Positions 1 to 64,000 of a stretch of 64,000 nucleotides of DNA are shown here, piece after piece. The stretch lies in NCBI RefSeq assembly GCF_028641065.1, contig NW_026576125.1, positions 124,001-188,000 of the forward strand, given 5' to 3'. The translations under genes and the position numbers were made by a program. The DNA comes from Leucoraja erinacea. Its lineage: Eukaryota. The notes under the pieces were generated by a model. That model had not been told where the DNA came from and searched no databases. It worked only from the letters and a program-made list of their open reading frames with translations. Every line of letters starts with the position of its first letter. Within the stretch, counting starts at the first letter, position 1.

Positions 1-30
1 GTTTTGACTGAAAAAAAACAGAACAAAGGA
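1..30 (-). other. Splice acceptor and first 7 nt of a further exon (probably CH3 of long-form IgW) leaving the window
   Basis: Minus strand tcctttgttctgttttttttcag|TCAAAAC is a strong polypyrimidine tract plus AG at 9-8. Confidence 0.55.
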
Positions 31-1479
31 TCCGTCAACTGGGATTTGACTCTCTTTCCCATCACCATGATCAGCTGGTACATTACAGGGGCACAATTTG
101 ATATGTGCTTTGCTTGGAACCCCTGCTGCATCGATTAGTAATACTGAGCAACATGAATGAGAAAAGCAACTTTTTTCCCTGTAGGCCAAGCCTGGGATTC
201 CCTCAGTTTAAGAATGTCACATGCTGATATCACAGCCTTACTTTGACCATGTGTCTCACCATCTCTGAAACCTTCACCACAAACACAACCTTCAGTAAAG
301 GTGTCATTCTTCCAGCTCAGGGCACTCGTAAGCCTGCACTCCTTTCACCTTTGTACCACTTGCTGTGTCATGTTGCAGTGTTGCCCACAAACACCAAAAC
401 TCACTCAGCCATAGACTAGTGTCAGTTTAGTGTGACTGTGCTCCAGTGAAGACTTTGAGGCGTTTCAGTAATTGATAGAAATGATCAGAAATAAATTAGT
501 GGCTGACTCTCCAGCGACAGCAGAGCAAATCATAAATGGTTAGAAGTATCAAGGTCCCTCTCCTGCTGCAGATTGGGATGAAATTCTGCATTAGATGTAT
601 TTTCCCGTTTCACATCAGAATCATTGGGCGAGGAAGAGAATGATTTATTCATTCATTGCCCCTGACTGGCCTGCACTGCCACTTGTCTTCTGAAGCAGCA
701 TCATGAGTCTAGTTGCACTCAGCTCACTCTTGTGTGTGCACTGTTTACACACTTAGTCACTTGGACCACATGAGCTGATTTTGCTCTCAAACACTTATTG
801 TGGAGTGTGATTAGGTTTGTCAGAATTGAAACTTTCAGTGAGCCTGGAGATCAAAGCCTTCAGCTGCGTAGAAAGCAGTCTGTCTGACAGGAGACATAAC
901 ATTTGTCAATGTAAGATGTTGTCTATTTCACAACCCCTCCTTCTTTAAGCAAAATGGTGAGCAAATTCCTTTCAAAAATAGTTATGTGCATGGTATTAGT
1001 GTGGATGACAGTGGTTGCAGTGTCATCAGAACTTTATAAGTCTAGTTTAACAGTGTGCAATGTTTTTGCTTTGTGAATCTTGTTTTAATCAGCAATGTGA
1101 TATTGTTAAACATGTGTGTTTGCAAGATGCTCAATCCCGTCCCTTATCAGTGACAGTCGTGTAGTTCCAGCATCGCGGTGTCGGGGGGAAACCGCCTCCT
1201 ATGAAACCTGGCAGAGTATGGATACCCTCCATCCTGTCAAATGCTGGTATCTTCCACAAGAGACATTTTGTCTTGCTCAACCTTAGATGATTATAACCAA
1301 ACACGTCCATTCCTTGCAACATTCCTTGCATTCCCTGAGTTTCTCCTTTGGACTGAGGTCTGTGTCCGGGAGGTGGGTTAATAAATCTGTGGCAATTTGT
1401 GCTAACTACAGTTTTCACCCAAAGCCAGTATAGGACAGGAGACCGGTTAGAGCCCTGGATCTTGCCTCACCAGTTTGCA

Positions 1480-1485
1480 TTTATT
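1480..1485 (-). terminator. Candidate poly(A) signal for secreted short IgW
   Basis: AATAAA about 320 bp downstream of the tail stop codon. Confidence 0.5.
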
Positions 1486-1807
1486 ATAGGGTCACCCTAT
1501 TTTTTACTGAGCCACTTTGACATTTCACACCGTTTACCTTAAACATCTCCTGCCTTTCGATCTCTGGGTGGTCCTTGCTGACTAGAGTCTGAGCATGAAT
1601 AAATCTGGCCAGTGGCACTGGGATGTGAAGCAACAATGTCTGCAAATGAATGAATACACAGGCAACTAGTGGAAGGGAGAGGGAGACAGCTTGAATTGGG
1701 TATTTCCCACACTCTGGTACACTTTGATCCCAGTAGATACCAGGGGTTGGATTTGAATCTTATAAATGGGTAGTAATAATAGAATGACAAATTCCATACG
1801 CAGCCAA

Positions 1808-1935
1808 TTACTTTATTTCACACTTTCCTGCCAAACAATCATACTGCCGGATAGAACCATCTGAGAATGTCACATTGAGATTACTCTGGTAGATGAACTT
1901 CGGCAGACACTTCGAACAGCCGGGACATTTTCGAC
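1808..1935 (-). CDS. IgW: IgW short-form Cys-rich secretory tail exon
   Basis: Acceptor ttccatttccag|. GRKCPGCSKCLPKFIYQSNLNVTFSDGSIRQYDCLAGKCEIK* has 5 Cys and an NVT sequon and is in phase with CH2. It is absent from the ORF track. Confidence 0.9.
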
Positions 1936-2164
1936 CTGGAAATGGAAGATTAATTGATTTAAATGTTAAGAGATTTTTACCTCCTGTGTTGAGGAAAGAG
2001 GAGATTCACATATTCCCAGTCTGTGTCCTCAGTATTTATCAGCATAAGATTATGCCGACCACGATAAACTGCTTCACTTTATCCAGGATCAGACAATACT
2101 TTAAAGAGTGTGGAGATGAGTTCAAAAATAATCCAGGCACTGACATTTCAATGAAAGGGAAAGG

Positions 2165-3008
2165 GCAATCTACAGGTGAGTTGGACAGTTTGGGTGAGTG
2201 GGCAGATGCATGGCAGATACAGTTTAATGTGGATAAATGTGAGGTAGCAAAAATAGGAAGGCAGATTACTATCTTAATTGGATCAAGTTGGGAAATGGGG
2301 AAATACAATGGGATCTTGGGGTGCTTGTTCATCAGTCAATGAAAATAAGCATGCAGGTACTGCAGGGAGTGAAGAAAGCGAATGGCATGTTGGCCTTTAT
2401 AACAAGAGGAGTTGAGTATAGGAGCAAAGAAGTCCTTCTGCAGTTGTACAGGGCCCTAGTAGAGACCACACCTGGAGTATTGTGTGCAGTTTTGGTCCCC
2501 TAATGCGTGGAAGGACATTCTTGCTATTGAGTGAGTGCAGCGTAGGTTCATCAGGTTAATTCCCTGATTGGCGGGACTGTCATGTGCTGAGAGAATGGAG
2601 CAGCTGGGCTTGTATACCCTGGAGTTTAGAAGGATGAGAGGATATCTTATTGAAACATATAAGATTATTAAGGGTTTGGACACGCTAGAGGCAAGAAACA
2701 TGTTCCTGATGTTGTGGGAGTCCAGAACCAGGGGCCACCGTTTAAGAATAAGGGGTAAGCAATTTAGAACGGAGATGAGGAAACCCTTTTTCTCACAGAG
2801 TTGTGAGTTTGTGGAATTCTCTGCGTCAGAGGACGGTGGAGGCCGGATCTCTGGATACTTTCAAGAGAGAGCTAGATAGGGCTCTTAAAGATAGTGGAGC
2901 CAGGGGATATGGGGAGAAGGCAAGAACGGGGTACTGATTGGGGATGATCAGCCATGATCATATTGAATGGCAGTGCTGGCTTGAAGGCCTAAACCTGCAC
3001 CTATTGTC
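2165..3008 (+). mobile_element. CR1 LINE 3' fragment
   Basis: RT C-terminal remnants (EWADAWQ.QFNVDKC, LLQLYRALV, LYTLEFRRMRG) and 3' UTR. Confidence 0.85.
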
Positions 3009-3369
3009 CATACAGAACACTCAAGAAACAAGATGGATTTGGAGAAACTAACACAAAGAAGACAGTGAGAAGGGAAGAAAGATCTTCTCCAGATATCGAA
3101 TGGGACCTGTGGTTTAATCACTGTCCATTTTTCTTACCACTGCACACAAAGGCAACTAGAGGAGTGAGAGTAAACACACTGGTGAGCTTCCTCTCTACAT
3201 GTCCTGTAGAATGAGTTAGAATTACAGATGGAAAGCATTGGCTTAAATTGCAAAAAGCCAAATGTGAACATAATACATCGCTCAACAGGACTGATCACAG
3301 CAACAGGAATTTGGTGGAAATGTCAGTAAGATTGTTTAATGCTGTAAGTAAATTACAGACGCCACTCAC

Positions 3370-3669
3370 CCTCTTGATATCTCATGTTGATCTTGTCGCT
3401 GAAGCCGGAAGGTGCGTGGGTCACTTCACAAGTATATTCCTGTTTGTTGGTCCATTCCTCCATATTCAACGGCAGGTAAGCAACTGTTTCAAATCCACCG
3501 TTAGTTCTCGGAGTGGACGGGAGAACGACGCCCGCTTGATTAAGTCCAGCTTTTTTCCAGGAAACTTTAATATTGTCAGGAGAGAATCCAGATATCATGC
3601 AGCCCAGGACAGCAGTTGTTTGATTGTGGAGAGTCTCCGGAGATGGAACAAGGGGGATGAGCTGTGGGG
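3370..3669 (-). CDS. IgW: IgW CH2 exon
   Basis: 300-bp phase 1-1 exon: APQLIPLVPSPETLHNQTTAVLGCMISGFSPDNIKVSW...YTCEVTHAPSGFSDKINMRYQE; donor G|GTGAGT. Confidence 0.95.
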
Positions 3670-4027
3670 CTGTAACATATTTAATATCTGTTATTACTTG
3701 ATTCTTTCAGCCACATTGCAGGATTCCACTCTCCCAGCATCTGGGACAAGTGCCCCAGTACCAGCCCTCCCCACAATGCTGGTGATATGCCGGTGATGTG
3801 TTGATACGGTGGGTCCCACGATCAGATGCTGGTCAGTGCTGTGATTGGGAGGCTGGGTTAGAACACAGGCCTCCCCAGCAGTGTGGGCCACTCTGCAGTG
3901 GTAAGGGTGGAGGTGGGTAAGTGGCGTACAGACCATCCGTGATCTCAGTGTGTGCTGGAGCAGACACAGGAACAGATGAGCCAACTGTTTCTACTGGCAG
4001 GAGGTTTGGGAATCACAACTTTAAGTT

Positions 4028-4299
4028 GTCTTCACCTCTTCTTTGTCTGTAACTCATTCTCACCTAGCCCACAGCTAACAATGGCCTGTTTCCTTTATCA
4101 GCATTACTTTTTTGCATATCTTCATTTATTAGTTCTATAACTCTCTACATCACAGTCGATATCTCTTTTTCCTTTCCCGACCCTCAGTCTGAGGAAGGGT
4201 CTCATCCCAAAACGTCACCAGAGATGCTGTCTGACCCGCTGAGTTACTCCAGCTGTCTATCTTCGCTTTAAACCAACATCTGCAGTTCCTTCTGACACC
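4028..4299 (+). mobile_element. Short Penelope-derived element with degenerate hammerhead motif
   Basis: Shares the ctgargaaggg...aaacgtc...gatgctg...agcatctgcag tail with the full Penelope. 10-bp TSD actttaagtt at 4018-4027 and 4300-4309. Confidence 0.75.
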
Positions 4300-4419
4300 A
4301 CTTTAAGTTTAATGGGATTGGAGGTCAGATGGACGAGAAACTTATTTTGTTATGACTTGATTTGCAATGATTTGATCAGAACAGGAAGGCAGTGGTTAAA
4401 AGTGAGAGTGGAAGCAGAT

Positions 4420-4596
4420 TCATGTCATTTCCACAAGGAGACTGGATTTCACTTGGTGAGGGGTCGGCTGCAGGGTTGAGGGGGAAGTGCAGGAAGAGTG
4501 ACGAAGGTTTAAATCTCCACACTGTGCATGGGCATAATAGGTGTGGCTCTGTACACAGCAGTTGATCTGGAGGGAGGTGTTTGGGGGGGTAGAGAG
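4420..4596 (-). pseudogene. Possible relic Ig constant-domain exon between CH1 and CH2
   Basis: Acceptor ttcctgcag| in phase 1 gives ALYPPKHLPPDQLLCTEPHLLCPCTVWRFKPSSLFLHF. Cys24 and the CxxxxFxP motif are in the same register as CH2. Confidence 0.35.
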
Positions 4597-4860
4597 CTGC
4601 AGGAATTTGACAAAGCAGTGGATAGAATGGAGGCAGATCAAGACGAGATGCTTCCTCTGTGAATCCTCCCCCTTCCCCTCACCATTATCTCCTTCCACAT
4701 AAATTCCCAGTGTATTTTTCCTTGTGCAGCAGCAGTCTGGCTGATAGGATGAGAATGAATGAGCAAAATAAGCCATTCGCTTCCTCCTGCATTGTTCGAC
4801 AAAGGCTTCCACTTTAGTTCTATCATCAGCTTTAAATGGACAACAAAATCTCACACTAAC

Positions 4861-5165
4861 CTTGAGCTTCTGGATCTCCGTTTTCACCATGTTGTCCGGC
4901 TTGGATCCTGCCTTGCAGTAGTAGGTTTTCCTGTTCCAATCTGCTACAGAGACTCGCAGCAAGCTGCTCATTGTGTACTTGTTGTTTTGTCCCAACACTG
5001 GTGGGTACTTTGTTATTCCATTGTTGATGACCCCACTGCTGGTGGACCATGTCTGACTGATGATCTCAGGCAGGTAGTCCTTGACCAGACAGAGGATGCT
5101 GATCTCTTGTCCAGATTCCGTGTTGCAGGAAGAGGTGATGTGGACTGAAGGCAAAACCACATCCT
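4861..5165 (-). CDS. IgW: IgW CH1 exon (ends out of phase)
   Basis: Acceptor tttccatttcag|. EDVVLPSVHITSSC...ILCLVKDYLPE...W...YYCKAG...EIQKLK is a C1-set domain. Donor AAG|GTTAGT; 305 bp, phase 1 in and phase 0 out. Confidence 0.9.
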
Positions 5166-5644
5166 CTGAAATGGAAATAAATGAACAGTTGGTTCTATAG
5201 TACATGGATTATTACCAGCGCATGCAACAGGTTCATGCTGATTGCTGAGTGAATGCAGGTGATTCAGGCTGAGAGAAGGCCAGGCACAGCAGACAAATAG
5301 TTCCTTTCCCAATCCCTTTCACACCGTGCATGACCAAGCAGTGAAATGCTGATCTCACACTGGGGAAGCAACATCTGCCAACCAGAGGGACAAACCGGCC
5401 TGTGCTCTGGGTGATGTGTCCCAGGTCAGGAACCACATGGTATGGTGCCAGATGGACCATATCTATAACCACCGGGCCAAATGGTGCTGGATCTGGCCTG
5501 TTGTGGAACTCCTTCAATGCTGGGCCTCGGGGAGTGTTGTACAACTAAAGGATCTTGGAGAACAGCTACACAGATCCCAGGAAGCGTTGTCACAGGTAAA
5601 TAGGTTGGTAAACAAAGCTATTCATGAATCAGGGAATTGATATA

Positions 5645-6197
5645 CAGTAACCCCTCGTTTTAACGGACCACTTTATAACAGACGGACCTGCCGACAGCAC
5701 CCTTGCACGCATGGTCCTTGGAGTCACCAACATACTGCACCTTGGAAGCAGCAGCTGGTGAGAGGAGAGGGTGCCCCATGGTGAGCATGCACCCTGTCAG
5801 TGGCCTGAAGAAAGCACTGCCAGTCAGAAGCTACATTGTGAGCCACAACCACAGCCGTGTCACCGGACCGTGCGGTGGATGAAGAAGGACTCGCTGGTGC
5901 AGAGCAGAGACAATGGCGCCTGGTTTTAAGTTGAAATTACACAAAGTGCTTGAGTAACCCAGCAGACTGAATCAGTCTGAAGAAGATTCCCCACCTCACC
6001 TATTGATGTTCTCCAGAGATGCTCCCTGACCAGTTGAATTACTCCAGCACTTTGTGTCTTTTTGTGTATTAACCAGTATCTGCATTCTTTGTTTCAACTA
6101 CATATACGGGTAATACCTTTCTTGTTTAAAGCTAACATTCGGCAATAATGGATACTATCCCCCCCACACCATGGTCCGTTATAATGAGGGTTTACTG
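5645..6197. mobile_element. Tigger/pogo-like MITE inside an old CR1 fragment (~5530-6780)
   Basis: TIRs cagtaacccctcgttttaacggacc and ggtccgttataatgagggtttactg, preceded by TA. Confidence 0.7.
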
Positions 6198-7135
6198 TTC
6201 AGAAGTTGGATGTTATACTAGAATGTTACAAGAAATCGGTGAGGCTGAATTTGGAATACAATGTTGAGTTTTCATCAAGCTACTCTCGGAAAGATATCAT
6301 TAGGCTAGAAGAGTGCTGAGAAGATTCACAAGTATGTTGCCAGGACTCAAGGGCCTGAGCTGGAGGGAAAAGTAGGGCAGGCTCGGACTTTACTCCTTTA
6401 TACCTCTAGAAGGCAGAAGAGTGATCCTATAAAGGTGTATAAAATCATGAAGGGAATAGATAGGGTGAATGCACAGTCTATTACACAGGATAGGGGAATC
6501 AAGATATAGGTGTAAGATGTGAGGAACAAGATTTAATGGGAATGTGTGGGGAACTTTCACATCCACAGGGTGGTGGATATATGGAACAGGCTGCCAGAGG
6601 AAACAGTTGAGGCAGGTACGATAACAGCATTTAAAAGACACTTGGACAGATACATGGATAGGAAAGAATTAGAGGACATGAGGTAAACATGGGCAAGTGG
6701 GACTAGCATACATGGAACATCAGGCTGCCTTGCACAAGCTGAGCTGAAGGGCCTGTTTCCATGCTGTATGACTCCATGTCTCCGAGTTATTAATGGGCTG
6801 GGAAATGCTTTGAGATGTCCTGGGGTTGTGGAAACCTTCAACAAAATAAAAAAAACATCAAATAAAAGTGGAAATAGTGGTTGTCAGATACTGTACTGAA
6901 AGAGTTTGATGATAGAGCTCTGAAGTGAAAGGGTGATTCTGCTTCTCTCCCCACAGATGCTGCCTGAACTGTCGAGTGTTTCGTGCAGGAGGATCAATGA
7001 TATCAGGCGGCGAGACTTGTAGCTCACTGTGTTTTCCATCCCGGGATCAGCAGGTGGTGAGTGCAGTTTAATTTGGATCCATGTTCCTAATGTGGTCAGG
7101 AGGTGGGTCAGAGACAGGAAAACACATCATACTAG

Positions 7136-7748
7136 CAGCTGGCGTGAGGAGCTGGGTGCTGGGGGGAGGAGCTGGGGGGAGGAGCTGGGTGTTGGGGTGA
7201 GGAGCTGGGTGCTGGGGGGAGGAGCTGGGTGCTGGGGGGAGGAGCTGGGTGTTGTTGGGGGGAGGAGCTGGGTGTTGGGGTGAGGAGCTGGGTGTTGGGG
7301 GGAGGAGCTGGGTGTTGGGGGGAGGATCTGGTGTGGGGGAGGAGCTGGGTGTTGGGGGAGGAGCTGGGTGCTGGGGGGAGGAGCTGGGGGGAGGAGCTGG
7401 GTGCTGGGGGGAGGAGCTGGGTGCTGGGGGGAGGAGCTGGGGTGAGGAGCTGGGTGCTGGGGGGAGGAGCTGGGTGTTGGGGTGAAGAGCTGGGTGCTGG
7501 GGGGAGGAGCTGGGTGTTGGGGTGAGGAGCTGGGTGCTGGGGGGAGGAGCTGGGGGGAGGAGCTGGGTGCTGGGGGGAGGAGCTGGGTGCTGGGGGGGGA
7601 GGAGCTGGGGTGAGGAGCTGGGTGCTGGGGGGAGGAGCTGGGTGTTGGGGTGAAGAGCTGGGTGGAGGAGCTGGGTGCTGGGGGGAGGTGCTGGGGGGAG
7701 TAGCTGGGTGCTGGGGGGAGGAGCTGGGTGTTGGGGGGTGAGGAGCTG
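7136..7748. repeat. G-rich ~20-bp tandem repeat (GGAGGAGCTGGGTGYTGGGG), switch-region-like, in the J-CH1 intron
   Basis: About 32 AGCT counted by eye, plus many TGCT and G4-G8 runs. Confidence 0.9.
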
Positions 7749-8654
7749 CAATAAACTGCCCGTCTGGGTTGCCATCCTGGGGGCATTTAGTGCCAATTGC
7801 GCTGCTGGGTCAGGGGTCAGAAATAGGCTCGACTGGGTAAGGACAATAGATCTCCTCCTCTGAGGGACAACAGGGAAACTGAGAGGTCATCATTACTGTG
7901 GATTTGTGCACAAAATCCAGGTTACTAACAAAAGAAAATCTGACACTTGTCCAATCTGTCCCAGATTATGAACAAAGTTTAAATTCCACAGTTGTTACGG
8001 AATTAAACTGGGGTCTGATTGTAGCCTGATGCCCGTCCATTGGATCACTGTAACTGTGGTGTCTCGGACAACATTTTCCCCTCACCAGCGGTATGCCGAT
8101 TCTGCTGTGTGCAGAGTGGATCCATAGTCCCTCCTTTACAACACGGCTCTATTGTGAACATGCCTCACTGCCTGTGAAGCGCTCGGGAACACCATGAAAG
8201 GTGCTCTGTCAATCACTGAGATTCACTGAGACACCAGCAGCCCTGGTTAATGGAACAAAGCACGTGTTGGACAAACCCAGTCTGTCGGCTGGCGGAGGAG
8301 GGCAGCAAATTAGAGCAGTTCCTCCATCTGTGAACTGGGAAAAAGCAGTTCTTTTGTGCAGCAAAACCCACGTCAAAAACACCAAGCAACTTGATTCAGA
8401 ATCTAAACTATGCACATCAGTGAATTCACAATGAAGAATAAAAGGTATTGACTTACTAAGGATCTCTAAATGTTGAAATTCAATACAAGACGCAAGTAAA
8501 ACCTGGTGCACTAAACCCCACATCTACAGTAGAACCATGTACAACATTCTCTCATTACTTTCAAATCATTCATTATTGTGAACCTTTGTTTTTGAACATG
8601 CATCAATGTGTTTTACAATCTAGAGAATGTTCTGTGTTCTGAAGCATTTACACA

Positions 8655-8965
8655 AGGAGTGTTTGACAGAGCAATGTAGAGGGAGCTTGACTCTGTGTCA
8701 AAGACACTGTCCCTGCACTGGGAGAGAGTGTAGAGGGAACTTCACTCAGTGACTAACCCGTACCCTGGGTGTGTGTGGAGACAGGTTGGATGGAGCCTCA
8801 CTCCTTGTCTAACCTGTGCTGTCCCTTCCCTGGGAGTGTTGGGACAGGAAGATGGAACTTTGTATCTAATCTGTAGCTGACAGCACAGTGACACGGGGAG
8901 ATTTATTCTGCATTTGACTCATGCTCTGTCTGACCTGGATGTGTTTGATGGGATCGCTTTGCGGG
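8655..8965. repeat. Degenerate ~60-bp tandem repeat
   Basis: Recurrent gtagagggarctt...ctaacc.gtgctgtccct...ctgggagtgtt units. Confidence 0.6.
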
Positions 8966-9009
8966 AGCAGGTACTGGAGTCATAGCGTCATAGATTAATA
9001 GTGTGGAAA

Positions 9010-10295
9010 CAGGCAGATTAATCTCCAAAAGACTGGAGGGTGGCTGATACTGACGCGTAATTGAAGAAGGACATTAGGGCCAAGCCAGGGATCTACACCA
9101 GTGAGCCTGACGTCATTGGTGGGAATGTCCTTAGGGATAGGAACTATCCATATTTGGATAGACACGGACTGATTAGGGATAGTCCTAAATTTACAAGATC
9201 TAGATCATTTGGGAGGGTGGGCCAAGGATTAGGGACAGCATGGCTTGTGTTGGGGGGAATTGTGCCTCATGAAGCTGATAAGGTTCAATAAGATCTGGCA
9301 TGGTGGGCTGGTGTGGAAGGTTAGATCACATGAAACCCAATATGAGCTAAATTCGCTTGGAGGAAGTGGACTACTGCAGGGGTCAGTGCTGAGACCACTG
9401 TTGTTGGTTATCTACATTAACAATTTGCCATACAATATAGTGGACATTGATAGTAAGTTTGCAGATGACACCAAAGTCAGAGCATGAGTGGACAGTGAGA
9501 GGGATAAGTTTACAATAAGATCAAGATCAGTTGGGAAAGGGAGCCAAGGAATGCCAAATGGAATTTAACTCTGACAAGTGAGGGAGTGTTGAACTGTGGT
9601 AGATCAAACCAGGGCTGGACTTACACAGTAAATGGTAGCGCCTGAAGAGTGTTGTAGAACAGACAGATGTGGAAATGCAGAGGCATGGTTCGCTGAGAGT
9701 GGCGAGTTAGGTGGACAGGGAGCTGATGTGGCTTTTGTCAGACTGCCTTCAATGGGCAGGGTACTGCGTATAAAAGTTGGGACATGATGATGCAGCTGTA
9801 TAAGTCATTGGTGAGACCACGCTTGGAGTAAGTACTGTGTGTAGTTCTGCTCACCCAGCTACAGGATGTCATTATATTGGAGACTTGGAAAAGATTCACC
9901 AAGATATTGTCTGGACATGTGAGGTTCTGTTTTAGGGAGAGGGAGGATAAGGTGCTTTTTTCCCCTTTGAGGCAAAGGACACTGGGCAGTAACCTTATTG
10001 AGGTGAACAAGATCATGAGGGGCATGGATAAGGTGCACGCTCACAGGCTTTGTCCCAGGATAGAGGTTTCTAAAACAAGAGGGCACAGGCGTAAGGTGAG
10101 TGGGGAGAGATTTAAAAGGGGACTTCAGGGGCATTTTTATTCACATTGGGTAGGCAGTATCTGGAATGAGTTGCCAGAGAAAACTATAAAAGCAGATAGA
10201 ATTACGAAAAATCCGGTATATGGATGAGAAGGGTATGTGGCCAATGGGCCGAGCCCAGAAAGCCAGCTTGGTCGGCATGCACAAGATGGACTGAA
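9010..10295 (+). mobile_element. Degenerate CR1 LINE
   Basis: QGSVL.PLL..IYIN, SKFADDTK and LVRPRLE remnants. Confidence 0.75.
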
Positions 10296-10517
10296 GGCAG
10301 ATGATGGCGAGACTCAGGGAAAGAACAGCCTGTGGGGCAGTTCAACGTGGTGGGAAATGTACTGTTGCTGGGTAGATTCTAACTCTGGAGAAACCCGCCT
10401 GTGTCCGGGAAATCCGTTCCAAATATCACACCGAGTTCAGGTCAATTACAGAATTGGCAAAGACCATACATTAATAAAACACAACTGGGTAAAATGGAAT
10501 TGAGGAATTGGTCTTAC

Positions 10518-10561
10518 CTGAAGTCACTGTCAGCGAGGTTCCTGCACCCCAGTAGTCAAGA
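10518..10561 (-). CDS. IGHJ: JH segment LDYWGAGTSLTVTS
   Basis: WGxG motif and phase-1 donor CAG|GTAAGA. Confidence 0.95.
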
Positions 10562-10600
10562 CACACTGATTCATTTTCCCACTCAGTCAGTACAATAACT
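10562..10600 (-). promoter_or_regulatory. JH 23-RSS
   Basis: Plus strand cacactg, 23-bp spacer, acaataact. Confidence 0.9.
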
Positions 10601-10731
10601 CCACTCGCCCTCCACATCCAATAATCTCAGCAAAGTGTCAACGTGAACTCTGCCCGGACCAGGAGCAGCCGTTTCCTGCATTTCCATCCCAATCTCCGTC
10701 CTTGTTCAACCTCTGGTGTGAATAAAAGAGG

Positions 10732-10778
10732 CATTTTTGCCGTCTGCTGCCACCGGCTCTGGCCGTCTCTCACAAACA
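10732..10778 (-). pseudogene. Possible collapsed DH remnant
   Basis: caccggc-12-tcacaaaca (nonamer nearly identical to that of the intact D) faces a nonamer-like catttttgc with only 29 bp between the nonamers. Confidence 0.4.
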
Positions 10779-10926
10779 CAATCGCCTCCTTTTGGGCTTT
10801 TAACCGGCCAGAAATGGACATTTCTTCCCTGCAGTGCGAGCCAGGCTTCAGGGATTTGACTTTGGCAAGCAGCAATGCTCAATGGATGGAGACAGACTGC
10901 GCTGCGGACGCTCATTTGTCGGGGGC

Positions 10927-10992
10927 AGTTTTTGTTCAGCTCTCCACCGCCGTGGGCCAGTATACACGGTGATTCACCGCCGCTCACAAACT
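10927..10992 (-). other. IGHD: DH segment TATACTGGCC (10955-10964) with 12/12 RSSs
   Basis: Plus strand: agtttttgt-12-cgccgtg-[ggccagtata]-cacggtg-12-tcacaaact. Confidence 0.9.
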
Positions 10993-11147
10993 GCGCTACC
11001 ACATCCAGCCCGAAATCCAACGTTGGCCAGAGTGGACAACGGTTTAATTAAAGCCCCGTCCATGTGTGTCCATGTGTCCCACACAGGAGTGTCCAGTCTC
11101 GGCCATTGCAGCCCTGTAGTGGACAGGAGATAACCCACCGCGACTGT

Positions 11148-11169
11148 CACCGTGACTCGACCCACAGCG
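11148..11169 (-). pseudogene. Possible degenerate DH (GGTCGAGT) with two heptamers and no nonamers
   Basis: caccgtg-[actcgacc]-cacagcg lies midway between V and the intact D. No nonamer is found at 12 or 22/23 bp on either side. Confidence 0.4.
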
Positions 11170-11319
11170 GCTCCTCGCTGTTTGTGTTCCCACATCTCCA
11201 GTGGAACTTGTTCCCTGTGCCAGATGATGCACTCTGGATCTGGTTTATATCCACGGGTCCCGAGGAAAGGCGGCGGCGGCAGCGCCCAGAGACGTGATTT
11301 AAAGCGTTTGGCTGCGGCA

Positions 11320-11357
11320 GGTTTTTGTATTGAGGAAGTCCCATCTCTCACACCTCG
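11320..11357 (-). promoter_or_regulatory. VH recombination signal sequence with defective heptamer
   Basis: Perfect nonamer ACAAAAACC (11328-11320) and 22-bp spacer, but the heptamer position reads CGAGGTG; only the terminal GTG remains. Confidence 0.85.
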
Positions 11358-11648
11358 CACAGTAATAGGTGGCCGTGTCGGCCAGACTCAGGCGGGTCAT
11401 TTGGAGATAGACGTTGCTGCTGTCCTTGGAAACAGTGAATCGGCCGCTGAAGGCAGGCGCGTAATCTTTGCCACCACCATTCCACATCACCGCCACCCAC
11501 TCCAGCCCTTTCCCGGGGACTTGTTTCACCCAGCTCACGGAGTAGGTGCTGAGGCTGAACCCGCTGGTTACACAGGTCAGTTTGAGGGACTCTCCGGACT
11601 TTGCCGCCTCGGTCGGTTTCTGATTCAGCACGACCGCGGATCGAACGC
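11354..11648 (-). CDS. IGHV: IgW (IgX)-type VH exon, unrearranged
   Basis: Acceptor ttttattagcag|. Open frame GVRSAVVLNQKPTEAAKSGESLKLTC...WVKQVPGKGLEWV...RFTVSKD...DTATYYCAR has both Cys and the FR2 Trp. It resembles skate IgX V regions as I recall them. Confidence 0.95.
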
Positions 11649-11778
11649 CTGCTAATAAAAGAGAAACAAAGTTGAATAAACAGTTGAAGAGGCAGAGGGT
11701 CAAAGAGTGTCCGAGAAGCAGCCCGGCCCCGAGTGGGGGTGACGCCCGCCCGCCCGTCCGCCGCGGGGGGACACCCAC

Positions 11779-11824
11779 CTGGCAGACAGGACAGAAGGAG
11801 ACAGAGATAAGCAGCGACCCCCAT
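11779..11824 (-). CDS. IGHV: Ig heavy-chain (IgW/IgX) leader exon
   Basis: ATG at 11824 gives MGVAAYLCLLLSCLP+G, a 46-bp phase-1 signal-peptide exon with donor CAG|GTGGGT and a 130-bp intron. Confidence 0.95.
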
Positions 11825-11913
11825 CACTCTGAGCACTGACACACACTTGGACACTCCAGGAATGGGCGGCTTCAGCTCAAGGCCGGCTTTGTCGGGAGCA
11901 GCAGTCAGCGCTG

Positions 11914-11930
11914 TTTAAATAGGAAAGTGA
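11914..11930 (-). promoter_or_regulatory. VH promoter TATA-like box
   Basis: TATTTAAA at 11921-11914, about 90 bp upstream of the ATG, next to an aggaaagtga ETS/IRF-like site. No octamer seen nearby. Confidence 0.6.
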
Positions 11931-12184
11931 GCTGTGAGTGAGAGACAGAGAGAGAGGTAGCCGCGGTTTCCCCACCCACTGAAACCAGAGGCGCGGCTTC
12001 CTGTCCCTGCCCCCAGCACCCAGTTCAATTCCCCAAAAGGTGTTTGTCTCCACAACAGGTGGAGGGGCAATGATGAGATCCGGATTAAAGATTGATCCCA
12101 CTCTGCTCCATCCACTCATTACAATGATGAACACTTTGTGGAGCAAGAGGTCACTCAGATCCCCAGTGAGGGGCTGAGTTAAAA

Positions 12185-12555
12185 GTCGGTGTACAGATAT
12201 CCCCCTGAGAGAGTGGGACATCTGTCAATGTAGATATCCCCTGCCTTGGGAGAGAGGGTCTAAATTTCACCGGTCAGTGAACAGATATCGTGGTGAGAGA
12301 GAGGGACTGAGAGAGACCAGTTAGTGTACAGATATCGTGGTGAGAGAGAGGGACTGAGAGAGACTGAGTCAGTGCAGATATCGTGGTGAGCGAGTGGGAC
12401 TGAGAGACTGGTCAGTGTACAGATATCCCCCTGAGCGAGTGGGACTGAGAGAGACCGGTCAGTGTACAGATATCGTGGTGAGAGAGAGGGACTGAGAGAG
12501 GCCAGTTAGTGCAGATATCCACATTAATGAGAGGACTGAGAGACACCAGTCAGTT
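12185..12555. repeat. ~42-bp minisatellite upstream of the VH promoter; resumes at ~13915-14630 with (GA)n tracts
   Basis: Repeated gtcagtgtacagatatcgtggtgagagagagggactgagaga. Confidence 0.85.
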
Positions 12556-12769
12556 TGAGTTGAGTTTATTGTCACATGTACCGAGGTACAGTGAAAAGCT
12601 TTAGTTGCATGTTAACCAGACAACAGACGGACAATACATGATTACAATTGAGCACAGTGAGCAGAAACATGATGAAGGGAATAACATGAATAAAGTTCAG
12701 TGCAAGATAAAACCAGTAAATTCTGATCAAAGATAGTGCGAGGATCTCCAATGAGGTAGATAGAGCACA

Positions 12770-13694
12770 GAAGTCAAGCTACAACAGCCAGTCGTGATGC
12801 TATGAATGAAGTCCATCTACGCCTATATCAGCGACAATCTACAACAATGTATGACCATACCGGCGACATGCTACGACCATACCGGTGACATGCTATGACC
12901 ATACTAACGACATGCTACGATCATACCGGCGACATGCTATGACCATACCGGTGACATGCTATGACCATACCAGCGACATGCTACGACAGCTGGCGACCAT
13001 CGGCAACAGTTGACGTGACTAGCTACACCAGGCTACAACAGTGGCTCCTCCATGAGTCTCCTTTTTCTCCAGGAGACGGCCCACCCAGTGTCTTCGGCTC
13101 CTGAAACAGCTCAGGGGGAAGCCTGGTGAAGTTTCTGAAGGCAGCCTCATCTTCTTGCTGGAGCTCAGTCATCAGGTTGTCATATTGGCCCAACCTGGGT
13201 CTCTACAGGGACAAGGGATTCAACCAAACACACACCTCTTCTTGGACTTCCTCTTACCCATTCTTCTTGCCCTTCTGTCTTGCTGATCTTTAAGCATGAG
13301 GGCTGCTGCAAGCAGCAGGGCTTCTTCATGTGAGAGCAATGTCCTCAGATGTTGGAAACAATACATCCCCTTTGTAACTGGGTGATTCCATTGTTTCGGA
13401 GGCCAAAATGACATGAATTGTCTTCAGTTGTCTCCGACAGTCGTAACTTGTCGTGGACGTAGGTTGACTTCGGTTGTCGCCTGTGTGGTCGTAGATTGTC
13501 GTAGGTGGACGTCCCAAGTCACGATGATTGGGTCGCCGGTTGTCGGTAGCTTGCGTTAGCTTGACTTCGACTCGGTGGTATGTTGTTGGAGTTTGTCGTA
13601 GACATTGTTGTGGGGGGGTCAAGTCGCCGGTTTTTCGGCTGCATTCTACGACTATGACAGTTGCAGGCAGTCGCCTAAGTGGGACATGCCCTTA
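12770..13694. mobile_element. Harbinger-like non-autonomous element with internal 22-bp repeats
   Basis: Right TIR aagtgggacatgccctt; ctacgaccataccggcgacatg repeats with inverted counterparts. Left TIR not seen. Confidence 0.55.
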
Positions 13695-14085
13695 AATGGC
13701 TTAATTGTAATCATGCATTGTCCTTCTGCTGACAGATTAACACACAACAAAAGCTTTTCACAATGCCTCTGTGCACATGAGAATAAACTAAACTGAACTG
13801 AACTGAAGTCAATGATGCAGTTGCAGAGGTGAGTACTGACTCCAAGTCCCTCGAGTTTGGTGATGAGCTTGGCTGGTATAATGGTCTTAAATGAGCTTGG
13901 CTGGTATAATGGTATCAGACTGTAGATATCCCATGTATGAGTGTACAGATATACCCCTGACAGTGGGACAATGTCCCAAGAGAGAGGTAATGAGGGAGAC
14001 CGATCCGTTTACAGAAGGTAGAGGGAGCGAGGGAGAGAGGGGGAGAGGGTGAGAGAGGGGGGTGAGGTGGAGAGGGCGAGAGAGC

Positions 14086-14123
<38 letters not shown>

Positions 14124-15439
14124 AACGAAGGGGGAGAGGGAGAGAGAGAGAGAGCGCTAGCTGTCAGTGTACAAACATGCCAAGAGAGAGGCATTGAGAG
14201 ACACTGGTCAGCGTACAGATATCCCCATGAGAGAGAGGGATTGGGAGACACCAGTCAATGCAGAACAGAAACATAGATAAATAGGTGCAGGAGTAGGCCA
14301 TTTGACCCTTCTGATCATGGCTGATCATCTAAAATCAGTACCACGTTCCTGCTTTTTCCCCATATTCCTTGATTCATTTAGCACTAAGAGCTAAATCTCT
14401 CTCATGAAAACATCCAGTGAATTGGCCTCCACTGTTGTCTGTAGCAGAGAATTCCACAGATTCACAACTCAGTGTACAGATATCAAGCTGAAAGAGAGGA
14501 AGTAAGGTTCACCGGTCAGTATACAGATAACCCTCTGAGAGAGAGAGAGAGAGAGAGATAGAGAGAGAGAGAGACAGAAAGCTGCAGAGAAACTGTAAGC
14601 AGTGTAAAGTTAGCCCCCTGAGAGAGATTGACAGGGAGAACCCATGCAGTGAGAGAAAGGGACTGAATTGATAAAACTTATTTGCAGAATCTTCTGCCTC
14701 CACTAACCTTGGAAGAATCAATGTGAACCAGAATATCTTGGGTGGAAGGAGGATTATATATTGGTGAGGAATTTTCTCTCCCAGAGATTAAAACTGAGTT
14801 TCACTCCTGGACAGGTGTCCCCTCACTGCTTAGAAAACCCTTTGATCTGTGTCAGCTATGGGTCTTTTGATCCATGTTTTCAAGAACAGGAAGTGCAACA
14901 CTAAGAGAAGCAGTCGCACTGAGAAACAGGAGGCTGCCCAGTCAAGGGAGCAGCCAAGTGCTCAATGGCAGGAAATCCCAGGGAGAGACGTTCTGTGGAG
15001 CATCTGTTCCTACTTCAGAATGGTCTCACAACAGTTCTAAATCATGCAGCTCCAACAGACATAGAGCAACAAACACAGCTCAATCCAACTCCCATGGCAG
15101 CTAAACAGATGTCCTGTTACCCTTTCAACCTCACTTTTACCATTGCCATTTGTCCTTTTACAGGAACTTGGGACAGTTAATGGAGATGTCTTGAGGACAG
15201 TGTGTATTATGGACATGGAGGTGGTCGATGTCCTCAGGCGTATGACAGTAGATATGAAGATTGTACAAAACATTGATGTTTGGAATGCATTACATGGGGA
15301 CGTTGTGGAAGCAGATACGACAGCAATGATTAAAAGGCATTTAGAGATAGATTAGACATTCAGTATTTTCTTTCTCTCGGGGTATGAATGTTTTGGTTCC
15401 ACTTGTATTCCAAAGTATGTTTCGCATCACATCAGTGGT

Positions 15440-15905
15440 AGGAATGTAATTGGAGAGGATTCTTTGGGATAGGATTTACTACCATTTGGAAGCCAATGGG
15501 CTAGTTAGGGACCATCAGCATGGCTTTGTACGCCACAGATCATGTCTTACTAACTTGAATGATTTTTTTGAGGAGGTGACAAAGGTGATCCATGAAGGTA
15601 GGGCAGTGGATGTTGTCCATATGGACCATAGTAAGGCATTTGAGAAAGTTCTCCATGGTTGGTTGTCCAAGAAGGGCAAAATGCACGGCCTTCAAAGTGA
15701 TTTTGTCATCTGGGTCAATACCTGTTTACTGATAGAAGACAGAGGGTTGTGGTGAATGTCGTTATTCAGAGTGGAAGTCTGTGACCAGCTGAGCTCTGCA
15801 GGGATCTGCGGACAGTGAGCAAGGATGTTAAAGTATAGATCTGCGAGGAGGATGCTATGAGGCTGCAGGGTGACTTGGATTGGTTGGGTGAGTGGGCAGA
15901 TGCAC
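15440..15905 (+). mobile_element. CR1 LINE RT fragment
   Basis: QHGFV..RSCLTNL..FFEEVT...AVDVV.MD.SKAF motif. Confidence 0.8.
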
Positions 15906-16459
15906 TCTAAAGTATAGACGATATATATCAGCTCAGAAATGGGCAAAGAAATGGAAAATTAGGTTTAATCCGACTAAATGCTGTTGTTTTTCTAAAAATG
16001 ACCGATATTCTCCACACTTGCATGAAGCACATCTCTGTCTTCAGACTCAGTCCTATTGGTCAGTTATCTTTTCAGTAACGTAAGAATTGTTTATAGGTGT
16101 TGGTCTTTAAGTCAGGGACATATTTCCATATGTCAAGCAGCCTGCTTGTTCTTTTTAGCAAGTCTGTTCCCTGTGGGATTCCCCCTGTTCAGATTAAGAC
16201 AAGCTGCGATCTCCAACAGGAAATCTGAGGTGAAGGAAATAGTGCCCACATCACTGTCCAGTTTCACACACCCATCAACAGTCAAAATATGAAACATGTT
16301 TCTGGTAAATCAACAGCTGCATGCAGAGATTGTGTTCAAATTTGTCCCATGCATAGAGGATCAGTAAAAAGGTTCTTCACCCCTACAGCCCATCCCCCCT
16401 CTCTGCTGATCTGTGTTTGAACTCCATTTATCCACCTTGGATAAATGGAGTCCTTTAAT

Positions 16460-18520
16460 CACCAAAGAAGGTGGCTCAACTGTGGCTAACAAGGAAAATG
16501 AGGGATAGTGTTAAATCCAAGGAAGAGGCATATAAATTGGCTGGAGGAAGCAGCAAACCACAGGATTGGGGGAAATTTAGAATTCAGCAGAGGAGGACAA
16601 AAGGGATTAATAAAGAGGGGAAAAATAGTATGAAAGAAAGCTTGCGGGGAATATCAAAACTGACCGTTAAAACATTTTTTGATACTGTACTGTATGTGAA
16701 GAGGAAAAGATTAGTGAAGACAAATGTAGGTACCTCAAAGTCAGAAACAGATGAATTTATAATGGGAAACAAGGAAATGGTAGACCAGTTAAACAAGTAC
16801 TTTGGTTCTGTCTTCACTAAGGAAGACACAAACAATATCCCAGAAATACTAGGGGACTGAGGATCTGGCGTGATGGAGGAACTGAAGGAAATTGATATTA
16901 GTCATGAAATGGTGTTGGGTAAACAGTTGGGACTGAAGGCCGATAAATCCACAGGGCCTGATGGTCTGCATCCCAGAGTACTCAAGGAGGTGGCCATAGA
17001 AATTGTGAATGCATTCTTGATCATTTTCCAATGTTCTATAGGCTCTGGATCAGTTCCTGTGGACTGGAGGGTAGCTAATGTAACCCCACTTTTTAAAAAA
17101 GGAGGGAGAGAGAAAACAGGGAATTATAGACCAGTTAGCCTTCCATTGATAGTGGGGAAGATGCTTGAGTCGATTATTAAATATGTAATAGCAGCGCATT
17201 TTTAAAGCAGTGACAGGATCGGTCAGTCAGCATGGATTTATGAAGGGGAAATCATGCTTGACTAATCTTCTGGAAATTTTTGAGGATGTAACAACTAGAA
17301 TGGATAAGGGAGAGCCAATGGATGTTGTGTATCTGGACATTCAAAAAGCCTTTGACAAGGCCCACACAAGAGATTTGTGTGCATAATGAGAGCACACAGT
17401 ATTGGGGGTAGGGTACTGACATGGATAGAAAACTGGTTGGCAGACAGGAAGCAAAGAGTAGGAATTAACATGGCCTTTTCAGAATGGCAGGCAATGACAA
17501 GTGGGGTGGCGCAAGGCTTGGTGCTGGGACCCCAATTATTTACAATATAGATTAACAATTTAGACAAGGGAATCAAATGTAACATCTCCACGTTTGCAGA
17601 TGATACAAAGCTGGGTGGCAGTGTGAGCTGAGGAGGATTCTAAGAGGCTGCAGGATGACTTGGATAGGTTGGGTCAGTGGGCAGTTGCATTGCAGATGCA
17701 GTATAATGTGGATACATGTGAGGTTATCTACTTTGGTGGTAAGAACAGGAAGGTGGATTATTATCTGAATGGTGTCAGATGAGGAAAAGAGGAAGTGCAG
17801 CGAGACCTGGGTTTCCCTGTACATCAATCACTGACAGTAAGCATGCAGGAACAGCAGGCAGTGAAGAAAGCTAAAGGCATTTAAGCCTTCCTACCGAGAT
17901 GATTTGAGTAAATGAGCAAGGAGGTCCTACTGCAGTTGTGCAGGGCCCTGGTGAGACCGCACCTGGAGTATTATTGTGTGCAGTTTTGGTCTTCTAATTT
18001 GTGGAAGGACATTCTTGCTATTGAGGGAGTGCAGAGTAGGTTCACCAGGTTAATTCCCAGGATGGCACGACTGACATATGATGAAAGAATGTGTCGACTG
18101 GGCTTGTATTCACTGGAATTTAGAAAGATGAGAGGGGATCTTATAGAAACATATAAAATTCTTTAGGGATTGGACAGGCTAGATGCAGGAAAAATGCTCC
18201 CGATGTTGGGGGAGTCCAGAACCAGAGTTTCAGAAAAAGGGGTAGGCCATTTAGGACTGAGATGAGGAAAAACTTTTTCACCCATGAAGTTGTGAATCTG
18301 TAAAATTCTCTGCCACAGAAGGCAATGGAGCCCAAATCGCTAGATGTTTTCAAGAGAGTTAGATATAGCTCTTTGGGCTAACGGAATCAAGGGCTATGGG
18401 GAAAAACAGGAACAGGTTACTGATTTTGGATGATCAGCCATGATCATATTGAATGGCAGTGCTGGCACAAAGGGCTGAATGGCCTACTCCTGCGCCTGTT
18501 TTCTATGTTTCTATGTTTCT
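16460..18520 (+). mobile_element. CR1 LINE, 5'-truncated, disrupted ORF2
   Basis: GPDGLHPRVLKE, NYRPVSL, FADDTK; (ttctatgt)n 3' tail. A further fragment lies at ~18827-19140. Confidence 0.9.
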
Positions 18521-20855
18521 AACATTCTGTCCATGTGGAAACTTTCAACTGAACCCCAGTCTTGACAGCTTCCAGGGGCAGTTCTGGGTTACCAATATCC
18601 TGGATGCCATGTTTATGTTTTTATCCTTGTTTGGATCCACGGCAGAGGAAGCAGATTCTTCGTCTGCTCCAGTGCATCCAGTGATTATTTTAATCTCCCC
18701 AATTACACCTTCAATTCTCCTCACCTCAGGGAGCATAGAACCAGACCTGATATTCCAACCACTTCTCTCCCACTGCCACTGTCCCTGGAGGGGATGCACC
18801 CGCTGCACCACCTCCAATACACACATCCGTCTTCACTAAGGAGGACACAAACAATCTTCCTGATGTACTAGTGGCCAGAGGATCTGGGGTGACGGAGGAA
18901 CAGAAGGAAATCCACATTAGGCTGTAAATGGTGTTGGGTAGACTGCTAGGACTGAAGGTTGATAAATCCCCAGGGCCTGATGGTCTGCATCCCAGGGCAT
19001 TTAAGGAAGTGGCTCTAGAAATCATGGATGCAATGGTGTTCATTTTCCAATGTTCTATAGATTCAGGATCAGTTCCTGTGGATTGGAGGGTAGCTAATGT
19101 TATTCCACTTTTTAAGAAATGCGGGAGAGAGAAAAAAGGAGTTTAGTATCTCCCGTGCAGATGAGGTGAGAAACGACGGTGGTCCCAGCATCAACCCCCC
19201 TCCCTTTTCTCCCCCAAGGCACGGCACACACCTCCCACCCTCACCACCGGCAGCTCTATGTCCGTCGGTCGTTCTGTCCACACCCCATGGAGTTTTAACC
19301 CCGGCCCGTAGCCAGGAACGGACCGGGTGAGTGGGGGCGTCGGTGCCTCATCCGGAGCCGGGGATGAATCTCGGGCTAAGCCGCGGGGATGAATCTCGGG
19401 CTAAGGGTCCGCTTTGATGCCCGACACCCGGGTCATTGACACTCACCTCCCCCGGACCCCAGCTGGACAAGGAGCACCTGGGCCAGCCCGCATTCCCGGG
19501 AGGGAAATGCTCCTCGGGCATCGCCAAGTCTCATCTCACTCCGGATGTTTTCGCCGCTTCACTGACACACACACACACACACACACTGGCACACACAAGG
19601 TTTAAAGGGATGTAGGCCAAATGCGGATAAATGGGACCAGTTTAGATGGGGCATCTTGATCTGCATGAACAAGATGGGATGAAGGGCCTGTTTAAATGCT
19701 GTAAGAGTATGACACATTGTAGAAAGGGTGTAATTGCTCTGGAGAGTATCCAGGGGTGATTTATGAAGATGTTGGCAGGGCTGGAATTTTTTGTTTCATT
19801 TTGGAGAAAGATTTGATAACTGGGATTGTATTCTCTGCAGTAACGGAGATGAAGGAAAAACTTAGTTGAGGTGAAAAATATTATGAGAATCGGACCTATT
19901 TTGCTTAACAAACAGTGTAGGAAGGAACTGCAGATGCTGGTTTAAACTGAAGATAGACACTAAAAACTAGTAAAACTCAGCAGGACAGGCAGCATCTCTG
20001 GAGCGATAGAATGGGTGATGTTTTGGGTCGAGATCTTCAGACTGAAGAGGTTGAAACGCAATGATTTGAGATGTGTGTTATCCAGCTAAGGGCAGAAATC
20101 AGAATCACATGTTCATCTTTATTGACGTGACACCATAATAAATATATTACAGAAAAAATAATTTAATGGTGTGGCACGGTGGCGCAGCAGTAGAGTTGCT
20201 GCCTTACTATTACATGGGTTTTCTCTGGATATTCCAGTTTCTCCCATATCTGAAAGAAGTGCTGGTTTGTAGGTTAATTGGCTTCTGTAAATTGTCCCTG
20301 GCGTGATGGACGTAACTGGTATATGATAGATTGCTGGTCAGTGTGGCCTTGGTGGGCTGAAGTGCCTGTTTCCATTATATATTTTACATATATATCTTAA
20401 TTTCATTGAACCATATGTGATTGAATATGCGGCATTATTTTCAACTTGTTTCTAAATTCAAAAGGTAAGGATGATTGATTTGTTTGTACAGACAGTGGTG
20501 GAAGTCCGACTCTTGCCTTAGTTCTCTGTGTTTTTCTCTATATATATATACGCATAACAGCATGAATATAATCTGATTTCCATACATGAATATAGTCATT
20601 CATGTGCTGCACCATGTGCTGTTGATCAGAGCCTGGCTCTATTGTGGAATGTAATCAGGAATGCAATTCAGCCTAACCTTATTCATACCTAATCCAATTT
20701 AAAGCATAAATGTTGCATTCAAGTGTAAGTTAAAAGACTCACTACAGTATGCACCAGATTGCACAATTAAAAGCTGAAAAATGCGAAAGCTCCCTACCGT
20801 GGGAGGGGGGTACAATTTCTCACTCTCAACTCTCACCCAATGTTGGCAGCCCTAT

Positions 20856-21650
20856 TAAATGTGAGATTATCCACCTTGGTGGCAAAAACAGAAAGGCAGA
20901 GTATTATTTGAATGGTGTCAAGTTGGGAAAAGGGAAAGTACAATGGGATCTGGGGGTCCTTGTACATCAGTCAATGAAAGTAAGCATTCAGGTACAGCAG
21001 GCAGTGAAGAAAGCGAATGGCATGTTGACCTTCATAACCAGAGGAGTTGAGTATTGGAGCAAAGAGGTCCTTCTACAGTTGTACAGGGCCCGAGTGAGAC
21101 CACACCTGGGGTATTTTGTGCAGTTTTGGTCCCCTAAATTGAGGAAGGACATTCTTGTTATTAAGCCAGTGCAGCGTAGGTTCACAAGGTTAATTCCCAG
21201 GATGGTGGGACTGTCATATACTGAGAGAATGGAGCGGCTTGGCTTGTATAATCTGGAATTTAGAAGGATGAGAAAGGATCTTATTGAAACATACAAGATT
21301 ATTAAGGGTTTGGACACGCTAGAGGCAGGATATATGTACCTGATGTTGGAGGAGTCCAGAACCAGGGGCCACAGTTTAAGAATAAGGGGTAAGGGATTTA
21401 GAATGGGATGAGGTAACATTTTTAACCCAGAGAGTTTGAGTCTGGGGAATTCTCTGCCTCAGAGAGCGATGGAGGCCGGTTCTCTGGATACTTTCAAGAG
21501 AGAGCTAGATAGGGCTCTTAAAGATAATGGAGTCAGGGGATATGGGGAGAAGGCAGGAACGGGGTACTGATTGTGGACGATCAGCCATGATCACAGCGAA
21601 TGGCGGTGCTGGCTCAAAGGGCCGAATGGCCTACTCCTGCACCTATTGTC
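20856..21650 (+). mobile_element. CR1 LINE 3' fragment
   Basis: 220-aa ORF with CR1 RT C-terminus plus 3' UTR. Confidence 0.85.
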
Positions 21651-22748
21651 TATTCTTCCTGAGCGGTGCTGCCCGGAATCACACCCAGAGCTCCAGATGT
21701 GGTCTAATTCTATTAAACAGCTGTTTAAACCCCACCCCCTTAGTATCCCAGTGATTCCCATCAACTGAGGCACGTTAAGAGCGTTAGTTTAAATTCAAGC
21801 TCAGGATTAATCCAAACCTAGCAATGGTCTCTCAACACAAAGCAAACCTTCCTGCTTTGTTCTTGTGCCCAATGCAATTGGTCATTTCCTTATGGAATCA
21901 CTGTCAGCTGGCGTGCATCTTTCCTGGTCCCAGCACACTGATGCAATCATAACGAAGGCACATCAGCTGAGAAGATTACGGAGAGTCGGTTTGTCAAGGA
22001 GGACTCTCTCAAACTTCCACAGGTGCACAGTAGAGAACATGCTGACTGGTCATAGAACGGGATGAGGGAACACTTTTTCACTCAGAAAGTTGTGAGTCTG
22101 TGGAATTCTCTGCCTCAGATGGTGGTGGAGGCCGGATGTCTGGATACTTTCAAGAGAGAGCTAGATAGGGCTCTTAAAGATAATGGAGTCAGGGAATATG
22201 GAGAGAAGGCAGGAACGGGGCACTGATTGTGGATGATCAGCCATGATCACAGCGAATGGCGTTGCTGACTCGAAGGGCCGAATGGCCTACTCCTGCACCG
22301 ATTGTCTATTGTCTATCCTTCCAGATCGGTGCTGCCTGGAATCACACCCAGAGCACCAGATGTGGTCTAACCAGAGCTCTATTAAACAGCAGCATAAAGC
22401 CCACCCCCTTTGTATCCCAGTGATTCCCATCAACTGAGGCACGTTAAGAGCATTGGTTTAAATTCAAGCTCAGGATTAAACCAAACCTAGCAATGGTCTC
22501 TCAACACAAAGCAAACCTTCCTGCTTTGCTCTTGTGCCCAATGCAATTGGTCATTTCCTTATGGAATCACTGTCTGTCAGCTGGCATGCATATTTCCGAA
22601 GGTCTTTCCTGGTCCCAGCACACTGATGCAATCATAATGAAGGCACATCAGCGCCTCTACTTCCTGTGAAGATTACGGAGAGTCGGTATGTCAAGGAGGA
22701 CTCTCCCGCACTTCTACAGGTGCACAGTAGAGAGCATACTGACTGGTT
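21400..22748. repeat. Local tandem duplication (~650-bp unit: CR1 3' end, spacer, Rex1 fragment)
   Basis: 21400-22045 matches 22055-22748, e.g. gattcccatcaactgaggcacgttaagag occurs in both. Confidence 0.8.
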
Positions 22749-23245
22749 GCATTGTGGCTTGGTTCGTTAACTTGAACGTCCAGGGGCGGAAAAGAATGCA
22801 GAAAGTTGTGACCACTGCACAGTCCACCATCGGCTCTGACCTCCCCACATCGAAGGGACCTATCGCAGTCGCTGGCTCAAAAAGCCTGCCAACATCATCA
22901 AGGACCCACACCATCCTGGCCACACACTCATCTCTCCGTTGCCATCAGGAAGAAGGTACAGGAGCTTGAAAACTGGAACATCCAGGTTCAGGAACAGCAA
23001 CTTCCCCACAGCCATCAGGCTATTAAACACGCCATCAAACAAACTCTGAACAATAGCAGCCTATTGCAACATATCCGGTTATTTATTGTGTATATATATG
23101 GTCTATGGTCTACAGACACACTGAACTTTTATCTCCTTTTCTGAATTATGTTTACATATTCTGTTGTGCTGCAGCAAGCAAGAATGTCATTGCCCTATCT
23201 GGGACACATGACAATAAAACTCTCTTGACTTGACTGGACTTGACT
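22580..23245 (+). mobile_element. Rex1/Babar LINE 3' fragment
   Basis: FYRCTVESILTGCI.AWF motif and (cttga)n tail. Confidence 0.75.
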
Positions 23246-25759
23246 TGAGTGACTACTGCATCTGCCACGCATCTGCCCACTCACTCAACCTGTCCAGGTC
23301 ACCCTGCAACCTCCCAACATCCTCTTCACAGTTCACACTGCCACCCAGCTTTGTGTCATCCGCAAATTTGCCAGTGTTGCTCCTAATTCCCTCTTCCAAA
23401 TCATTAATATATATGGTAAACAGTTGCGGCCCCAACACCGAGCCTTGTGGCACTCCACTCGTCACTGCCTGCCATTCTGAAAAAGGACCTATAATTGCAT
23501 CAGCGTGCTGGGACCAGGAAAGATCTTGTTATAATATGGCAGAAACTCTCCTCTGTACTGATCTGTGCTGCATCTGCTATGGAGTGCTGATGGGAAAGTG
23601 TTCAGGACCCATTACAAATAATCTGCTCCAATGTGATAATTGTGTTCTGAAGAAGCTTCATGTTGTACAAAATCACTTTGTAAAGACAATGATACCAATG
23701 GGGGAAAGGAGGCTTCGGGGCTAAAGTGTTTCAGATTCACAATAAGAAAGTTACTATTCCCACAGGATTTTAAAAATAAAGGTATTTTCAATACCTATAA
23801 TATCTTTCTTTTGTTACCTCAAACTAAAAATACTAAAGGCAGCGCTACAAAATAAAGTGCTGGAGTAAAAATGGGTCAGGCAGCATCTCTGGAGAACATG
23901 GTTGTGATGTTTCAGGTTGGGATTCTTCTTCATTGATTGTGGTGGTGGGGGTGGTGGTGGGGTGTGTGTGGGGGTGGGGTGGGGGGGGGTAGGACAAAAC
24001 CTGGCAAGTGATAGGTGGATAGAGGTGAGGGAGATTATCGATAGGAATTGCAGATACTAGTTTACACCGAAATAGGCCCAAAATGCTGGAGTAACACAAC
24101 GGGTCAGATAGCATCTCTGGAGAAATTTCGGGTCAAGACCATTCTTCAGACTGAGTCAGGGGAAAGGGAAACTAGAGATATGAAAAGGTACAAAATAAAT
24201 GAGAGCCATCATCGATGACTCAGGAAAGGTAGAGCCCACAATGGTCTATTGTTGGCTGTGGATGAAGTGATAATAAAGGGATACGAACCATGAAACTAGC
24301 AAGTTGTCTCGGGTGGTGGAGGGAGGGAGAGATAGGGATTGCAAGGGACCCCGACAGTCCTCTTAGGTGAGGCAGAGGTTCACGCACCTCCTCCAACCTC
24401 CAATGTATCGGCGAGACTAAGCACAGACTGGGCAATCATTTTGCTGACACACCTAGGCTCAGTCCACCTTGGGCTACGAGACCTACCAGTTGCCAAAGAT
24501 GTTAACTCCTCTTCCCATTCCCACATTGACCTTTCCGTCCTGTGCCTCCTCCACTGTCAGACTGAGGCCACATGCAAATTGCAGAACTAGCACCTCATAT
24601 TATGCTTGGGCAGCTTACAACCCAGCGGTATGAATATTGATTTCTCCAACTTCAAGTAACCCTTGCAATCCCTCTCTCGCTTCTCTCCTCAGACTGAAGA
24701 AGGGTCCCAAGCTGACACTTCCCCTACCCATTTTCTCCAGAGATGCTGCCTGACCTGTTGAGCTACTCCAGCATTTTGTGTCGATCTTTGGTACAAACCA
24801 GCATCTGCAGATCATTTTTATTATAATCTTTAATACAATATCATGACTGCTAATGGCAGACAAATTGAACCTGCAGAAATTAAATAAACCCATTGAACAA
24901 ATCAACACCTCACAATACCATCCATGGGCCACAGACTGCCACATGTTTATCTGGGCTTTAAGAGGAGGGAGATCCACTTCATTAAATTTCATTACATTAT
25001 CATTTGCATTAACGTGGATGAAAACTTCATGAGGTATCAAAGACAGCCATTGATTTACTTGAATCGCAGCAACCATTTGTTATTAATAACTGCCAGATGT
25101 CTGAAACTCTGATAACATTTCGACCCAGTCCTTCTCCTTACACTTCCTCATAGGTTGCACAGGCATGTTTAATTTGAGCAGGGGGCCCTCCCAGCAGAGC
25201 TGTTACTACAAAGAATAAGCATACTGCTTTACATATGAAAAAAATAATTCTGATGCTGTGTTTTGCACTAACAGGTTCATGTTTACCCCACGAAATGGGG
25301 CTGAAAGAATTAAAACCAATGGGCAATGACGATCCTCTCCGCATTTCAGTAAATTTGCCACGTTTAGAAATGGGCTCAAAGTGCTGGTGAATTTCATTGA
25401 TCATGATTACACTGATTAATGGGAACGAGCTGTCCAGATGTACGTACACCTGCATTTTAGGTTCTGATGGAGCTGAGACACTCACTCCCACCAGCAACTT
25501 ATTCTGTGTTTACTCGAGCTGATCATAGAGATCCACCCTGATGACTGTAGTTAAAGTGATCGGGTAGATGGGAATTGGCAGCATCAAAGCAATAAACTAA
25601 GGACAAACTAAAAAGTTGTGACAAGCTGCATTTACAGCATTACAAAATGCCGTGGGCAGAATCCCTGCACAATGTGTTTCAGCTGATGTTTGCTGATGAG
25701 AACCAAGGCTGCTCAGTGAATCAGGTTTAAGACTGAAGCAGCAGCCAGGGCCACAATCA

Positions 25760-27090
25760 ATAGACAATAGACAATAGACAATAGGTGCAGGAGTAGGCCA
25801 TTCGGCCCTTCGAGTCAGCACCACCATTCAATGTGCTCATGGCTGATCATCCCAAATCAGTACCCCAGTCCTGCCTTCTCCCCACATCCCCTGACTCCAC
25901 TATCTTTAAGGGCCCTATCTTGCTCTCTCTTGAAAGTATACAGAGAACCGGCCTCCACCGCCCACTGGCAGAGAATTCCACACTCACAACTCTCTGTGTG
26001 ATAAAGTGTTTCATCATCTCCGTTCTAAATATCTTACCCCTTATTCTTAAACTGTTGCCCCTAGTTCTGGCCCCAACATTGGGAACATGTTTCCTGCCTC
26101 TATCATGTCCAAACCCTTAATAATCTTATATGTTTCAATAAGACCCCTTCTCATCCATCGGAACTCCAGAGTATACAAGCCCAGCCTCTCCATTCTCTCA
26201 GCGGAGGTGCTGGGGGAGAACATGAAGTAGTGAGTGGGGGCGGGAGAGGGAGAGGGGGAGGGTCGGAGCCGCGTCTGGGTTGTCAATGTGATCGGGACAG
26301 AAAGGTCAGTGTGGGAATGGGAGGGCTAGTTAAAGCGTTTCGCAACCAGGAGAGTCTGATACAGTGCTGCATCTATAAACTAAACTAAAAAAGGTTTTGA
26401 CTGTCTGGTTAAGAGATGAGCCCATGGGCTCACTGGTCTGAGGGCTATAGAAAGAATCTTGCACTTTGCTGACTTTCACAAGCAATGTTAAACTGAGACC
26501 AACGAGGTAACGGCAATAGTTTGTTTTAGAGAGATGGCGTGAAAACAGGCCCTTCTGCCCACCGAGTCCACGCCAACCAACGATCACCGGTACACTAGTC
26601 CTATATCCTTATAGGGCAATGGAGGCCAAATTACTGGATGGATTTAAGACAGAGTTAGATAGAGCTCTAGGGACTAGTGGAATCAAGGGTTATGGGGAGA
26701 AGGGGGGACTTGATAGAGGTCTTTAAAATGATGAGAGGGATAGACAGAGTTGATGTGGACAAGCTTTTCCCTTTGAGAATAGGGAGGATTCAAACAAGAG
26801 GACATGACTTCAGAATTAAGGGACAGAAGTTTAGGGGTAATATGAGGGGGAACTTCTTTACTCAGAGAGTGGTAGCGGTGTGGAACGAGCTTCCAGTGGA
26901 AGTGGTGGAGGCAGGTTCATTGGTATCATTTAAAAATAAATTGGATAGGCATATGGATGAGAAGGGAATGGAGGGTTATGGTATGAGTGCAGGCAGGTGG
27001 GACTAAGGGGAAAAAAAATTCGGCACGGACTTGTAGGGCCGAGATGGCCTGTTTCCGTGCTGTAATTGTTATATGGTTATATGGTTATAA
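25760..27090. mobile_element. Cluster of CR1 3' fragments (both strands) with SINE/Penelope pieces
   Basis: LYTLEFR..R.LIETYKI on minus, RGDLIEVFKM...FFTQRVV on plus; (atatggtt)n and (caatagac)n tails. Confidence 0.7.
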
Positions 27091-27537
27091 GGCAGGCACA
27101 GATATTTGGCTTAAAACCAGAGATGGGATGAGGCTGGAAATGTTCAAGTGAGCAGATGGGGCAATTTACGGCAAACATCTTTCCTGATACCTGATGTTGC
27201 TCAATGTACTGCGGGATTCTTATTTTAGTTCCTGATCTAACGAGGAGCAATAAAGTGCAGTCTGGTCCTAGTCTCTTCCACTAGTGGAAACATCCTCTCC
27301 ACATCCACTCTATCCAGGCCTTTCACTATTCGGTAAGTTTCTATGAGGAGCCCCCCTCATTCCTCGAGGCAAGCAAGGTCCTTTACGGTCTGAGGTCCAT
27401 TAAGGTTTGTGGAAAGGGAACATAAGTCCTATTTTCCCATATAGTGTCTTAAACTGATCATTGTCTGCTGCCTCTGCAAATGGTATGTGCTTATTAGTAT
27501 CATGAGGGAATGTGGTTCACATACATTGACAGTTGTG

Positions 27538-28144
27538 AAGGAAGGAACTGCAGATGCTGGTTTACACCGAAGATAGACACAAATTGCTAGGGTAACTCCG
27601 CGGGTAAGGCAGCAACTCTCGAGAGAAGGAATGGGTGATGTTTTGGGGTGAGACCTTTCTTCAGACTGGGAGGGGGTGTAGCGATATGGAGGGGAAAGGT
27701 GTGAAAAGGATAGATCAAAGCAGATCGTGATAAGGAAATGTAGAAAGGTTCATCGTTAGCTATGGGGAAGGTGACAACGAGGCACACAATCAGTAATATT
27801 TAATCAGGAGGACAGTGAAACTAGTCAGAGAACTAGGGTGGGGGAGGGACGGAGAGAGAGGGAAAGCAAGGGTTACTTGAAGTTAGAGAAGTCAATAGTG
27901 ATACCGCTGGGGTGTAAGCTGCCCAAGCAAAATATGAGATGCTGTTCCTCCAATTTGCGCTGGGCCTCACTCTGACAGTGGAGGAGGCCCAGGGCAGACA
28001 GGTCAGTGTGGGAATGGGAGGGGTAGTTAAAGCGTTTAGCAACCAGGAGATCGTGTAGGCTCAGGCGGACTGGGCGGTGGTGTTCAGCGGAGCGATCATC
28101 AAGCCTGTGCTTGGTCTCGCTGATATAAAGGAGTTCAAACCTGG
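27538..28144 (-). mobile_element. Penelope 3' fragment (GIY-YIG plus hammerhead tail), cut by the gap
   Basis: LYISETKHRL.DR.AEH...RKLEEQHLIFCLG. Confidence 0.8.
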
Positions 28145-28283
28145 NNNNNNNNNNNNNNNNNNNNNNNNNNNNNNNNNNNNNNNNNNNNNNNNNNNNNNNN
28201 NNNNNNNNNNNNNNNNNNNNNNNNNNNNNNNNNNNNNNNNNNNNNNNNNNNNNNNNNNNNNNNNNNNNNNNNNNNNNNNNNNN
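28145..28283. other. Assembly gap (139 N)
   Basis: Run of N. Confidence 1.
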
Positions 28284-29125
28284 NAGAAATCTGAACGAAA
28301 TTGCAGCAGTCATACATATAATACCATACAATAAAACAACAATAAACACACATTAACATCCACCACAGTGAGTCCACCCAGCATCTCCTCACTGTGATGG
28401 AGGCAAAAGTCTTAGGTCGCAGTCTCTTCCCTCCTCTTCTCCCTCTGCGCTGGGGCGATACCCCCCCCCCGGGCGATGTTAAGAACAGTCCCGTGGCTCA
28501 AACACCGCGGCCCGGGGTGGTTGAAGCTGCCGCCCACCAGTTCTGCAGAAACAGCTGCTGGCCCGCGGCCGAACCCCGGACTCAGGCCACCGCCGCCAGA
28601 ACACCGTCCCAGCCACCCTCACGTGAGTACTGTGCCGTCTTCAGCCTCGGGCTGGGCCGCCCCGACATGGGCGCCGAACCTCCCCCGGACCGGGCCGCCC
28701 CGACTTGGGCGCCGAACCTCCCTTGGGCTGCCAGCGCCGCACCTCCCCGAGCTCGGCCGCTCCGACGGGAGCCTCGTTCCACCCTCGGGCTGGCCGTCCT
28801 CACGGGAGTGTCCCAACCTCTTCCAGCCCTGAGCCGGACCACCCTCACGGGAGCGAGTCCTGACGGTGCTCTGCCTCCGGAGCCTCGAGGTCGTCAGCTC
28901 CATTAGGCCTCAGCGCAGACGGAGGCAGAGAAGGGGAATACGACAAAAAGGTCGTATTCCCCCGCAGGGAGAGACTGCAAACCCCGTTTCAACACCCTCC
29001 CCCCCCCAAAAAACACAAGCTAAAACCAAAAACTAGACTAAACAAACAAAATAAACAACATAAAAAACACAAAGACAACGGGACCGCCGGTAAGCCGCTG
29101 CAGCCAGAGCCGCGCCGCCACTCCG
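28284..29125 (-). mobile_element. GC-rich non-autonomous retroelement; relatives at ~33100-33440(+), ~44450-44810(-), ~53820-54630(-)
   Basis: Shared acatccaccacag...ctcactgtgatggarggca block and LINE-like 3' end; no recognisable protein. Confidence 0.5.
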
Positions 29126-30312
29126 ATCACTCAGATGAGGTTGGAGGAGATGCAAGTGAACCTCTGCCTCACCTGAAAGGACTGGCCTGGTCCTTGGACA
29201 GAGTCGAGGGAGGAGGTGTAGGGACAGGTGTTGCATCTCTTGTGGTTGTAGGGGAAATTGTGTGATGTGCTTGCTTAGATCCAAGAGTTATGCTCAAGCC
29301 AAGGGTCTTGTGCTGTGAGCCAAGGTTCAGTGAAAATCCCCAAGTAGTTACACTCAAGTTTCTGTGTAAGTGACAGATGTTTTTAAGAAGACAAAACTCC
29401 CAAGTGTAGCATGCAGCCATTAGTGACTAATACAGGATTAATCCTAGTTCAGAATTGTAGTTTTCCACTTATACCACATTGAATAATGCAGGCTTATTTT
29501 AAAATCTAGCTGGGTGAGACATTTAGACAAGTAAATACCTTCTGGTTTTTGCTTTGTAGATTAATTGGCTTGGTATAAATGTAAATTGTTCCTAATGTGT
29601 GCAGGGTAGTTAATGTGTGGGTATCGCTAGTTGACGTGGACTCAGTGGGCTGAAGGGCCTGATACAGTGCTGTATCTATAAACTAAACTAAAAAAGATTT
29701 TGACTGTCTGGTTAAGAGATGAGCCCATGGGCTCACTGGTCTGAGGACTATTGAAAGAATCTTGCACTTTGCTGACTTTCACAAGCAATGTTAAACTGAG
29801 ACCAACGAGGTGAAGGCAATAGTTTGTTTTAGAGAGATGGCATGAAAACAGGCCCTTCTGCCCACCGTGTCCACGCATGCTGATCAATTCACTTGATGCT
29901 AAGGAAGTTGTATGTTAGCCCTCTGCAAACTTTAAAACCCAATGAGATGTTCCTTCTCCATTTGGCACATCAAGTCCTCTCCGTCATTCAATCATATCTG
30001 GATTGGCATGGCTTAGAACATCAGAACAAACCTCTGCCACTGCCACTGATTCCTCAGGGCCAACAAAGGGAAAATGCACTCCAGTAATCCCTCTGTGTGC
30101 TTTATATCTGTCTGTTAAGGTGTTCAGATTTGTCAAATATTGAATTGCATTCCAACAGTGGAGTCTTTAGGTTTATAGAGTTAAGTGTGAAACTGATAAA
30201 GCAGAAGTATTTTCGTGCCAGGAACAAACTACACACACTTTGACTATAGACAACTCTCATTTGGTAAATGTCAAAAATATTCTGCTGCTTTTTAAGTATT
30301 TTTCCCGAACAA

Positions 30313-30580
30313 GGTACGATGGTGCAGCGGTAGAGTTGCTGCCTCACAGCGCCGGAGACCCGGGTGCTGTCTGTACAGAGTTTGTACGTTCTCCCCGTGA
30401 CCCGAGTGGGTTTTCTCCGGGTGCTCTGGTTTCCTCCCACACTCCAAAGACGTGCAGGTTTGTAGGTTAATTGGCTTTGGTAAAAAGTCCCCAGTGTGTA
30501 GGATAGTGCGTGTATACAGGTGAATGCTGATCGGCGTGGATCGGTGGGCCAAAGGGCCCGTTGCCACACTGTATCTCAAA
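30313..30580 (+). mobile_element. tRNA-derived V-SINE (HE1-like); other copies near 20173, 33660(-), 34335, 46490, 49610(-), 62690(-), 63550(-)
   Basis: tRNA-like head ggtgcagcggtagagttgctgcctcacagc and conserved core gagtttgtacgttctccccgtg. Confidence 0.8.
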
Positions 30581-33500
30581 ACAAAAACACTTGAGATTTA
30601 ATATTGTTTGCCTTTTATTTCTTGACAGATCTAAGTATGATTAAGCCAACCCCTTGTCCCCTGTGTTGATCAAATGAAGGGGGGTAATTGCCTTAGACTC
30701 TCCCCCACCTGCCCTTCACTTCTGGAGTAATAGAATCAAGCTCGTAACTTTTGGAAACATCTTCCTTTAGTTTAGTTTCTACAAGTGGGTTTTAATTCAA
30801 TGCAGATTTAACTTTCTTCTGTGAAGCATTATCTTGTCCATCACTTAGGTACAGGAGTAGGCCATACACCCTTCGAGCCAGCACCGCCTTTCAATATGAT
30901 CATGGCTGATCATCCAAAATCAATACCCCATTCCTGCTATCTCACCATATCCCTTGATTACGTTTATCCATAAAAGCCACATTCAACTCTCTTGAAAACA
31001 TCCAGTGAATTGGCCTCCACTGCCTTCTGTGGCAGAGGATTCCACAGATGTTCTGCGTGAAGGTTTTTCCCTCACCTCAGTCCTAAATGGCCTAACCCTT
31101 ATTCTTAAACTGTGACCCCTGGTTCTGGACTCCCCCAACATCGGGAACATTGTTCCTGCATCTAGACTGTTCAATCCTTTAAGAATTTTATGTGTTTCTA
31201 TAAGATTACCTCTCATCCTTCTCAATTCCAGCGAATACAAGCCCAGTCGACCCATTCTTTCATCATATGTCATTCCCGCCATCCCGGGAATTAACCTGGT
31301 GAATTTACGCTGCAATCCCTCAATAGCAAAAATGTCCTTCCTCAAATTATGAAAGGTGCAGAAGTTTGAAAACGCACACCTCCAGATTCAGGGACAGTTT
31401 CTTCCCAGCTGTTATCAGGCAAATCAATCATCCTACCACAACCAGAGAGCAGTGCTGAACTACTATTGACTTCATTGGTGACCCTAAGAATATCCTTGAT
31501 CGGACTTTGCTGGCTTTACCTTGCACTAAATGTTATTCCCTTACCATGTATCTATACACTGTAAATGGCTCGATTGTAATCATGCATTGTCTTTCTGCTG
31601 ACTGGTTTTAGCACGTGATAAAAAGCTTTTCTCTGTACACGTGACAATAATCTTAACTGAACTGAGTTCCTTGTAACTAACACTTGAGTCCAGTTGCTCA
31701 TATGGTGAAGTGGTTTATTCCCTTCTGGGCCTGCCTTCCACTCGTAAGATCGCAAGTTTGTAAACCATCATATTCAGAGGTGACCTCATAATGTGCCTGG
31801 CCGGTGACCTCACAGTGAACTGCATCCGTAACCATGAGAGACGGGCTCCATTTCATCTGTCAACTTGGCAAACTGGCTCCATTTCATCTGTCAACTTGAA
31901 GTGGGTGCACCAAACCCATTCTGCCAGGCATTGAAACAGCCGGCAGCTACTAGAGGTGGAAACTCTAACCTTCGCGGAGTTGATCAATAACCCAAGCAAG
32001 GAGTTTCGAGAATGCCGGAGACAAAGGACAGAGCCACGCAGACTTACAAGAGGAGATCTAAGGTAGATCTGAATCTGTTAATAGACCAAGATAAAAGGTG
32101 GAGTGACTCAGCGGGTCTTATTCTTAAACTGTGACCCCTGGTTCTGGAATCCCCCTACATCCGGAACATAGGGACAAAGGGTTCTTCTGCCACCTCTGAA
32201 TTTTTCTTTATGGGAGAGTATCCTATCCATCCAGTGACAACCCTGTCTCCGGTCTCCAACATTCCCCCACCTCTTCCCACCCCTCCCCCCATGTCCCCGT
32301 ACGAAGCTTGTCAAAAAGGGGGGTGGCATGACAGGATTACAAAAAATTTAATGTGAAATAATGTGCGCACTGCGCACATCACGAGCGCGAAGCGTGAAGT
32401 CCCTCGATGCCGGGATCCAGGGCCCGCTTAAGGGCCCTGGAAGCTTAGGGGTTTTAGATGCTCTCTGATGCATTCTGAGCATTATTTTGAAGCATTTTTG
32501 CACCAAATCTATGACCAATATTTCAGAAATTAACAGGAATCTGAGGTAGCTTTTTCACACAAAGGGTGCTGGGTGTATGTAACGAGCTGCCAGAGGAGGT
32601 AGTTAAGGCTGGGACTATCCTAATGTTTAAGAGACATTTGGACACGTACATGGATAGGACAGATTTAGATGGATATATGGGCCAAACGCGTGTGAGTGGG
32701 ACTAGTTTAGATGGGACATGTCAGTCGGTGTGGGCAAGTTGGGCTGAAGGGCCTGTTTCCACACTGCATCATTCTATGACTAAAAAGTGAAGAAGAAAAA
32801 TGCATGTAGATAAGTAGAGCAGATTTGAAAGAGGAGTGAAATGACCTGGCAATATCCTCATAAATCTTCACTGTACCCTTTCCAGTTTGATGATATCTTC
32901 CCTATAACATGGTGCTCAGAACTGAACACAATACTCTGAATGCGGCCTCACCAACTTCTTATGCAACTGCAACATGACCTCCCAACTTCTATACTCAGCC
33001 TGACCCGCTGAGTTACTCCAGCACTCTGAAACGTCACAGAACAGGGCAAGATTAGCAAGTTTGCTGATGATACAGAAGTGAGTGGTTTTGCAGAAATCTT
33101 CGGCCGCCGGCCTGCGGCCTACACCAACTAAAAGCCGCGGTCTCCGGTGGGGAGGAGCCGACTCTGGACTTACCTGGACTTGTACCTTGTCCTTTACCAT
33201 CTGGACGCACGCAGCAACGGCTGCGGAGGGTTGAGGTCCCGACCACGGGGGGAAATGGAGGAGGACTGGCCAAATTGTGTGCCTTCCACCACAGTGATGA
33301 ATGCTGTGGTGGATGTTTATGTTAAAAATTTATTGTGTTTTTGTGTGTGCCCTTTATCATTGTATCGCTGCTGACGTATCATTTCACTTGCACTTTTTGT
33401 GCAATGTGACAAATAAACCGTTGTATTGTATTGTTGTATTGTAGTGAAGATGGTTGTGAATGATTGCAGCAGGAACTGGATCAATTAGCCGGGTGGGCAG

Positions 33501-35704
33501 AGGAATGGTTGATGGTTGCATGGTTCCTTGAAGGTCATGTCGCAGGTATGTCAGGTGGTCAAAAAATATTTTGGCACTTTGGCCCTCATCAGTCAGAGTT
33601 AGGACCGAGATGAAGAAAACTTTTTTCACACAGAGAGTGGTGAATCTCTGGAATTCACACGTACACTACAATCACCCGTACACTAGTCCTATATCCTACA
33701 CACTAGGGGAAATTTACAGAAGTCAATTTACCTACAAACCGGCTTATCTCTGGAATGTGGGCGGAAACCAGAGGATCCAAATTAAACCCATGCAGGACAC
33801 AGGGAGAACATACAAACTCCGTCCAGATAGCAGGCATAGTCAGGATCGAACCCGGGTCTCTGGCACTGTAAGGCGGCAACTCTACCACAGTGCCACCGTG
33901 CTGATCAATTCACTTGATGCTAAGGGAGTTGTATGTTAGCCCTCTGCAAACTTTGAAACCCAATGATTGTTCCTTCTCCTTTTGGCACATCAAGTCCTCT
34001 CCGTCATTCAATCATATCTGGATTGGCATGGCTTAGAACATCAGAACAACCCTCTGCCACTGCCACTGATTTCTCAGGGACTACAAAGGGAAAATGCACT
34101 TCAGTAATCCCTCTGTGTGCTTTATATCTGTCTGTTACCGTGTTCAGATTTGTCAAATATTGAATTGCATTTCAACAGTGGAGTCTTTGGGTTTAAAGAG
34201 TTGTGCGTGAAACTGTTAAAGCGGAAGTATTTTTGTGCCAGGAACTAGCTACACATGCTTTGACTGTAGACAACTCTCATTTGGTAAATGTCAAAAATAT
34301 TCTGCTGCTTTTTAATTATTTTTCCCCAACAAGGTAGGGTGGTGCAGCGGTAGAGTTGCTGCCTCACAGCGTCGGAGACCCGGGTTCAATCCTGACTACG
34401 GGTGCTGTCTGTACAGAGTTTGTACGTTCTCCCCGTAACCCGCATGGGTTTTCTCCAGGTGCTCTGGTTTCCTCCTACACTCCAAAGACGTACAGGATTT
34501 TAGGTTAATTGGCTTTGGTAAAAAGTGCCCAGTGTATAGGATAGCGCTGGCATACAAGTGAATGCTGGTCGGCATGGACACGGTGGGCCAAAGGGCCCGT
34601 TGCCACACTGTATGTCAAAATGAAAATACTTGAGATTGAATAGTGTTTCACGTTTATTCCTTGACAGATCAAAGTATGATTAAGCCAACCCCTTATCCCT
34701 TGTGTTGATCAAATGAAGGGGTGCCTAAGACCCTCCCCCACCTGCCCTTCACTTCTGGAGTAATAGAATCAAGCTCATAACTTTTGGAAACATCTTCCTT
34801 TAGTTCAGTTTCTACATGTGGGGTTTAATTCAATGCAGTTTTAACTTTCTCCTGTGAAGCATTATCTTGTCCATCACTCGGGTTTCATCAACGTATTTCA
34901 TTTATTGAACTGTCAACAGTTTCATGTTGACAGCAAAGTTGGAGCTTGTGTGCGTTGGCAATGTAGCTCTTTCATATAAGCAAGACACCAGCCAGACCAT
35001 GAAAGAACAGAGTGCTGGAGTAACTCAGCGGTTCAAGTAGCATCTCTGGAGAACATGGGTGGGTGACATTTTGGTACAGTACCCTTCTTCAGGACCAGAC
35101 ATCAACGAGTGCTGGACTCACCACGATGTAGAAACATAGAAAATAGATGCAGGAGTTGGCCATACACCCTTCGAGCCAGCACCGCCTTTCAATATGATCA
35201 TGGCTGATCATCCAAAATCAATACCCCATTCCTGCTATCTCACCATATCCCTTGATTACGTTTATCCATAAAAGCCACATTCAACTCTCTTGAAAACATC
35301 CAGTGAATTGGCCTCCACTGCCTTCTGTGGCAGAGGATTCCACAGATGTTCTGCGTGAAGGTTTTTCCCTCACCTCAGTCCTAAATGGCCTAACCCTTAT
35401 TCTTAAACTGTGACCCCTGGTTCTGGACTCCCCCAACATCGGGAACATTCTTCCTGCATCTAGACTGTTTAATCCTTTAAGAATTTTATGTGTTTCTATA
35501 AGATTGCCTCTCATCCTTCTCAATTCCAGCGAATACAAGCCCAGTCGACCCATTCTTTCATCATATGTCATTCCCGCCATCCCGGGAATTAACCTGGTGA
35601 ACTTACGCTACAATCCCTCAATAGCAAAAATGTCCGTCCTCAAATTAGGAAAGGTGCAGAAGTTTGAAAACGCACACCTCCAGATTCAGGAACAGTTTCC
35701 TCCC

Positions 35705-36617
35705 TATGTCTCTTCCATACCCCGCAACACTGCTCTCTCTCCCCATCCCCGCACTCGCAACAAGGGCAGAGTCCCCCTAGTCCTCACCTTTCACCCCACC
35801 AGCCGGCAAATACAACAAATCATCCTCCGCCATTTTCGCCACCTCCAACGTGACCCCACCACTCGCCACATCTTCCCATCTCCCCCCATGTCTGCCTTCC
35901 GCAAAGACCGCTCCCTCCGCAACACCCTTGTCAATTCTTCCCTTCCCTGCCGTACCACCCCCTCCCCGGGCACTTTCCATTGCAACTGCAAGAAATGCAA
36001 CACCCGTCCCTTTACCTCCCCCCTCAACTCCACTCAAGGAGCCAAGCAGTCGTTCCAGGTGCGACAAAGGTTCACCTGTATCTCCTCCAACCTCATCTAC
36101 TGAATCCGCTGCTCTAGATGTCAGTTGATTTACATCGGTGAGACTAAGCGGAGGTTGGGCGATCGTTTCGCCGAACACCTCCGCTCAGTCCGCAAGAACC
36201 TACCTGAACTCCCGGTGGCTCAGCACTTCAACTCCCCCTCCCATTCCCAATCCGACCTCTCTGTCCTGGGTCTCCTCCATTGCCAGAGTGAGCAACACCG
36301 GAAATTGGAGGAACAGCACCTCATATTCCGCCTGGGTAGCCTGCGTCCGTCGGGCATGAACATTGAATTCTCCCAATTTTACTAGCCCTTGCTGTCTCCT
36401 CCCCTTCCTTAACCCTCTAGCTGTCTCCTCCCATCCCCCCGCCCTCGGGCTCCTCCTCCTCCCTTTTTCCTTTCTTCTCCCCCTATCGGTCTGAAGAAGG
36501 GTTTCGGCCCGAAACGTCACCTATTTCCTTCACTCCATAGATGCTGCTGCACCCGCTGAGTTTCTCCAGCATTTTTGTGTACCTTCGATTTTCCAGCATC
36601 TGCAGTTTCTTCTTGAA
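35705..36617 (+). mobile_element. 5'-truncated Penelope element with hammerhead at 36491-36518
   Basis: PLVLTFHP...IYIGETKRRLGDRFAEH; near-identical to the 3' end of the element at 40359-43192. Confidence 0.9.
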
Positions 36618-38076
36618 CACAGTTTCTTCCCTGCTGTTATCAGACAAATGAATCATCCTACCACAACCAGAGAGCAGTGCTGAACTACTATTGACTTCAT
36701 TGGTGACCCTCAGACTATCCTTGATCGGACTTTGCTGGCTTTATCTTGCATTAAACGTTATTCTCTTACCATGTATCTATACACTGTAAATGACTCGATT
36801 GTAATCATGCATTGTCTTTCTGCTGACATGCGATAAAAAGCTTTTCTCTGTACACGTGACAATAATCTCAACTGAACTGAGTTCCTTCTATCTAACACTT
36901 GAGTCCAGTTGCTTTTTACCACTGTGATGGTCATATGGTGAAGTGGTTTATTCCCTTCTGGGCCTGCCTTCCATTCGTAAGATCGCAAGTTTGTAAACCA
37001 TCATATTCAGAGGTGACCTCATAATGTGCCTAGCTGGTGACCTCACAGTGAACTGCATCCGTAACCATGAGAGACGGGCTCCATTTCATCTGTCAACTTG
37101 GCAAACTGGCTCCATTTCATCTGTCAACTTGAAGTGGGTATGCAATAACCCTATTGCCAGGCATAGAAACAACCAGCAGCTACTAGAGGTGGAAACTCTA
37201 ACATTCGCGGAGTTGATCAATAACCCAAGCAAGGAGTTTCGAGAATGCCGGAGACAAAGGACAGAGCCACGCAGACTTACAAGAGGAGATCTAAGGTAGA
37301 TCTGAATCTGTTAATAGACCAAGATAAAAGGTGGTGACTCAGCGGGTCTTATTCTTAAACTGTGACCCCTGGTTCTGGACTCCCCCTACATCGGGAACAT
37401 AGGGACATAGGGGTCTTCTGCCACCTCTAAGCTTTTCTTTATGGGAGAGAATCCTATCCATCCAGTGACAACCCTGTCTCCTGTCTCCAACATTCCCCTA
37501 CCAACATTCCCCCAACCCCCCTGCCCCCAGTCCCTACCCAGCCTTCTACCCTCTCTGGACCTTTTTATATCCACTGTTGGTGCAAAAACTGTCTTGGCTT
37601 CTCTACTCCACTGGCCAACTCAAACCGGAAGGGTCCTGACCTGAAATTACAAATGTTAAGGAACATCTGTGGAGAACATGGATAGGTGACATTTCACAAA
37701 GTACTGGAGTAACTCAGCGGGCCAGGCAGCATCTCTGTCAAACTTGGATAGGTGACATTTCACAGGACAATGAAGCTAGTTGGAGAACTAGGGTGGGGGA
37801 GGGAAGAGGTTGGAGAGAGAGGGAAAGCAAGGGTTACTTGAAGTTGGAGAAATCAATATTCATATCGCTGAGTTGTAATCTGCCTGTCCCGCTGAGTTTT
37901 TCGAGCAGTTTGTGTCTATCTTTAGTGTAAACCAGCATCTGCTGTTCCTTCACATTTTGTCTTGCCCACATTTACAAGATGCTCCATCAACACCAGTCCC
38001 ACCTCCCTTCACTTGCTCCATATCTATCCATACCCATCCTATCCATGTCAAGAGTCAAGAGTGTTTTATTGTCATA

Positions 38077-38600
38077 CTAGACTAAGTGGAACCCGTTGGG
38101 TCCCAGTCACACGGGAGGCCTCGTCCCCCAATGCAATACTCCACCACTCACCTGTTCCCCCAACGCAACGGCGGGAGCGTTCTGTAGCTGGGGCACAGGG
38201 CCAACCTCAGGCGGGTATCGCAGCCAGGGAGGGTGACGGCTTCAGGCGGGGCCTGTCGGGGGGGGGGGGGGGGTGTGTGGGGGGGAGAGGAGGAGGTGGG
38301 AGGGGGAGGGGTTTGGGAGGGAGAGGGGTTTGGGAGGGAGAGGGTGGTTGTAGGATGTGGGTGGGGGGGTGGGGGTAGGGGGGTTGTGGGGGTGGGAGGA
38401 TGGTGGGGGGTAAGTGGGGGCAGGGGGGATGTGGGGCAGGGGGATTGTGGGTATAGGAGGAGGGGTGTGTGGTCGGGGGAGTGTGGGGTAGTGTGGGGGA
38501 GGGGGTGTGGGTGAGGGCAGGGAGGGGGGGGTGTAGGGGACGGGGATGCAGGGGAGGGGAGTTGTAGGGGAGTGGGGGGTGGAGGGGAGGGAGGGTTGTG
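38077..38600 (-). mobile_element. Non-autonomous Helitron-like 3' end with G-rich interior
   Basis: Minus strand gggaccc-aac-gggttcc hairpin followed 7 nt later by CTAG|t. Confidence 0.6.
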
Positions 38601-39985
38601 GGGTGAATTTATTATGAGGAATAAGGAAATGGTAGATGAGTTGAATAGGTACTTTGGATCTGTCTTCACTAAGGAGGACACAAACAATCTTCCTGATATA
38701 GTAGCAGCCAGAGGATCTGGGGTGACGGAGGTACTGAAGGAAATCCACATTGGACAGGAAATGGTGTTGGGTGGACTGATGGGACTGAAGGCTGATAAAT
38801 CCCCAAATGGGCAAGGGAGAGCCAGTGGGGAGGATCTGCATCTAAAAGTAGAGCAGACAAAATGTAACCAAGGCAGGAACGGGACCCAGACATGTAGTGT
38901 ACCTGGACTTTCAGAAAGCATTTGATAAGGTCCCACATAGGACAGAATTAGGGCACATGGTATCGGGGGTAGAGTGCTGACATGGATAGAAAATTGGTTG
39001 GCAGATAGGAAACAAAGAATAGGGATTAACGGGTCCCTTTCAGAATGGCAGGCAGTGACTAGTGGGGCACCACAAGGCTCGGTGCTGGGACTGCAGCAAT
39101 TTACAAAATACATTAATGATTTAGATGAAGGGATTCAAAGTAACATGAGCAAATTTGCAGAAGTCACAAAGCTGGGTGACAGTATGAACTGTGAGGAGGA
39201 TGCTATGAGAATGCAGGGTGACTTGGACAGGTTGGGTGAGTGGGCAGATGCATGGCACATGCAGTTGAATGTGGATAAATGTGTGGTTATCCACTTTGGT
39301 TGCAAAAACAGGGAGGCAGATTATTATTGACTAAATGGTGTCAAGTTGGGAAAAGAGGAAGTACAACGGGATCGGGGGGTCCTTGTTCATCAATCAATGA
39401 AAGTAAGCATGCAAGTACAGCAGGCAGTGAAGAAAGCGAATGGCATGTTGGCCTTCACAACAAGAGGATTTGAGTTTAGGAACAAATAGATCCTTCTGCA
39501 GTTGTACAGATCCCGAGTGAGACCACATCTGGAGTATTGTGTGCAGTTTTGATCCCCTAATTTGAGGAAGGACATGCTGGCTATTGAGGGAGTGCAGCGT
39601 AGGTTTACAAGTTTAATTCCCGGGATGGCGGGACTGTCATATGCTGAGAGAATGGAACGGCTGGGCTTGTATACGCTGGAGTTAAGAAGGATGAGAGGAT
39701 ATTCTTGAAACATATAAGATTATTAAGGGTTTGGACATGCTAGAGGCAGGAAACATGTTCCCGATGTTGGGGGGAGTCCAAAATCAGAGGCCACAGTTTA
39801 AGAATAAGGGGTAATCATTTAGAACGGAGACGAGGAAACACTTCTTCACACAGAGTTGTGAGTCTGTGGAATTCTCTGCCTTAGAGGGCAGTGGAGGTCG
39901 GTTCTCTGGATACTTTCAAGAGAGAGCTAGATAGGGCTCTTAAAGATAGCGGAGCCAGGGGATATGGGGAGAAGACAGGAACGGG
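38600..39985 (+). mobile_element. CR1 LINE, interrupted; its 3' end resumes at 43310-43390
   Basis: WIENWLADRKQR, PQGSVLG; the 3' UTR is split at ggaacggg / tcagccatgatc. Confidence 0.85.
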
Positions 39986-40358
39986 ACCTGGACATGGCGT
40001 CGAAGGACAAGAAGCCAAAGCAATGAAGTGTAACCTAAATTACCGAACAGAAACAAAGCTGAAACGCCAACTAACCGTAAGGGTTGGACGCCTAAAAGCA
40101 AACTAACCGAAAGGACAAGATGCTGCCGGGGGGGGCGGGACGGGACTGTACAACTTGGAGCTCGGGATCAGAGTGCCCAGTCACCTATGGCTTGTGTGGG
40201 AACATGACCCCCACCCTCCCGTCTCCATCGGCCAGTGATATGATGGACACGTGGGTCTGGACCAATCGCTGACATGTCCCACCCCCCGGCCGTTATTTGA
40301 CTTTTCGGCAAAGCAGCCATTCGGTGAGTTGGCGTTTCGGCAGAGCGACCTTTCAGTG

Positions 40359-43192
40359 CACCTCCCACACATCGCCCGCAGACCCCGACTCAACCGACCA
40401 TCGACGCCGGACATCGGGCCCGCTGACCCGCGCCACTCCACCTCCCTCCAACAACCCACAGCCGTCGCCTTACCTGGAGCCTGGACTCTCCACTGGGCCT
40501 GAAGCCTCCACGCTGCTAACTCCCACTCTCCTGGGTTTGACTCCACTGGGTCCTAGTGCTAGTCGACCCAGCCTGGTCTACCTCAGTGGCAGTTCGACTG
40601 AGTCTCCTCCCCCCACCCCCTCTAACTGTAAGTCTCCTCCCCCCACCCCCCTCTAACTGTGTGGCCCCTGCTCTTCCCCACCCACACCACAGCCCTCTCA
40701 CCCCCCCACCCCCTGACCACCCCACCACCCCCCCCCACCACACATCGCCTCGTCCCCACCTGCCTTCGTCCGGCCCCAACCCCCATCCCTGTCGAGTGTT
40801 CACCATCCCCCCCGACCTCCCCCTCTCCAACACCGAACGGTCCGTCCTCAACAGAGGTCTTACCTTTGTCCCCCTCCGTCCCCACCTCAATGAATTCCGC
40901 GCACACCACGACTTGGAGCGCTTCTACCGTCGCCTCCGCCTCACAGCGCACTTCCATGGGAAGGAGTCCTCGCCCCCCACTGATGACCCCTTTTCCCGTC
41001 TCCAACGCACCCCCTCCTCGTGGAACCCCCCTCGTGGCCAATTTCCGGCTTTAGAACTTTTTATCAATAACTGCCGTCGCGACATCAACCGCCTCAACTT
41101 CTCCACTCCCCTGTCTCACTCCAATCTCTCACCACAGGAACGCTCTGCCATCGACTCACTCCACAACAACCCAGATTTGGTTATCAAACCCGCTGACAAG
41201 GGAGGTGCCGTGGTAGTCTGGCGCGCCGATCTCTACAAAGCTGAGGCCACGCGCCAACTATCGGACACCTCCTCCTACTTACCCCTGGACCATGACCCCA
41301 CTGACGAGCACCAGGCCACCATCTCCAGCACCATCACCAACTTCATCCACTCCAATGCCCTACCCGACCAAGCCTCCAACCTCATCGTTCCCCAGCCCCG
41401 CACAGCCCGATTTTACCTTCTCCCTAAAATCCACAAACCTGATTGTCCCGGAAGACCCATTGTCTCCGCCTGTTCGTGCCCCACCGAACTCATTTCCAAA
41501 TACCTTGACTCCATCCTATCACCCTTGGTTAAATCCCTCCCTACCTATGTCCAAGACACCTCAGACACTCTCCGTCGTCTCCGCGCATTCAATTCTCTAG
41601 GCCCTCACCCCCTCATCTTCACCATGGACGTCCAATCACTATACACCTCCATCCCCCACCACGATGGTCTCACAGCCCTCCAGTTCTTCCTCGACCAGAG
41701 AAGCAACCCATACCCAGCCACTGACACTCTCCTCCGCCTAGCGGAGCTGGTCCTTACCCTCAATAACTTCGAGTTCGACTCCTCCCACTTCCTCCAAATA
41801 CAAGGCGTAGCTATGGGCACACGCATGGGCCCCAGCTATGCCTGCCTATTTGTAGGTTACGTCGAGCAATCCTTGTTCAATACATACCAGGGCCCCATCC
41901 CCAACTTCTACCTCCGCTACATCGACGACTGCTTCGGTGCCACCTCCTGCACCCGCACACAACTGACTGACTTCATCCACTTCACCACTAATTTCCACCC
42001 GGCACTGAAATACACCTGGACCATCTCCGACACTTCCCTACCATTCCTTGACCTCACGATCTCCATTGCAGGTGATAGACTTCTAACCGACATACACTAT
42101 AAACCCACTGACTCCCATGGCTATCTGGACTACACTTCTTCCCACCCTGCTTCCTGTAAGGACTCCATCCCCTACTCCCAATTCCTCCGTCTACGCCGCA
42201 TCTGCTCCACGGATGAGGCGTTCCACACCAGGACATCTGAAATGTCCTCACTATTCAGGGAACGGGGGTTCCCCTCCTCCACCATAAATGAGGCTCGCAC
42301 CAGGGTCTCTTCCATACCCCGCAACACTGCTCTCTCTCCCCATCCCCGCACTCGCAACAAGGGCCGAGTCCCCCTAGTCCTCACCTTTCACCCCACCAGC
42401 CATCACATACAAAAAATAATCCTCCGTCAGTTTCGCCACCTCCAACGTGACCCCACTACTAGCCACATCTTCCCATCTCCCCCCATATCTGCCTTCCGCA
42501 AAGACCGCTCCCTCCATAACTCCCTTGTCAATTCTTCCCTTCCCTCTCGGTCCACCCCCTCCCCGGGCACTTTCCCTTGCGGCCGCAGGAGATGCAACAC
42601 TTGTCCCTTTACCTCCCCCCTCAACTCCGTTCAGGGACCCAAGCAATCGTTCCAGGTGCGACAGAGGTTTACCTGCATCTCTTCCAACCAACCTCATCTA
42701 TTGCGTCCGCTGCTCTAGATGTCAGCAGATCTATATCGGTGAGACCAAGCGGAGGTTGGGCGATCGTTTCGCCGAACACCTCCGCTCGGTCCGCAATAAC
42801 CTAGCTGACCTCCCGGTGGCTCAGCACTTCAACTCCCCCTCCCACTCCGCCTCCGACCTCTCTGTCCTGGGTCTCCTCCATGGCCACAGCGAGCAGCACC
42901 GGAAATTGGAGGAACAGCACCTCATATTCCGTTTGGGGAGTCTGCACCCCGGGGGCATGAACATCGACTTCTCCCAATTCTGTTAGTCCTTGCTGTCTCC
43001 TCCCCTTCCTCAGCTCCCCTGCTGTCTCCTCCCACCCTCCAGCCTTCCGGCTACTCCTCCTTTTCCCTTTCTTGTCCCCACCCACCCCCACCCCTGATCA
43101 GTCTGAAGAAGGGTTTCGGCCCGAAACGTTGCCTATTTCCTTCGCTCCATAGATGCTGCTGCACCCGCTGAGTTTCTCCAGCTTTTCTGTGT
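40359..43192 (+). mobile_element. Near-complete Penelope-like element (RT plus GIY-YIG endonuclease)
   Basis: 720-aa ORF with PADKG, LPKIHK, QGVAMG and YIDD; GIY-YIG part in a second frame after a ccaa duplication at 42684-42691. 12-bp TSD gacctttcagtg at 40347-40358 and 43193-43204. Confidence 0.95.
43103..43130 (+). ncRNA. Minimal hammerhead ribozyme of the Penelope element
   Basis: CUGAAGA-A-GGGU(UUCG)GCCC-GAAAC-GUU: catalytic core, stem II and palindromic ACGU stem III. Confidence 0.8.
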
Positions 43193-43698
43193 GACCTTTC
43201 AGTGAGTTTGCTTTTAGGCGTCCTACCCTTTCGGTTAGTTGGCGTTTCGGCTTTGTACCCTTTTGGTTCTTTGGTGTTTTGGCTTTGTTTCCGTTCGGTT
43301 ATTTGGTTATCAGCCATGATCACATTGAATGGCGGTGCTGGGTCGAAGGGTCAAAAGACCTACTCCTGCACCCATTGTCTATTGTCTATTGGCTCATCCC
43401 TGGATTGTGAATGGGGTCTCTTCCCGGGAGCTCTTTGTAACCCGAACAGTTTGCAAATGAGAAATGCAGGTACGGGTCGTTTTCCCACTTGGTAAAAGAT
43501 GCCTTCAGTCCCATAGCAATCGCCAAGTCCACCCTCTGGTGTCCCAAACACTCTACTGGATGGATGGGCTGTAAGTAAAGAGGGTGACTGTGCAGTGTGG
43601 AGTATCTGCATCTAAATGTAGAGCAGACAAAATGTAAAGTAAGAAACTGCAGATGCTGATTTACACCAAAGATAAACACAAAACGCTAGAGTAACTTA

Positions 43699-44049
43699 AG
43701 GGCCTGTCCCACTTTCCCAAATTATTCACAAATTTTCCTGAATTATTCACGATTTCTCCCGAGTTTTCAAACTCGCAGAATGTCCGTAGCGAGTCCGTTG
43801 GAGGCCGTAGGAGTCTGTGGATATATCGTAGCGGCTCGTTATGCCAGCCATAGGTACTCGGGACATCATGTAAGTTTTTTCAGCATGATGAAAAATGTTC
43901 ACGAGTGAAAAGATAGCCCCGAGTACCTAAGGCTGGCATAACGAGCCACTATGATATATCATGGCCTCCTACGGACTTGTTACGAATATTCTGCGAGTTT
44001 GAAAACTTGGGAGAATTCTTGAATAGCTTGGGAAAGTGGAACAGGCCCT
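43699..44049. mobile_element. Harbinger-like palindromic MITE
   Basis: TIR agggcctgtcccacttt / aaagtggaacaggccct, flanked by tta/ata, with long internal inverted arms. Confidence 0.8.
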
Positions 44050-47000
44050 ATAGCGGGACAGGCGGCATCTTTGAATAGAAGGAATGGGTGACGTTTCGGG
44101 CCTATCTTTGGTGTAAACCAGCATCTGCAGCTCTTATATCACCCTCTCTATTTCTCGTTTGCCTCACCCCTGACTCTCAGTCTGAAGAAGGGCCTTGACC
44201 CAAAACATCACCTACTCCAGCATTTTGTGACTATCTTAAATGTAGAACAAGATGGGGGCAAATAGGCTGGAAGAGGGACCAGAATAAGACACAATATATC
44301 AAATTCCCATCTACAGTGGATCAGTTCTTCTCATTATGGTGGTATTTAGTTTGTACACAGTCTGTATTGGAGAACTTTATGCTTAGGCTTATTATTGTCA
44401 TGTGTACTGAGATACAGTGAAAAGCTTTGTTTTCAGAGACTTTTATTCTCTTTTATTGTCACCTGTACCAATTAAGGTACAGTGATATTCGAATTACCCA
44501 TCCGCTGTACTAAAAAAGTAACAAGACACACAACTACATGAAAGTTAACATCAACATCCACCACAGCAGATTCCCCACATTCCTCACTGTGATGGAAGGC
44601 AAAAGAGTAACCTTCTTCCTTGCAGTCGGAGGAGTTGAACCATCTGTCGGGGGCAATCGGAGCTCCCGCAGCCAGCGGTCGAAGTCCCTGCGTCAGGACA
44701 ATCAAAGCTCCCGTGTTGGGCCGATCCAAGCTCCTGTGGCTTGGAGTTCCCGATGTCTGTCTCTGACCAGAGACTGCGGGCTCCGCGATGTTAAGTCCCG
44801 CAGGCTGCTGTGGTGAAGCCGCCCTGTCACGAGCCATGTTCTCTTGCCAGAGAAATAAATACCTCCCGGCCAAATGATCTTTGGTGCAAGCATTGAATTT
44901 GGCAGAATAACTGCATTAATTTGTCCAACTTGTGTTTGTTTGTTTGCCACTCTGTAGCTACAACGTGCCGATACAAGTCGCACATCCTCAATTCCCAGGA
45001 AGAGCATGGTAAAGTGGCTCAGTCGGTGAGTAGAATAAAATAACACTGCATCTGGTTAACCCAGGGAGCATGGTCCCTCATTGATGTGTGGGAAGGAGCA
45101 GAACTGCAGATGCTGGTTTAAGCCGAAGATAGACACAAAAAGCTGGAATAACTCAGTGGGTCAGGCAGCATCTGTGGAGAAAAGGAATGGGTGACGTTTA
45201 GGATTGAGACCCTTCTTCAGACCGAGAGTCAGGGGTGAGGGAAACAAGAGATATGGAAGACATTTGAAAGCAGAGATGCTGTTTGTCCCACTGAGTTCCT
45301 CCAGCCTTTTGTGTCTATCTTTGGTTTTTCATTGATCTTTGACATTGCCCTCCATGGTGAGTAGAGCCTTTTGGTTCCAGAGCCTTTCTGGATTATCCTC
45401 CGAGACTTTACTGGAGAACCTACCTGATCTCCCGGTTGCTCAACACTTAATTCCCCTCCCATTCCCACACTGACCTTTCTGTCCTGGGCCTCCTCCATAG
45501 TCAGATTGAGGCCCAGTGGTTTGGGTGATCAAATTGAAATTCGCTTCCTTGAATTTGATGCCAGTAGATCTGTTTAAAGAAGATTAAATAATTCAGTGGT
45601 TTAGCATGAGCATTGGCTGCAGCTCACTGCATTGGACATAATTAGCAATGTTGGATACATGTAAACATGTATGACTCCAGACGCCTGACATTAGGGTGGT
45701 TGGAGGTACCCAGTTGTCTGAGACTGGTTTCACAATTGCTGCTAGTCAGAGGGTGGTGATTGTGTGGAAATCTTTGCCACAGAAGGCTGTGGAGGACATC
45801 AATGGATATTTCAAAGGCAGAGATAGATAGATTTTTGTTTAAGAAAGAAACTGCAGATGCTGGAAAAATCGAAGGTAGACAAAATACTGGAGGAACTCAG
45901 CGGGTGAGGCAGCATCTATGGAGCGAAGGAATAGGCGACATTTCATTTCAAGACCCTTCTTCAGACTGACAGAGATAGATAGATTTTTGATTAGTGTGGG
46001 TGTCAGGGGTTATGTGGAGAAGGCAGGAGAACTGGGTTAGGAGGGAGGGATAGATCAGACATGATTGAATGGCGGAGTGGATTTGATGGGCCGCATGGTC
46101 TAATTCTGATCCTATCATTTATGAACTTATGAATAGAACCTCAAATTTTGCTTGGGCAGCTTACACCCCAGTAGTATGAACATTGACTTCTCTAACTTCA
46201 AGTAGCCCTTGCTTTCCCTCTCTCTCCAACACTCCCCCTTCCCAGTTCTCCCACTAATCTTACTGTCTCTGGCTATGTTTTATCTCTGTGCCTCCCACTA
46301 CCATGTCATCAGTCTGAACAAGGGTCTCAACCCGAAACATCACCCATTCCTTCTCTCCAGAGATGCTGCCTGTCCCATTGAGTTATTCCAGCATTTTGTG
46401 TCTTTTCTTCGATTCAAAAGACATTTTGACAGGTTCGGAAGTAGGAAAGGTTGAGAGGGATATGGGCCAAGTGCAGGCAGGTGGGATTAGAGTTTGTACG
46501 TTCTCTCTGTGACTGCGTGGGTTTTCTCCGGGTGCTCCGAGTTCCTCCCACATTCCAAAGACGTGCAGGTGTGTAGGTTAATACTGAAAATTGCCCCCAG
46601 TGAGTAGGGTAGACATAGTGTACAGGTGATCGTTGGTCAGTGAGTAGGGTCGACCTAGTGTACAGGGGATCGCTGGTCAGCGTGTACTTAGTGGGCCGAA
46701 CGGCCTTTTTCCATGTTGTATCTCTAAAGGAAGCTTCTATGAAATGACAGTGTACCATTTCACCACGTTGAGCAATACTCTCTGTATCCTGGACATCACC
46801 ACAATCCCATTTACTTGTCCATCATATGTTAACACCCCAGTTAACATTGAACCCTCACTCTTAAATTACAGGAGCAGAATTAGGCCATTCGGCCCATCAG
46901 GTTTACTCCACAATTCAATTAAGGCTGATCTATCTTTCAGTCTCAACCCCATTCTCCTGCCTTCTCCCTATAACCCCTGACACTCGTTCTAATCAAGAAT

Positions 47001-47689
47001 CTATCTATCTCCGCCTAAAAAAATATCCAATGAGTTGGCCTCCACAGCTGCCTGTGGCAATGAATTCCACAGATTCACCTTCTGGCTAAGGACATTCCTC
47101 CTGGTCTCCTTCTTAAAGGAATGTCATTTAATTCTGAGGCTCTGGTCCTTGACAAGGGGTTGCCAACCTTTTTCATCCCTTTTACCCCTGGCAACTTTAA
47201 TAACACTTGTTTACTTTCACTTATTTATGAACAACTAATGATGAACAGATACCAGTATACCAGAACCAAACACGTTAGTCAATGAGAAAAAATATGTATA
47301 AATCCAGAATCAACAAATTTACCCCTGGGTAGGCGAAATTTACCTCTGGGGGTAAATTTCCCCAGGTTGTGAAACTTGTTCGAGACTCTCCCATGAGTGG
47401 AAACATCCTCTCCACGTCCACGCTGTCCAAACCTTGCACTCTTTGGTGCATTTCAATGAACTCCAGCGAGTACAGACCCACTGCCATCATAAACGCTCAT
47501 CATAGGTTAACCCACTCATTCCTGGAATCATTCTCGTAAACCTCCTCTGGACCCTCTCCAGAGCCAGCGCATTCTTCCTCAGATATGATGTACAAAATTG
47601 CTCGCAATACTCCAAATGTGGCCTGACCAGCACCTTATAGAGCCTCAGCATTACATCCCTGTTTTTGTATACTAGCCCTCTTGAAATGA

Positions 47690-49304
47690 ATGTGCACACA
47701 TTCTCGCTGTCCGAGCACGACGTGAGGAGGGCACTGACACGGGTGAACACGAGAAAAGCTGCAGGCCCCGATGGCATCTCGGGGCGAGTACTCAAGTCCT
47801 GTGCTACGCAGCTAGCTCCAGTGCTCACTACAATATTCAACCTCTCCCTGGACAAGTCCGTGGTCCCTGCCTGCTTCAAAAAATCCATCATTGTACCGGT
47901 ACCAAAAAATGCCTCCCCAGCCTGCCTGAATGACTACCGTCCGGTGGCCCTTACCTCGGTAGTCATGAAATGCTTTGAGAGGCTGGTGAAGAATCACATC
48001 TGCGCCTTCCTCCCTCGGAACATGGACCCGTTGCAGTTTGCATACCGTCCGAACAGGTCCACGGACGATGCGGTCTCCCAGGTCTTGCACACCGCTCTCT
48101 CCCATCTGGACAGCCAGAAGGGGGGCTACGTGAGGATGCTGTTCATAGACTACAGTTCAGCTTTCAACACGATAGTCCCCACCAGACTGGCCGGGAAGCT
48201 TCGGGAATTGGGGCTCAACACCTCCCTGTGTGCCTGGGTCCTGGACTTTCTCACCGCCAGGCCCCAGGTAGTCAAGATGGGAGGGAATACATCGAAGTCC
48301 TTCACCCTGAGCACAGGATCGCCCCAGGGTTGCGTCCTCAGCCCCCTATTGTACTCCCTGTACACACATGACTGTGTGGCTAGGTTCAGCTCCAATTCAA
48401 TAATTAAGTTTGCTGATGACACTGTGGTGGTGGGCCTGATCTCAGACAATGATGAGAAGGCCTACCGGGAGGAGGTGGCTGATCTAGCACTCTGGTGCCA
48501 GGAGAACAGCCTCCTCTTGAACATCAAAAAAACGAAGGAGCTGATCATGGACTTTAGGAGGGCACATCATCCGAGGACGTACACTCCATTGAGTATAAAT
48601 GGGGATCCTGTGGATAGGGTGAACTGTTTTAAATATCTGGGAGTCCACATCTCTGAGGATATGACATGGTCATCACACGCCTCAGCACTCGTGAGTAAGG
48701 CAAGGCTGCGCCTTTACCACCTCAGGCAATTGAGGAAATTCAGAGTGTCTCCGAGGATCCTCCAGTGCTTCTACGCAGCGGCGGTGGAAAGCATCTTGTC
48801 CGGGAACATTACCATCTGGTTTGGGAATTGCTCTGCCAAGGACAAGAAGGCTCTGCAGAGAGTAGTGCGTTCGGCCGAACGCACTATGGGAACTTCACTC
48901 ACCCCACTGCAGGAACTATACAACAGGAGGTGTAACTCCAGAGCAAACAAAATCATGAGAGTCCTCTTCCACCCCTGCAACGGACTGTTCCAGCTGCTAC
49001 GGTCAGGCAAACGCCTCCGTTGCCATGCAGTGAGAACGGAGAGGTTGAGAAGGAGTTTCTTCCCAGAGGCAATTCGGACTGTAAACGCCTTTCTCACCAG
49101 GGACTAACTCTACAGAACGTTTTTCCTTCTATTATTTATTATGTAAAAGAATATGTGTGTTATGATTGTGTTTATAATTTGTTTGGTTGTTTTGTTGTTT
49201 GTCTTTTGCACAAAAGTCCGCGAGCATTGCCACTTTCATTTCACTGCACATCTCGTATGTGTATGTGACAAATACTTGGACTTGACTTGACTTGACTTGA
49301 CTTG
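47690..49304 (+). mobile_element. Rex1/Babar LINE, 5'-truncated with open RT frame, inserted in a minus-strand CR1
   Basis: [39 protein letters not shown]; (cttga)n tail. Confidence 0.9.
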
Positions 49305-50274
49305 ATAAATGCTAGCATTGCGTTTGCCTTCTTTATTACCGATTTGTCTTGCCGATTATCTTTGTGGGAATCCTGCACCAGCACTCCCAAGTCCCTTTGC
49401 ACCTCCGATTTCTTGATTCTCACCTCATCTAGAAATGAGTCTATGCCTTTTTTCCCCATTCATCTTTCCCTCAAACTCGGTTTCATACTATCCCTTGAAC
49501 TCCAGTTTTTAAACATCTGTTCATTATTCACTCGGCCATAATTTGTTTCTATCATCCTCATCCATCTCAATTCGCTCCCATCCCCACATACGTTGAATCC
49601 TCCTTAGTTTAGTTTTAGAGATACATCGTGGAAGCAGGACCATTGGCACACCGAGTCCACGCTGACCAACGATCATCCACACGCTAGTTCTATGTTATTC
49701 TACACACTCGGGGACAATTCAAAGAAGCCAATTAGCATCAGAGCTGCTGCCTCACAGTGCCAGAGACCTGGGTCAGTTTAGTTTATTGTCACATGTACCA
49801 AGATACAGTGAAAAGCTTTTTATTGTGTGCTATCCAGTCAGCGGAAAGACAATACATGATAATAATCGAACCATTTACCATGTACAGATGTATGATAAGG
49901 GAATAATGTTTAGTGCAAGATAAACCCAGTAAAGTCCAATCACGGATAGATCAAGGATCATCAATGAGGTAGATAGTAGTTCAGCACTGCTCTCTGGTTG
50001 GGGTAGGATAGTACAGTTGCCAGTTGCCTAATAACAGCTGGAAAGAAACTGCCTGAATCTGTGCGTTTTCACATGCTTTGCCTGATGGGAGAGGGGAAAA
50101 GAGGGAGTGGCCAGGGAGTGGCTTGTTCTTGATTATGCTGCTGGCCTTGCTGAGGCTGGGAATGTGTTCAGCACGGACTTGTAGGGCCGGGATGGCCTGT
50201 TTCCGTGCTGTAATTTTTATATGGTTATATGGTTATATGGTTATGTGTTTGATGCTGACCTCGAGTGCTGCCTG

Positions 50275-50422
50275 TGAGTGTGGAGTTTGTACATTCTCCC
50301 TGTGACCACGTGGCCTCTCCTTGAGGTGTGTGTGTGTGTGGAGTTTGCACGTTCTTGCTGTGACCACGTGGCCTCTCCTTGAGGTGTGCGGGTGTGTGTG
50401 GAGTTTGCACGTTCTCTCTGTG
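50275..50422 (+). repeat. Three tandem ~60-bp copies of a SINE-core-derived unit
   Basis: gtgtggagtttgyac.ttct...tgtgaccacgtggcctctccttgagg repeated. Confidence 0.7.
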
Positions 50423-50429
50423 GCCATAT

Positions 50430-52205
50430 GGTATCACATGATATCGATTTTATTCCACCCAGATGATTAATATATGCCACCACTGTGGTATTATCAATTT
50501 GTAGGCGGACATGCAAATGGTGCATTGTTGAGCTGTATGCTTTTAGCCCTTAAAAAACGCACCCAAAGTCTCTAAATAATTGATACCCAGTGTTTGTAGT
50601 AACGATGATTCCTGTATGTTCCATCTACCACCAGTACTGGATATAGTGTTAGTAGCTCCCCATCCGTGAGTGCTGGCATCAGTTTGTAATGTGAATGATG
50701 GGTAACTAATAATGATGGGGCTGGAACTATGCCAAATATTTTGCTTCCACCATTGTAACTCCGAGATCGCTTTGGTTGGTAATTGGATAGGTCGATCAAA
50801 ATTACCTGCATGTCGTTTCAGTGCTTGCACCTTTTCCCTTTGTAAATTTTGATAATTCAAAGGTCCAAACTGTGTAGCTGGAAATGATGCTACTAGTTTC
50901 CCAATTACTCTTGCCACCTGTGGAATGGATGGTTGACTCGTGCCAACCAATTTGTTCCAGCCCCATCAAGTTTGCTGCTTTATTCTTTGGCAATGTTACA
51001 GACATGTTACAGACATGTGGATAGTGTCAATTGTGAATCCCAGATACTCCATAGTTGTGGATGGCGTCAACTTAGATTTATCTGCATGAATGACGAACCC
51101 CAGTTTTTCAAACAAATGTTTGGTAGCTAAGACTGCTAACTTAGCTAGTTCCAAGGTTTTCCCCACAATTAATATATCATCAAGATATGCCATGACAATA
51201 TGTTTTTGTTTCCTGAGCATTACCAAGACCGGTTTTAATATCTTGGTAAATAGTCTTGAGGCTGATGTTAACACATTAGGCAATGCTTTATACTGCACAG
51301 TTGTCCCATCCAATTACATTTTAGGTATCGGCGATGATCCTTCTGTATAGGTACCGAATAGTATGCATCTTTTAGATCGATGCAAGCCATGAAGTAACCT
51401 TCGGAAATCAATTGCTTGGCAGTAACAAATGTTTCCATTTTGAAATGAATATACTTTACAAAGTTATGCAGTTTTGTTAAGTCAATGATGATGAGACATC
51501 CACCATCTTTTATAGTTTTCGTGAATATGTTGAATACAAATTCTAGAGAGTCATATTCCGATCTCTCTATTACTCCTTTGGCATATAACCTCTCAAGTTC
51601 TGCATGTCCTTCCAATTTTTCCTGTTGTGAGAGTACAAACTCTTGGTTAGGCACATGTTGAACTGGGGGCATGTCTTTTTGGATGAACTCAATTTCATAT
51701 CCCTGAATACTTTGTAGTATATAATTATCAGTAGTAATAGACCTCCATGCCTCCCAAAACAGGTGGAACCTTCCCCCTGTTAGTACAGAACCTACACCTT
51801 TTATGTTCTGGAAGGAACCTGACCCACATACCTCCATGGTTACCGGTGGCATATTCAATTCTTCAGCTTCTGCCTCTTCTGCGGACAAGGCGCCGGAGTG
51901 TGGGGTTGGCGCATTTTCCATGAGGGTCACTCTGGGCCTTGGCCTAAAACAGACCTTTGTGGTTGCTGCGCGGCCCTCATGCTTTCACCAGCATCCTGGT
52001 GTCGATGCCTGCTGGTGGATGCATAGGGGTGCTGGCGTCTAGGGTGTGAGGTCTTGCTCGTTCCTGATGATGCCCTCATGAGCCCAACGGCTTTAGCCTC
52101 TTCATCGAGCTCTTTGACTTGCTTTGACAAATTTCTCCCAAATAGCAGTATTTGTGGTTTTGTTGCAGCTGTTTTACACAACCCTGCAAACTTGGGGTTT
52201 AGTGC
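50430..52205 (-). mobile_element. DIRS-type retrotransposon fragment (gag end, RT, RNase H)
   Basis: IDLKDAYYSVPI, YLDDILIVG, LQTDAS.HGWG, LQIDNTTVVAYIN.LGG across frameshifted ORFs. Confidence 0.9.
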
Positions 52206-55200
52206 AGGTTTTACTTTGGAGTCACGTGAGTGACTACATGAAGAAGGCCGTCATTACACTTGGCGCATCATTACGTTAACTCGCTTTGCGCAAACGAGCC
52301 GAGTGGCGGCAGCATTCGCGCTGTCCAGCGGTAAGTTTTAACCAACAAGGTAAGTTTTTAAATTAATTTAAACATAACGGGCCAGAAGTACCTAGGTAAA
52401 CCCAATTGGAGGGTTAGCCACTATATTCTCTCTCTCTCTCTCTGAGGAAGGGAGCACAAGGAGAAAGCCCGCAAACAAGTCGGGCCAGGAGGATTCCCTC
52501 CTTCATGGGTAACGTGTTTAAACATTCAAACCCACATGGAGCACCTGATGGAGAGGTGCTCCACAATGATATACTCCAAAGGAGGGAGTTATCAGCCCGG
52601 GTATTATGGAGAACCCGCAGGCAGCAGCATCTGTTTCAGGGCTACACAAATGTCATCTGCACCAAGGAGAGGAGCATCCAGGGCTAGTTTCAGTCTGACC
52701 AAAAGCAAAGAACCTGACATAGGTCTGCTGGAGAGGCTATGTCAACGCAGGTATCCTCAGGGGCCTGCAGCAGCACCTGTTTCAGGGCAGCCTACGAATT
52801 CACTCTCTGTGGAGGGGAGTGCGAGTGGTCAGTAGGTAACTGATCTCGAATTTAGAGTAAGAACATACTGAAGCACATGCAAATGGCCTCAAGAGACTCA
52901 CAAACAAAGGGTTTGCTACCGGAAGAGTTGGTCTCCAGCCGTTGGCAGAATACTCAGAAGGGGCCAGAGTTCTCACGCTACAAGTGCCGGCAAAAGGAAC
53001 AGCGCTATCAGGGTGACATTGGAGGGCGAAGTCCAGGTAATGAAACCAGCCGCCGAATCCTCTCTTCAGGTAAGATCAGAAGAAGGAAGCTAAAGCTGTC
53101 GGACTGATCAAGGTAACAACAATGAGCAAAGCTTCATCAGTAAGCAACAACACACCCACACCTCCATAGGGGGTAAACGGTTTACTGAAGCCGGTGGTAG
53201 CTTGAAAGCTGGGCACGGGAATATGACCAAAGTCGTCTTTCAAGGCAGATTCAGAGTTATGGCCAGAATTGTCTTCAATGCAGGCTTACTATGATGAGGG
53301 TTCAGACCTAGACCCAAGCAGGGGTCAGGAGAAGATGGAATCCACCTACCAGTCCTAGTCCCTTATCAAGGAGAGAAAAGGAACCCACATCAGCGGCCTT
53401 TAGGCTTACCACAAGACCACCGGTAGCCATGGAGGTAGGTGGGTCTGGGTTTACCGAAACAAAGGATTGTGGACCAGTTACATGTTGGTAATCTTACTCT
53501 TGTGTTTTTGTTCAAAATGACAATGAAAAACAACAGGAGTTTCAGATCTGGTTTAAAAAAAACAAAACAGATAGTAACATGTGATTACTTTTACTGCACA
53601 CATACATAGGTTCCAAGCAGACTTGGAATTGGGACCGGAGTTGTCTTTGAGGCAAGCCTAGTATTATGGACAGGATTGCCTTTCAGGATTGGTGACAGAT
53701 GGAGGATGTCACTTCATCCAGGTTTAACTCATATGTGCAGTACAGATTTTCAGAATAGTAAATTTTGTTATGGTCTAACAACTGTTTTATAGGAGCTATA
53801 TGGCAAAGATATCAAAGGTATTTTATTGGTCACATTCACATACACCCAGGTGTAGTGAAGTGAAATGCTTCTTGCCATTTTGCAGCACACAAAGAAGGAA
53901 TACAGACATAACATTAATACGAGTTTTAAACATAAAGAACATCCCCCCACAATGGTTCCCATTATGAGGGAAGGCACAAAGTCCAGTCCCCAACCCCAGT
54001 TCACCCATAGTCGGGCCCATTGAGGCCTCCACAGTTGCCTCCATGGAGGCCCGATGTTCCAGGCCGTTCTCGCCGTGTGATGTTGCTCTGACGTCGGGAG
54101 AGTCCTCTCAGCGGCTTGGGAACCCTGGAATGGTCGCTTCCGTACTGGAGGCCGCGGCTTCCAAAGCCAACAAGGCCGCGCAGGTTGGAGCTCCACAACT
54201 GGCGATCTCATCTAGAGATCCCAGGCTCCCGGTGTAAAGTCAGCACCGCCGCCCGCAGCTGGTCGCTCCACAGTCCCGCAGCTCCGCGATGTTTTCCTCA
54301 GCGATCTTCAGCTCACCGGAGCTCCAGCGCGGCGACCCGGGCAAGGCATCGCCCGCACCGCGATAGCGCTCCAGCCGAGGTTCTGGGCGGTCCCCAACAG
54401 GAAACGCCACTCCAGGCCCGCTGGTGGCTGCGAGGACTGGTCGAAGCTGCAGCCCGGAGAAAAACTGCCTCTCCGACCAGGTAGGGACACTGAAAGGTAG
54501 TTTCCCCCTTCCCCCCACATAAAAACGTGTAGACATCCAAACAAAACACTTAACTAACTAAAATAAAAAATAAAAAGATGAAAAGACAGACAGCTGCTGG
54601 CTGGGCAGCCGTGCACAGACAGCGCCCCCTACTGTCCTCAATGCATCAAGCATGCATCAATCTCAAAGATGCATGCTATGCAGTTTCCCATTCATTGAAA
54701 TCACCAGGGATATTTGAAATTTACCTGGATGGTGCAATAATAATAGTAAAAGCTTTGCAAAATAGGCTAACTACAGTTCCCAGCTTTATTTACCAAATTT
54801 CCAAACGGAGCTTGGGCTGCTCAGAGCTCAAGAACATTAGTTATCATTTATCTGGAATGATGTTAAATGCTGGGTTTTGCTAAAAATTAACTGTTATAGG
54901 CCCAAACTATATTTGAAGAATCAGGGTCCCACCCATCCAGTTCAATTTAAGTTGATACCAATCGGAGCTACTGATTATTGGGATCAGCATTTAACACTCA
55001 ACTAACAAGTTGATGTTAAATCCTTGGAGTAAGAGATGCAATTAACAGAAGCCTGTAACAACCTTGTTGGTTATTAAGCAGCTTTCTATTCATCAAGATG
55101 TAGTTGACAATATAGCAGCTGTGTATCAGCGGTACAAATTGGGCTTTGCATTACCTGAAGTTAAAACATGCAAAGAATTAACCTCTCTAGTACCATATAG

Positions 55201-55215
55201 GTCATTACTAATCAA

Positions 55216-58200
55216 TAGAGCCAGGATGTTTAGGCGCTAAAAATCTCTAAAATAGGCAGGCAAAAAGGCATAATAAAATTACAAAAAGGCACGAAAAAGG
55301 CATTTATTGACAAAAAAGGCATAAAGACACAATTATTTCCATGACCAAAATATGGTTAAAAATGATAATATAAAGGTATACTACATTAAATTACCAAAGT
55401 TGCCTGGTTGCACATAACTACGAGCATTTTATCAAATTATCTGGTGTTATACTATGCCGTCTGTCAGACAGAATGTGCTTCAGTTGTGAAAAACTTCTTT
55501 CTACCCCAGCTAAGGTCACTGGTACATACCTGAAACAAGCTACAAACTCTACATTCATGTTGATATCTTGTGCATTACAACTACCTTTGGGAACTTTAAC
55601 TATGTTTTATTTCTTCAAGATCTTTGTTAGCTAAAATCACTCTCTCACATTTTCCTTGTATGTCTTTCCCTACATCGCCAGAAACTTTAAGTAAATAGTA
55701 AAGCAAATGAAGATGTAAACAACTGAGCAATAGTTGTGCTCTTTGACTTCGCCAATACTTCTGATGTTCTAAGTAAAATGGTTGACCTGCCTCCAGTGTA
55801 CCAATGACCACATTGGCAACATGCCAACGTGCGCTCACTGGCAAACAAAATGGATGAACTCCAGCTAAGGATCACCTCCCACAACTGGATCAAGGACTGC
55901 AACATCCTGATCTTCACGGAAACTTGGCTCAACACTGACGTTCCTGACAGCGCCATCCAGCTATCGGGGCGTCACTTACTCCGAGCGGACAGAACATCAG
56001 ACTCTGGTAAGACCAGAGGTGGGGGTCTGTGCATTTATGTAAACAAAGCAGGGTGCACGGACTCCACCATCATCGAGAGTCACTGCTCAGCTAATCTTGA
56101 GTTCCTCTTGGTTAGATGCAGACCGTTCTATCTGCCCAGAGAGTTCACCTCCACTGTTGTGACTGCAGCCTATATCCCTCCTGATGCTAATGCCAAGCTT
56201 GCAATGAAAGAGCTGCATACTGCCATTAGCAAACAACAGACTCACAACCCCGAGGTAGCCTTCATTGTTGCGGGTGACTTCAATCACTCTAACCTGAAGA
56301 CTGTACTCCCCAAATTCCACCAACATGTATCCTTCCCCACTAGAGTAGACAAGACACTGGACAAAGTCTACACCAACATGGCTGAAGCTTACAAAGCCAT
56401 CCCCCTGCCCCACCTTGGTCAGTCTGATCACGTCTCATTGTTCCTGCTCCCTAAGTACTCCCCACTCATCAGACGGGTTAAACCAACTGTGAGGACAGTT
56501 AAAGTCTGGTCAGAGGAAGTGGACTTCACACTTCAGAAGTGTTTTGGAAACACTGACTGGAAGGCGTTTGCAGCCCAGGCCACCCTTGACTCCCACAAGC
56601 ACATTGATTCCTACACATCCTCTGTTCTGGACTTTATAAACTCCACCATCAATAGTGTCACCTCCCTCAAACAGGTGACCATATACCCGAATCAGAAGCC
56701 ATGGCTGAACAGTGAGGTCAGGCTACTGCTGAAAGCACGGGACACCGCTTTCAGGTCAGGCGATGCTCAAGCCTACAGTTCATACAGGGCTAACCTGAAG
56801 AGGGGCATCAGGAAGGCCCAGCACTGCCATAAGCTCGGGATTGAGGAGCACTTCAACAACAACTCCGACCCCCGACGCATGTGGCAAGGCATCCAGGCAA
56901 TCACGGACTACAGACCCTCCAACATCACCCCCACATCCAGCGACGCCTCCTTCCTTGAGGAGCTTAATCACTTCTATGGCCGCTTCGACAGGGACAATCT
57001 AGAGACAGCCATCAAGGCTGTGCTACCTGCCGATCACCAACCCCTCACACTCACCCCCTACGACGTATATGTGGCACTGAGTAGGACTAATGCACGTAAA
57101 GCTGCTGGCCCTGACGGCATCCCCGGGCGCGTGCTCAGGGCCTGTGCTGTGCAGCTGACAGACGTCTGGACTGACATCTTCAACCTGTCACTTGCCCAAG
57201 CAGTTGTCCCCACTTGCCTTAAAACCACCTCCATCGTGCCAGTGCCAAAACACTCCACTGCGGCAAGCCTCAACGACTTCCGCCCAGTTGCACTTACCCC
57301 CATCATCACCAAGTGCTTCGAGAGGCTGGTCCTGGCACACCTCAAAAGCTGCCTACCCCCCACATTGGATCCCTATCAGTTTGCCTACCGCAAGAACAGG
57401 AGTACGGAGGATGCCATCTCAACGGCACTTCACTCCGCCCTCTCCCACCTCGACAACAGAGACACTTACGTAAGAATGCTGTTCATCGATTACAGCTCAG
57501 CATTCAACACCATTATACCATCAAAACTGATCACCAAACTCAGTAACCTGGGCATCGACCCCTCCCTCTGCAACTGGATACTGGACTTTCTAACCAACAG
57601 ACCCCAGTCTGTGAGGTTAGACAAGCACGCCTCTTCAACCCTCACCCTGAACACCGGTGTTCCACAGGGCTGTGTGCTGAGCCCCCTCCTCTACTCTCTC
57701 TTCACCTATGACTGCACACCTGTACATGGTACTCACACCATCATCAAGTATGCAGATGATACAACGGTGATTGGCCTCATCAGCAACAACGATGAGCTGG
57801 CCTACAGGGAGGAGGTCCAGCACTTAGCAGCTTGGTGCGCTGACAACAATCTGGCCCTTAACTCCAAGAAGACCAAGGAGCTCATTGTAGACTTCAGGAA
57901 GTCCAGAGGCGGCACGCACACCCCCATCCACATTAACGGGACGGAGGTGGAACGTGTTTCTAGCTTCAGGTTCCTGGGAGTCAACATCTCCGATGACCTC
58001 TCTTGGACCCACAATACCTCTACTCTGATCAAGAAGGCTCATCAGCGTCTCTTCTTCCTGAGGAGACTGAAGAAGGTCCATCTGTCTCCTCAGATCCTGG
58101 TGAACTTCTACCGCTGCACCATCGAGAGCATCCTTACCAACTGCATCACAGTATGGTATGGCATCTGCTCTGTCTCCGACCAGAAGGCATTGCAGAGGGT

Positions 58201-59643
58201 GGTGAAAATTGCCCAACGCATCACCGGTTCCTCGCTCCCCTCCATTGAGTCTGTCCAAAGCAAGCGCTGTCTGCGGAGGGCACTCAGCATCGCCAAGGAC
58301 TGCTCTCACCCAAACCATGGACTGTTTACCCTCCTACCATCCGGGAGGCGCTACAGGTCTCTCCGTTGCCGAACCAGCAGGTCGAGGAACAGCTTCTTTC
58401 CGGCGGCTGTCACTCTACTCAACAACGTACCTCGTTGACTGCCAATCACCACCCCCCCCCGGACACTTATTATTATTTATTCAAATCGTTTGTTATGTCG
58501 CTCTTCCAGGGAGATGCTAAATGCATTTCATTGTCTCTGTACTGTACACTGACAATGACAATTAAAATTGAATCTGAATCTGAATCTGAACATACCTCCC
58601 CACAGCATCAATTGTCTCGTCTATTGAGATCCATATTTTGTTGCGTGCAACTTCGTCTCTAATTTTCTGCACAACAATGTTGAAGTATCTGTCAACATAA
58701 ATTTTCCATAACGATGACTCGCTCGGTATATGTTCCTCTGTGTATTTCTCTAAAAAACCTCTGAGAGATTTGTTTTCCAATTTCCACAGTGCAATTCCAG
58801 CATTAATGAATGCTTTGCCCAGATCACTTGAAAACTCAGATTTGCGACTGGAGCCAGCAGTAAATGTTGTGGGGAGACAAGCTTGCATATTTCCTACCTT
58901 CAGTTTCTCTGCTGCCAACTTGTGTTTAGCTGTCTGTACATGCTGGGGGACAAAATATTTCTTCTCATGATTCACTGCTTTCTCACATGCTTTGCAAAAC
59001 AGCACCCAGTTGGCTGTAGAAAATATATCACTCCCGTACACTCTCACCAAATCGTTCAGTTTTTTTACAAGGCATTGACTCGACTTTAGACATTTTGACT
59101 CTTGCAGGGTAGATCCTACAGGAGCAGGGATGCAGACCTCTATAGGCAGGCTAAGTATAAGCTGAGAAGAGGAATCAGAGCTGCCAAGGAGAGGTACTCT
59201 GAGAAGTTGAGGAGCAAGTTCTCAGCAAATGACTCTTTTTCAGTGTGGAATGACTTGCAAGAAATCACAAGCTACAAGAGGAAAAATCCCCCGCTCCTTG
59301 GACAATTGTCAGCTGACCAATGACCTGAACGAGTTCTACTGCAGGTGCGATAAACAGAAACTTAACCCTGATATCCCCCACACCCCCTCCCCAACCAACA
59401 CTGCACACCTATTCACAGCCTGACTCCAGTTTGAAAAGATTAGATCCTTCCCCACATACTCCTTCCCAATCACCACTTCACACCCACTTACAGCCGGGTT
59501 TCGCCCCGGTGGTGTAAATTTTCTTGTAGGTTACGTTAAAATAGCAAAAAAGAGGCACTCATGAAAAAGGCATTATCTTCCTGAAATCATCAAAAAAGGC
59601 ATGAAAAGGCGCATATGGCATTTATGGCAAAATCCTGGCTTTA
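55216..59643 (-). mobile_element. hAT DNA transposon with CGGBP1-like (hAT19-type) transposase remnant
   Basis: TIR TAGAGCCAGGAT / TAAAGCCAGGAT; 8-bp TSD ctaatcaa / ctaataaa; aaaaggca subterminal repeats. ORF has LFCKAC...QHVQTAKH zinc finger and IWISIDET.D..GRYV|ANVVIG. Confidence 0.85.
55823..58590 (+). mobile_element. Rex1/Babar LINE with uninterrupted 869-aa endonuclease-RT frame (55829-58438)
   Basis: FTETWL, AGDFN, SDH (APE); [12 protein letters not shown] (RT); (tgaatc)n tail; aacat repeated at both junctions. Confidence 0.95.
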
Positions 59644-62600
59644 CTAATAAACCTATGCTATTCTCAGCTGAAGCTACCGAAATCATGATGGTGGCAGTAT
59701 TCAGCATTGCTCCAGTATTTTTGGTCAGGTATACTTAGTATTACAAATTGATGCTAGTGCTCAAAGATGAGAAGTATGGTATGCCATCTCCAGTTACGGA
59801 GGCGGATGCGGGTTGCATAAGTTACCAATTTTCAGTAATTGGTATCAACTACATATAACTCGGTGCATTCAATATGTTAAAGGTTATTGTAAGAATGTGC
59901 ACAATCTGCATGCTCAACTCCAAGTTGATACACTGTGGGGTGGCATGTGTTAGTCACATGGGTGCTATGAAGTTAAATATACTGTGATATTTACCTAATC
60001 TTATTTTGAAACTACTGTGTCATGTGAAATCTATGAAACACAGGATGGATGTTGGACTATAAAGTATATAATGTCATTTTGGCTCGATGGAACATCGACT
60101 ATCGATATATTTACATACGGGCTTATTTACCAGCTGTAAAACATGTGTCATACAGTGACAAAAGATACATTATCGCCAGTTGGTGGAGGAATTATTGCAT
60201 GTGTGTTTTCTCCATTCTGCCTCATCAGTGGGGTTTTGCAATTTATCCAGCAAGACACCGCTTCAGGCCTCAATCTGCCTGACTGACATACGCAGCCATG
60301 GTTCCCGCTAATATAGGGAATTATATAGAATCTATATGGTTATTCAAAGCATAAAACTTGCTGGTAGAGCATGTGACTCGGGAGACCAGCGTCCGCCTGA
60401 TACATCAAGTCATTGACTTGAAGACTCTGAGACGATTTCTGCGCCGCGGGTTGTCAGACAAATCCGTGGAGTGCTCACTGCACAATGCAGGATAGCACCA
60501 AAAGAGGCAGGACATCTCCACTTCAACAGATGGGAAACGATTTTAGCTGAATACACATGTTACATGCTATACAGCATGAATAACTGATGTCCTTGAGTTC
60601 ATTTTCATATGAGTCTTTGAAAATTCTCATTTACAGTGCCATTAAACGGTGCAAACGTGCTTCTCATCATATTTGCAGCAGCAAGTGGAACCCATTCTGT
60701 CGGGTCTCAGCCTCTGATATCCAGAATTATATAGGATATCTTAACACAGGTTCTCCCAGGCCCAGTAACATGGGAGTATGGGACATGATTTAATGTTAAC
60801 ATTACTTCAGCAGGGGGCTCCAGCCACATCTTTATCTCAAGCCGGCTCTCAAAAGGTAATAATCCTCTTGACACTGCCCTCAGTGCAACGGGTCCAGTCA
60901 CAACATACGACTGGACAGGGTGGTTACATATGTTAATAACATAATATATTATGTTTTGATCTAATAAACCAGAGCTAAGCAGGCGTGAGGTACATACAGC
61001 TTCATGGCATACCCAATGGACCTTCTGGAATGTGAGGTTACGCAGTCACAACAATATGTCTAGATCACTTAGAGCCTTAAGGCTCCAAACGAAACAATGT
61101 TTTATGGAAGAAATATATATATATGTATTTGATAAGTTTAGTTCTACCATCTTCAGATGGTAAAACGGGAGTTTGGCGAATGCCGGCGTCAATACTAATA
61201 TTTCAACACGCACTCCACTGGGGCAGCTACCACATCAGCTCATAGGATAATGTACGTTTCCTTTGGACCACATCCTAGCAGCTGCAGGATGGTCAAACAA
61301 ACATACTTTACCAACTTTTAATATAACCCGTTGCCAAATCGGGGGTATTTGCCAACTCCATTTTTTGACTCTGTTAATAGTTTCCTCTGGATGAAAGGGG
61401 TCGCTATTAATTTCATTGGATGATCAAGCATCAGCATAACAAACCAAGTCATGTCTGAATGCATGAATCTTTTTTCACTCACCCATGGTCACTTCATGCA
61501 GTGTGTTAGGCATGGATTCAGTTCCGGTGTGAAATCACAGATCTTTGAAATCTTCATGTAGTCACTCACGTGACTCCGAAGTAAAATAGTCAGAATAAAC
61601 GAGAATTTACTAGTTTGAAGTTTGATCTTGATTTTATGAGGAGTTACGATGAATGATTACGTGCCCACCGCTCCCACCCTCATATTATCAAGGTCATACG
61701 GTAATTCCAGTTCTCAAAATCTTACTATGTTCATGGTCAACTACTTGTTTCTGTGATTCCATATCGCTGCTTTGAAGTATGACGCGCCAAGTGGGATGAC
61801 GGGCCTTCTGCACGTAATCGCTCATCGTACTATCGGATTATACTCATCGGATTATACCCGAGATAGACGCAAAATGCTGGAGGAACTCAGCGGGATGGGC
61901 AGTATATCTGGAGAAAAAAGGATGGGTGATGTTTTGGAAACCTTCTTCAGTGTGATGAGGGGGAGAGAGAGGGAAAATTGCTTAATTGTCTGACTAATGT
62001 TGCCTGTCGGACAGAGCATAAAACACAGAACAATGTTCGTCTCAGGAACGGGCCCTTCGACCCATGTCATAGGAGCAGAATTAGGCCATTCAGCCCATCG
62101 GGTCAGCTCCGCCATTCAGACCCGGCTGATCTATCTTTCCGTCTCAACCTCAATCTCCTGCCTTTTCCCCACAGTCAAGCTCTCAAGGTCAAGTATGTCT
62201 TATTGTGATATGTCCCGAAACGGAACAATGAAATTCTTACTTGCAACAATACAACAGGTATGTAAACATAGTACCCTGTAAAATCCGTAACCAACAACTA
62301 AAAAAGCTCAGTATACAGTGTATATGGATATAAAAATCTAGATGAACAATAATAGTGTAAAGTCAGAAACATTGTCCCCAAGTCTATGTAGTTCAGAGCT
62401 TATTTGGAGGTTGTAGTGTTTAATAGACTGATGGCTGTAGGGGAGAGGCTGCTTCTGAACCTGGACGTTACAATTATCAGGCTCAGCTGTTTTTCTACAT
62501 TTAAATATACCCAATGACCTGGTCTCAGCCATCTGTGGCAATGAATTCCACAGATTCACCATCCTCAGAGTGCAGATGATGTAGCTGAGAAGGAATTTCT

Positions 62601-64000
62601 TTAGCCAGAACTTAGCGAATCTGTGGAATTCATTGCCACTGACGATGATAGAGGCCAAGTCACTGGGTATTTTAAAAATGGAGATTGATAAGTTTAGTTC
62701 AGAGATACAGCATGGAAACTGGCCATTTGGCCCACCGACTCTGTGCCGACCAGTGATCACCCATAAACTAGTTCTACCCTACACACCAGGAACAATTTAC
62801 AGAAGACAATTAACCTACAAACCTGTACGTCTTTGGGATGTGGGAGGTAACTGGAGCACTCGGAGAAAACCCATGTTGTCACAGGGAGAACATGCAAACT
62901 CCGTACAAACAGCACCCGTAGTCAGGATCGAACCCGGGTCTTTGGCGCAGTAAGACGTCAACTCTACCGCTGTGCCGCCCCTGGTTCTTGATTAGGAAGG
63001 ACACCAATAGTTATGTGGAAAAGGCAGGAGAATGGGGTTGAGAGTGAAAAATCGATCAGCCATGATCGAATGGCGAAGTACTCGATGGGCTGAATTGGCC
63101 TAATTCTGTTCCTGTCATGCTGCCAAGTTCATCTAATCTCTACCCACACGTGATCCATTTCTCTCCATTCCCTGCACTTGCAAAAGCCTATCTAAAAGCC
63201 TCTTAAACACCACTATTGTATATACTCAGGCAATTATTGACTTACCCTAGTGGCAGGCAGTCTGAGTGAAATTTGAGCTGATTCCAACTTCCTACACAGC
63301 CGTATTGGAAAGTTGCTTGAACGGAAGTTACAAGATACATTATAATACCATTCAGGACAGGGTGTCTGGGAGTTTGGTCGGTTGTTCAGAAATACCAAAC
63401 CATTCACAGGGACGACTCTTTGCTAATGTTCCTTTGTCCTCGTTGCTCAAGCGTCAAGAGTGTTTAATTGTCGAATGTGTCGACTATGGAAGCACGACAT
63501 TCTTGCTTGCAGCAGCATAACAGGCCTGTAAACACAATGCACAGAGTTTAGTTTAGAGATACAGTGCAGAACAGGCCCTTTGGTCCATCGAGTCCGCATC
63601 AACCTGCAATCCCCACACATTAACACTATCCCACTCACACTAGGGACAATTTTACATTGACACCAAGCCAATTAACCTACAGACTTGTACATCTTTGGAG
63701 TGAGGGAGGAAACTGAAGATCTTGAAGAAAACCCACGCAGTCACAGGGAGAACGTACAAACTCAGTGCAGACAAGCACCGATAGTCAGGATCGAACCTGG
63801 GTCTCTGGTACCGTAATTAGGTATGTTACAAAACCTACCTGAATCGTCATTGGGAATCTGCCCACAGCCATGTCCGCGCTTTTGGCGCTGTTTGGAGGGG
63901 GCGGGTTTAAAACGCGATTTTTACTAGGCTGTTCTAATCGCAGATGTTCAGCCTAGTAAATCATTAACGAAAAATCGCTGCAAGACCCGGTCGCAAAAGG

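Follow-up and report, generated by a model that had tools for sequence, protein, structure and literature searches.

A switch-region-like minisatellite, rich in AGCT and G-runs, in the JH-CH1 intron of a skate IgX/IgW cluster

Switch regions and inter-cluster switching

Sharks are said to exchange constant regions between immunoglobulin (Ig) clusters within the J-C intron, a finding attributed to Zhu et al. 2012. In the nurse shark, where IgW and IgM are encoded by autonomous clusters as they are in the skate, switching between clusters is reported to proceed without S regions; the J-C intron is the site of exchange and no S regions are recognisable (Zhu et al. 2012 and Zhang et al. 2013, via PMC4279169; PMC4588147). 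Reviews describe shark Ig loci as devoid of S regions, consider what directs their inter-cluster switching to be unknown (PMC4279169, PMC4588147, PMC8201067) and place the first switch regions in amphibians. A full-text literature search retrieved no description of S-like repeats in shark clusters.

S regions are 1–10 kb long, and the longer they are the higher the switching frequency (PMC2442634), while the density of G acts on the non-template strand (PMC4245955). The S-mu region of Xenopus neither forms an R-loop nor is rich in G; nevertheless, it can substitute for mouse S-gamma-1 with about one quarter of the activity, and it does so via its AGCT-rich part (PMC2442634). Synthetic switch regions made of nine 80-bp segments, each with four AGCT, also allow a mouse B-cell line to switch; these constructs have their G on the non-template strand, are preceded by an R-loop initiation zone and lie close to a promoter (Zhang et al. 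2014, PMC4245955).

An intronic tandem array in a skate IgX/IgW cluster

The window (the whole 64-kb stretch of skate DNA that was analysed) contains an Ig gene on the minus strand with a G-rich tandem array in its JH-CH1 intron (Table 1). A comparison using as query the unspliced open frame, restricted by region, showed that CH1 shares 97% identity with the little-skate Ig H cDNA AAA49546.1 and 89% with a protein of Amblyraja radiata, with lower values for Raja eglanteria (80%), Hemitrygon (68%) and Pristis (66%). The related proteins, of 378–381 aa, have the V-CH1-CH2 structure followed by a Cys-rich tail that characterises the short form of IgX/IgW, IgX being now placed within IgW (PMC5192425); the Hemitrygon model (400 aa) is cut short within CH2. 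For the tail exon, the left boundary at 1811 is where the tblastn match stops (..GKCEIK), and the right boundary is approximate.

Table 1 Positions in the window of the Ig exons, the tandem array and the adjacent high-copy repeats.
Feature	Position	Strand	Remarks
Leader exon	11777-11824	-	
VH exon	11353-11648	-	
JH heptamer CAGTGTG	10562-10568	-	precedes JH
JH segment, YWGAGTSLTVTS (..DYWGAGTSLTVTS)	10518-10561	-	donor gt at 10517
JH-CH1 intron	5166-10517	-	5,352 nt; contains transposon pieces
Tandem array	7137-7748	G-rich on +	612 nt, 32 units; Tandem Repeats Finder and motif counts
High-copy element	6919-7009		near the array
High-copy dispersed repeat (transposon)	6282-6827		at 300 nt from the array; internal positive control for contig depth
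CH1 exon, IgX/IgW	4861-5165	-	97% identity to little-skate cDNA
CH2 exon	3370-3669	-	
Cys-rich secretory tail exon, short IgX form	~1811-1940	-	tblastn

Two details of the gene suggest that the cluster may be defective. The VH recombination signal (region 11320–11361) has a perfect nonamer, ACAAAAACC, at 11328–11320 on the minus strand, and no CAC-type heptamer at a distance of 12 or 23 nt ahead of this nonamer; the sequence at the V end is TGTGCGAGG-TGTGAGAG. This signal looks defective, and the V segment may be unable to rearrange. Likewise, the CH1 donor AAG/GTTAGT (4855–4870, minus strand) is in phase 0, whereas the CH2 acceptor cag/CC CCA (3660–3672) requires CH1 to supply one base; at this junction, related cDNAs have ..K-x-Q-A-PQLIP. 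The mismatch could correspond to the loss of 1 nt, either in a pseudogene or as an assembly slip, or to the use of an in-frame acceptor, cacag/CTC, located 8 nt downstream.

The array starts 2,769 nt past JH and ends 1,971 nt ahead of CH1, and once VDJ is joined it stands at ~3.3 kb from the V promoter. It is intronic, because all five of the skate, ray and sawfish proteins compared pass from J straight into CH1 (TVTS and then E or V). These same five junctions led us to reject the array as a coding exon, which would encode a Pro/Ser-rich hinge-like segment. Two open frames on the minus strand, 7068–7796 and 7127–7786 (242 and 219 aa), are indeed rich in Pro and Ser. However, open frames through the array follow from its composition, as the strand is 63% C and stop codons are rare in it, and the 20-nt period is not divisible by 3. 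A coding role is refuted for the known transcripts, and we consider its probability negligible.

The array was delimited by Tandem Repeats Finder at 7138–7748, with a period of 20 nt, 31.9 copies, 78% matches and a score of 661. Splitting it at every AGCT yields the 32 units, which are of two types, the 20-nt GGAGGAGCTGGGTGYTGGGG and the 13-nt GGAGGAGCTGGGG, with length variants of 13, 20 and 22–23 nt. The commonest ones (five exact copies each) are GGAGGAGCTGGGTGCTGGGG, a TGTT variant, a T-start variant and the 13-nt unit, and the distance from one AGCT to the next is 20 nt in 18 cases and 13 nt in 7. Besides 32 AGCT and 15 TGCT, adding up to 47 WGCW, the array has 30 GAGCT and 31 TGGGG pentamers. 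Its plus strand is 63% G and only 8% C (G+C 71%), and exhibits 56 runs of at least three G and nine G4-type motifs. Since the Ig gene lies on the minus strand, G predominates on its template strand.

With 52 AGCT per kb against 3.7 in the rest of the window, and 77 WGCW per kb against 19.5, the array is enriched ~14-fold and ~4-fold, respectively. No other 600-nt interval within the 64 kb contains more than 8 AGCT, and a search of both strands of the window found no further 20-mer with up to four mismatches to the array unit. Outside the array, the JH-CH1 intron (4.7 kb) has background densities (4.0 AGCT and 20 WGCW per kb), and all the excess of the intron stems from the array. This AGCT excess is not independent of the repeat, because each of the 32 copies contributes its own AGCT. 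The preliminary description of this DNA had proposed an array of ~610 bp with AGCT and TGCT, 2.8 kb from JH and 2 kb from CH1 in a skate IgW cluster, without any comparable array in the window and with G on the template strand, and had set it against the view that sharks switch without recognised S regions; our counts, distances, CH1 identity and strand assignment, as well as the reviews (PMC4279169, PMC4588147, PMC8201067), agree with it on all these points.

The array has grown in place. It contains exact segmental duplications of 71–74 nt at offsets of 166–168 nt, which indicate recent unequal exchange within it. Vertebrate hypervariable minisatellites of the Jeffreys type have G-rich units of 10–60 nt, interspersed unit variants and higher-order duplications, and are locus-specific. 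The same traits are found here (a unit within this size range, repeated head-to-tail, with variants and higher-order duplications), and the array differs from these minisatellites only by its position in an Ig J-C intron and the presence of one AGCT per unit. It is a real minisatellite of S-region-like sequence, for which switching is a candidate function.

The reading that we prefer, with a probability of roughly 0.55, is that of a G-rich, locus-specific minisatellite, expanded where it stands, in the J-C intron of this IgX/IgW cluster, by unequal exchange and replication slippage, without selection for a switch function. Having an AGCT every 13–20 nt and dense G-runs in a transcribed intron, it would be a better-than-average AID substrate and break site, provided that AID gains access to it in activated B cells; such a preference would be incidental and would operate through AGCT density and not through sense-strand R-loops. 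The ordinary minisatellite dynamics just described (unit variants, internal duplications) and the confinement of the AGCT and WGCW excess to the repeat are consistent with this neutral reading, and so is the frequency of tandem arrays in the window, where Tandem Repeats Finder detected at least seven of at least 100 nt, two of them G-rich (7137–7748 and 38262–38603). G-rich repeats are common in this DNA, since arrays of the GGGAGGGGG and GTGGGG types, both devoid of AGCT, also occur at 38262–38603 and 23939–23989 (51 nt).

A different kind of function, in transcription or RNA processing, would require the array to act through G-quadruplexes on the template or as a C-rich pre-mRNA tract bound by poly(C)-binding proteins, slowing the polymerase or tuning the splicing of short and long IgW. 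The nine G4-type motifs on the template strand and the C content of the sense RNA (63%) would suit such an element. However, the array is 2–2.8 kb away from either splice site and whether the short or the long form is produced is decided downstream of CH2. Moreover, both strands of the array fold weakly (-10.8 and -8.2 kcal/mol per 300 nt), with no notable hairpin or other Watson-Crick structure, and the intron had no match in an Rfam search. We consider this processing role quite improbable. The weak folding of both strands also led us to reject a stem-loop reading of the array, of the kind proposed for Xenopus S regions. An AATAAA motif occurs on the plus strand directly after the last array unit (7750–7755), where it would serve as the poly(A) signal of an antisense transcript leaving the array in the direction of G-rich RNA.

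Copy number and presence in related organisms

The proximity of the two high-copy elements (Table 1) raises the question of whether the array is a transposon tail, an internal repeat of a transposon or a member of a dispersed satellite. We examined the depth of Logan contigs from three DNA runs, X1, X5 and X8, corresponding to organisms A, B and C, respectively, over positions 6100–8800 at 80% likeness. The two elements had summed contig depths of ~10^4–10^6 in the three organisms, with many internal-deletion variants; for the transposon used as control, values ranged from 8 x 10^4 to 1.9 x 10^6 across the runs. By contrast, the unique flanks had summed depths of ~40–100 (X1), ~100–390 (X5) and ~250–900 (X8), and the array bins of 0–24 (X1), 0–157 (X5) and 31–315 with a single bin at 1,424 (X8), low values that prove nothing by themselves, as short-read contigs break in tandem repeats and the filter drops some records. 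Thus, the array does not exceed ~5 times the single-copy flanks in any of the three runs, compared with 10^3–10^4 times for the neighbouring transposon. Nevertheless, the array unit does not belong to a high-copy family, because an abundant family would have surfaced as the transposon did.

On this contig depth, we rejected the identity of the array as a transposon tail or a member of a dispersed family. The spacer between the second element and the array (7010–7100) has approximately single-copy depth and the array is at or below this level (one bin at 4–5 times), against 10^5–10^6 for the element, and neither the unit nor the array flanks have another copy in the window. These values are those of a low-copy, locus-specific minisatellite and differ from those of a dispersed repeat, which would be found in many copies contiguous with the element. 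A common dispersed minisatellite, the finding that according to the preliminary description would help to refute a switch-related array, is not what contig depth reveals. An origin from a mobile element is largely refuted and, in our opinion, very improbable. Low copy number also argues, to some extent, against a neutral origin and for a recombination target, the array not being a transposon by-product; however, it separates these two readings poorly, because neutral minisatellites are normally found at one locus too.

The array is present in the related organisms. At its left edge, contigs from A, B and C extend 22–33 nt beyond position 7143; the right edge (7746–7747) is crossed by contigs from A and C, and all the array bins are covered in run X8. 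No contig from X1, X5 or X8 spans the whole array. The flanks diverge from the window by ~1–2% in B and 2–3% in C. The presence of the array in A–C is not evidence of selection, because neutral DNA is also retained at 1–3% divergence. In addition, a second version of the flank 8025–8589, ~92% identical, was found in X1 and X8, and probably belongs to a paralogue of this IgX cluster or to a divergent haplotype.

We also placed the raw reads of an oligo-dT RNA run, X24, on positions 6100–8800. In this single run, all reads fell on the transposon parts, the two high-copy elements being transcribed from both strands, and neither the array nor the unique parts of the intron received any; as the tissue is unspecified, this result is uninformative on transcription of the array.

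Probable neutral growth and possible use in switching

The likeness of the array to known S regions makes it possible, although on balance we find it doubtful, that it is a recombination target in actual use, that is, a proto-switch region or a convergent one. Transcription of the rearranged cluster would expose the array to AID. At the palindromic AGCT, closely spaced deaminations of the two strands would lead to double-strand breaks, and joining these with breaks in a second cluster's J-C intron would swap the constant region. Targeting might occur via AGCT density, as in Xenopus, via polymerase stalling at G4s of the template or via R-loops formed by antisense transcripts. In support of such a use, and against a neutral origin, the array is in the J-C intron, in which inter-cluster switching of sharks reportedly happens. 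It occupies the same place as S regions, past J and before the constant exons, and consists, as they do, of short tandem repeats dense in AGCT and WGCW, with the enrichments and the number of G-runs given above. The presence of both array edges in related organisms (left in A, B and C, right in A and C) and of a second version of its flank would also be compatible with a used target; however, the divergence of 1–3% among these organisms is too small to reveal selection.

The resemblance is most detailed with mammalian S-mu and S-gamma, which also have tandem GAGCT, TGGGG and GGGGT-type pentamers, dense AGCT and G-clusters in the intron that precedes the first constant exon. The array even has an 11-mer, GGAGCTGGGGT, in common with the mouse S-gamma-3 consensus (PMC2442634). 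Together with the 30 GAGCT and 31 TGGGG, this likeness exceeds what base composition would account for and is a point against the neutral reading. However, the array measures 0.6 kb versus 1–10 kb in mammals, has G on the template instead of the non-template strand, has no known I-promoter and belongs to a stand-alone cluster and not to a translocon with multiple constant genes. Furthermore, in contrast with S-mu and S-gamma, the skate array is a putative target, known from its sequence.

Two of these differences, length and polarity, concern defining features of mammalian S regions. The non-template strand of the array is C-rich, contrary to that of S regions, and for this reason its sense transcripts cannot form R-loops or G4 RNA. 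This argues against a switch region and for a neutral minisatellite, as it is G on the non-template strand that matters (PMC4245955). In this respect, Xenopus S-mu shows that an AGCT-dense target is workable without R-loops (PMC2442634), a mode that would suit the orientation of the array; however, Xenopus S-mu extends over several kb and is AT-rich, whereas the array is short and 71% G+C. The synthetic switch regions of Zhang et al. 2014 are closer in size (720 versus 612 bp) and AGCT density (50 versus 52 per kb), and they are G-rich as well (PMC4245955). That the array is close to working switch regions in size and AGCT density weighs against the neutral reading, although its polarity is opposite to theirs and the V promoter is ~3.3 kb away.

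Several other observations speak against a used switch target or for the neutral minisatellite that we prefer. The length of the array, 0.61 kb, falls short of the 1–10 kb of S regions (PMC2442634). Neither a sterile promoter nor an octamer was seen that would serve a switch target; the octamer ATGCAAAT is absent from positions 5100–12000, and the distance to the V promoter points in the same direction. No read of the RNA run fell on the array, although this has little force because the tissue is unspecified. The cluster in which it resides may itself be defective, with its non-canonical VH heptamer and its CH1 donor out of phase with CH2. Finally, nurse-shark clusters are reported to switch without S regions (PMC4279169, PMC4588147), and reviews describe sharks in general as switching without such arrays.

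A broader claim would be that skate IgW clusters, and perhaps IgM ones, hold short J-C arrays of AGCT and G-runs that are true targets of inter-cluster switching, via AGCT density or antisense R-loops. We regard this as unlikely, and one array in one cluster, possibly passed to a paralogue, does not yet show that switch arrays are recurrent. If the claim were true, dedicated switch sequences would predate tetrapods or would have arisen convergently in batoids, contradicting the textbook view that the Ig loci of cartilaginous fish have no S regions. A skate IgW gene whose J-C intron contains a repeat composed like an S region offers a concrete and inexpensive test of whether targeted switch sequences are older than tetrapods. 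If, on the contrary, the array is neutral, it would be a natural control showing that S-like sequence can arise from ordinary minisatellite growth, which would then be a plausible raw material for the origin of S regions.

Other repeats occur in and around this gene. Two tandem arrays, 12268–12554 (47/138-nt unit, 6 copies) and 12853–12987 (22-nt unit, 6 copies), are found 0.45–1.2 kb upstream of the leader. LINE fragments, with open frames resembling reverse transcriptases, occur on the plus strand at 2288–2879, 9245–10227 and 15450–15755; two of them are inside the Ig gene, antisense to it, and one of these two is within the J-C intron.
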